From contig OX597818.1 in assembly GCA_951406725.2 (NCBI GenBank), positions 118,544,001 through 118,608,000 of the forward strand: 64,000 bases of DNA. Reading direction: 5' to 3'. The notes beneath the pieces were generated by a model that was not told the DNA's origin, ran no database searches, and saw nothing but the letters and a program-made list of their open reading frames with translations. The first letter of the stretch is position 1. Every line of letters starts with the position of its first letter. Origin of the DNA: Octopus vulgaris. Taxonomy: Eukaryota. The position numbers were made by a program, and so were the translations under genes. Of this stretch, positions 1 through 64,000 are shown piece after piece.

Positions 1-1057
1 TATTTAAAAGACAACAACATTTTCTTATAACAACGTATCTTTGTTCTACATTTCAATACAGAACACAGACCAAGTCAGTGAAATTTTATCAAAGCAACCA
101 CATTATATATGTGTGTAGGTGCGATTGTCTTGTGTGTGTCTGAATGCGTATGTACACATGCGTATATTTATGTGTGTTTGTGTGTGTACTCATACATATA
201 TACCTCCATCTCTGTCTCTGACTGCCTCTTTCTGTCTGTCTCTCTTTCTCTCTCTCTCTCTCTCCCCATATATATATATATATATATATATACACGCATA
301 CGTATACATATACATAGACAGATAAATGTGACTTTTGTTGCAGTCCAGTTCATCTCTATTAAGATTATGACAACCCATTAATCCATCTTGAAGTTAGACG
401 CGCCTTGTATCCACTTCATTTGGCGTAAACCGTTAATGACCTTGAGTAAAATATTATAATTACTAGAATACTCTTCAAACTTGATAGAACCTAATAATGC
501 ATTGATGAAATCTACTTAATTAGGATCCACCAAGCAGAAAATAATAGCTAAATGTTTCTCCCGTTTCTTTTATATCTGAAATCAATAACTGAGACGCTTC
601 TCCGTATGCTGTGTTGTTGACGCCTTCTCATCCGGTGTTTCATTATTCGTACCATTGAACAAAAACAATATTATATGAAGCACACGCTCTGTACACAGGC
701 AAATGTTTGATTGCATACAACGCTCGCACATATATGAACATAGACAGATACTTATCGTATCTATTACTGTTCATTACCTTCTTATTAATCGCACACAAAA
801 TATTCTCGCTAAACATGAAGAAAATGACGTTTTCCATCTCAAAAATTTATCTGCAATTAGACGCTTTAACATTGTTTTACATTTACCACGTATTGTTAAT
901 GTTTGCTTAGTGGCAGACCAACCGTAGTCGACAGACGTATAGTAAAATGCATTGCTAACATCCTATTTGTGTGTCAGATGGTACATATAATTTCTCCTTA
1001 TATTAATATGACAAGCTGTGAATCGAGGTAAATTTTGATATCATTATCACAGGCTAA

Positions 1058-1820
1058 GAAGGCGGCGAGCTGGAAGAATCGTTAGCACGCCGGGCGAAGT
1101 GCTTAGCGGTATTTTGTCTGCCGTTACGTTGTGAGTTCAAATTCCGTCGAGGTCGACTTTCCCTTTCATCCTTTCGGGGTCGATAAATTAAGTACCAGTT
1201 ACGCACTGGGGACGATGTAATCGACTTAATACCTATGTCTGTCCTTGTTTGCCCCCTCTGTGTTTAGCCCCTTGTGGGTAATAAAGAAATAGGTATTTTG
1301 TCTGCCGTTACGTTCTGAGTTCAAATTCCGCAGAGGTCAACTTTGCTTTTCATCCTTTCGGGGTCGATAAATTAAGTACCAGTTACTCACTGGGGTCGAT
1401 GTAATCCACTTAATCCGTTTGTCTGTCTTTGTTTGTCCTCTGTGTTTAGCCCCTTGCGGTTAGTAAAGATATAGCTGTTTCGTCTGCCGCTACGTTCTGA
1501 GTTCAAATTCCGCAGAGGTCAACTTTGCTTTTCATCCTTTCGGGGTCGATAAATTAAGTACCAGTTACTCACTGGGGTCGATGTAATCCACTTAATCCGT
1601 TTGTCTGTCTTTGTTTGTCCTCTGTGTTTAGCCCCTTGCGGTTAGTAAAGATATAGCTGTTTCGTCTGCCGCTACGTTCTGAGTCAAATTCCGCCGAGGT
1701 AGACTTTACCTTTCATCTTTTCGGGGTCAATAAAATAAGTACCAGTTGGATGCTGATGTCGATGTAATCAACTCATCCCCATCTCCCGCAGGCTGGCCTT
1801 GTGTCAAAAATTTGAAATAG
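1058..1820 (+). mobile_element. SINE family B (tRNA-like head, CCTTTCATCCTTTCGGGGTCGATAAATTAAGTACCAG central domain) with four internal ~182-bp tandem units
   Basis: Same head AAGGCGGCGAGCTGG recurs at 24748 and, diverged, at 42023. TCTGCCG(T/C)TACGTT recurs at 1117, 1301, 1483 and 1665. Flanked by a 14-bp direct repeat TTAT(C/A)ACAGGCTAA (1044-1057, 1821-1834), the likely TSD. Confidence 0.85.
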
Positions 1821-2839
1821 TTATAACAGGCTAATCTCTCAGAACGCAATTATCTCTCCTGTCTGCACAAGTATCTAAGGATGAAATTATGAGAACGCAG
1901 ATAATACAATATGGTCGTTTTTCAATATTCAGTACTGTATTAGTCGTGTTCTATTTAAAATGCAATGTAACGTAAGAATCACAGCTGTCATTTTCTTATG
2001 AAAAACATTTTCTTTTATAATATACTAAAAATATGCAATATTAAATGCAACCATTTCATTTTCAGAAATTTTCATTTTATTTTAAACATTATACTGTTAT
2101 ATACCATGCATCTAGCTCCTAAATTTAATCATTGCATTTATCGGGGAAAGTATTAAACATCTAATAGATATGTATATTTCGAAAGTTTTGACTGATCTAT
2201 TTTAGATAAGTAAGCTGTTAATATCTATGCGCAATGTATCAATCAAACCAATATTATATCCCAGTCAAGAGTAAGTCATCTTGTTTTCTTTCTTTCTCTA
2301 TTTATTTACTTATTTTGATAAAACAATAGAATATACAAATTTCAGCTCTATTTGGACGTGTCTTTGCGTAAAATGTTTTATTTATTACCATCGCAAAATT
2401 TACAATTATCGTGACCACTCAATGTCCAACCCACGTAAACTATATAGTATTTAGTTATTTTTCCTGAAGTAATTAAAGATTTACAATATTTATGCACGTC
2501 ACGTAATGATGATTTCAATATCGACGATTTCAAAATATCAAAACCCAAACACTTGTAGACACATCACCTGAATCTCAAACAGTTTGAACAATCTTATCTT
2601 ACGTTGTACTGGAATTCTTTGTATTCAGTACATCGAATCAAAGATGGAGTCACTAACTGATTGATACATTACTAGATATGCAGGTCAAAACATCTCAAAA
2701 TCACATGTACAATATCTGCAAAGAGCACGTCGGACATTGAATTTTTGAGAAACCAGTGGCTAAATAAGGTGCCTTCCACGACAACAATCACAAGTCTACC
2801 CGAACAATGAAGATGAAAATATACGACAAAATAAGAAGA

Positions 2840-2980
2840 TGATCACCTTTCGGTCATGTATGACCATGGTATTGCAACTAGAAAATTACCTTCCGAGTCA
2901 CAACTCCGGGCAAGGATATTCATGGAAGGCCAGCAGTTCCCCATGTATACCAGCCTTCCCTCTCCGCGCCACCGATGTTA
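2840..2980 (-). mobile_element. Fragment of an old SINE-like interspersed repeat
   Basis: GC-richer island resembling a repeat I recall from cephalopod genomes. Only one copy in this window. Confidence 0.3.
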
Positions 2981-4199
2981 TAACAATTAACATATTGTGT
3001 TATTATGTACATGGTCTATCTTGGACTACAGCAAATATTCTGCTCAATACTACAGATTTGCATGTCAGTTGTTTAACCTTAACCAGTTGAGCATTCCCTT
3101 AGTGGCTATCAATATTATGTGCATCTCTGATCACGAACAAATAGGTGGAGTGATTCTTCTGACTATAATATTTCAAGGCATTGTCAGAACATCGCCTTAG
3201 TCTAATGAGTAAAACAAGTAAAACGTTACAAAAAAGGAAACGTTACTCTACCAACAAGAGCGATTTGCGCTACCAACGCGAAATATTAAAAAGCCCACCA
3301 TTGCATACGATTCGGTATAATACTCGTACAACTTACAACGTAGAAAGTATTGTTTAAATCAGATTCATAACTCTGCAAATAAATATTACTGAATAAAATC
3401 AAGCATATAATTGTCAACTGCGATTGAAAGCGCTGGAAAAATTAGCCCTTTCAAATAATTGTTTCGCTGAACGATAATATATAAATTTTCTTAATAGCAA
3501 TTTGTTATTAATCAGGCTATATAACTTTATCCTGTGATAATTTGTGATTTCTAAGTAGAGGAATAATTAATCATAATCTGCTTATATCCATAATAATTAT
3601 CTCTCTGCAAATTGTCTTCGAAAGATTTCGTGTAATAATCAAATCAAATGTCATAAGTACATAACCTTTGATGAAACACATATCGAAAGTTCGCACTGCG
3701 ATGTGTCTGTATCACAAATGTACTTTTAAGCTATTGATTTCTACTACCCTTTCTTCACTACATTCCAAGCATCATATTGTGTCATATACAAATATACTAT
3801 TAACTAAATTGCGTTGCTACAGGAGACATTTAACGACTTTCACTTCTAATTTGTTATTCGTGATACGAAAACAAATACTGTTTCCTTTATTCTTTCTTAG
3901 TCGACAAGATATATATGCAATTAAATTATGGACTGAAGTACATTAATAGATAATATTGTCAAAGATAGCGGAACCAAAAACCGGATGCATATTATGCTTC
4001 ACTGCAAATATTACCGATCTCATTGTTTCAACAATTTATATATATTTGAGGGCGTGAACGAAAAGCCGAATATATGCAACTTATCATATCAGTAGCAAAT
4101 ATTTAATGCGCCCATATGATGAGAAATGCTCACAGTTGTCACTTGAACTCATGACTTCAAGAGACATTCTTAAATTTGCATAAATTATTTAGTGTAATA

Positions 4200-4499
4200 G
4201 TAGAGGCACATGGCCTAGTGGTTAGAGCAGCAGACTCGCGGTCGAGAGATCGCGGGTTCGAATCTCAGATGTGTGTGTTTATGAGCGAAACACCTAACCT
4301 CCGCGGGGCCCTGGCAGAAGGTATTGGCGAACTTCTGCTGAATCTTTCGCCACAATTTCCTCTCACTCTCTCCTCCTGCATCTTGCAGCTCATCTTGCGA
4401 TAGACCGGCGTCCTGTCCAGGTGTGGAAACTATACGCCAAGAAAAACGGGAAACCGGCCCTTATGAGCCAGGCATGGCTTGAGAAGGAACAAACAAACA
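4200..4499 (+). mobile_element. SINE family C (tRNA-Arg-like head)
   Basis: A-box-like TGGCCTAGTGG and B-box-like GGTTCGAATCTC. Homologous to 4694, 47393 and 63552. Imperfect TSD TT(T/C)AGTGTAATA. Confidence 0.85.
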
Positions 4500-4693
4500 T
4501 TCAGTGTAATACTATAAGCATATTTTTCATCAGTCGATAGTGGTTAAAGTAATTTTAAAATGGTACAGTTTATATTCTGAATACATTATTGAAGGACAAA
4601 TACATACCTGCCTGTAGGTATATGGGCGTTACCCTTGAACAGTGCTGAAATTCTGACTGTGATTGAGATTTATATTTTATTAATAATTTCCTT

Positions 4694-5014
4694 GTGGAGG
4701 CGCAATGGCCGATGGTTAAGGCAGCCGACTCGCGGTCGGAGGATCGTGGTTTCGATTCCCAGACCGGATGTTGTGTGTGTGAGTGTGTTTATTGACCGAA
4801 AACACCTAAAAGCTCCACGAGGCTACAGCAGGGGGTGGTGGCGACCCCTGTTGTACTCTTTCGCCACAACTTTCTCTCACAGCTTCTCTTCCTGTTTCTT
4901 GAGTAACGCTACGATGGACTGGCGTCCGGTTCAACTGGGGGTGGGGACACATACGCCACAGAAACGAGGAAACGGGGCCCATGAGCCTGGCTAGGCTTGA
5001 AAAGGGCGACAAAG
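4694..5014 (+). mobile_element. SINE family C, full length
   Basis: Pol III A/B-box-like head. Exact 12-bp TSD AATAATTTCCTT at 4682-4693 and 5015-5026. Confidence 0.88.
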
Positions 5015-5844
5015 AATAATTTCCTTAGAGTCCCTTGCAATTTCCTTCCACAGATACATTAGTACGCTAGTCATAGTAATAGTCGTAGAATGGGGGTTAG
5101 GCACTGTAACAGTTGGTCACAGCATCCACCATTTGCTGGTTTCCTATTCGTGACAGACGACATCTTTGTACTAATCAGGCGCCAACCTTCCAACCCATTT
5201 GTCTATTTGGGTAGTTGTTGCTGGTGAGGGTTTTACGAGGTGAAAGTAGAAATACTACCGCCACCTCGTTTCAGTTGAATTTTAGGACCAGCGGAGGGAA
5301 CTATGGGTTTTTTCATTGACGTGTTTGTACTAACATAACGCAATTAATCATCAACGTTTGTAAACTTAATAAACCAATACTGAATGTTAATTTTTCATCT
5401 CTCTGTTGAAGTGACATTGGTTTATGCTGCTACGCCTTTATAATACGGCAGAAACTCATTTTTAGCTCTTTAAATTATGCGATATCTATTAAGTGCAACT
5501 TTTCGTTCTCTATGATTTTGCGATTACCTCCTTACGTCATTACGTTATCATTTCCGTTTGGTAAGTTCATCTTCGATATATTCCTTGTAGTATACATGCA
5601 TTATATTCTAATGACTTCCTGTCGAGTTGTGTATTGTAAAGCTCAATGCTGTATACCATCTGAATAAGCACAGAAGCAATATTTCACACCTCGCACTATA
5701 CCGATCATTATTGGATACCACCAACAAGATGCAATTACGCTGGATTACTTCATACAAGACAACAGTATGTATTTAAAAGACGAATCAGTAAATGCCATCA
5801 TAAATACATCTACAAGATAAGATGTGCATGTATGACTTTGTGCC

Positions 5845-6018
5845 AGCGTTTGCCCGCACATAGCGATTTGAAAACCGGTGTTGGTGTATTTACGTCCCCG
5901 TAACATAGCGGTCCGTTAGCAGATATCGATAAAATAAGTCCCGCGTCGGATTTCTTTGACTACAACCCTATCGGCGCTTCTCCAGCATGACCGCAACCAA
6001 ATGACTGGAACAAGTAAA
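5845..6018 (+). mobile_element. SINE family A, diverged 3' half
   Basis: Aligns by eye to the 3' half of the 9140-9556 copy (TTTACGTCCCCGTAAC ... CCAGCATGACCGCAACCAAATGACTG). Confidence 0.7.
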
Positions 6019-6676
6019 TCTGTAAAACTATATGAAAGAATATTGCTTAAAACCTAACAAATGAGGTACAATATGAACATGAAAGACCGCATATGGTAAA
6101 TGCTTGCAAATGGAGCTGAAATATATGCTATTCCATATCGTACACACACACACATACACACACGCACACAGACGCATATATGCACATATGCACAGACATA
6201 CAGGCATCTCAGAAATAAGTAGGAAGCGTGTTATCTTTTTAAAGATACATTTGTAGCATAGAACAAATTCAATCATAAGGTGCCGTCTTCAATAAGTCCA
6301 ATAAAACTAGGCGCATCAATTCTGAAATGATGTTTCTGCCAGCTCGCCTTATTATTTCGTAAATATTATTCCATAGGGAGAATGATAACTTTGTTTTTCG
6401 TTTTCGTGAAAATTTGTCTGATTTCTTTTGTACTAATAATGCTTTTATCCGGTTTCGAAAGATTTCTAACTGTGATGGACTGAGGAGGTGACCTTGAAGG
6501 CGCAAATTTTAGACTAACGGAGACAGCATTTGAATATCACCTGAGGAAAGTCAACTGGATATCATTATGCAAAGAAACAGTTGCATAATCAAATACCTGA
6601 ACTTTTGAAGAACCACTTTCGATGGAAACAATTGTGCAACCTTACTCCTTCTTGTTGATTTCAATTACTTCACTTT

Positions 6677-6742
<66 letters not shown>

Positions 6743-8169
6743 TGTATGTATGTATGTATATATGAATCTAAAGATCCATTATACATATAATACACGCGGA
6801 CTTTCTGCAGTATTAATTTTTAATAAGGCTGAAAGCTTTACGTCGCAAATTCTTAACTTTAAGGTTTCTGCTTCAGCACCATATTGTTTCCCAATGAATA
6901 AATGTTTACACTAAGCAGTAATATATTCGAATCAAATATACTTTCTCGAAAGGGCTTTGACGTTGTATACAATTATTTAACATTAATTCGGTTTTATAGC
7001 AGATAACATTAATAGACCAGATGATAAAATAAAATTCTTCAAGCCATTTAGAAGTTCTGTGAGCTAATGAAAGTGGCGTTGGCCTTCCTGAAAAAGACAA
7101 TAGCAGTAATATGAAGAAATAATGATGGCATAAAATATTCACAACTTTTAAAAGCGCATTTTAATACTTTGTATTAAAAGTACTAGAAAATTTCAGCTTA
7201 ATTACATTCCTATTTTAGAAATAAGATATTAAGTTAATTTTACAGAATACCATAGAGTTTGAAAATAAAATGCGAAATCGTCGTATTTGTGCTATATATT
7301 TTTGTTCAAATTTTGTGTGGGTGTGTATTGGAAATTAATTCCAAGAAAATTAGAATTTTCATATTTTCTTCCTGATTAGAAGGCAAGAATTGAAAGTAAC
7401 AACAACTGAAGTTTTAATCAAGAAATATTACATTAAAAAAGAAAATTATGATGGCGAGGAATAGCGATAAAATGCGTATGTGGTAAGTAGACATGAGAAA
7501 AATTCTGCCATGACTAGAAATAGAATGTGACGTAAGAATATAAAGTTAATGGAGATGGGATTTAGGAGATAACACTTAAAGTGGTTCATCATGATACTGA
7601 TTGTGATTTCAAAGAACGTGCAATAAAATAGGAAAAAGTATAAAACTTGTACTTATGGGGATAAAAAAGAATGACATTAATGCGTTCTTTATACATTTAG
7701 CACTGAACAGACGCATATATATATATATGTGTATGTGTGTACATATTGTTATATGTGTAAGCAGTTATATATTGTTTGTCAGTGAGTATGTGTAATTATA
7801 ATTATATTCAGAAGCTCATATGGAAAAGACAATACTAAAATTATCTATATAGAATATGTATAAATATATATAAATGCACACACACACGCACACACGCGGA
7901 CACACATACACACACACACTCACACACACACACACACACGTATATATATATATATATATATATAACCTGGAAAAATTACCGCAAACTTTCATATGCCGAA
8001 CATCGGCATAAACCGTATCCTGATCAGTTAAATGTGACTCTTTTCTTCCAGGTGAAACCCCTTCTAGACACCATAGAGAGAAAAACGCATACTCCAAAAC
8101 CTTTCCCTATACAAAGTACTCGAAGTAACATGTGATAGTTCTTTTCTCTCTCTAAAGGAGACTACGGCA

Positions 8170-8600
8170 GCGGTACTGGGTTTTAATAGTTATCGGCAAG
8201 CTAACATGGCAGTCCAGAAAAATAGGACAAATGGTGCCGTTGATTAACTACAAGAGGACATCGACTCTAGCTAGCTATGTGACACACAAACCCGTGTCCT
8301 TTATAACCTTCGAAAAGGGGAGGTCAGCAGGTTCGTCTTGCTGGTCAGCAGCGAAGCCTGCTGGGTTTGGCTACTCCACATTGGTAAGAGGCAAACACCT
8401 CGAAACTAGTCTGTGGCTGCCAGACAAGCAAGGAGGAAGCTGCTGACCTACCCTGTTCGAAGGTTATAACGGACACAGGTTTGTGTGTCACATAGCTAGC
8501 TACAGGTGATGACCTCTTAGAGCTAATCAACGACAGCATACGTCCTATTTTTCTAGACTGCCATGTTAAGTTGGCGATAGCTATTAATATCCAGTACCGC
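8170..8600. mobile_element. Foldback (palindromic) non-autonomous element, diverged arms of ~180 bp
   Basis: GCGGTACTGG ... CCAGTACCGC termini. Internal blocks such as TAGCTAGCTATGTGACACACAAACC and TTATAACCTTCGAA recur in reverse complement. Confidence 0.8.
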
Positions 8601-8672
8601 GGATAAAACTAATGATTAGAAATATTAAATTTCTAAATATCTCATAGAGATATGTGCGGTGGTAGAGTGATA

Positions 8673-8966
8673 GAGTGGTTGTATACTGTCAACTTAACGT
8701 GGCAGTCCCGTAAGGGAATTACACTACCGCTATTTAGCCCAAGGAAGCAACGACGTTTCCTGTCGGCCTTGACACATTTCCTGTGTCCTTATATATTTAC
8801 GAAGGGGAGACAAACACCCCCAACAGTGTCTCCCCTTCGTAAATATATAAGGACACAGGAAATGTGTCAAGGCCGACAGGAAACGTCGTTGCTTCCTTGG
8901 GCTAAATAGCGGTAGTGTCATTCCCTTACGGGACTGCCCCGTTAAGTTGACAGTATACAACCACTC
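8673..8966. mobile_element. Foldback (palindromic) non-autonomous element, near-perfect ~139-bp arms
   Basis: GAGTGGTTGTATACTGTCAACTTAACG ... CGTTAAGTTGACAGTATACAACCACTC. I see only about 2 arm mismatches, with a short spacer near 8812-8827. Confidence 0.9.
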
Positions 8967-9101
8967 AAAAAATAATGATATTTCTGCTTACATTTGTTAT
9001 TGTTGTTTAATACTCGACTCTCCTTAGTAATGATTCATGCGCTGAATGTATTTCAGTTTCGACCCTACAGTCATTTTATAGTCAAGAATTACTGAGTATA
9101 G

Positions 9102-9556
9102 AGGCGCAGGAGTGGCATATAGGCGCAGGAGTGGTATATAGGCGCAGGAGTGGCTGTGTGGTAAGTCGCTTGCTAACCAACCACATGGTTGCCGGTTCAG
9201 TCCCACTGCGTGGCATCTTGGGCAAGTGTCTTCTGCTATAGCCCCGGGCCGACCAATGCCTTGTGAGTGGATTTGGTAGACAGAAACTGAAAGAAGCCTG
9301 TCGTATATATGTATATATATATATATATATATGTATGTGTTTGTGTGTCTGTGTTTGTCCCCCTAGCATTGCTTAACAACCGATGCTGGTGTGTTTATGT
9401 CCCCGTTACTTAGCGGTTCGGCAAAAGAGACCGATGAATAAGTACTGGGCTTACAAAGAATAAGTCCCGGGGTCGATTTGCTCGACTAAAGGCGGTGCTC
9501 CAGCATGGCCGCAGTCAAATGACTGAAACAAGTAAAAGAGTAAAAGAGAAAAGAGT
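9102..9556 (+). mobile_element. SINE family A, full length (tRNA-like head, CORE-like CTTGGGCAAGT block, internal (TA)n/(TG)n, GAGTAAAA tail repeats) with triplicated 5' 19-mer
   Basis: TGGCTGTGTGGTAAG A-box-like and GGTTCAGTCCC B-box-like motifs. Near-identical to 54403 (+) and 61067 (-). Confidence 0.9.
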
Positions 9557-9712
9557 ATCACTTTATTGGTCGCTTTCAAGACACTGAAGTCACGAAGAAA
9601 ACTGGTTGGTAATTACTAATAAAAATATACGTATAAAACGCATCTTAGTGACTCGGGCGAGAATACATATACTCCAGGTAGTGACAGAGGATATTCCGAC
9701 GTCGAATAAAAG

Positions 9713-9763
<51 letters not shown>

Positions 9764-10014
9764 GTGTGGGAGGTATACGTTTTTGTGAACGTAGGTATTA
9801 ATATGGAGAGAGGAAAAGAGAGATTTATATTTACATATATATATGTGAGTGTGTATGCGTGTGTGTCTATGTTTCTATGTGTGTGTGTGTAAATAAATAC
9901 GAGCATATACACTCACAAACACACACATATATAATGTACTATGTATGAGTGTATGCATGCATATATCTACGTATGTATGTATGTATGTATGTATGTATAT
10001 AAGTATGTGTGTGT

Positions 10015-10215
10015 GGTTGTTTGTCTGTGTTTGTCTCCCTATCGTCCTTTGACAACTGATAGTGGCGTGTCAACATCCCCGTAACTCAGCGGTTAGGCAA
10101 AAGACCAAGAGAATAAGTAGTAGGCTTACAAAGAATAAGTCGATTTGTTCGACTAAAGACGGTGCTCCAGCATGACCGCTGTCAAAAGACTGAAACAAAT
10201 AAAAGAATAAAGAAT
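10015..10215 (+). mobile_element. SINE family A, 3' half, followed by (AGAT)n(AGAC)n
   Basis: Matches the 3' half of the 9140 copy. Confidence 0.8.
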
Positions 10216-10221
10216 AGATAA

Positions 10222-10314
<93 letters not shown>

Positions 10315-11177
10315 TATATATATATAGACACGTGTTTGTGTGTGCGAATTATGTAGTTGATTCTCATTAACTTTTTCTCCTACGGTTTTGTTGTTCTCAG
10401 TCAGTCTTCTTACACCTATCTGTAGAATCATGTACATACATATGTATGTATGGATGTGTGTGTATGTCTGTGTACGTGAGTGTGAGTGTAGTTGTGCCTA
10501 TTTGTACATGTATGTGTACATGCGTATGTGCGTGCGTTTGTCTGTTTTGTGTATGATTGTGCGGATGTCTTCCCTGCACCTTCATATAATATATACAAAC
10601 AACTACTACAACTCCAACAGGTTACTCACGGACTAGCTATATTGTAAAAAAAACCCAGAAGAGTGAGCGCTAACCTGGAATTCCAATCATCAGGATAAAA
10701 TGGCAACATCTCAAAATATTTCTTGCATTATAGGAAGTAAACACGTAAAATATAATATACAGAAGCAGAAGGTTTTGGCTCTTTGGATATCTCTCCATTT
10801 CGTATGTTTATTACACGTCCAGGAATGATAATGGAGCGTAGCTTCTAATTGCAGCTTATATTACTAGTTTACTTGTACTAGTTTGCTTGTAAATACCTCG
10901 CCGCTCCAGCTTTGCCAATAGGCTGGATGTATAATCTTTAAAACTTGTTTTCTAATTGTTACGCTTTGTTTATGCGGTCTTGAAATACACCAAATGTTAA
11001 ATGGCTAAAATTCTTTAGATTGTTATTGCCTCGTCTGTTATTTCAATTTTCTTCATTCTTTTCATTTTTTACATAAATACAGGTTTTTTGTTTTTGTCGT
11101 CTCTTTTACACTTTTAAACACATTTCTCATTGATACATGCATATATATATATATATATATTTGTGTGTGTGTATACG

Positions 11178-11213
<36 letters not shown>

Positions 11214-11253
11214 TGTATTTATAAATATATACATGTATATAATGTATACATAT

Positions 11254-11303
<50 letters not shown>

Positions 11304-12180
11304 CACGCACACACACGCACACACACACACGCACACACACGCATGTATATATATATATATATATATATACATATATAATGTATTTCCATGTTATCCTGGC
11401 TTTCATTTCTAAAAATACCGTAAGGATATTTGAAAAATACTTTTACTATGACCTTGTATATTCTCGTGCACTAAAGGTTAGTCGTCTGTATAATACACAT
11501 TCCTAAAGACATCAGTGACATAAGTGATGTGAAATGGTTCGGATATACAATGAAATCTGCCAAGCAATTATGAGGCTTCGATTCTAGGTTTTTTTTTTTG
11601 TATTTTTTTTTTGCAATCTGGTGCACGGCAAGCATATATTTATTTTTGCTAATAAGATTTAGCAGCTGGTTACGAAGCGAATCTAATAAAACACCTTATC
11701 GCATCTTATTACTCGTATTTCTTCTATGTTTTGGCAGTAGTATAACATGTTATGTTTTGGCAGAATCATTAGATCTTCAGACATATTTCGAAATTGTATT
11801 TGTCCTGCTCTTTACGTTCTTATTTTAAAACCAAATGAAGTTGTGTTAAGTTATCACCCGCCAGAGTTCGATAAAATACATTACCAGTAACTCACTAGCT
11901 TTGATATAATAGACTAAACTCTCCCTTCAGTCTCGCGGCCTTATGCATATATTTCAAATTGCTTTCATTGATCTGTGAAACATGAAATAGATTATGATAT
12001 TATGGGCAGACGTTAAACTTGTACCAGCATGAAATCCACAAAAGGCAACTATCTCCCACGCAGTGGTGTTAAAAATGGGCGACGGGTTAAACTTTCCGAA
12101 AGTTGCTATTCTATTGCTGCAAGAAAACACTGTGTACTGAGTTCATAAGGAGTGCCAAACAATCCTAGATTATACAGTTC

Positions 12181-12360
12181 TATATTTAAGGGATGAGGAA
12201 TTAAGTATATTATTTACATTATTGACAACTGACGGGTATTTGTCCTCATCTTTTTTGTAGTTAACACAATGTTTCGGCTGATATACCCTCCAGCCTTCAT
12301 CAGTTGTCTTGGGGAAATTTCAAACCTGGATTCTCATTCCTAAGATATTTTTCGATGTTG
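12181..12360 (-). mobile_element. Penelope-like/retrozyme-type terminal fragment with minimal hammerhead motif (12263-12308)
   Basis: Minus strand reads GACAA CTGATGA A GGCTG GAGGGTATAT CAGCC GAAA CATT GTGTT: core boxes plus a 5-bp stem II. Confidence 0.6.
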
Positions 12361-13256
12361 TTATTATTATTTAGACATGATAGATCCTTAGCAACACGTA
12401 GAAATAAACGGGTGTTCTCTTGGGGTGAAAGAGTGCACATTTATTCGTTTCTGAAAAGCAATTGATGAATGAAGTATAATACTAATACGTTTGTTGTGAG
12501 TAGTAAAGAACAGACATGCTCACTAACTTATTGTTTTCAACACATTATGTTCCAGGAGTAGCTAAACATTGTTTGCCACAGACCATTGTTCGTCGCACGT
12601 CACACCTGCCACCAAAGCAAACTAGACCGTTTTTTTTTTCAGACTTATGAAGTCCAAAATATATTACGCATTCAGACCTTTCATTAAGAGGGTACCCCGG
12701 TACCTGATGGTAATTTTGCTCCCATCATCATGTTACCAGGAATCCAGCAGGGATGAACTTTAAGCTATATCTGCTATAGTGGTGATACGGCATAACAGAG
12801 TTGTTGCTATATGCTTTCTCTATCGCTCTCTTTGTATTTATCTCAGTTTACTGGGTTTTGCAACTCCTTCTTCGGAGTTCAATTCCTGTGTTGGTCATCT
12901 TGGCTTTTCCTCCTCCCAGAGCCGATATGAAGCACCCGTCAAATACTGGTGTTAATTTCTTTGACTAAGTTTCTCCCCAAAATTTCTGTGCCTATGTTAG
13001 AAACCCGTTCGATTTCTATAAAACAAGCACCAGTCGAAAATCCCAGAGGTTGATTTAATCAACTGTTTCCTTATCCTTATCTCATCTCTCTCCCTCAATT
13101 TTATCTTTGTGCATTAATAGAAGATAAAGTTTCATATGCATGTCCCATCACGTTGACACGTGATACAATATGTTTGTGTGTGTGTACTCTTATTTCTCTT
13201 ATACATTCTCTAATAAGAATATTGAACTACACCTACTAATAACTGATTGTGTTGTG

Positions 13257-13310
<54 letters not shown>

Positions 13311-13657
13311 ATATGTGAGATCCTCACCTTCTTAGATCCTCTTTTAAACTCTCTGGCGAAGCCTAGAAGCACACCCAAGTACCCTAATTTTATGTACCTC
13401 TCACTACAGTAGACTGAGAAGGTGGAAATAACATGTGGGGTACTGTGACCTCTTGGGAGAAACAGCTGTAAGAAACTGCTCTTCTTTCTCTATTCAAGAA
13501 ATTACTGGTACTTTATATGTTAAACACAATTTTACACATGTATAGATATTCTCAGAATTGTTCAAAATATATAAATAGACGTAATATAATGTCTAACAGT
13601 TGAAATGTATTATTCCTGGATCCCTTCTATTTGCTTATTGCCACATATGTGTGTATA

Positions 13658-13658
<1 letters not shown>

Positions 13659-13717
<59 letters not shown>

Positions 13718-13876
13718 TTTTTTTCTTCTTTCAAATTTGCTTCCATTTCTTGCCGAGTGTCTTCCCGACTCCTAGGGCAAAGAAACTCATAGTATACATT
13801 GGTAGGCCATTAAACCAAACTCAATAGTTCGTTAATTTTTTTTTTTTTTTTAAAGTTAAATTAATTATTATTTTAA

Positions 13877-13957
<81 letters not shown>

Positions 13958-13960
13958 GGT
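13659..13960. repeat. Two (ATT)n arrays enclosing a ~110-bp insert, possibly the 3' UTR remnant of an AAT-targeting LINE
   Basis: Arrays are directly visible. The insert origin is inferred only from analogy with 56300-60260. Confidence 0.6.
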
Positions 13961-14326
13961 TATTGATGTTGTTGTTGTGTTGTTGTTGTTGTTTTTGTTA
14001 TTATTATTAGTTAATATTTGAAGCGAAGGAAAATAACTTGGAAAATTATAGAAATTAAAACAATATCGAACAAAAGCGGCCGTATATATATATATATAAC
14101 AACCATTGGTGTTAATTCAATAAAGAATGTGGCAGGCACAAAACGACACAACGGAATAAATTTACGAAAGTTAGCTAAGTACACCTACTTGTATATATAT
14201 ATATATATACAAAAAGCAATAAAGATTCAAGTTAATTTAAATGAATTTACTTGAATATGGTACCTAACTTAGATGCACCAAAAAAAACTATACTGATTTA
14301 ACAATACAGTAATGTGGGGTGATTAT

Positions 14327-14843
14327 AAGCGAGAATGAAGCAACAAGAATGGATAGGTTTTTAGTACGATCGTTTCATACAAGGACAGGTTTTATTAAAA
14401 GTTGCAAAAGTTGCAGGAATTGAAACCCACCTCGTTATAATTGACAATGGATAAATTTGCTTTCTGTGAGTATGTAACCCCTCATCATATCTCTGGAAAT
14501 TCATATGTGCACTGTGGATCGGGTCACCTTCTCTGTGATGCTATTAAGACTTTTTTGAAATTCTGTGATGCTATTAAGACTTTTTTGAAATTCTGTAATA
14601 GGACTGTAAATCATCTTTAAAGAACTTTAATGAACTTTTGAAATCTGTTTATGTTATTTAATTATCTACATTACTTCATGAGTATAGCCTCAACCACTAG
14701 GATGTCTAGAGAACTCACATGTATTTTAGCTGATGAGTACGGGACATGTTTATGTGCTGTAATTTTTGCAACTTTTAATAAAACCTGTCCTTGTATGAAA
14801 CGATCGTACTAAAAACCTATCCATTCTTGTTGCTTCATTCTCG

Positions 14844-14846
<3 letters not shown>
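14327..14846 (+). mobile_element. Penelope-like/retrozyme-type element with an inverted partial terminal copy
   Basis: 14327-14415 is the reverse complement of 14757-14846. Ends in (TA)n, contains an HHR and a 30-bp tandem duplication at 14532-14591. Confidence 0.75.
14724..14814 (+). ncRNA. Type I hammerhead ribozyme, minimal stem III, extended stem II
   Basis: TTTTAG CTGATGA GTACGGGACA...TGTCCTTGTAT GAAA C GATC G TA CTAAAA. 6-bp stem I, canonical core, palindromic GATC loop, predicted cleavage after A14808. Confidence 0.8.
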
Positions 14847-14877
<31 letters not shown>

Positions 14878-14882
14878 TATAG

Positions 14883-15038
14883 GTGTCTTCAAGTTTCCTT
14901 CTACCAAATCCACAAACACTGCATTGGACAACCCGAGGCTACAGTAGAAGACACTAGCCCAAGGTGCCGCCCAGTGGCACTGAACCCAAAACCTTGTGGT
15001 TGGGAAGTAAGTATCTTACCACACACCCACTCCTGCGC
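14883..15038 (-). mobile_element. SINE family A, 5' half
   Basis: Reverse complement of the GGCGCAGGAGTGG head through GGAAAC. Confidence 0.8.
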
Positions 15039-15065
15039 CATATATATATATATATATATATATAA

Positions 15066-15298
15066 ATATCGGAGTAAGCACATAAATGTGAAACAAGGTG
15101 GAAGAAAGAGTACACAAATACCAGAGGTAGAGTAATATGCTTTATTTAAAAGCAGCAGAAATGTAACAAAAGCTGTTACTCGGAGTTTCATGTTCCCGTT
15201 CGTCGGACAGATTTGTTAAAAAAAATAGCTGTCCGACGAACGGGAACGGGAAACTCCGAGTAACAGCTTTTGTTACATTTCTGCTGCTTTTAAATAAA

Positions 15299-15299
<1 letters not shown>
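15066..15299. mobile_element. Foldback of a Penelope-like terminal repeat in (TA)n, each arm with an HHR-like motif
   Basis: Arms 15140-15210 and 15229-15299 are near-perfect inverted repeats, flanked by (TA)n on both sides. Confidence 0.75.
15227..15268 (+). ncRNA. Minimal type I hammerhead-like motif with CCGACGA core variant
   Basis: AGCTGT CCGACGA ACG GGAA CGG GAAA CTCCGAG TA ACAGCT. 6-bp stem I, correct topology, GUA cleavage triplet, U4 replaced by C. Confidence 0.6.
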
Positions 15300-15351
<52 letters not shown>

Positions 15352-15927
15352 TATAAATATATAAATATATATAAAAGTTTATATATATATATACACACAC
15401 ACATATGTTTGTATATATGTATGTATGTATAATTTGGTTACGCGTACTATCATTGATACTCACATTTCTCTGTGTATATACGTATGTTACCATGTAAAAT
15501 TATACGTGCGATAACAACAATGATATCACTATACAATCAGTGTGGTATTGTTTTGACTGTACAAATGTTAATCTAATTTTCTTCTGCAGTTCTTTAGAGA
15601 GTTAACACCAGTATGATAATCTAGCGTTCACACCATGTGTTTGCTTAGTGAGACGTCCCCAGGGATTGCGATATGGAACTTCAATCGAGTAAAATTTCAC
15701 TAATTTTCTTTTAAAGAACTCAAATCTTCGAAGCGTACAGCTATAAATATACACGCACTTGTGCGCAGAAATATACAACAATATATATAGAACAACGAGA
15801 GACACACTTGCATGTACATACGTAGATACATATACACATGCATACATACACACACATAATAATATATATGCACATATGTGTATGTATATATATATATATG
15901 TGTGTGTCTGTATATATTTCTATATAC

Positions 15928-16008
<81 letters not shown>

Positions 16009-16069
16009 AATAAATATATATATATATTTATATATATATACATTTATATATATATATGTACACACACAT

Positions 16070-16141
<72 letters not shown>

Positions 16142-16544
16142 TATGTAAATTTGTACAGATATGTGTATGTGTGTGTGTGTGTGTGCGTATGTGTTTGTAT
16201 GTATCTATGTATACATTTATGTATATACGTCCATATTTTTGTCAGTATTTGTGAGTGAGAAAGAAAAAGAGTGAGTGAACATCATCTGTGCATGCATAGA
16301 CAGAGATTTTGCAGAAAATATACTATGGTTATAGCCATCATATGTTCAATGGTTGTGTATAATATATGCAGCTGATTTGATTTTACAAGCATGAGTTTGA
16401 TGTACGCATACTTTTATACTTACGAGTAGGAAGAATTTTCTATTTATATTTTATAATTATACATATCTTTCTACATTTAATGTTGCACATATATTTATGC
16501 ATAAACATACACACGCGTATATATATATATATATATATATATAT

Positions 16545-16661
16545 AACCAAGGAAAAAAGCAACAAGAATGGATTAGTAGTTTAGTACAAGTGTTTCGTAC
16601 TAAGAACATTTTAGTTAAAACTGCAAATATTGCAGCAAATACAATGTCCAGTATTCATCAG
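16545..16661 (-). mobile_element. Diverged relative of the 14724 hammerhead element, 5'-truncated at a SINE junction
   Basis: Minus strand reads CTGATGA ATACTGGACAT...ATGTTCTTAGTAC GAAA CACTTG TA CTAAA, followed by the shared tail TCCATTCTTGTTGCTT and then (TA)n. Confidence 0.7.
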
Positions 16662-16910
16662 GGTCGATAAATTAAGTACCAGTTTTATACTGTTGTTGAT
16701 CTAATCGACTGGTCCCCATCTCCTGAAATATCAAGCCTTGTGTCTAGAGTAGAAAAGTATATTCTGAGTTCAGATTCTGCCAAAGTTGATTTCGCTTTTC
16801 ATCCTTTCGGGCCGATGAAATAAGTACCACTTACACACTGGGGTTGATTTAATCAACTTATCCCCTCCCCCCAAAATCTCAGGCCTTGCGCATATAGTAG
16901 AAAGGATTAT
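16661..16910 (+). mobile_element. SINE family B, partial, two units
   Basis: GGGTCGATAAATTAAGTACCAG and TCATCCTTTCGGGCCGATGAAATAAGTACC blocks. Confidence 0.75.
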
Positions 16911-16920
16911 TAGTGTTGTT

Positions 16921-17292
16921 ATTACCTCCACCTTCACTAAGGTGGAGGTATTGTTTTCACTCGTATTTGCTTGTTTGTCTGCCCGTGGACAAGATATCTC
17001 GAGAACATCTGGATGGATTTGGATGAAACTTTTAGGGATATTTTGCCTCATGACTGACGTGAATTGATTAGATTTTGGGATCAATCTGGTACCGGACAAG
17101 GATTTTGGATTATTTTTCCTGTTTTTTTTTACTTGATTTTTGAGACCAGTCAGGTTCATTTTTAGTATTCTCGTTTGTGAGAGCAGTCGAGCTTATTTCA
17201 GATATTCCCATTTTAAAAATCATCTCTGGCTAATCATTGAGAGGATGTTGGTGTTGCCTTGGTGGAGGTCTGCGTTCTATGAGTGCTTTTGT
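16921..17292 (+). mobile_element. HINE-like (Helentron-associated) non-autonomous element
   Basis: 5' ACCTCCACCTT...AAGGTGGAGGT hairpin, (TGTT/TGTC)n tract, 3' subterminal IR CCTTGGTGGAGGT followed by a short hairpin, T-rich ends. Second copy at 20145. Confidence 0.75.
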
Positions 17293-17329
17293 TATTAATA
17301 AATTGATCTGTTATATTTTCAGGTGGTGT

Positions 17330-18870
17330 GAACTGAAATACAGCCAATTGATCTCTTCCACTTTTGTCATAGTTTTGACCTTCTTCCCACACATTCTGCA
17401 GATGTGCGATGCACTTACGTGTTATATATTCTTTTTCACTGAATTGGCATTCAATGCCTGGTCCTGGGCCACGATGATTAGCCTTTCGGTATCCTTGTTT
17501 AGGTTACCCTTGTTGAGCCACCTCCATGATACTTCCGGGTCTTTTAATTTGTTGGTTTCACGGTGGAACTGACCATGTAATTCCATACGGGGTAGGGTTT
17601 CTTCTCTCCCGTTGGCTGTTCGGAATTCATGAACACACTCAATTCCATTTTTGTTAACTCCTTCTGCACTAGTAGCCTACTACAACAGGCTTTCTTTGCT
17701 GTTAACCAAATATTCTGCCATATTTCTTCTTTAACTGTTAATGCATTCCCGTACGCTAATCAGCCCGAGTCTACCATTGCATTTGCCTTAGGGTGGAGGG
17801 CACCATGCATTGTCATTGTCTTTCGGGGAATGCGATCGAGTTGGTCAACCTCCACTTGTGTCCATCTCAGGATGGGTGCACTATAACGGACTACAGCGGC
17901 AGCTCATGTGTTGATGGCAGTCACAAGGTTCTTTGATTCGATCTTCGATTTCAAGATAAGTTTAAGGCGCTTGAAATATGCAGTGGTGAACTTTTCTTTC
18001 ATTTCTCTGTTCAAGATAATTACACTTTTCCCCCGCTTCAAGTAGGCCCCACACACTTCGAGATACCGAATTCCATCCCTATATTCTTGCTGCACATTTG
18101 CATAGTCTCAACTAGCCTTCCATTTCAGGCTCTGTTTGTGTAAACAATTTTCAATCAACCATGAAAAGAAGGTGGTTAAAACGAGATCCGATCTTTCGAA
18201 GCTCATAGTGCATGTTGATTTTACGTAAGACTACAGAAAGTGGGATCAAGTCTATAAAAAATAACAGAGGTGAACGAGAGTCTCCTTGAAGGATATCACT
18301 TTTGATTGTTACCTCGGCTAAGTGCTGGTTGTTAAAGGAAATACGCGGTTTCCAACAATGCTTCCTGTTCTTAACCAGTGCAAACACGTTCTCAGATATT
18401 CCACACATGTCGAGTATTTCCCAAACCCAGGAATGCGGCAGCATGCCGTAAACCTTCTCGAAGTCTACGCAGGCCATGCACAAGTTTTTTTGGTACCTTT
18501 TACAGTTCTTCATTATAACCTTGTCTATCACAAGGTGGTCCTTTGTGCCCTTGAATCCTTTTCGGCATCACTTTTGATCTACTAACAGAAGATTATTTTC
18601 CGCAAGGAACGTATATAGGTTCCCTGCGAGGGTACCTCTTAATACGTTCCATTGGACGTTAAGACAAGCAATAGATCGGTAATTGCCAACCTCATTGCCT
18701 TTTGATTGAGCTTTCATTAACAAAGTTGTTCTTCCCCCTACCATCCACTCCGAAATTGTACTGCTCTGTAAGCAATTGTATAATTACAACGCAATTCTTT
18801 TATGTATTGACCTAAACCACTTGAGCCAGTAGCCTTAAATTCCGCCTGGTCCTGCTGCTTTCCAGCTTGG
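17330..18870 (-). pseudogene. Decayed R4/Dong-like non-LTR reverse transcriptase
   Basis: Degenerate RT motifs VDFEKVYGMLPHSW, ILQGDSRSPLLF and NHLLFMVD, plus KNLVTAINT, collinear with the ORF at 58089-60018. Many stops and frameshifts. Confidence 0.85.
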
Positions 18871-20144
18871 CAGATTTGATATCTGTGCAAGGATATCGTC
18901 CGTTGTTATGCGCACATGGTCCTCGTGGTGCCTTCGGATTGTTGTTTTTGCTGTTTTTGCTCTTGTTGTTGCTGTTGTATTGTGTTATATTTACGATGTT
19001 TATTAGAAGCAGCTCGAAACACCATGACCATCGCATCTCTCTAGCTGCTTCCTTAACAATTTTACGTATAAAGGTATTTTTCGATGGTAGTGTAAGATTT
19101 GAAAGAAAGTATGATTAAAGAACATTATATAACTAGATGATAATTAGATTCAGGGTGTGCTGAGGATTTATAGTCATTAAAGTGAGATTAATAGGTTTCT
19201 GTATTTTTTACATCTGTTATCGAAAAAGTGGTAAAGCGGTCGTTGTAAATTTTGAAAGATTTCTTTTTCTGTAGGGTTAATGACAGATGACTCCCAATAA
19301 GTAGAAAGTTATTTCAGCTGAACTTGGGAATATATCCGAGCGGTCACTGACCATGTAGAAAATATGTTTAAAGCCACACCCTATTATGTTTACGATACAA
19401 ATATTGCAACGCATTGAATAATGTAAGTTTGGATATTTTATAAAAATGCCGTACTCCATTGTAGCTTAGCAAATACTGCGACAAATGCAACATCAATCAA
19501 ATTTGCTTCTTTAGACCTAGTTCGGTCCTTTTTGATGAGATATGTGAACAAATACGTTTCATTTGCAATGGTCCTGTATGTTATTCTGGGATAACGGATC
19601 TAATAATATATTCTCTATTCTGTCTCTTTTGTGAGAATGTAATTTTTCTTTAAGTGAAAGAAATGGCTGCTATTTTCAATCTGACATTATCCTGGACTCT
19701 TTATCTATTTCACTAGCAAGGAATACAAAAATAGTATCAGCACGCATGACAGACATACTCAAGTGCAAAAGTTACACGTCAATTACTTGTCTGAATAAGA
19801 ACAGGGCGCAGAGTATGTACCATGTGAATAAATGAAAAATGCTAATTTTACATAGAAAAATATGTTGCAGGTAATTTTTAACGTCTGAAATTTCGTTTGG
19901 CCAGCAAAGACTCAATGCCAGTAATAAACACAAAATTTCGAAGTTAGGTCAATTGATATCATAATAGAAACTGTGATTACTTAGCATATGAAAAATATTT
20001 AAAAGTTAATTATTGAAATTTTGCCGGTAGACTGAAATTGAGCTAGGAGCATTGATTAATTAATCTAGTTTACATTTAATGATACCTGCTCGCCTGATTT
20101 TTTGCCGATGGTGTCTGTTGGTGACAGTTTCAATACTCATTTTT

Positions 20145-20531
20145 ATTACTTCCGACTTAGTGAAGGCGGTGGTATTGTTTTCAATTGTGCTTTTTTGTCT
20201 GTGTGTTTGTCCGTGGACAAGATATCTCAAGAACCGCTGGATGGATTCAGATGAAACTTTCAGGGATATTTGGCCTCGTAACTGGCAGGAATTGATTAGG
20301 TTTTGCAATCGATCAGGTACCGGACAAGGATTCTGGATTATTCTTCCTGATTTTGGGGGTTCTTTTAAAACTTAATTTGTGAGAGTGGTCGGATTCAGTT
20401 TTAGAATTGTCGTTTGTGAGAGCAGTCGATTTTATTTCAGATATTCTCATTTTAAAATTACCTCAGGATAATTGTTGAGAGCACCTTGGTGTTGCCTTGG
20501 AAGAGGTTTGCGCTCTCTTATTGCTCTTGTT
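20145..20531 (+). mobile_element. HINE-like element, second copy
   Basis: Shares CCGTGGACAAGATATCTC, GGTACCGGACAAGGATT and TTTGTGAGAGCAGTCGA with 16921-17292. Confidence 0.75.
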
Positions 20532-21339
20532 TTATATGAATTAGACTTTTATGCGACCGACTTAACATTTATTTCCGGTAGCAATACCTCGTTCTAATAT
20601 GCGTTGTATTTTTGTCAAGGACTACATGCTGGGGAAAAGATATTCTCGTTAAGACTGATAGGAATAAATGATTGATGCTATTTTCATCGATCCCAAAATT
20701 ATGAATGTTTTAGTTAAATTTCTATAATATATGCAGTTTACGCCTGAATTAATTGTTTCATCAGACATACAAATAATAAAATGACAAAAACATAAATATT
20801 ATCACTGAATAGTTACACGAGCCTACGAGGTAGTCCTTCCGTGCCTACGTGAGCTTTTGCAAACATCATATTACTTGGTAAAGGTTGAGATAGAAAAAAA
20901 GGGAAAAAAAAGTATAGATATTTATGTCTGCAACGTTTTTGGTCGTAGATATATGAGAATAAAGCTGATCACGGTGTAAAAGACAATGATTCTTTCAGAT
21001 ATATTTTCTGTCTGCTTACGTCATTGTGCTTGGATATTTCGTACTTTAAGTGCAACGTACCTTAACAACTCGATTTGTCCGAATCATAGAAAACCTGAAG
21101 TCAGTGTGATGCTTTTATCATAAGAATGAATTTCATTGCATAACTTATGATATATGTTAGGAAAGTAAACATGCCTTTTTTTGGAGAGACTCTATTATGT
21201 TGAATGTATGTAAGACGTTTATCTTTAAACCACACACATTACATACTCTGAAAGCTTGCACTAGAGTAGACTATGAGACATCTATCAGGAGGTTTAGATG
21301 AAAGGAGAGGATGAATTGATTATATGATGCTAACAAATA

Positions 21340-22102
21340 CAGGCATGCCTCGCCCTACGTCGTTAATTAGATCCAGGAGACACGACTGAAGCCCAAAAAA
21401 TGACTTAAGTCGAATTAACTTATCACTAGGCTAGGCTAGGCCGAATTTACTTGTCTATCGGCTAAACCGATAATAACAATTCCCAGTTCTGTACTTTATT
21501 TATGTAAGCATTTTCAATGATACATGGTTAATAAAAACTTATTTTAAGCTTGCAAACAAATGATTATTTTTAATGCAGTACAGTAAAAAAAAAAAGTAAT
21601 CTAAATTTAGGAATACAAATTTTGCCTTTTTTACCGTACATCACGGACGATTTATTTATAAATGTAGTTTGTCCAAAGGCATGGTAAAGTAAGAGCCATT
21701 TTAAGCTTACAAAACAAATTCAGATTTGATTATTTCCCAACTGTAAAAGAAGAACTAAATTACTTTAAGTTTACCAATACGTATATCCAATTCGGTGATT
21801 TTGTGATTTCATGATTTCGTTCACTATGCTACAATAATTTATGTTGTGTATCTTAACATTTACTGTACGTATTCTAATATGATTTTCTATGATTTTATTC
21901 TTATTTATTGTACAGTAACATGATTGTATGTGCTTTTAATGGTTTTCTAGTGATTTCACGATTCCAATACTTGTGGCGGACAGACGTAAAGTCGAATAAA
22001 ATGACTTAACTTGATTTAAATGTTTTCCATATATTAATCATGAAAACCGACGTATAATCGAGAACGACTAAAATCAGAACAACTTAGACCGAGGTATGCC
22101 AG
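21340..22102. mobile_element. pogo/Tigger-like MITE
   Basis: TA|CAGGCATGCCTCG...CGAGGTATGCCAG|TA, imperfect ~25-bp TIRs, TA target duplication. CAGGCATACCTCG is a Tigger-type terminus. Confidence 0.65.
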
Positions 22103-22747
22103 TATACTTTAATGGAAGGGTTTCTTAACTGTGTCTATCAGCACACATATACTAAAATTGCTTGGATTTAGGTATGGCCATGCTAAATAGTTATATACGC
22201 AAGGTGCTATGTTGACGGATCGAAGCTTGGGATCCTGGATTGTGAAAAGAAAGTTCCTTTTTCTGCAGATTTTAGACTAGATCCAACGTTGATGCATCTA
22301 TAATGCATTTATAATGGTATGTAAGTGTTCAAAATATACATCTCCCTGGCGTAATTTTTTTCTAAAATTTATAGTACTTGAACAGGAAAGAAAAAACAAC
22401 GCGTTTGCAAATGAAATAAAGCTGCAAGTTCCCATTTCTTTTACGCCTATGAAATTCTATAGAAATGTAGTATGTATGGAACAAATGACGTGTGTTTATA
22501 GATGCCAAGTATATTTTAGACTGATAGCTAATCCGTTTTTCAATTAGGGAAGGTCGTTTACGTCGTTTATTCAGGCAACAACTTTCAGTAATGTATGGCT
22601 ATCATGAACACATTTCCTATTTTATAATAGACTGTAAAACACTGAAACTCCTATGGCTCTTCTGGTCCTTCCTTACATTATTACTGTAGTAACATGTCGA
22701 TCTAGGTTCACAAAAGCTCACTTGATTCTATTTTATTATTATTGTTT

Positions 22748-22876
22748 ATACATACATACATACATACATACATACATACATACGTATGTTTGTATCTATG
22801 TGTATATATATGTATACATATATACATACATGCATACATATATATATATATATATATATATGTATGCATGTATGTA

Positions 22877-22941
<65 letters not shown>

Positions 22942-23093
22942 GTATATATATACATATATATATATGTTATATATACATATATATATATATGTATATATAT
23001 ATACATATATATATATATGTGTATATATATACATATATATATATGTATATATATACATATATATATATGTATATATATACATATATATATATG

Positions 23094-23176
<83 letters not shown>

Positions 23177-23203
23177 GTATATATATACATATATATATAT
23201 ATG

Positions 23204-23264
<61 letters not shown>

Positions 23265-23272
23265 ATATATAC
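22748..23272. repeat. Compound (ATAC)n/(TA)n microsatellite, ~520 bp
   Basis: Directly visible. Many shorter (TA)n, (CA)n and (ATAC)n tracts occur across the window, e.g. 11140-11375, 15880-16136, 33820-34047, 52445-52885. Confidence 0.97.
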
Positions 23273-24386
23273 ATGTGTGAATAGAGTGGGAGATAAATTT
23301 TTTATTAAGTAAAAGCAATAAACGGAAAATTAGTGAACTTTCATTTTCTGGGGAATAAATATAGTCGATTTCGACGGCAATACTGTTCTGTTGCCCAAAT
23401 TCATAGATTAAAGTCTACAGGAATACAGCTATAAAACATGGCAAGGCTTTTAACCAAAAGAATCAGTAATATAAAATGTTTCCGGTGCAAGGCACTGCAT
23501 TGGCAAAATAATACAATTGCATACAGCTAAAATATTTAACCTAACTTATTTAGAATGAGAACTCCTAATAAATACAACTGCCCTTTGCTCTTTTACCATC
23601 TATATTTCTTGTGTTTTTTCTTTTGTTTTCTTCTCTCATTCAGACTTATTACACCGTGTATTTTATCACCTATTTTTTTTTTTGGGGGGGGGTTGTTTTT
23701 AATTTAGTTTTTTTTTTCTTTCTGTCTCAATATTATATCACTCTGCTGTTCTCTGTCCGCTGTCTGTTTTTCCCTCACTGTTTCTCTATTAAAACCTCCC
23801 ACGTTCATTATATTTCACCTCGTTTTTTTCCTTTCTCTCTCCCCTTTTTTTTCTTTCATTATGTATATGCTATCAATTTTAATAGACCTGTTTTTATTGC
23901 ATCGTTCTTATGCTCTTAATATTTTCCTCTCTGTACACACCACGTAAGCTAACATACACAGAAATACATATTCAAAGAACTCTTCATTGACTTCCAAATA
24001 TTTAGTGGATTGCACTTACAGACAAAAGAAAGAATTCCACACAAGCATAAATACGCGAAGACTTGAATATACTTCACAGAAATCACCACAAAATGCATTA
24101 CATCAAATACGCCAATAGTAATGCTGTACTATAACGACACTAAATTTAATATAAAAAATATTGTCATTAACGACGTGTATGCATTAATGGGATAAAGCTA
24201 CCTGTAAAATACACAAATATATGATTGTGAACGCGGAAGTAATAAACTTGAAAACTATCGCTTATATTGGATATATTAGAAGAGTTTTCCAAAACATTCA
24301 ACCGCTAAATAAACAGACTTTTATAGCAAGAATCAATTGAAATGCACTGCGTCACACAACAGATTACAAAACGTTATAAGGAAATA

Positions 24387-24456
24387 CAGGGTGCAGCAAA
24401 ATCTCACAGATTTACTATATCTGTGAGAATCAGGTTATTTTGTTCGCAGCACCTTG
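24387..24456. mobile_element. Very small Tc1/mariner-type MITE remnant
   Basis: TA|CAGGGTGCAGC...GCAGCACCTTG|TA with an internal 10-bp hairpin TCTCACAGAT/ATCTGTGAGA. Confidence 0.45.
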
Positions 24457-24747
24457 TATGAGATAGATAAAATATCTGAATTATGGAGAATTCCAGAGGA
24501 AATTACTGAATTAATGATGGAGATAGCTACGAATTTATAGAATCGCACAAAGCCAAATAGGCCATAGATAACATATTCTGGACACTGGTTTGAGCAAGAT
24601 GGTTTACAGACCTGTAAATCTAACAAGAAATGCTCAAATGGAAATGCCTATAATAGTTACATTGGTTCTACTTGCTAAAACCAAGACAACACCATGTGCA
24701 GATATCACTCCATTCGGGTGCTGTGATACTGAAAATATAAGACCCGA

Positions 24748-24988
24748 AAAGGCGGCGAGCTGGCAGAAACGTTAGCACGCCGGGTGAATTGCGTAGCCGT
24801 ATTTCGCCTGCCGTTACGTTCTGAGTTCAAAATCCGCCGAGGTAAACTTTGCCTTTCATCCTTTTGGGGTCGATAAAATTAAGTACCAGTTATGCACTGG
24901 GGTCGATGTAATCGACTTGATCCGATTCTCTGTCCTTGTTTGTCCCCTCTCTGTTTAGCTCCTTGTGGGTAGCAAAGAAATAGGTATT
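24748..24988 (+). mobile_element. SINE family B, one unit
   Basis: Near-identical to 1058-1295. Confidence 0.85.
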
Positions 24989-26191
24989 GGCAATCCGAAA
25001 CCTATTATTGCATAAAAGACTTAAGCAACAATTAGGTCTGCATTAAATCCATATTCTAGCGTCCTGTCTTCTAGCTTGCAGAACGGATCACTCTACATTT
25101 TTAGATACGTGCATGTTGTTTGGAAATGTCCTAGGGCTTCACTAGCGATAAGATCATATTTGTAGAAACACATCCTCACCTTGAATATGTTACAAGCAAC
25201 TTTCACAGCGTACGCAGCCTATTCACAATATGTGATAATCTGTTTTGTATAACTGAAAATCGGATGTTTTGACATAAGACATTATAATTTATAAATATAT
25301 ACACTCTACTGACCGTACATTAGACAATCATAGCCCACTTCCAAATCAGTACTGGAAGTTCATTATGCTAATGTAAATTCGCTGTTGTTGCAACCCCACT
25401 GAAATCCAATCGAAACCAAATATTATTCTTAACATTCTTGTAATAGTTTGGTGTTCTGTAATGCATAATGTGATATAATAGTTATATTCTACACATTATA
25501 AATGTTCATTGGGTGTATTATGCTGTAATTATATATTATGTTATAACAACTGGTGTTCTCTTTGCGCTCCATCTAACACCCTTACAAGCCATCAGCTGCA
25601 TATGCCTAACTACACTGTCTATCAAATGTTTCTTACCGTCACACAACCACGTTTTAATACTTTTTATAACTGTAATGCTCGAGTCTTTCTGCAATTTACT
25701 AAATTTTATCTTTAATTTTTAATGTCACCTAGTTTTTCTTTTGAATCACAATCACTTCTATACAAAGGCGCTGTTTCGTCCGACAGATTTTGCTGACACG
25801 GATGTTTATTAATTCGATTAATTATTTGAGAAAGGGTTGAACTCCAGACTAATGCGTGAATGAATCACTTGAAAAAAGGATGTATATATATATATATATT
25901 GTAAATAAGAAAATGGAGAAGCACAATAGTTGGTTCATCCACTTTAGGACATTAAAATGTTAATTATTTAATAAAATGATAATTATAATAATATACATAC
26001 ATATAGCATATATGTATACCTCCCTACCTACATACATGCATACATACATATATATGTGTATGCATGTGTATACGTATGTATACATACGTGTACACATGCA
26101 TATATATGCATATGTATGTGTGCATGTATGTATGTGTGTATGCATATATGTATTTATGTATGATATTTATGTATGTATTTATGTATGTATG

Positions 26192-26225
<34 letters not shown>

Positions 26226-27442
26226 TGTATGTATGTAGGTAGGTAGGTAGGTATCTGGTGCAATACGTAATAGACTGAAATAACAGAAACGCCTAATAAT
26301 TTGAAAGACGTGGGCATTTTACATTCTTGCAGATATATTTAAACATTATAAATTGCTTGCTGTGAGAGAGAGTATTAATGTTAAAAATCTTACTGCTGAA
26401 ACACGGATAATCATTGACATAATATCAGCCCCCGCCATTTTGCCTCCTAAATGACATTGCGATCAGGTGTTACCTCAGGTTTTATATTCACAGAATGCCA
26501 AAGAACTATTTAGTTGTAAATATATTCCTATCGATTGAGAATCATTATTCCCCATCAAAGAAGCTAGTATTTTGAGGACATAGCTATTCCCAATGGAAAA
26601 CAACATATTATATATTGTGTAATCCAGCTGCATTAATTGAAAAACTATTCCACAATTCTTTTCTCGCTGTAATAAAATGGTTTCCAATGAATACTCTCGG
26701 AAAAATCAAATTGTCTGGAAAACTTAAAATTAAACTAGTTATCCATTGAAGTACACACAGGCATAGGTTAACTTCCTCGTTGAATCCACCTACGTATGCA
26801 TAAATGCAATTAAACGAGAGATAGAAAATGGTGGGTTGATGATTTAATTGAGCGTAGAATATAAATAGATGAGAAAATAGCTATTAGATTTGTTGAGACA
26901 TGTTCTTGATTAGTTTTTTAAAACAACGGAAAAACAATAAACTCCGCTTATTGTTTCTAATTAAGCGATTTATATAATTGTTTTTCTTGTCTTTTTTAAT
27001 GGAAATCCTACTGCTGACGTAAAAAGAATTCCCATGTTCATCAGTTTTGACATGTGTATAAATAGGTTCATACACATTGATATTTTTTTAATGATATTTG
27101 TCGGATCTATACTTCTAAGGTATAGTATAATGCTATCGTAGATTTGTATAATACGAAAATTCACTTTGTACTGCTTGATATGCAACGAAATAGAATTTAA
27201 AAGCTGACTGCTTGTATTATTTCTATCACGTGTCAAAATCAAGTAAACCGTTAACTAAGCTTCTAAGCAATATCATTTTCCATATATGTGTTGTTGTTTT
27301 TTTCATTTAATTTCATACAATTCAGATGTCAGCGCATTGGATTATCGAAGCTAATTTCATATAAACGTGAAACAGACGAGAGACAAGCTCAAAAAGAAAT
27401 CATCGCAAATAGATATCACTCAAAACAATTCTACCATATTTA

Positions 27443-27850
27443 ACGCAGGCGTAACTCTGTAGTGAAAAGCTTGCTTTTTCAATCACATGATCCCGGGTTC
27501 AGTCCCGCTGCGTGACACCTTGGCCAGTTGTCCTCTTCTAAAGCCGCGGGCGACAAAATCTTGGGAGTAGATTTGTAAGACAGAAACTGAAAGAAGCCTC
27601 TCGTATATATATATATACATATATATATACACACGTGTTTGTGTGTGTTTCTGTGCTTATCCTCACCTCTTGACAACCGCTGTTGGTGAGTTTACGTCCC
27701 AGTTACTTAAATTTTTCGCGAACCAGCCCGTAAGAATAGGTACCAGGCTTACGAAAATAAAATAATTACTGCGGCCGATTCATTCCACTAAAAACTTCTC
27801 CAAGTAAATACTCTTAGTATGGCCGCATTCTAATGCGAGAAACAAATATA
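27443..27850 (+). mobile_element. SINE family A, diverged full length
   Basis: CCCGGGTTCAGTCCCGCTGCGTGACACCTTGGCCAG head and GAAACTGAAAGAAGCC block. Confidence 0.8.
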
Positions 27851-28139
27851 AGATCTAAGATAATACTGCAAAAGCCGGATAATGAATATCATCCAAATAG
27901 TTGCTCTAAACCCCTTCCTTTCTCTCTCTTTCTCTTTGTCAGTCTGTCTGTCTGTCACTCTCCCTCTCTCTCTCTCTCTCTCGCTCTCAGTTAACTAAGT
28001 CAAGCAACATATCTGTCTACCTACCTCTAACTCTCAGGGTTTTCGCAAAGAAATATCAAGTACTTTGCTCCGTACACTATCGCATTCACTCAAAATATTC
28101 AATTCCACCACAGCTGATTATATTACGTATTTAGAGATT

Positions 28140-28355
28140 TTGGTTTCAGATTTTGGCACAAGGACAGCTATTTACAGAAGAGAGGGTTATTCGATTACAT
28201 AGACTCCAATACTAAACAGATATTTATTTTACCGACCCCCGTAACGATGACAGGGGAAATCAACCACGATAGAACTTGAACTTAGAACCTAAAATGGAGG
28301 GAAACACGCTAAATATTTTGCCCTGCTTGGTAACGATTCTGCCAGCTCACCGCCT
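28140..28355 (-). mobile_element. SINE family B, diverged
   Basis: TAACGATTCTGCCAGCTCACCGCCTT is the reverse complement of the family head. Confidence 0.7.
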
Positions 28356-28392
28356 TAATTCGTATATGGAGATATATATCAGCAGATGTCGT

Positions 28393-28748
28393 CGTCTTCT
28401 TCTTCTTCTTCTTCTTCTTCTTCTTCTTCTTCTTCTTCTTCTTCTTCTCCTTCTTCTTCTTCTTCTTCTTCTCCTTCTTCTTCTTCTTCTTCTTCTCCTT
28501 CTTCTTCTTCTTCTTCTTCTTCTTCTTCTTCTTCTTCTTCTTCTTCTCCTCCTTTGTCTTCTTCTTCTTCTTCTTCTTCTTCGTCTTCTTCTTCTTCTTC
28601 TCATCATCCTCCATTCTTCTTCTTTGTCTTCTTCTCCTCCTCTTTCTCCTCCTCCTTCTTCGTCTTCTTCTTCTTCTCCTCCTCCTCCTTCTTCTTCTTC
28701 GTCTTCTTCTTCTTCTTCTTCTTCTTCTTCTTCTTCTTCTTCTTCTTC
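28393..28748. repeat. (CTT)n/(GAA)n trinucleotide array, ~355 bp
   Basis: Directly visible, with CCT and CGT variants. Confidence 0.97.
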
Positions 28749-29029
28749 CAATTAGGACTCACGCCATTAGCCACAAAGAATAATTTCTAATTCGAGCCTA
28801 CTCTAAGCTACTAAGAATGTGTGTGGCAGCTTGAAGATCCACCCACCACATGCGATAGACTGGCGGTTGCAAGGGGGCGAATGCTACGCTGTTATCCTTA
28901 TTCCGTAAACGGCGGCTTTTAACGGGTGGGGAGCTGAACCATCCTGGGGTACAGAGGATGCGCAATCTAGACTAGAGTCTGAAAGTTTACTACATCATAG
29001 TGGGTTGCACTATGGTTCCTCTGCTTTGT

Positions 29030-29205
29030 AGCAGAAGTAGGAAGAAAGTGTGAGAAAATGTTGTGGTGAAATAGTACATCGGAGTTCACCACCACACCGC
29101 CGGAGCCTCATTGGGGCTTGGGTGTTTTGCGAGATAGACACTCATAATGCCCGGTCTGGGAATCGAAACCGTGTTCTTACGTCCGCGAGTCCGCTGCCCT
29201 AACCC
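29030..29205 (-). mobile_element. SINE family C, diverged
   Basis: CCCGGTCTGGGAATCGAAACCG...CCGCGAGTCCGCTGCCCTAACC is the reverse complement of the family C head. Confidence 0.75.
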
Positions 29206-29624
29206 TAAGATGTTGTAATGTGTAATTGCCAATGGGCAGTGTGATATGAATTTTCAAATTAAATATCGTATAAAACTCGAGATGCAATTATTTTCAAGTA
29301 TATTAATAAGATATTGATATTGTTCAGTTTAAAATTTCTAATAAAAAATATTTCTATTTTCTAGGTGTTTGTCTTCAGGTAATCCGGAATATTCTCCAAG
29401 GTATTAATCTGAATCTTACCGGAAATCTACGAGCGAAATAGGCATGAATCGCCGTCGATAGTTTCAGTGACTAACTGCAAAAATATTTAACGTCGGGTTG
29501 AGAAAATAAAGACCAAGAAATCAATAGAAAATTGAGAGAGCTACAATGCAGCATAATCAAAATTATCACACACGCACAAACACATATATACATGTATGTA
29601 TACACACACACAGGCACACACAAA

Positions 29625-29708
<84 letters not shown>

Positions 29709-30164
29709 ATAATCGTTCTGCCTGTCTGTGTGTGTGTCTTGTAGGATCTAGAGCATCCTCCATGCGATTGCGCTCAAATTTGAAATGCATATACCGACGG
29801 TATACAAAGAAAGTCTATCTTTATTTCTTCTTTTGCTGGTGTCTCAAATTTAGGTTAAATCAATGTTTCTCAAAGGGGAGGCCTATGGGACGGTCAGACA
29901 ATTTGTTTTGAGAAAATATGGTTTAACTGTCTAACGGGGGGGGGGGGGGCTGCTCGTATATATATATGTGTGTGTGTGTGTGTTTCTGATCGGAATAGCA
30001 TTTGCTGCGGAGCTATTTTGATAATATACACGTTGTTGTGAAAAAGATAAGAATTTGACTTATCTTTGATCTATACGTGCATATATCTGTATGTAGACGT
30101 GCGAATCTGCTATAAATAATTATACGGCTCTGTGTAATTATTTGTATTTATATTTCTCGTGTAT

Positions 30165-30227
30165 TGTGTTGAGGACGGAAAAAAGCTTGTTTTATGGCTT
30201 TAATCCAGAAATTGGAACCAATTCACA
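30165..30227 (+). ncRNA. Decayed type I hammerhead motif within an inter-microsatellite insert (~29985-30378)
   Basis: TGTG TTGAGGA CGGA..AAAGC..GCTTT..TCCA GAAA TTGG AA CCAA TT CACA. All three stems present, two deviations (C3U, mismatched stem II closing pair). Confidence 0.5.
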
Positions 30228-30378
30228 TTTAATGTGAAGTCTTTTTAATATTCTTTTTACTCGCCCGACTATAACCCGTATATATGTTTTGGAGTTTTAG
30301 GTAGTATCCGAGTGCCGCGGCATTTTAAAGCATGTTGGAGATAGGTCGTTTTTACCCTTGCTCCCTTAATATAATTAT

Positions 30379-30445
<67 letters not shown>

Positions 30446-31154
30446 TATATGTATATATTTATATATATATATTAATTTAATGTATAAATTACATATAATT
30501 TTCTATTGCATGCTGACTACCTGGTAAAAATCATTAACGTGATTATATCCTTATATTCTATTCTATATATATACATACATACGTATGTATATACATGCAT
30601 AAATACATACATACATACAGACATACATGCATACATACATACATACATACATAGATACATACATACATACACACATTGATACATACATACATAGAAAAAT
30701 AACCTATTGTTGATGAAATTACGATGAAGGAGCCTTGGATCTCGGTTAGAAACAGCCTCTTTCTCTATTGGCTCCCAAAAATTGAAATTGAACTGAATAA
30801 TGACATACATACATGCATGCATACATACATACATACGTACATACATACATACATACATACATGCGTACATACATACACAGGGAGAGAGAGACGTGAATAT
30901 ACCTATGTATATTTTTGTTGCATTGTTCTAGCCTATTTATAGTCAATCTGGCTAGAGCCCATATGGTGAATAATGTGGTCATAGCTTTTACACCTTACAA
31001 CACCATTTCTTTAGCACTCTATGGCGACCACAGAATTCTCTGCCAGTGTTCTGAAGATCATTGGTATGTGCATACCATGCATATTTCCTGTATATCTCTC
31101 ACTATGTGTAGTATAGTTATTTATATATGTATGCATTATGCACGTGTGTATATA

Positions 31155-31380
31155 CAGGGTGGACCAAAAGTAGATTTACAGTTAATCAACTACCCCTACC
31201 GCATACATCTAATAGCTTAGATCTGAATTATAGAAACATGCAACCATTATTTTATGCTGAGTTAATTTTGTCAAGCTCCCTTTTCAGTTTGTAAAATAGA
31301 AATTTAAATGTAATAAAATATTTTAAAGGGAATTTAAAGTGTCTACGTGATAACTGTAAACCTACGTTTGGGTCACCCTG
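31155..31380. mobile_element. Tc1/mariner-type MITE
   Basis: TA|CAGGGTGGACCAAAAGTAGATTTACAGTTA ... TAACTGTAAACCTACGTTTGGGTCACCCTG|TA, ~30-bp TIRs, TA TSD. Confidence 0.8.
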
Positions 31381-33389
31381 TAAGCATTTAATTATTACTG
31401 CGTATTTTCTGGGAGTGGATTTTATCCTTTGAATATATGACCGTTTATGGAATTTTACCTTTTTGATCGTAATCGCTTCCATCTTTTTAAATGCTTCCCC
31501 AAATAAACATACTCTTCGTTTTATTGATTCCAAGGAAGCTATAAGGTGATGAATATGCAATCAGCTCTGATTGCAATGCAACATAGATGGAGAAAGCTGT
31601 AGGCTAAAACAGTTGTTTAAACAATACTTGTTTCTTGCCATTTCCTTCACCCTTCATTGTGTTTGTCTGTACTTGCGCATGCGTATATTCCTCATAGCTG
31701 AAATCGTGGAGGCAGAATAGAATCATTAAAAATCCTAAAATCTTTCATACTTCTACTATAAATTTAATTATTTGATTTTAAATGAGCGCTTGCAATTCCA
31801 TCCGACAATTTCACTTAGTTCTTAATTTATACATGGAAACAAAAATGATTAAATATATTTGGAAAAGCAATATAAGCTAATGTCGAATATGATTATTATT
31901 TTTTACAGCAAGAATTGTAGAAAATTCTATGATCTTCCACATTAATGCATAATTGCCAATTTCTCATAGTATTTTCTGAGAATTAGTAAGTATTCAACAT
32001 TTCCCTTTTTCTTTTTATATTGCTAATGTAAAATTTTAGTAATATTGTCTAGGGGACCCTGTTGGATTCTCAAAGCACTTCAGATTTGCAAATCGTACAG
32101 AAAGTAACACGTGATATAGCGTTTACTTATGTAAAGCATATCATAAACAATCTAACTAGAAATATATATGATTTGAAAAATATCTGTCTATGGCTTTATT
32201 ATTATACGGATTTCTCAGTCTACAAACAAACACTTCCATATGTGTAACATATCGAATTATAAATTAAAGCTGAAGGGGATGTGTACTTTTGAATTTCAAA
32301 TACAGCGTATTAGTATGTGTAATTATTGCGTTTAAATATATATATCATAAGGGAAAGATAAGCTACAATGTACCGGAATGCTATATATCTAATTATTGCA
32401 AAACATCACTCTATATTAGAGGAACGTTATGACTTCAAAAATAGGAGAAATAATTAATTTGCATATATACTAAATATTGCCAGAATGACTATGGAAATGC
32501 GTGACATAAAAAAGACGGTAAGACCATATCCAGAGAAGATTTCGCAGAGAAAGCTACATGCAAGCTTCTATGTACTTTAAAGAGAAATCTAATGTTTTTT
32601 ACCAGAAGATTCTAAGCAAAATTAGAAAATATCATTTAAGACAATTATAAATTTACAATAAGGTAACTAGAAGTTTTAATCCTATCAAAAACTAAATGCG
32701 ATTCAATTTTCCTCAGAGCGCCCTCTTAGATTAATATCTGGATGTCTTCCACGCTGCTTTCATTAAGGTACTGAATTCTACTGAGAATCGCAGCTTCAAT
32801 AACAATATCAGCGATACAATAATTGCATGTTATTGAATTATTTAAAAGGTTTTTGACGATCTGAAAAGTTTTCTTCACTGCACCTGATTATTGCTTGTGC
32901 ATAAGTAAATTGCATAATACATACATGCACATATATATATATATATATATATATATTTGTGTGTATGTGTGTGTATGTATGTAACATAGTAAGCACAAAA
33001 ATGCTCGAATACGGGAGGTAGGGGTATATTTGTAAATATGCAGTTACGTTGATAGATATACATTTGAAATGTGTATGTATCAATGTGCATCTATTGATCG
33101 ATACACAATCAACGTAAGTATATAAATATAAATATGTCCTCATTTTTGTTCCATTCTCAACCAAAACTGTCCGACGAACGGGAACGTACACCTCTGAACA
33201 AAATGTTTTGTGATGTGGCTTAGCAATTTGAACCAAAAGGCAAAGTTATCAGAAGTCACAAAATTGATGGAGGGTACTGACCAGCAATAGCTATTACTAA
33301 AAACAAGACCACCAGCTGGCTGTCTTCAATTCTATTGTACCAGCTATCGCTAGGATCTTGGCGCCTTATGCAGGTGTTCTATACTACCA

Positions 33390-33423
33390 AAGCCTTGTAA
33401 GTGGATTTCGTAGAAGGAGACTG

Positions 33424-33462
<39 letters not shown>

Positions 33463-33697
33463 TCTGTGTGTATGAGTTTGTGTATGTGTACCTTTACACG
33501 TGTTTGGCTCCCATCACCGATCGACAACAGGCGTCGGTGTGTTTAAGTCCCCGTAAATTAGCGTTTCGACCCAAAAATACGATAGAATGAGTACTAGACT
33601 CACAAAAATAGACACTGGGGTTCTATTGTTCGATTAGAATGTTTCAACGCGGTGCCCCAGCATGGCTGAAATCAAATGATTGAAACAAATAAAAGAA
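33390..33697 (+). mobile_element. SINE family A, diverged and 5'-truncated
   Basis: CCAAAGCCTTGTAAGTGGATTT through GCGGTGCCCCAGCATGGC. Confidence 0.75.
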
Positions 33698-33837
33698 TAT
33701 GTATATAAAGAGCGTAGGCTCGAAACGTAAAAGACTTTCTCACTTACCCGACCGTCAAAATAGTACACATCTTGTTTATAGACCTGTCTTCATCTTTTAT
33801 TTTTCTGTAAATTTCAACTATATATAAATATATATAC

Positions 33838-33902
<65 letters not shown>

Positions 33903-33996
33903 TATAAGAAGAGATGATCACTAAGTGGACATCCAATATGCTAGAAGTAGATCACCTACGATCTAACCACAAAAAATTAATGCTATCACCCTCATT

Positions 33997-34049
<53 letters not shown>

Positions 34050-34659
34050 AAGAGCTTTAGACACAGATAGCGATCTTTCAGAAATCACTTAAACATTGAA
34101 GTAAATAGTCGCTGTATTATATATATGTATATATATATATATATATTGCCCAGTTACTCAGCACGTCATCCGTTCCACCAGTTAAACTTAGTGTCACATG
34201 ACCAAAATTCTATTCAAATGACTTGCTACAGCCATATGTAGGTACGATGATTTGCTTTTTAAATTTAATTCCCACTTTGCTGTATCGAGAATATCTTGTT
34301 AAAAGGAAAGCAATAGAGCTGACAGAATTTTGTATAGGATTTCAATTGTAATTTAAATAATTCTAGCCATTGTCTTTCTTTTAAAAGAATCCTATCTGCA
34401 ACAGTGATTCATTGCCTGAATCAATAAAGTCCAAGAGAAAATTATTTGCCAACATTGTTCCTGACCATTTACATTCTGGATTTCTACCCGTTCCCCGAGG
34501 AAGAAATACCTTTCAAGCTCTATGAAAAGGCATTTCTAGCTATATGAAATACAAAGTACATACAAATAATTTTCTATCAATGATGAAGTATATTACGTGT
34601 GCATGATTCAACGCTGGTGATTTTTCACTTACAGCGTGGAACAATATATATATATACAC

Positions 34660-37410
34660 CCCAGGTCCTTTTTTCATACTCCAACTCGGTGTGTGACACA
34701 CTAATTGTACATATAAGGCAACTTGGTGTAGTTGTGTGTGCTATATATCGCCCTCCAGATGCCCCAAGCCATGTAGGCAAGTTTGAAGACTGCCTTATAC
34801 AAATAGAAGTTCTAGTCACATTAGAACAACACATAAGTGTACTTCTTATGGGAGACTTCAATCTACCCAATGTCAGATGGCCCGAGGGCCTTTCTCTCCC
34901 AGGAATGACACGATGTGAACGAGTACAGGCGAGGTCCCTCCTGAACCTCATCAACACCCTGTACATGGAATAAGTAATACTCCAACCAACCAGGGCAGGT
35001 AACACACTGGATCTCTGCTTCACAAATAATATTGATCTCATCCATAATGTGAAAGTGACACCGACACTACTCTCGGATCACAATATGGTAGAGCTGACCA
35101 TGTACGGGCCAAAGGAAAGCATGGACATGCAGCCTACAAGAAACTCTCAGAATCTTTCCAGCTTGAACTTCCATAAGGCAAACTGGAAACAAATTGAGAA
35201 AGAGATCCTCAAACAAAACTGGCCTGAATGTCTCTCCTCACCAGACATCGACGTGAAACTTCAACAATTCATGTCTGTAATGCAAGCCATATGCTACAAA
35301 TGTGCCCCAAGAACAAAATCCCCAGAGAGAGGAAAATTTTAATGAGACGACGTACAAAAATTTCAAATCGCTGAAACAAACAAATTGAAAGCAGTGAAAA
35401 GTCCCGCCTGAAAATAAAACTGTTGGAAATTGAAAAATGTCTGCAACTCTCCCATGAAAAGGAAAGAGCACGCAAAGAAGCCTGGGCTATAGACAACATA
35501 ATATCTAACCCCAGAGCTTTCTACAGGTATGCCAAATAAACAACTACGGTGCACTGTAGGATAGGGTCACGCCTTGAAAAGGATGGCACACTTACAGGAA
35601 ATCCAATGAGGGTAAGTGAAATACTGAATGAGCAATTCAAGAGTGTTTTCACTCCATCCCTTGGGCATTTCCAAATCACCAATCCAACTGACTTCTTTAC
35701 CACTGCAGATATAAAATCAGAGGCAGCGATGATTGATGACATCAATATAAAGGAAGCCGATGTAATAAAGGCTATAGATGAAATGGAAACTAACTCAGCT
35801 ACTGGCCCCGATGGATTCCCGGCAATCCTTCTAAAAGAATGTAAGAGAGTCCTAGCAAGACCACTGTTGTTCCTCTTTCAGAGCTTCCTTGCAACTGGCA
35901 AACTTCCAAGAAAACTGAAGGAAGGTAAGATATGCCCTATTCATAAAGGAGGTAGCAGAGCGGAGGCCAAGAACTACAGACCTATCTCTCTGACCTCACA
36001 CATCAGCAAGGTCATGGAACGAATAGTCAGAAGGAAACTAATCACCTTCCTTGAAGAAAATGACTTGCTGCCTGACACCCAACATGGTTTCCAACCAGGA
36101 AGTAGCTGCTTAACTCAGCTCCTACAACACTATGACTGAGTGCTGAAACGACTGCTCAACCACTCAAATGTGGAAGTGATATATCTCGACTTTGCAAAGG
36201 CCTTTGATAAAGTCGATCATGGAATGATCTGTCACAAACTGCGTGATCTTAGCATACTTGGAGAACTGGGAGAATGGCTTCATGACTTTCTGAAGGATAG
36301 AAGTCAGGTGGTAGTGGCCAATGTGGCCACTTCCATTAACACGCAAATAGTGAGTGGGCACTGTTTTGGGACCACTACTGTTCATAATGGCCCTCTCAGA
36401 CATGCCCTCAGCCACGCAGAGAGCCACGATCACAAGTTATGCAGATGATACAAAAGTTTCACAGGCAATACAGAACCCTGAAGACACTAATCACCTGCAA
36501 TGTGAGCTGGACAAAATATACAATTGGGCTGAAAAGAATAGCATGCAGTTCAATGCTGAAAAGTTTCAAGCTTTATGCTATCAGCATGCAAAACTAAATG
36601 CAATACCCAATGAACACACTGGACCCGGAGGGATTGCAATCCCAGAGGCACAATTAGTGCGTGACCTGGGTATTTACATGAGTGATGACGCAACCTTTTG
36701 TGCACATGTTGCTAAATTGGCAATGAAATGTAGACGACTGGCCGGATGGATTCTTAGAACCTCTAGAACAAGAGAACAAGAAACCATGATGGTCCTCTGG
36801 AGGACACTTGTCCTAAGCCACTTTGACTATTGCACTCAGCTATGGTCACCATCCAGTGTCAAGTTGATCACAGAACTTGAGGCGATCCAACGAAGCTACA
36901 CGAAGAAGATAGCCTCTGTGCAGCATATAAGGTACTGGGAAAGACCCAAGAGATTAAAACTCTATTCCTTGGAGCGTAGGCGAGAAAGATATGCCATAAT
37001 ATATATCTGGAAGGACTTGTCCCAAACTTTGGCATCGAGAGTTACACAAATGCAAGAATTGGGCGCCACTGCGTAGAGCCAAGGACTCCAAATTTGCCAT
37101 CAAGATGTAGGACAAGATACTGTGATAGCCTGGGCTTCAGAGGGCCACAGCTCTTCAATATCCTCCCGAAGAAGCTGAGGGACCTGCATGGGGTGGATGG
37201 GGATGTCTTTAAAGTAGGACTGCATCTCTTCCTGTCGGGTGCCACGGATGAACCAAGTTCACGGCAGGAGGTGCAGATGAGGGCAGCTGCATCGAACTCT
37301 CTCATGCACCAAATGGCAGTTGCTAAAAAGCATTCGTGAAGTAAAATCATGTAGCAACACCAAATGGCGGCGCCCCAGCATGGCCACAGCTTGTGAGCTG
37401 AAACAATATA
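34660..37410 (+). mobile_element. 5'-truncated, decayed CR1-group LINE (APE endonuclease plus RT ORF2 pseudogene, 3' UTR stem-loop)
   Basis: APE motifs IYRPP, MGDFNLP and SDHN. RT motifs GPDG, NYRPISLTS, QHGF, YLDFAKAFDKVDH, GTVLGPLLF and YADDTK. C-terminal LEAIQR and LYSLERRR. Several stops and frameshifts. Confidence 0.92.
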
Positions 37411-37436
37411 AAATATATATATATATATACATATAT

Positions 37437-37695
37437 ACTCTTTACTCTTTTACTTGTTTCAGTCATTTGACTGCGGCCATGCTGGAGCACCGCCTTTAGT
37501 CGAGCAAATCGACCTCGGGACTTATTCTTTGTAAGCCCAGTACTTATTCTATCGGTCTCTTTTGCCGAACCGCTAGGTGACGGGGACGTAAATACACCAG
37601 CATCGGTTGTCAACAATGCTAGGGGGACAATCACAGATACAAAAACATATGCACACACACTTATATATATATATATATACATATATACATATATA
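37437..37695 (-). mobile_element. SINE family A, 3' half, tail-to-tail with the CR1-group LINE
   Basis: Near-identical to 61067-61316. Ends at the internal (TA) tract of the SINE. Confidence 0.88.
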
Positions 37696-38199
37696 CGTTC
37701 CTTGATTGTGATGTTGAACTTAAAAATGGTTTATGACTATTTAATTTTTTTCCCACTAGGCCGCTGGTGGCAATAAGATTCTACAAAATTTTTTTGCCAC
37801 CCTATATTGATTAATTATGAATTTTCTGGTTAGTTCCGTAATGGAATCGGCGGCTTATATTTATTTGCTGCCGATAAATTTGGCGCGAGTGCGATGATTT
37901 GAAAATTTTAGGTCAGATATTGCCGAGGCAGGGACGAGAATGCCTCGTGAAAAATATCTGTTCCGACTTGGCTATTTCTTACTGATGAATCTAAGGGCCT
38001 ATGGTAGATTGGCTTGATTTAATTTAATCAGGTTAGTTTACCATTAAACAGTAGACGAAACGGTGCATCGTATAAGAAATTACAGGGTAAATGTTTTTTT
38101 AATTTTCTCCTGGTTTACGGAATTGATGTTATTTTGCGGTTGAAGCTTTTGGCTGTTATTTCTAGTGGGTGAATGGCCTATTATGGCCGTTCCTTGATT

Positions 38200-38204
<5 letters not shown>
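37696..38204 (+). mobile_element. Retrozyme-like terminally redundant 492-nt unit containing a hammerhead ribozyme
   Basis: CGTTCCTTGATTGTGAT at 37696-37712 and 38188-38204, (TA)n on both flanks, no ORF, several hairpins. Confidence 0.7.
37974..38080 (+). ncRNA. Type I hammerhead ribozyme with a ~68-nt extended stem II
   Basis: ATTTCTTA CTGATGA ATCTA...TAGAC GAAA CGGTGCATCG TA TAAGAAAT. 8-bp stem I, canonical core, near-palindromic stem III, predicted cleavage after A38072. The first stem II pair is A-C in this copy. Confidence 0.82.
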
Positions 38205-38230
<26 letters not shown>

Positions 38231-38571
38231 TACGTAACATAAGAGGTACACACAATTAGTTCACAGATTGATTTCCTGCTTTAGCACCAACTTGAACTAT
38301 AAATAAAAATATGCTCTCTAACTGAGGATTGCCTATAAACAATGTTTCAGTCTATTTGGTACATGCATCATAAAATAATGGTAATGACAGGAAAGTAAGT
38401 TGGTATCTCAGTAGTCAGATTATGACATTTAAATATTTATATGTGCATGCAAACCGAAAGGAGAAAATTTTTTTTTCTATATAAGTATATAAATTACATT
38501 ATCTAATTAGATACAGTTTGTCTGCCTGTCTCTAATCTAGTATACAAACCAGCATAATATATATGCATAAA

Positions 38572-38626
<55 letters not shown>

Positions 38627-38636
38627 AGTAAGAGAA

Positions 38637-38672
<36 letters not shown>

Positions 38673-40671
38673 GTATAAGGCAGCACATATTTTGCTTGGT
38701 ATATCTACAAGAATTGTAACAGAAAAATCAAGTTATCTTCAATTTTTGTAATGCATTATAAATATCGTAGGATAGATTTGAAATTACGTTCACTGCATAA
38801 AACATTAATTCAGTTTATAGTAGGTGACCTACTCCAGATAACAACCATACTCATTTCCGAAAATATCCATTCCCTTTGGGAGTTTCAAGTCACTCTGCAA
38901 AATGAAACATATTACAATTCTTTAAAATAGTGCCTTCATTGTAATGAAATTCCAAAACCAAAAACAAAATAAAGATATAATAATAATAATAATAATAATG
39001 TATAAATTGCTACGTAATATATGTAAGATCAATTCCCAGTGGTGCTGGCAATGCATTTTGATTCCGCTCATGTCAGATGAATTAAGCGTTATTAAACTAT
39101 TAGAATGTACCCGTTTCAACTTGTAATTTCTGAACTTTGCTCACTAAACGCAATATTTATTTACATTAAGAAAGTTATACGTTCATTTATTGTTTAATCC
39201 GATGTCAGATCTGATCAATTAAATTTACGACCGTAGGCGCTAAAAATATGTCTACTCCGTATGTTTTCAGTCCTAGTATCTCTTGGGCATGAGTTACAAA
39301 ACCCTATTTCTTTATAAGATGATAGGTTATATATCATTAAGAGATTTAGCTGCTATTTCTAGCAGGCAGCATGGGGGTGTTGATATTTTGTTTCTTAAAC
39401 GTGATTGAGATATGCTATAGGAAGATTAATCATGAACAAGTATAGGAGCTCCAATGTCATCTTGTAGTATTTCTTCTTTTCTACAACGCAGAATCTTCTC
39501 TCTTTCTCCCCCAGAATCTCGTTGGCCACGATCAAAGATGCTTTCCTGGCAAATTCCATTGGATTCGGATCCCATTACCCAAATTAATGCTAACAATGTC
39601 ACTCTCAAATCATTAACACCATTGATGATACTAGAATATACATCAAGTCGACAGATACACAGCACTCAGCTTGTCGTATTTGTTCTACCTTATAACACAG
39701 AGTGCTCTCCCTTTGTTTGAAGGTAAGTATATAATATTCCTTGAACGTTGAGGGGGGAATTGTGATTCAGAGAGTTAATAGGATGAAGCGGAATGTTTAA
39801 AAATGATGTTTAAAATTAAATGTTTGTCTCATTCGCTTCGCATTTAGTTCGGGTTAAAAAAAAAAAGAGGAGTGAGATGAATTTTCAGTTGGAATGTGGG
39901 GCAACTAGTTATGGTCATACTGCAGAAAAAGCTAGAGATAGTTACTGGAGGATGCGGAGGTTGGCTTCAGATATGATATCCGTTTTAATTGCTAATCTGT
40001 GCTGCAAAAGTTAGCTTTTATATCAATATTTAGCTTGTCAATATATCGCTGAATTAAATGAATTTGATACCAAGATTTAATAGATGTCTCTCCTTGGTTG
40101 ATATGGTACTAAGTAGATCTGATATCTAGTTTTTTTGTAATATGCAGTCATGTATGTGATGTTAGAAGCAGAATTGTAGTTGCTATCGTTTGCATAGTTT
40201 TCGTTATATCAATGGTCTGATGATGACGGTTATGTACCTGTCAAGGTTATGTACATAGCAGTATCTGCGCTGTTGCTAAGCATTTCAGAGTGAATTTGAA
40301 AGGATGAATTGGTGTAATAATATTCAAATCCAACGGCATGTGCGTGCAACTTATCTTTTATCATGATCGATGCCTATGAGGGGGCAATTATTAAACATGT
40401 CGAATGAATATAATAGAGATAAGTTTGGAAGCCGTTTAACTTTTACATCAGGGGTTGTTATTGCTTTCATTAAATTGTAAATTCGCATGCCTTATTTTTA
40501 ATCACAAAATGTTAATGAAATTAGGCGAATTTGTAAATTACCTAGTTCGAAGCAATCAGGAGGTCAGTATTTTTATAGCGATAGTCAGAATGTGTTACTG
40601 GTAGGTTTTATTCAAATTAATCTTCCAGCAGCTCTTAGCCTGTACCATTAGCAAGATCAAACAACATATTG

Positions 40672-40893
40672 ATTTCAAATTTTGACAGAAGTCCAGCAAT
40701 TTCATGGGACGGGATAAGTTGATTTCATTGTACCCAGCACTGAACCAATACATATTTCATCAACCTCTAAAGGATGGAAGGCAAACTCGACCTCGACAGA
40801 ATTTGAACTCAGAACATAAACACGGACGATATTCAGCAAAGCATTTTGCATTTTATCCTGCATGCTAAATATTCTGCGTGGTCATCGCCCTAA
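40672..40893 (-). mobile_element. SINE family B, diverged
   Basis: AAAGGATGGAAGGCAAACTCGACCTCGACAGAATTTGAACTCAGAAC matches the family in reverse. Imperfect TSD CAA(C/T)ATATTGA-like flanks. Confidence 0.75.
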
Positions 40894-42022
40894 GTTTCAA
40901 CAATATATTGAAAACTGAAATAAGCTGCAACTAGCTTATTCGCTGCTAGAGGAATGTTATCCTGGTTATGCAGAAAAAAAAAATAAAATAAAACCTTCAT
41001 ATAATCGCTATAGAATATAGACATCCGATCACAACACCAAATCTGTGATGATTTGCATCAAATTGTTCTGCATCCTGAAATACTAAAGTACAGAATAAAA
41101 GTAGAAACTATTGACTTTTAATATTGTCAATAACTTGCATTGATTTGGCTTCCGGGAAGCTAAAGGTAAACTTATACAGTGTGGAATAAATTAGATTTAC
41201 ATGTTTGCATTAATTAGCATCCTACGCATTGAAAAACATAGTTGCGCAAATAAAGAACGTTAGTTCATCAGATCACCAGAGCAAGATTCAAACCAACGAT
41301 TTAACTCGGAATACAATTGCTGGACTTATTGAACATTTTTAACCACAGCGGTACTTATCGACAAGTCAGACCAGAGGAATTGAAAGAATCGACGTCATAC
41401 AGAGACAGTACGTTATTTTAATGACTCCGTAATGACAACGGTCAGAGTTGACCTCGATGGATTTTCTGTCCAGAACCTTAAGCCATTTTTGTAAAAATAG
41501 ACGAATGGTTACATGACATCGTATGAGTTACGTGTTTTGCACTAGCAGTCAATACTTTCTCCTGAAAGGAAAAGAAAAAAAAGAACATCCAGTGGTTTCT
41601 CTCAGGTCACAATTTCGGAATTATTTTTTTTATTCGTAGTGAAATTCTCTGACATTGAACCGGTTACTATTATAGGGTATGATAATGAAACGAACGAACG
41701 AGAAGCAAGTAAAACATTTCACATTAAAAGCCTATAACAAAAGAAAACGACAATATCTTAGAGGGTTGAAAAGCTTGCAGTCTTATCTTTGCGAATTCTA
41801 CACTTTGAGACATTAGGTTACATTGGAGAAGTAGGAATGGAAATCACACAGCTAAGTAAACTGTGTGAGAGAAAACCAAAAACGAAAGATGTGGTTATAT
41901 TCATTGGACAAAGCAGAGTTATATTAAATAGCCCTGTAGTATTTTTATAATCAAAAGTATGTAGCTAAAATGTCCACAATGATTTATAGAACCGTTACTG
42001 TGTGACAATAAATATTGGTGCT

Positions 42023-42399
42023 AATGCGACAAGCTGACAGAAACGTCAGTACGCCGGGCGAAATGCGTAGCCGTATTTCGTCTGCCGTTACGTTCTGAGT
42101 TCAAATTCCGCCAAGGTCGACTTTGCCTTTCATCATTTCCGGTTCGCACTGGGGTCGATATAATCAACTTAATCCGTTTGTCTGTCCTTGTTTGTCCTCT
42201 CTGTGTTTAGCCCCTTGTGGGTAGTAAAGAAATAGGTATTTCGTATGTCTTTACGTTCTCAGTTCAAATTCCACCGAGGCCGACTTTGCCTTTCATCCTT
42301 TCGGGGTCGATAAATTAAGTTCTAATTGCGTACTGGGATCGAACTAATCGACTGGACCCCTCCTCCAAAATTTCAGGATTTGTGCCTAGAGTAGAAAAG
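42023..42399 (+). mobile_element. SINE family B, two units
   Basis: Exact 16-bp TSD AATAAATATTGGTGCT at 42007-42022 and 42400-42415. Confidence 0.88.
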
Positions 42400-42889
42400 A
42401 ATAAATATTGGTGCTTTCATAACATTTTAGAAATGTAAATGTCTAAATCATGACAGAAGCTCTCGGAAAATAATGTTTTCGAAGACAATTATTGTCTTTG
42501 AAAATATTGTTTATAACGTTCATTATATTAACTGTAAATCGGTTTTTGTGCAGAAACAATAGCACGAAACATTTTATTTGTAATAATAATAGTTAGTTTT
42601 AGCTTCATTGCACAAGAAAAACATAAACACGAAATCTATTGTTCTTAATGAAGATTTTAAAGTGTCGTTCAGTGCACCGTTCTCATTCATTGCGTAATAT
42701 ATTTATGTTAATCTGTTTCCATTTGTATAGTCGAACATATATTACATACCGGCTGATCCAATGTTTTGTCGGTACTACCTGTTAGTCGTTACCGGATCGC
42801 AAGTTTCAGAAAACCAAAAACGATTAATTTACTTAGTTAAATTCAGTCCATACCTATATAAACTATGATAGTTTAGCACTTATACTATA

Positions 42890-43002
42890 GGTCTCATTTG
42901 CCGAAACGCGAGGTTACGCAGACTTAAACACACCAGCATCAGTTGTCAAGCGATGTTGGGGGGGGGACAAACACAGACACAGAAACATACACATACAAAA
43001 AG

Positions 43003-43063
<61 letters not shown>

Positions 43064-43217
43064 TACGACGGGCTTCTTTCAGTTTCAGTCTACCAAATCT
43101 ACTCACAAGGCTTTGGTCTGCCCAAGGCTATAGTAGAAGACACTTGTCAAGGTGCCACGCAGTGGGACTGAACCTTGAACTATGTGGTTCCTAAGCAAGC
43201 TACTTACCACACACCCA
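42890..43217 (-). mobile_element. SINE family A, partial
   Basis: Matches ~61195-61465. Confidence 0.85.
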
Positions 43218-43329
43218 CCCATACATATATATGTCTTAGCACGACACTTGGACACGTGAGTGAGTTATTCAAACTCCAAAGAATTCCTCTTAATGCATGG
43301 CTGTGGTTCTAGTAATCAGAGAGAGACAC

Positions 43330-44340
43330 ATATCATCACTCACAGTTTTTCTTGATTCTCTTTGATCTTGTTGTCACCGGGACATGCTATGCCGATTATC
43401 ATGCAAGTTCTTTTTTACTCATTTGCTCACCACTACTATGTCAGGCTCCAGCTGTCTGATCTGATGCTCACACTGAATCATTGCATCCCACAAGAATTCG
43501 GAGACTTTATTCTCAGTAACTCCTTGTGGGGGGTGGTCATACCACATCTTTACTCTTTGTAGTCCGTACTTTCGACATAGCTCCAAATGGTCCATTCTTG
43601 CCACATTGTCATGCCGCCTTTAGTATTCCCATGGTACCAGTTTTGGGCATTCGCTAACAATATGCCTTACCGTTTCATCCTCTCACTACATATTCTGTAT
43701 TTGTCACTCTCACTTGTGTTGTCAATTATGCACTTTACTTAGTTCGTTGTTAGCGCTTGTACTTGAGCCCCGTCTGTTTCTAACGTAAGGGCATGCTTCT
43801 GCATCCATAGCATGTTTCTTGGCGCCTGTATCTCTTGCAAACTAATTGTATATCTTTTTCTATCTATGCTATTTCTTTTTTCGTATTCTTTTTCTCTAAC
43901 ATTTTCCCTTTCTTTACACAATTAATAATTTTGATAATGCCTGGCTTCTTCAGATGTTTCAGCAATGGTTCCAAAGCATTTTTTACATGCCACACAAACT
44001 TGCTTTCTTCTCATTGACAACTGATCAAACCTATCCCATCATTTCTTCTGTACAACCTACAAATGTCACTCTCGGGACGGAATTCTCCGAACACTGTTAA
44101 TATTTCCTGTGTCATTCACATCAGTTCTTTCTTTTGCCAGTCTATGACCCCAGCTTCATACTAGGGTGACGTTATCGCCCTAGTATTTACTTCTCGAATT
44201 TGTTCCACCCAGGCAATTTTGAGTGCAACACCAATCTAAGTGTTCAGAAATATTCTTTCTTCAGCTGTTCTTTCATTTCCTTCTCCATATTTCTTTTGAA
44301 CTCTACTATGCTAAAGTATTTATAGACTTCTTTTCAATTT
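43330..44340 (-). pseudogene. Decayed R4/Dong-like LINE C-terminus (zinc knuckle/RLE region)
   Basis: Minus-strand RRHDNVA...WYDHPPQGVTEN...LWD...PDIVV aligns to RHDRV...WYRHTPEKVTEN...LWD...RPDIVV of the 58399 ORF. Abuts (ATT)n. Confidence 0.8.
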
Positions 44341-44347
44341 GCTTCAT

Positions 44348-44770
<423 letters not shown>

Positions 44771-45838
44771 GACAAATATAATAATATTACAAAATGTATA
44801 TTGTTATCCGTCTTAGCTTTCCACTGACTTCTCAAATTACTTATAAAGAATAATGTATTGACATGGCATTATGTGTAATCTTCTCTATGGCTAGTTTAAG
44901 TGGTGTTGGAATATTGGCTTTCAAAACACTCTTTATTTTTATTACACAATGAAAAATCAACGCAAACATTCGTTTCAAGTTTCTAGGAAATCTGACACAT
45001 GGCCCTCTCGGTCATCACATCATTAAATGAAAAGTTGTAATTGTATCTAATGAAAATCTATAGAGTTCACTACTTTAAAATGGCATTTACTGTTGTTGCA
45101 ATACAAACATTATAAAGCTATAATGCTGACAGCGGTAATGCATAGTTCAATTTCATTTCATAAATTGAAATGCAACGATATTGACTGAAGAAATTTACCC
45201 TTGCTGGGATATTTGGAAATTACCCGTATAAGAATTACAGCCAATGCATTGTTCTACTGACTGTAATTCGACTGTTGAATTAACTTCACATAATGAAATA
45301 TTTATAATACTTCGAGTCTTGGCGAGTGCTGAATTGAAGATGTACATTGTAATTACCACGACACTTTGTAAAATTAATTAGTTTAAGCATCATTTAAAAG
45401 CTTTTAAATACGAGAAGCACAATCAATGAGTGTATAGAAGTTTGAACTTGTTATTGATTTTCACACACATCCTTATATACATAGAATAACATTTCTGCAT
45501 TATCGTTAAGTAAATATATACATCGGTGCGTATTCGCGTGAGTTTGTAACGGAAATGTATGTATATATGTCACACATCTCCGCAAGGAAGCGGCCGGGAG
45601 ATAAATCTCTTCGTATGAGTGCCATTATATAAATATACATTATTGACATAGGTACTCCTATTTCAAGAATTATTATTAGATTTTAATTAAACATGCAAAC
45701 TATAGCCATCGGTGTAACATTTAGAAACAAATACTTTCAATTATAATTACAAGGATAAAAATATATACATCAATAAAGTAGACAGAAACGTATTTCTATT
45801 GAAGGTTTGTGTTTGGAATGTATATATATATACATATA

Positions 45839-45890
<52 letters not shown>

Positions 45891-45984
45891 TATCAGGGTA
45901 ATAAGGATTTACGAAATGTTTATTACCAGTGGCCTACCGTATAGAAGAATTAGTGATTAAACTATATATTATACATATAAAATT

Positions 45985-46073
45985 CAGTGTACATTTAAAC
46001 ACATTAAGAGGTATCCTTCTAGCGTAGTGGAGCCCTATGATGGATACCTCTAAATGTGTTTAAAAGTACACTG
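45985..46073. repeat. 32-bp inverted repeat with 25-nt spacer
   Basis: CAGTGTACATTTAAACACATTAAGAGGTATCC / GGATACCTCTAAATGTGTTTAAAAGTACACTG, 30 of 32 positions pair. Confidence 0.9.
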
Positions 46074-46096
46074 TATTACACACACACACACACACA

Positions 46097-46151
<55 letters not shown>

Positions 46152-46177
46152 CATCCTCGCTTGCAATAATCAAATTA

Positions 46178-46285
46178 AGGAGTGGCTGTGTGGTAAGTAG
46201 ATTGCTCACCAACCACATGGTTCCGGGTCCAAAGCCTTGTAAGTGAATTTGGAAAATGGAAACTGGAAGAAATCCGTCGTATACA
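46178..46285 (+). mobile_element. SINE family A, internally deleted 5' fragment
   Basis: Head joined directly to CCAAAGCCTTGT. Confidence 0.75.
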
Positions 46286-47392
46286 TATATATATGTGACA
46301 GCATCACGAAAACCACCGGTTTTACGATAGGTACGCAGACGAGTAATGCAATGTGCATTATAGAAAACTAGGCTTACCTTCAGAAGGAAATAGGAAGATT
46401 AATAATCCATATCTCAATATCAACTGATTTCATGCTTTGCATGACAAACAGGCTTTGCAATCATCAGTTGGAAATAGCATTGGACATCTATTTCTAAGAC
46501 TCGTGTGCGTTTCTCAGCAAAACGTCTGTGGTGACCATTATTGCAAGTGCAATGCGAATTTCAGTAAGCTTACACCAATGAAGCAAATGCATGTAACACG
46601 TTGGTTTTGTACGCAGAAAACTAAAGAATTAATCTATTCATTCTAAAATATTTCCTAAATATTCAATATTTATAAATCAATCTTTGTATATATATTTGAT
46701 ATGATAATACGCCACCTCAATTATTTTTCAACAGTTATAGCTAGAAAAATATGTTCATTCTGATATTATCTACTTTAGTATCAAACAGGTTTCATTTTCA
46801 TCTACATTGTTTCTCGTATGGATGTTTGTTTTGTCTTCTTTTATTTTAAATAGATTCATGACGATAGAATCCATCATATTTACGTACTCGTTACGCATGT
46901 AATTCTTGATAATAAACAATTTGTGAAGTTATAATAATGTAGATGTCTACATATTTCTTGCATTATTAAATATTCGCTTCCATGAAGATATGCAGTTCAG
47001 CTGACAGAAAATCTCACATCACATATTTAGCATACTTGTATATTCTCATGATTTTAAAGGAGCTCTATTTAATCTTCAGTTATATTTATATATTTTATTC
47101 TAAGTTTTACTACTGATATTTTCGCTTTAGTAATTCTACTCACATACAGAATTCCGTCATGGATTTTTCAGGGAGCTACAACGACTTTTCTCATAAATTA
47201 CAGCTAGCATTATAGCTAGTAGTGTTAAAAACGTAGATGCTTGCCATGCCTTTGCTGATTTGTGATAAATGAAATTAGAATACGTAAACACATCCTTAAT
47301 TTGATTATTTCAAGCGAGGATGATTACATAAAATAAATAAATAAATAAATGCGCCCTTTTAAAGCCTGAATTGTTTGTAGTACTTGTGGCAT

Positions 47393-47693
47393 TGTGGAGG
47401 CGCATTGCCTAGTGGTTAAAGCAGCGAACTCGCGGTCAAAGCATAGCGGGTTCGAATCTCAGACCAGGCGATGTGTGTGTTTATGAGCGAAAAATCTAAG
47501 CTCCACGCAGCTCCAGCAGAAGGTAATGGCGAACTTTTGCTGACTCCTTCGCCACAACTTTCTCTCATTCTTTCCTCCTGCATCTTGCAGCTCACCTGAG
47601 ACGGACGGGCGTCATGTCCAGGTGAGGAACCTATATGCCAAAGAAACCAGGAAACCGGCTCTAATGAGCCAGGCATGGCTAGAGAAGGAAAAA
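47393..47693 (+). mobile_element. SINE family C
   Basis: Homologous to 4200-4499. Imperfect TSD ACTTGT(GG/AC)CATT. Confidence 0.85.
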
Positions 47694-48149
47694 ACTTGTA
47701 CCATTATTTAGTAACTGGCGCAGGTTTTAAGAGAAAAAAGTAAAGACGTGTGTTTATAATTTATTGTAAAGTAGCGCCTACAGATTTCACTAAGTTATCT
47801 ATTCTTATTCTTCAATGAGTTCGCCAGGAAGGATTCTGTACCATATATATAAATCGAGTTTGACAACAATCTAATATTTCATATGCGTACATAAGCAATA
47901 TCTGTGCATCTGCAACATAGAAGAGAATTACCTCAACGTGAGCACTAAACACATGTACTTCAAAATAACAACTTCCATCACTTGTCCAAATATTGCCTTT
48001 AATTCGATTTGTTGAACATTCATACCTAAATAATAGTGTAAATGTTATGTTGTGCAATATGTTAATTTAGAACAGTCAGTTAGTGTCAGTATGGTAGGAA
48101 CTACATGGTGTTGAATTCGGTACGCCTGCATTGCCTATTTATCATGCAT

Positions 48150-48465
48150 CTTCTACTATAGCCTCGGGCCGATCAAAGCCTTGTGAGTGGATTTGTCAGA
48201 CAGAAACTTCAAGACGCCAATTATATAAGTGGGGGAGTGTATGTGAGTTTGTGTCTTTCTATCTGTGTTTGTCCCCATCGACAGCTTGACAGTCGGTGTT
48301 GGTGTGTTTATCTCCACGTAACTTAGCGGTTCGGCAAAAGAGGAAGATATAAGTTTCAGACTTTGAAAAATGTACGTGTGTTGATTCATTTTACTAAAAG
48401 AAAAATATCCAAGGCGGTGACCCAGCATGACCACATTTTAATGATTGAAACACATAGAAAATAAA
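48150..48465 (+). mobile_element. SINE family A, 5'-truncated
   Basis: TCTTCTACTATAGCCTCGGGCCGA through CCCAGCATGACC. Confidence 0.8.
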
Positions 48466-48823
48466 ACGTAACTACCTTATGGTCTGAAAAGAAAAACAGA
48501 ACCAGCTACTGAAAGATGAGTCTCACTTTCAAAAATACGATGAATCATTTGCAGGTAAATTGCAATTTAGAACTTGTATTGTCATTCGTAGATTTAAACA
48601 CACTTTAGAGACACTTTGCAGTTTAACAACCTTTCAAATACAATGGCTGCCCCGTAAACATCATCATCTATTGATATCAGTAAACTACCTTACATAGATA
48701 CATATTTCACTATTTTTAACCTGGTGATGGAACAAAGGTTTTGAAGTATTCTCAGAATATCTTCATGATGATGCTGTAACGCATTTGTTTTTTCATCTGG
48801 GTTATCAGTCGATATAATTAATA

Positions 48824-49811
48824 CAGTGTGTTCAAAGATTCCCTTAGCAATGAATTTGTTTATCCTGCGCATGTGCAACTTGGCTATTTCTGCGTGGGCG
48901 GTCGGGTTGTCAGCCATTGCTCCTCAGTCATTGTGTACCCTTCAGTGAGTCGACATGCTAACCATTGAAGAACGTACGTTTTTAGTTGAATAGGTGTTTC
49001 GAGAATAGGTGTTTCACTGAAAGAGAAGTTCAGTGAAACTTTTGCAAATATTGTTGTTCCACATCGTTACTCCGTGCAGGATTTGATAAGAAACTTTAGA
49101 AACACGTGACCAGTGGAAGATGCAGCAAGATGCGGTAGGTCTACTGTTCTTTCAAACTAAACTCTCCAATATTTCTGATAAACTGTTGGCAAGTCCGACA
49201 ATGTCCTTACACAAATTGTTACAGGAAACGGAACACAGCCCAGGAAGTGCTCACACGCCAGTAAAAAAGAAATTAAATTTTATGTATTGAAAATGAAGGA
49301 CGACACTTTCAACACCTATTATAAAGATTTTTTAAGTCTTGTAATGTCTAAAATATCCTTTTATAGTATTATACTATCTTATAAATATTTATTTTGTAAT
49401 AAAATACTTATTATGGAGAGAAGTTCAGTGAAACCTTTGCAAATATTGTTGTTCCACATCGTTACTCTGTGCAGGATTTGATAAGAAACTTTAGAAACAC
49501 GTGACCAGTGGAAGATGCAGCAAAATGCGGTAGGTCTACTGTTCTTTCAAACTAAACTCTCCAATATTTCTGATAAACTGTTGGCAAGTCCGACAATGTC
49601 CTTACACACATTGTTACAGGAAACGGAACACAGCCCAGGAAGTGCTCACACGCCAGTAAAAAAGAAATTAAATTTTATGTATTGAAAATGAAGGACGACA
49701 CTTTCAACACCTATTATAAAGATTTTTTAAGTCTTGTAATGTCTAAAATATCCTTTTATAGTATTATACTATCTTATAAATATTTATTTTATAATAAAAT
49801 ACTTATTATGG
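48824..49811 (+). mobile_element. Tc1/mariner transposon left end with decayed transposase N-terminus, partly tandem-duplicated (395-bp period)
   Basis: TA|CAGTGTGTTCAAA TIR-like start. From ATG 48955: MLTIEERTFLVE*VFRE...EKFSETFANIVVPHRYSVQDLIRNFRNT*PVEDAARCGRSTVLS, resembling the HTH plus GRP-linker of mariner-type transposases. Confidence 0.7.
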
Positions 49812-51163
49812 AGAGATTTTTAAAACACCTTCGAGTAACAAGTCTTCTGGTTATATAATACTTCCTCTAAACATCTGTAGAATACAGAGATGTTTTACAC
49901 TACCAGCGTATTACACGGTCGCGGATCGCAACATCTAATAATCTTCTTCGAAATAGTAGAAAATAGTGTGAAACGAACACATTCATTTTCCCGTCTATTA
50001 AAATGACAATTGAAAGTAAATGCATTTAACTGAATTATTCTAAAGAATAAATAAGATTTTCAATCTATTGTTCCATTGATAATGAGGGAAAAAAATTATT
50101 CATTATTTTGGACCACATCATTTTGTAGATAATAATTAGGGCTAATTTTCGAAACTACAATCTGTTCCTTCTCACATACATTGGATGGGGGGAGGGGGTA
50201 TTTTGTATTTAGCTACGAATCTGTTTCCATGCCGATGAGAAAATTTGATTTCCTGAAGCACTGAAAAAGCGATTTCTGTAGAACTCATTTTACTTTTTCT
50301 CTTCCTGGAATATACTTCGATTCGATACAATATTCCCACAAACATTTTAAACATATTTAACATTTTGCAAAAAATATTTACGCATTCACAACTGTAATTA
50401 CAATGAAAACGAGCCGTTTCTTTATTTGAAGAGAATTTAAATATACATTTAGCGATAGGTGTGAATAATTCACTTCCTGAAATTCTGAAAAGTGAAAACA
50501 TTGTGAAAAAAGAATAAAAGATATTTAAGAGCAGAAAAGCGATGAAAGTTTCAAATGTAATGACTCGAAACCAATTCTCAAAAGGCAATAAACTATATCA
50601 AACTATACAAAGTACACACAGTACACATTATATAATGTGTTCATTCTGTTTTGTTTTCTGAATATATTTGTAAATGATATTGCACTGAGATTTCTTTATT
50701 TCATGTTTTTCTTAATTTCCGCATATATAAACTTAAATAGCCTAATCTGAGTAACCATAATTGTTGGAAAATTTCGTTTTGCCCTCTCGAGGGACATTAT
50801 CTGAAGTGGATTAAGTCTGTTCAAACCTTAATTAGAATATGGACGTGTAAGTACTCCCGTTCTAAAGTTTTACTAGTAGAGGGAAAGGTTATAAAAATGT
50901 ACACAAAAGTGGATGAAATTTATAGTCATAAGTAGTAATTCGTCGAGAGTTTTGTTGCAAACTATCTTTATTATCTTGACATATTGACATGAAATCATAA
51001 GATACTGAAATAATCTTGAGGGAGTTACAATTGCAAAATATTAATTTTAATATAGACGTGCATAGAAGAATTAAATTCAAGTGTTAAGGTAGACTTAAGT
51101 CCATTCGCAAACATTACGCTTTTTGTTAATATCTATCTATCTATCTATCTATCTATATATCTA

Positions 51164-51214
<51 letters not shown>

Positions 51215-51236
51215 TTATATATACATATATATATGC

Positions 51237-51274
<38 letters not shown>

Positions 51275-52440
51275 TTATATATATATACATACAGGCATGT
51301 GTATATGCAGAGAGACGTACATACATACGTACATATATATATATATATATATATATGTAGACACATATATGCATGCACAAACAACCACACATATAACCGC
51401 ACACACACACAAACACATGATAAATGAAGAGCAATATTAACATAACGTTTACTTTTGAGCGATATATATATATCCAAAAATTGTCTATTCGGTTATTGAG
51501 AAATTTTACCTACAGCCCGATGTTTATGATCGTTATACAATACAGTAAGCTGTATTTTGGTTAATCTATACTCGAGATTACACCGTTTCCCCTCTGCTAC
51601 TGCCTTGGCCTTGAGTTTGGAACTTTCTCATAAAGTATGTTTCATCAGCTAACACAATACTGTTGCCTTCAGACTCTAATTGAAGTCACACACTTGCGCT
51701 CACAGGCCGTCGGGTTTACTCCGCCCTCCTATCATCGAACTTCTTTTTCTCCTTCCCTACATTTCCACTGTGTTAGTGATCCACTAAACAATCCATCAAT
51801 ATTTCCGATTCGTCCTGTCGAATCCCATTACTTTCCACAAGTCACTTAACTGCCTTTAGAAACAATCGCAATTTACGCGTCACCATCACACACATACTTA
51901 GAACATCTTGCCTATATGTCTCTAATTTTGGTTTCCAACGATATCATATTTCTCATATCGAAGTGCATGGTTCTTGCCAAGAATTACTACAGATACACGA
52001 ACCGTATTAACGTTTCATAATTGATCTCTATTTATTTAGTTCAATAAATATATTAGATTCATTCAATAACCAAACTACCATTATCTAACTAGTTTTAACA
52101 TCATTGCATTTTTGCGAGTTAAATATAAACAGTTTCGCTACTCGGTATCCAGTTACGATGAGTTCTTCCATTCAAGCTTTATAATATGTCGTTTCACGAT
52201 ACCATGTCTTATGAGGGTTATCTTAGGCGTAGCTATAGCTAACTGAAAACTATATTACAAGTCTTTATATGTTTGCCAAATCCCCGAGGTGATTTGAAAA
52301 TTCTTTGTATATTAGACAGTATAATATTCATATCTGTTAATTTGGGAAGCCTGATTGCCAAGTTTTCTCTTTCTACTTCCTATAAGAAAATGCATATTCC
52401 CAAATTTCCTTTGGCTGCTGGTGCAGTTTGTACTAAAATA

Positions 52441-52499
<59 letters not shown>

Positions 52500-52574
52500 T
52501 ATATGTATACTAAAATATATATATGTACTAACACAGAGACACAGACACAGACACAGACACACACAAACACACAC

Positions 52575-52607
<33 letters not shown>

Positions 52608-52671
52608 AACATATATATATCCATTTATATGTATACACATATATACTGTCAACACACATAGACATATATGC

Positions 52672-52710
<39 letters not shown>

Positions 52711-53294
52711 TACACACACACACAGATACTTGCATACAAACATACTTACATACATACATACATACACACATACATACATACATACATACATACATACATA
52801 CATACATACATACATACATACATACATACATACATACATACATACATACGTACGTACGTACATACATACATACGTACGTACATACAAACATGTGTAATGA
52901 AACAGAATATACTTATGCTGCAATAAGTTTCGGTTTTTCTATTTTGTTATTTGATGCCATATATCTTTCTGTCAAGATATTTTGTCCCATTACTTTTTTT
53001 TTCACTATAAATTCCATTTCAATGATTTTGGAGAACAAAAAACAGAACAAAAAAAATAACACTTTGATGATATTCTAATGAGAATACATATACAACAGCC
53101 AACACTATCGTACTTTCCAATATATGGTGGGTGATTATTTGATATTGTTAACTCTCCTTAGATTACCGATACATTTGAAAGATATTAATATTGTAGCATC
53201 TAGGGATATCATACAAGATCAAAGGTGTTTCTTTCTCTTTTACATTTTGGCATTTAAAACATATACATATTTTTATATATATATGAATGGATTT

Positions 53295-53339
<45 letters not shown>

Positions 53340-54402
53340 TATATGTATATATATATATATAATGTATAGATATGAATGGATTTTTGTGGTTACATATATG
53401 TGTATGCATAATGTATAAACAGAAAGTAGGAATTTTCAATAATTTCCACCAAACATATATGGATTATATTTAGCTGTGAGTTCAGGGAATATTTACAAAT
53501 GATTATTCAATCACATCGCTATACTAGATTGTTATCCACCTCACTCATCCGAATTGCTGGTCGCCTCTTTATGAGTGCAGTAAGTATATTGTTTTTTTTC
53601 TTGTTATTCTGTTTGTTTGTTTTTTATGCTTCAGTAACGATTTTTAGTAATAGCATCAAAGTAACGTGTTTTTTTATATAATATATTTCAACAACTTTAG
53701 GCATTCAGCCTCCATCCAGGGTTTTCGACGTGCTAAAATGCAGAGCGAATCTTCCCACATATTCACTACTAGTTTATAAAATGCAATCCCTAATATACAA
53801 ATGAAAAATATCTATTAGAAGCACAAACGAGGAAAGGCTAATTTGCATCTGTTTTATTCACCGAATATGTTTACATCTTCATTCGTACTAATCCCATAAC
53901 GAAACATATTTAAATTTACCAGAGGTCTGATTAAGCCATCTTGGATAAGTAGTTATTAATTATTGTAGCACCATTTAAAGCACAAATATCCACTTTGATC
54001 TATCTAATAATATGCTAGCTTAACTTATGACCGCTTTTTAAGTAGGTGTTATACGATACAGATGGGGAAAGAACTGTGCGCGCGTCTTTTCCATGGATCC
54101 ACCATCAATGTGTGAAATTGTTCATGGGGAAACGCGCTCGCTTCTTTCCCGCAGATCAGCAATAAAGAAGCAATTTTTCTACATTTTAAAATGTTATTGT
54201 TGTTTAATCCTCTGACAGGATAGATATAATTTAAACTTTATATATTCTTTTCATTTAAATTGTGTTCTACATAATAGTCGATTTTTCCATTCTCATTATC
54301 TTTGTAGCAAGTCTCAGGGTGAATTTTACTTATGAACAAAATTATCATAAAATAAAAACCATGTTTTCTTTTAAGGACAAGGAATATGGAATTTAATTTT
54401 CG

Positions 54403-54822
54403 TAGGAGTGGCTGTGTGGTAAGTAGCTTGCTTACTAACCACATGGTTCCGGGTTCAGTCCCACTGCGTGGCACCTTGGGCGAGTGTTTTCTACTATTGC
54501 CTCCGCCCGACCAAAGCCTTGTGAGTGGATTTGATAGACAGAAACTGAAAGAAGCCCGTCGTATATATGTATATGTATATATGTATGTATGTATGTGTGT
54601 ATGTTTGTATGTGTGTATATATTTGTGTGTCTGTGTTTGTCCCCACAGCACCGCTTGACCACCGATGCTGGTGTGTTTACGTCCCAGTAACTTACCACTT
54701 CGGCAAAAGAGACCGATAGAATAAGTAATAGGCTTACAAAGAATAAGTCCTGGGGTCGGTTTGGTCGACTAAAGGCGGTGCTCCAGCATGGTCACATTTA
54801 AATAGCTAAAACGAGTAAAGAG
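54403..54822 (+). mobile_element. SINE family A, full length
   Basis: Near-identical to 9140-9540. Confidence 0.9.
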
Positions 54823-55422
54823 TAATTACGATCAAAATTCATATATTGACGACAATTGCTGCTAATATACAGGATCTGGCCTGGTTGTTTCTGATTTGCA
54901 ATTATATTCCGTAGTTTTGTGCAGAAGATAGGACCACTACGAGAAAAGACTGCAATATCCACGAAACGACTTTCTGGTGAAATGGCTATTACTTTATTGT
55001 AATCCACGGAGGATTAATTTATTTGATCAAATGAATCACCTACACCTGTGTTAGTGTGCAAGTGTGTGAACTTTCCAGAGGAACGTGTACCCTTAATATA
55101 AACCTCAAACAGAATCAGCGTTTTATATTGTGTAAAAATAGGCATTATACTCGATAAAAAGTGGCAACCCACATTCCGGGCATCCCCACAGTCTCATTCG
55201 CAATTTCACTAACAATATATAGGTCAGGCTGATGATACACATGTAACAATTGTCCAAAATATCATGCAACGGAATCGAAAACATAACCTTCTGTTTGGAA
55301 GCGTATTGCTTTACCATTCAGGCATACTACACACCTTAACATATGATAATACATCAGCAGAGATATGTTAATATTTGATGACCTTAATCACACTTCATGA
55401 TAAACATATTTCTGTGGATTGC

Positions 55423-55655
55423 AGAAACATGAATAAGCATTGGAGCAACATGAATGAAAAATTAAGCAACATAAATGAAGAATGGAGAAACATGAATGAG
55501 GAATATAACAACATGAAAGTGGCCTGGAGCAACATGAATGAGAACTAGAGCATTATGAAAGTGTTTTTCTCAAGAACACAACGCGTCTCTCGGTCTGGGA
55601 GTCGAACTCACGACATAAAGGTCGTGAGTGCAAATCCTAATAACTACGCCACGCT
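55423..55655 (-). repeat. 21-bp minisatellite (~7 units) adjoining a diverged tRNA-like SINE head on the minus strand
   Basis: AGCAACATGAATGA-like units with a 21-bp period, followed by GGTCTGGGAGTCGAACTC (reverse B box). Confidence 0.65.
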
Positions 55656-56458
55656 CATTCACACGCTGTTTATATAATCCACATATTTGCTTATCACAAA
55701 TGAGAACCTTTTTAGCTGAATTTCTTCACGTATACGTTATCTGAAACACATAATTTACGATTCTCTGCTATTTATATAAACACAAAAGAACGCATACGCA
55801 CTATTCTTGAAGAGGTGTCCGCAAATAATTGTGGCTAAGAAATACACATTAAAGTACATCCGGAAACGTATCTCTCGGGATGTATTTTGATATTACAAAT
55901 GAAAATCGATATTGAAATCACTGATGATATTCTCTCATCTAGTTCATCGTCATTCGTACTTGTTGGATGGACTGTTTGTTTTCTTCGCGTTCTTACAACG
56001 TCGCTGCTCGCCCTTGTTGTTGTTGTTGTTGTTGCTGTTATTGCTGTCGAGATTGCTCTTTTAACTTAATACATCTCGACATTTATTCTTCTTTTCTTTT
56101 TGCGTGGGCGGTCGGTTAGAACAGGAGAAGCGAAAGGTCATCGATCCGTTTATTTTTAGAAAGAGACAAAATCTTCCCATCAAATGCTTCTTAATATATT
56201 TTTGATGGATCGTATTTTTTTTTCCTCGGTTTCTATTTGAGTATATTAACGATAGAAATGACAACTGATAGTGACATCAATGTACAACAACAATGAAACC
56301 ACAAAAATAACAGCGATAATAATAATAATAATTATTATAATAATAATAATAATAATAATAACAACAATAATAATAATAATAGTAATAATAATAATAATAA
56401 TAATAATGATAATAGTAATGATGATAATAATAATAACAACAACAACAACAACAGCAAC

Positions 56459-56510
<52 letters not shown>

Positions 56511-57108
56511 TCAACTAATGATTAATAAAGCCGTAACTGAAGACAGCCACAGAAAGAAGAAAGGCCTCAGTATGGCCTGGATTGACTACAAAAAGGCGTT
56601 TGATAGCATCCCCCACACATGGATCCTCGAAACACTAGCCATTCACAAAGTAGCACCAACAATTATAAAATTCATAGAGCACTCTATGAATAAATGGCAA
56701 ACAGTCCTACACCTCCAAACAAAAGAGGGACTCATGAAAACCAAAGACATCCCCATTAGAAGAGGAATATTCCAGGGAGACACGCTCTCTCCACTCCTTT
56801 TCTGCTTGGCACTGTCACCTCTATCTGATATGCTAAATACAACTGGATGCGGATATAAATGTTACGGCAAAACGATCAGCCACCTTTTATATATGGATGA
56901 CCTAAAACTATACGCTGCAAATGACAAACAGCTGGAAACACTATTAAAGACAGTTCATTGCACTACTAAGCACTGCACACATCCTACGCAGAACACTTTC
57001 CATACAATAACCATCAGAGCATCACAACAAATCACAGCACATACCCAAGGCACACAGAGCTGCGCTCGGTAGTGAAGTGAAAGCACGCTATAAAAATAAA
57101 GCTACTGA
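56511..57108 (+). mobile_element. R4/Dong-like LINE copy, 5'-truncated and internally deleted, flanked by (AAT)n
   Basis: Near-identical to 58082-58527 joined to 59967-60117. RT motifs WIDYKKAFDS, GIFQGDTLSPLLF and YMDD. Confidence 0.92.
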
Positions 57109-57140
57109 ATAATAATAATAATGGTGATAATAATAATAAT

Positions 57141-57934
57141 GCCTCCCTACAAGAAACTAGCAGGCCAGCAGCTGCCCAGCATGTCGTTTGTGTAAACAAA
57201 AAGAATGAAACCATTGATCATGCTCTCTCCATGTGCAGTCTTTTTGCGCCGACAAAGTATCTCAACAGGCATGATAGAGCTGCACAATATATTTACTGGG
57301 TAATTTGGAAGAAGCTGGACCTGCCCCATTATACAAACCGGTGGGAACGCAAACCATCTCCAGTGCTTGAAAATGATCACATCTAACTCCTCTGGAACTT
57401 CAACATTCAAACCGACAGGAAGATAGAAGTAAATAGGCTAGACATTATATTGAAAGGCTTCAGACAATAATCATGGCTCCTCATTGATATGAGTGTCCCA
57501 ATCGATATAAATGTATCTGTCAAGACCGATCAAAAACTGAACAAATTATAAAGATCTTGAAATAGAAATTAGCAAAATTTGAAACCTGAAGACCAAAATA
57601 AGCCCTGTTGCCATAGATGCACAGGGAATGGTAGCAAAAGGGGCTGATTGCTACCTAGCTTAGATACCAGGAAACCCAAAATGGCAGAAATTCAAAAGAT
57701 AGTTCTCATGGAAACTGACCATATCCTACGTAAAATTATGTCTATGTAATCGTAAAATTTGAAATAAACTCATAATTTTCTTGTTTTCTTAAATATTCTC
57801 TAGAACAACACTATGTACAAAAGGAAATATATGGCACCCTAGGCATAACACCAACAGGAACTTCTGACTTGTCTCTTGAGGTCTCTGGGTGAGACTTGGA
57901 GCCAACTTGTACAAATTCAGAGCAAAATTCATAC

Positions 57935-57936
<2 letters not shown>
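57141..57936 (+). mobile_element. 3' fragment of a second, diverged R4/Dong-like LINE family
   Basis: SLPTRN*, CRLCKQ..ETIDH..C, RHDR and KDLEIEI remnants, a different 3' UTR, (AAT)n on both sides. Confidence 0.8.
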
Positions 57937-58011
<75 letters not shown>

Positions 58012-58029
58012 TTAATAATAATTATTATT

Positions 58030-58062
<33 letters not shown>

Positions 58063-60117
58063 TTACATATGGCTGTAAAGATCAACTAATGATTAATAAA
58101 GCCATAACTGAAGACAGCCACAGAAAGAAGAAAGGCTTCAGTATGGCCTGGATTGACTACAAAAAGGCGTTTGATAGCATCCCCCACACATGGATCCTCG
58201 AAACACTAGCCATTAACAAAGTAGCACCAACAATCATAAAATTCATAGAGCACTCTATGAATAAATGGCAAACAGTCCTACACCTCCAAACAAAAGAGGG
58301 ACTCATGAAAACCAAAGACATCCCCATTAGAAGAGGAATATTCCAGGGAGACACGCTCTCTCCACTCCTTTTCTGCTTGGCACTGTCACCTCTTTGATAT
58401 GCTAAATAGAACTGGATGCGGATATAGGTGTTACGGCAAAACGATCGGCCACATTTTATATATGGATGACCTAAAACTATACGCTGCAAATGACAAACAG
58501 CTGGAAACACTATTAAAGACAGTTCATGGATTTACCAAAGAAATAGATATGAAATTTGGATTAGAAAAATGCGCCAAAGTAACCCTGAAAAGAGGAAAAC
58601 TAGTTAAGAGTAACAACATCACACTAGATAAAACCAATGAAATAAAAGAATTAGACCAAAGCAAAACTTACAAATACTTAGGAATCCATGAACTAGATAA
58701 GACACAACACACACAAATGAAAGAGAAAATAAAAAAAGAATATTATAGACGAGTTAGATCAATATTAAACACAGAGCTCAATTCTAAAAACAAGATAATT
58801 GGTATCAACACTTTAGCTGTCCCAGTTATAAGTTACAGCTACAGTATCCTTAACTGGACACGAAATGAACTGACCAAAATAGATAGGAAAACAAGAAAAA
58901 TAATGACAGGATCTAGGATGCATCACCCAAAATCTGACATAGAAAGACTATATATACAACGTATAGAAGGTGGTAGAGGTCTTATACAGCTAGAAAACTA
59001 CTATAAAATAACCACCATAGGACTGCAAAAATATCTACTTCAGAAGGAAGGAAAACTGATCCAGATAGCGGCAAAACACGAGCAAAACAAAAAACTGTTC
59101 TCAGTATTTAAGGAAGCTAACAAATATAAACAAGAAATCATACCACCTAATAAACATGAAGAAGAAGAAGAAGATGAAGAAACAACAAAAGCTATAAAAC
59201 AAATGAAATCCAAACTAAAAATAGAACAGCAACGAACCATGATAAAACGATGGCAAGAAAAGCCCCTCCATGGTAAATACTGGACTAAACTAAACGCAAA
59301 AGAAATAGACAAAGAAAAATTCCAGCAATGGTTGAGAAGCTCAGGACTCAAAGCAGAAACAGAGGGATTTTTAATTGCAGCACAAGACCAAAGCCTCCCC
59401 ACCAGAAATTACCAAAAACATGTAATGAAAAGAAATATTACAAGTAACTGCAGAATATGTGGAGATGGACAAGAAACAATAAATCATATTATCTCTAGCT
59501 GCCCAGTCTTGGCTAAGAAGGAATATATTCACAGACATGACAGAGTTGGAACCTACATACATTGGAAGCTATGCCAACATTATGGAATAACAACAGAAAA
59601 AAGATGGTATAGGCACACACCAGAAAAGGTCACAGAAAACGAAAAAGCAACCATACTCTGGGATATGCCGATACACACAGATAGAGAAGTTAAGGTCAAC
59701 AGACCAGATATAGTTGTCAGAGATCATGAAGGAAAAAAATGCTTTCTAATTGATGTATCAATACCGGCTGATGACAACGTGTCTCTAAAAGAAATGGAGA
59801 AACTCTCAAAATACAAAGACCTGGAAATAGAGGTAACTAAAATGTGGAATCTGAAAACAGAAACAATTCCTATCATAAGAGGTGCATTAGGCATGATAAA
59901 AAAATATTCAGACAAATACATAACAAAAACACCAGGACTTACAAACACATATAACATACAGAAAATTGCACTACTAGGCACTGCACACATCCTACGCAGA
60001 ACACTTTCCATACAATAACCATCAGAGCATCACAACAAATCACAGCACATACCTAAGGCACACAGAGCTGTGCTCGGTAGTGAAGTGAAAGCACGCTATA
60101 AAAATAAAACTACTGAA
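58063..60117 (+). mobile_element. R4/Dong-clade RLE non-LTR retrotransposon, 5'-truncated, inserted in (AAT)n
   Basis: RT, CCHC knuckle and PD..D endonuclease domains with (AAT)n on both flanks. Dong-type elements are known to target TAA repeats. Confidence 0.93.
58089..60018 (+). pseudogene. RT plus zinc knuckle plus restriction-like endonuclease, with one frameshift near 58392
   Basis: YMDDLKLY, GGRGL, CRICGDGQETINHIISSC, RHDRV and RPDIVV...LIDV. A 2-nt deletion relative to the 56818 copy splits the 102-aa and 539-aa ORFs. Confidence 0.92.
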
Positions 60118-60194
60118 TGATAATAATAATAATAATAATAATAATATTAATAATATTAATAATAATAATAATAATATGAATAATAATAATATTA

Positions 60195-60258
<64 letters not shown>

Positions 60259-60267
60259 TAATAGATT

Positions 60268-60478
60268 CAATTTTCCGCGCAAGGACAGTATTTTTTTGTG
60301 GAGGGGATAAGTTGATTACATCGACCCCCGTACACAATTGGTACTTATTTCATCGACCCCAAAAGAATGAAAGGCAAAATCGACCTTCGCGGAATTTGAA
60401 TTAAGAACGTAAAGACGAATGAAATGCCGCTAGGCATATTTGACCGGCATTGTAACGATTTTGACATTCTTGCCGCCG
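60268..60478 (-). mobile_element. SINE family B, diverged
   Basis: GGTACTTATTTCATCGACCCCAAAAGAATGAAAGGCAAA is the reversed central domain. Confidence 0.8.
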
Positions 60479-61066
60479 TACATAATATCAAAAATATTAA
60501 CTAGTAAAATGAATCTAAATGACTACGTACAAAATAATTTAGTAGATATTACAACAATAACTTATAAGAACATAATATGAGCCATTGATAAACTATACAT
60601 TCTCGACCTCTTTATGTATCATCACTTTCCTAATGCTGATAAGAATTTAAGTAGCGGCAGCAGGAATACGCATGCTCAAGATACTCACATTTTTCGGTAG
60701 TCGAACACAGAAAGTGCTTCCTCAGCACAAGCCGAGTATGTTATTTATCGACACCGGTGTCACAAAAAGACGGTATTTGAAACGACTCGGAAGAATTGAA
60801 AAGGATCATACTCAAGGCCTTTCACTAAGGGGTCGAACAAAGTCGAACAAAAGGTTCTTCATGATTACAAACCGAGAAACTTATTCATCAGCCATGCTTG
60901 TTTCAATGCTGACAGACAAAGAGACAGATAGACAGACACACACACATACACACACACACACGCTCAAACGCAGATACATATGCGCGCACTACAACTTCAA
61001 TAATAGTTGTTGATGTGTTTGTGTCCCTGTTATTTAGCATTTCAACAAAAATATGGGGAGAATAAC

Positions 61067-61478
61067 TCTCTTTTACTCTTTTACTCTTTTACTTGTTTCA
61101 GTCATTTGACTGCGGCCATGCTGGAGCACCACCTTTAGTCGAGAAAATCGACCCCGGGACTTATTCTTTGTAAGCCCAGTACTTATTCTATCTGTCTCTT
61201 TTGCCGAACCGCTAAGTGACGGGGACATAAACACACCAGCATCGGTTGTCAAGCAATGCTAAGGGGACAAACGCAGACACACAAACACATACACTTATAT
61301 ATATATACATATATACGACAGGCTTCTTTCAGTTTCCGCCTACCAAATCTACTCACAAGGCATTGGTCGGCCCGGGGCTATAGCAGAAGACACTTGCCCA
61401 AGATGCCACGCAGTGGGACTGAACCCGGAACCATGTGGTTGGTTAGCAAGCTACTTACCACACAGCCACTCCTGCGCC
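61067..61478 (-). mobile_element. SINE family A, full length
   Basis: Reverse complement of 9140-9556 with few differences. Confidence 0.9.
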
Positions 61479-63079
61479 TAAGTACCTGATTTTCTTTTTT
61501 TTTCTTAATCACTAACTATTACAGTTGATTTGTTCGACTAAGATATATAAATGGTATGGCTCGGCATGGTCACTGTCCAGTGATTGAAAGAGGTGTGTAT
61601 CTATGGAAATACGAAACTACTATTGCGATGTTGTTTCTAAATTATTCCTCTCCTAAAAAGGAAACCGCTAATGACGTCAATGAAAACACTGGGTGTTGTT
61701 AACGATCGGGCATAAATCACTGTTTTCATTATCAATTTCATTAATAACAAAAATATCGAATTTCAGATTTACGTTGGTTTGGTTGACGATTTCTCATTAA
61801 ATAACTCATCCTACAATGTGGACACTACGTAGACAATAGGTGAGTGAGAAATATAAGTCAAATATCATTGTAACTGTATTTTTAATGCATTAGCTTAAAA
61901 ATCTACTTCTTAACAAGTTACTTATCAAGTCGCATCGTAAGCATCGGAATGTTACACTGTTACTTAACCAGGAAGTTGTACGCCCACTGTCTCGTTTTAT
62001 CACATTATGCGTAGGCTTTGGTAACCATGGAGGCACACAAACAAAATTAAATAAAAGCAAAATAGTCATTGTATAATTTACATACATCAGCGGATATCTC
62101 TACTGTTCCTACAATAACAAAACAATCTAGTCAACAACATAAATAAAATGGAAAGCATTAATTTTACGTCAGAGAAGAAATATTCAATCCAGCTATAGAT
62201 TGCTTTAGCGATGTGCGAAATAAGAATATATGAAATTTATACCGAAACACAATACCTCGTGGAGTAAGAACCTGGAAAAGAGAAGCCATATCATTCAGGA
62301 AAATTGTAGTGTCATTCATATCTAGAAACCACCAAAATATTAATACATAGTATTTCAATGACACGCTGCGAAACTACAAAATATTCAACTTAGAGGATGT
62401 AAAATGTGTAAAACAGTTATCGCCACATCCATAAGGAGATATACTAGACAAAATCACACATACAAAACATAGTATTGTTTCTTACTACGTAACTTCAGTA
62501 TAACTCATTCTTGTAATATCAATGACAAATAATTAAAATATTCACTATTTATTCGGTCTAGTAGATATTAAGCTGATGAACCACATCAGAAAATACTTCG
62601 GAAAACGTACATAATCCCCACACTGACTCATTCACATAAAGAGTTAAATCAGACTCAACATTATTAACGAGACTCATTTCAGCCCTTAAAGATAAATGAT
62701 TCAACAAACCAACACAGTGTAGTATATGACGAAAATGAAGATATTTACCTAAATGGTGTAAATATCCTACTTTGACTGACTGAAATTATCTGTGTTCTGA
62801 TAGTTCAGAGGCAGAATTATAGACGAAAATTAACATGAAAATAAACACTCTCATGCACGTGTGTTTCAGGTAGTAATTCCACAACATAATAGTTATATGC
62901 CGAAACTAAAACTACATAGCAATATTATAATAGATACAGTAGAATTTCTATACTGGTGGACATGCAGCTGAAGATCTTCGCGATTTTTTTAATAAGAATT
63001 TGGTTTAGAACTCATTGACAGTATTGATTTAGGTACAAATGTGACCTACTGGGAATGCAGTGCTGACATGTATTTTTGT

Positions 63080-63240
63080 GCGACTTGATGTGTTTACGTT
63101 CCCGTGACTTAGCGGTTCGGTAAAAGAGACCGATATAATAAGTACTGGGCTTACAAAAATACGTCCTGGGGTCGATTTGCTCGACTAAAGGCGGTGCTCC
63201 AGCATGGCCATAGTCAAATGACTGAAACAATTAAAAGAGT
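63080..63240 (+). mobile_element. SINE family A, 3' part
   Basis: CTTAGCGGTTCGG through GGCGGTGCTCCAGCATGGCC and AAATGACTGAAAC. Confidence 0.85.
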
Positions 63241-63551
63241 AGTAGTTCGGCACGGTCAGAGTTGGCATGAGAAATAAACAACAATAATTATATACGCAAC
63301 AATAAGAAGCAAAAGCATATAAATTTTTTTTTAATGAACAGCATCAACAGCGATAATACTTATTATAGGCAAAACACCCGAAATTTGTTGGGGAAGCCAG
63401 ACGATTACGTTGGCCTTTGTAATTAAATTGTAATTATTTATAAAGAGCGAAAGGATGAACGGCACAATTGACCTCGGCAGAGATTGAACACAGAAAGCGA
63501 AGACAGTCGACACGCTCATTAGAATTTTGTTCATCGTAAAAGGGACACTGC

Positions 63552-63856
63552 GTGGAGGCGCAATGGCCCAGTGTTTAGAGCAGCGGATTCGCGGTCGGAG
63601 GATCACGGTTTCGATTCCCAGACCCGGCGCTGTGTGTGTTTATTGAGCGAAAACACCTAAAACACCACGAGGCTCTAGCAGGTGTTGGTGGCGACCCTTG
63701 TTGTACTCTTTCGCCCCAACTTTCTTTCACTCTTTCTTCCTGTTTCTTGAGTAACGCTGCGATGGGCTGGCGTCCCGTTCAGCTGGGGGGAACACATACG
63801 TCATAAAAACCGGGAAACCGGGCCCATGAGCCTGGCTAGGCTTGAAAAGGGCGCAT
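63552..63856 (+). mobile_element. SINE family C, full length
   Basis: Near-identical to 4694-5010. Confidence 0.88.
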
Positions 63857-64000
63857 AAATAAATAATAAAATGGACTTTCCTAGCTCTCTGCCTTTCAAC
63901 AACATCACCAACAATATTAATTACAAATTTGAATCACAATAGTTTGAATGTAGCCAATACGTTCTTGGAAATCGTCTTGCTTTTTCTTAGCAATGTTCTC

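Follow-up and report, generated by a model that had tools for sequence, protein, structure and literature searches.

The window, that is, the whole stretch of 64,000 nucleotides of Octopus vulgaris DNA analyzed here, contains a 509-nt insertion which lies between two (TA)n tracts and carries a type I hammerhead motif on the + strand. The following features were assigned to the locus (positions are those of the window):

37662..37695, strand not applicable: left (TA)n target tract
37696..38204, + strand: whole insertion, consisting of a 492-nt unit plus 17 nt; a 5′-truncated single arm ending at site B
37696..37712, + strand: 17-mer of the preceding unit, an internal read-through of site B
37713..37818, + strand: 106-nt "tail" from site B to site A, found in inverted insertions at one end only
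37797..37818, + strand: site A, second fixed 3′ end and putative second start of reverse transcription; read through in the window copy
37974..38080, + strand: type I hammerhead motif, 107 nt
37974-37981/38073-38080, + strand: stem I, 8 bp, part of the type I hammerhead
37982-37988 and 38057-38060, + strand: core CUGAUGA and core GAAA
37989..38056, + strand: extended stem II with a 5-bp base, a 7x7 internal loop, a 19-bp G-U-rich helix and a 6-nt loop
37989-37993/38052-38056, + strand: stem II base, 5 bp, with A.C at 10.1/11.1 in the window copy
38001-38019/38026-38044, + strand: 19-bp stem II extension with five G-U pairs
38060..38071, + strand: self-complementary, palindromic stem III
38072, + strand: GUA cleavage site by sequence motif, predicted cut after A38072
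38188..38204, + strand: site B, fixed 3′ end of insertions and putative start of reverse transcription, 132 nt downstream of the cleavage site
38203..38230, strand not applicable: (TA)n target tract on the right, whose first AT also belongs to the element end

Site B corresponds to unit position 17/509 (window 38204), while site A is located 238 nt downstream of the cleavage site at unit position about 123 (window 37818). Both flanks are (TA)n tracts as described in the initial annotation, and the 17-mer reported there was found at both ends of the insertion (37696-37712 and 38188-38204) with a period of 492; there is no third site in the window with up to 2 mismatches, and the pair did not occur in 100 shuffles. 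The annotation had also taken this repeat not to be a target-site duplication. This was correct and the duplication can be ruled out, as the 17-mer is present once per unit within the arrays described below. The repeat as such is therefore real, but it has no special meaning as terminal redundancy: the window copy would be one B-primed arm whose copying ended at 509 nt, and since this is 17 nt past one round, the redundancy is an accident of 5′ truncation with its chance stopping point. Copies of this 5′/B type without an inverted arm were seen in 17 of 120 insertions.

Left of the insertion, a broken LINE (34587-37400), in which stops and frameshifts interrupt the endonuclease and RT frames, ends shortly before it. 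Between LINE and left (TA)n tract lies a SINE-like repeat of very high copy number (37440-37630), the depth of which far exceeds that of the rest of the stretch in each of four sequencing runs. No tRNA was found in window 37000-39000. Two further tandem repeats are located elsewhere in the window, a 395-nt unit present twice at 98% (49022-49816) and a 182-nt unit present 3.5 times at 92% (1112-1747). Within the unit, 18 nt (38147-38164) resemble, with one or two mismatches, a short motif repeated in the unrelated loci L038, L073 and L191; this likeness may be coincidental or stem from a fragment of another repeat that was captured.

The hammerhead is anatomically complete as annotated, with stems, core, palindromic stem III and GUA site all in place. 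Folding of the 107-nt motif gave -33.3 kcal/mol (z -4.85) on the + strand and -19.1 (z -2.6) on the − strand. The whole 509-mer reached z-scores of -5.0 and -4.35 on the two strands and is by itself not strand-specific, because both strands score well. The motif, for the hairpin of which function on this strand only had been proposed initially, folds far better on + than on −. Likewise, the 19-bp helix with its five G-U pairs exists in the window copy, but it is perfect in only some copies of the family, pair 38005/38040 being U-A in 42 of 94 insertions and broken in the other 52. The minimum-energy fold predicted for the monomer differs from the active hammerhead and should be inactive, since the 3′ strand of stem III is base-paired with UGAUG of the core. 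In the monomer stem III could form 4 bp and a tetraloop. Stem II has its internal loop at a distance of 5 bp from the core, in the place of loop 2, which in type I hammerheads makes a tertiary contact with stem I. An Rfam search, also suggested initially, gave no match of a hammerhead model at E≤1 in window 35000-41000; the seven matches obtained were all to miRNA models, on simple repeats and one flanking repeat. This non-detection is probably due to the 68-nt span of stem II, and the long stem II would then be the reason why Rfam-type searches miss such ribozymes.

A genome search with the unit (2.8 Gb, 227 contigs) yielded 1,526 candidates, 40 of which were scored, with at least 171 matches at 95-100% identity among the matches listed. 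Exact patterns, the counts of which are lower bounds, were found 922 times for stem III, 2,034 times for internal read-throughs of site A, 845 times for the junction of A with (TA) and 419 times for that of B with (TA), while the reversed-pattern controls gave 0 matches each. The source genome thereby holds more than 2,000 units, in dispersed arrays of one to nine full units inserted in (TA)n on many contigs, with unit periods of 484-494 nt and a GC content of 36.8%. Among 29 representatives the median divergence was 5.3% and the maximum 11.6%. Multiple copies and tandem arrays had been expected in the initial annotation and were both observed; the free circular permutation expected along with them was ruled out, as only the 5′ ends vary and the 3′ ends are fixed at two sites. 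One unit (L174:2343-2798) belongs to an otherwise normal A/B insertion and lacks several short internal stretches, a part of stem II among them. The unit was also covered by assembled contigs of six sequencing runs, none on record as RNA, and runs from two organisms contained it. Its depth relative to the neighboring LINE fragment was about 0.15-0.34 in three presumed-RNA runs and about 0.9 in one run of unknown kind, and these ratios were used neither way because contig depth is no measure of expression.

Like the known non-LTR retrozymes, the unit forms short multi-copy tandem repeats with a type I hammerhead motif per unit, is non-coding and non-autonomous, and has a GC content below 50%. 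Judged by the sequence-level criteria used for animal retrozymes, the family appears to be a young and real retrozyme family. The element class is already known, and no host function is indicated. Literature searches, with Repbase, Dfam and the supplements of two papers outside their coverage, returned no cephalopod retrozyme and no account of paired retrozyme ends; the family may already be catalogued in these sources. For the giant squid, 235 Rfam hammerhead loci have been reported (PMC6962438).

To describe the insertion ends, 120 insertions were mapped in 116 loci, which comprised 23 of the 30 loci of top identity (7 overlapped others), 40 loci chosen by end motif, 40 by hammerhead and 13 by read-through motif. 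On the hammerhead strand, 5′ ends are scattered over the whole unit, and 3′ ends lie at the two sites 106 nt apart. Over all insertions 71 A/B pairs, 0 A/A and 0 B/B pairs were counted, a total that includes the 40 regions chosen by one end. The cleanest sample is formed by all contig-C1 loci with the exact stem III motif, a choice blind to the ends. Its 38 insertions comprise 21 of type A/B with both 3′ ends facing outwards, 8 of type 5′/B, 3 of type 5′/A and 6 with one or two other ends, again with 0 A/A and 0 B/B; a TA-rich flank adjoins each of the 38 on one side or both. If A and B were chosen independently and equally, 21 mixed pairs out of 21 would have a probability near 5 × 10−7.

A single head-to-head inversion junction was present in 79 of 107 insertions. 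These junctions show an overlap of at least 2 nt (36), are blunt or overlap by one base (14), or contain a gap (29); one is the stem III palindrome itself. In 14 of the 79, the stopping points of both arms fall within 10 nt of one position, compared to 4.0 in permutations (0 of 10,000 reach 14). Partial tandems with 5′ truncation, an inverted 5′-truncated arm and a tail at one end only, here of 106 nt and resulting from the two 3′ ends, are the layout of PLE-type insertions (PLE, Penelope-like element). The strict A/B rule, the 106-nt tail and the long stem II are new features, and the junctions may link a retrozyme to PLE enzymes. Palindromic junctions of PLEs have been read instead as self-priming on an antisense template (PMC3846280), and the 14 near-symmetric junctions of the unit fit this reading, too. 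Exactly at the cleavage site, 2 of 186 5′ ends were found. Just downstream of it (unit positions 378-400), 21 5′ stops were counted against 8.7 expected, in an interval chosen post hoc, and the interval 392-414 over a T run gives an equal excess (21 against 9.3). Because of the post hoc interval, the T run and the two exact ends, the pile-up was not accepted as proof of cleavage.

The end structure also bears on the view that the family is a satellite or DNA-level element, which would expand by unequal crossover or DNA rolling-circle copying and carry the hammerhead as a relic. Local expansion by unequal crossover has been proposed for vertebrate retrozyme arrays (10.64898/2026.07.22.740005), and periodic variants in long arrays fit block duplication. 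However, the family bears several marks of RNA-templated insertion: its arrays are short and scattered over many contigs, 3′ ends are fixed and 5′ ends variable, the A/B rule applies, and variation is biased towards G-U on one strand. This explanation is therefore very improbable, and a DNA-level route is largely refuted as the main route.

Variation of the hammerhead was counted in 94 insertions, and pair changes on 29 representatives more than 1.2% apart. The conserved core of type I hammerheads (C3-A9, G12-A14, A15.1-U16.1, H17) is present in the unit and was intact in 53 of 54 pieces spanning the hammerhead. All four bases are found at N7 (53 U, 20 C, 12 G and 9 A). Position 17 has A in 70 insertions, C in 23, U in 1 and never G, and the remaining core positions show 1 deviation in the 94 insertions. 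The 10.1/11.1 pair of type I hammerheads is usually G-C. At this place the family has A-U (57), A.C (24), G-U (12) and U.U (1), with G-C in 0 of the 94 insertions. Consequently, A37989 is the normal base of the family and not a lesion, C38056 is the minority state, and the A37989G repair proposed initially is baseless.

In the helices of the 29 representatives, 97.1% of the cells are paired. Changes on both sides occurred in 6 of 38 pairs, which was matched by 2 of 500 shuffles and compares with 0-1 in slid controls; these shuffles ignore relatedness, and some of the stem I changes may be due to alignment register. Among the pairs changed on both sides is the center of the stem III palindrome, where 6 of 94 insertions have AU instead of GC. 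This change would fit a helix between two molecules (a dimer), the sole context requiring its pairing. Shared variants changed Watson-Crick pairs to G-U 16 times and to A-C 3 times, an excess that points to + as the structured strand. The invariance of the core compared to the rest of the unit (1 of 11 versus 125 of 462 variable columns) was not significant (p 0.30) because the family is young. In the covariation analysis proposed initially, the covariation term of RNAalifold was small (-1.3; 2 of 132 pairs), and the consensus fold differs from the active one. From the variation pattern of the core and the compensatory helix changes, the hammerhead looks to be under selection at the RNA level.

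Which RNA served as template was approached by comparing the units within arrays. The cleavage site is crossed by 125 of 164 arms, twice or more by 51 and at most 7 times. Units differ by a median of 0.25% within an arm and 0.43% between arms, compared to 4.9% family-wide. The nearest other locus is about as close (0.51%), so that within-array identity agrees with a monomer circle as well as with a multimer. A total of 163 variants within insertions was counted in 37 insertions, 73 being private and 44 common to three or more other loci; these shared variants amount to 27% (44/163), where 8-16% were expected, and a single monomer circle does not explain the excess. In 6 insertions, variants recur in every second or third unit of one arm. 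As far as can be told from such sequence patterns, circles of one to three units and uncleaved multimers would fit alike.

It is possible, although we lean against it, that the PLE-driven insertion proposed below uses a long linear, uncleaved array transcript as template, with no need for a circle and with the hammerhead as a passenger or serving another step. For a lizard PLE, normal insertion was reported even with a mutated hammerhead, the substrate being mainly unprocessed RNA (PMC11167929). In the octopus family, this explanation agrees with arms reading through the cleavage site up to 7 times, with the excess of within-array variants common to other subfamilies, with locus L005, where a unit carries several alleles of another subfamily, and with the monomer fold predicted to be inactive. 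However, truncation shortens every daughter array (the median insertion length is 908 nt), so that long arrays need regeneration. Furthermore, the variants recurring in every second or third unit suit a dimer or trimer circle, as they would a later block duplication, and the variation pattern of the hammerhead looks selected.

The unit is non-coding, as stated in the initial annotation: the longest open frame in a 9-unit array has 68 aa, and a PLE protein search found no PLE coding sequence inside the 120 insertions. PLE protein matches near insertions occurred in 7 of 116 loci, all of them 407-1,679 nt outside and separated by a TA run. An ORF with RT and GIY-YIG endonuclease, as autonomous PLEs have it, is absent from the unit. 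No coding sequence continuous with the unit was found by a GIY-YIG family search, one RT protein search and inspection of 40 end-motif regions, and no locus mapped has an LTR-internal-LTR layout. Near one insertion there is an open frame of 798 aa (L135:2138-4534) without match to PLE proteins.

In none of the 120 insertions is the unit merely the fixed terminal repeat of a coding Penelope element. A related explanation is that the unit is the pseudo-LTR (pLTR) of a further coding PLE of the genome or an internal-deletion derivative of one, the copies being its truncated ends. In favor of it, 24 of 57 Xenopus retrozyme families match known TEs, nearly all of them PLE termini (10.64898/2026.07.22.740005). 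A pLTR has hammerhead, short end and tailed end in the order seen in the unit, and the search for a coding partner scored 150 of 6,136 GIY-YIG candidates. On the other side, arrays contain as many as 9 directly adjacent full units with no coding DNA, and the few PLE protein matches all lie outside the insertions behind a TA run. These findings exclude that all copies are termini and are still compatible with a pLTR origin, which we nevertheless regard as rather unlikely.

Candidate enzymes for insertion in trans are encoded in the same genome, in which GIY-YIG elements gave at least 148 matches (150 scored of 6,136 candidates). A homologue search gave RT/GIY-YIG proteins; the few with a named source came mostly from bivalve-symbiont bins, and no cephalopod was among them. 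Two young families with RT and GIY-YIG endonuclease, both in (TA)n, were characterized:

L064:247-5460 (G000:C6), also L061-L069, L074 and L075: 781-aa Neptune-like PLE with a pLTR of about 500 nt and (TA)n targets
L186-L204, e.g. G000:C2:16700500-16710400: 775-aa Neptune-like PLE, very young, with a 32-nt tail

Both have a CX4CxxC linker, a feature of the Neptune and Nematis clades (PMC8557442), and they are called Neptune-like from this linker and not from a tree. In the 781-aa family, a 479-aa frame without clear Pfam match lies upstream and overlaps the main frame, and the tail has 38 nt. The family also has a minimal hammerhead-like motif, the core of which shows the U3-A8 variant described earlier (PMC4209133). 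In the 775-aa family, 76 of 76 scored copies are 100% identical over 573 aa, and a relaxed scan of one locus gave no hammerhead. Short and tailed ends, both in (TA)n, are 38 nt apart in the 781-aa family and 32 nt apart in the 775-aa family, and they are paired in 4 of 4 inverted copies scored (three opposite-strand pairs of the 775-aa and one copy of the 781-aa family). No DNA common to the unit and either family was found, the best matches being 13-43 nt at E 0.29 or worse, with the exception of one separate 53-nt fragment of the unit itself. Also, no terminal sequence common to the unit and PLEs was found among 57 GIY-YIG or RT loci compared.

Compared to metazoan non-LTR retrozymes of coral, mussel and axolotl (PMC7229834) and of vertebrates (10.64898/2026.07.22.740005), the unit is similar in being a non-coding tandem unit with a type I hammerhead each, a GC content below 50%, a highly paired predicted fold, thousands of units and PLEs in the same genome. 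With 484-494 nt it is longer than the 150-450 bp given in PMC7229834 and falls inside the 51-972 bp of the vertebrate survey (10.64898/2026.07.22.740005). It differs by the 68-nt stem II arm with its 19-bp extension, by having no G-C at 10.1/11.1, and by its insertion into (TA)n. It also differs by its two fixed ends and its inverted arms, which are not described for retrozymes in the sections of the two reports considered here. Furthermore, cleavage and circles were demonstrated for metazoan retrozymes (PMC7229834, 10.64898/2026.07.22.740005), whereas both are putative for the octopus unit. Dimer-type hammerheads from newt and axolotl satellites and the minimal hammerheads of PLEs (PMC4209133, PMC3088659) share with the unit the self-complementary stem III, the tandem context and a compensatory change from GC to AU at the center of the palindrome; in contrast to these, stem III of the unit could give 4 bp and a tetraloop in the monomer, and stem II is far longer. 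With endonuclease-bearing PLEs of the Neptune clade (PMC8557442, PMC3846280, PMC11167929), the insertions have in common partial tandems, 5′ truncation, an inverted 5′-truncated arm, a tail restricted to one end, insertion into microsatellites, a hammerhead located upstream of the 3′ ends, and palindromes or microhomology at inversion junctions. In contrast to these PLEs, the unit has no ORF and a full-size hammerhead instead of a minimal one, and its tail has 106 nt compared to 30-40 nt in published PLEs and 32 and 38 nt in the two Neptune-like families of the genome.

Considering ends, junctions and coding content, we regard the unit as probably a non-coding, non-autonomous element of the non-LTR-retrozyme type with a conserved hammerhead motif and two fixed 3′ ends, which would be copied in trans into (TA)n by the RT/GIY-YIG protein of a Neptune-type PLE. 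According to this explanation, arrays would be transcribed on the + strand, and the hammerhead would cut weakly or only as a dimer, giving rise to monomers, multimers and circles. The PLE enzyme would nick both strands of a (TA)n tract, of which one would prime at B and the other at A with a match of only 1-3 nt. Both cDNAs would then be extended upstream, over as many as several units, with a circular or an uncleaved multimeric RNA as template, and their two ends would be joined head to head, often via short microhomology. For the lizard PLE, cutting and extension of both strands of AT-rich DNA was observed in vitro, together with two internal start sites bounding the tail, and the enzyme is predicted to be a dimer (PMC11167929). 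Against the explanation count the non-cleavage of predicted Xenopus retrozymes, 8 of 9 of which were not cleaved in vitro (10.64898/2026.07.22.740005), as well as the few exact 5′ ends (2 of 186) and the absence of G10.1-C11.1. The missing DNA overlap between the unit and both Neptune-like families, the non-significant core invariance, the small covariation term and the excess of variants common to other loci weigh against it, too.

A bolder version, which is speculative and in our view unlikely to hold in full, is that one dimeric Neptune enzyme primes both nicked (TA)n strands at two fixed points of a single small RNA circle and moves around this circle in parallel, each complete event thereby leaving one A and one B end, and that the enzyme is hijacked by RNA shape alone without shared sequence. 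If this were true, the whole integration cycle of Penelope would be naturally recorded in the short insertions, and the one-sided tail of PLEs would be explained generally.

In the papers considered here, the movement of animal retrozymes by PLEs has been argued from co-occurrence, shared hammerheads and pLTR similarity. In the octopus family, the insertion junctions themselves bear the putative PLE footprint. The formation of PLE tails and inverted arms was called undefined (PMC8557442), and the strict pairing of two fixed ends provides a testable model for it. With a 490-nt non-coding RNA, mapped putative start sites and two intact candidate enzymes in one genome, the family would offer a compact system to study this process in vitro.
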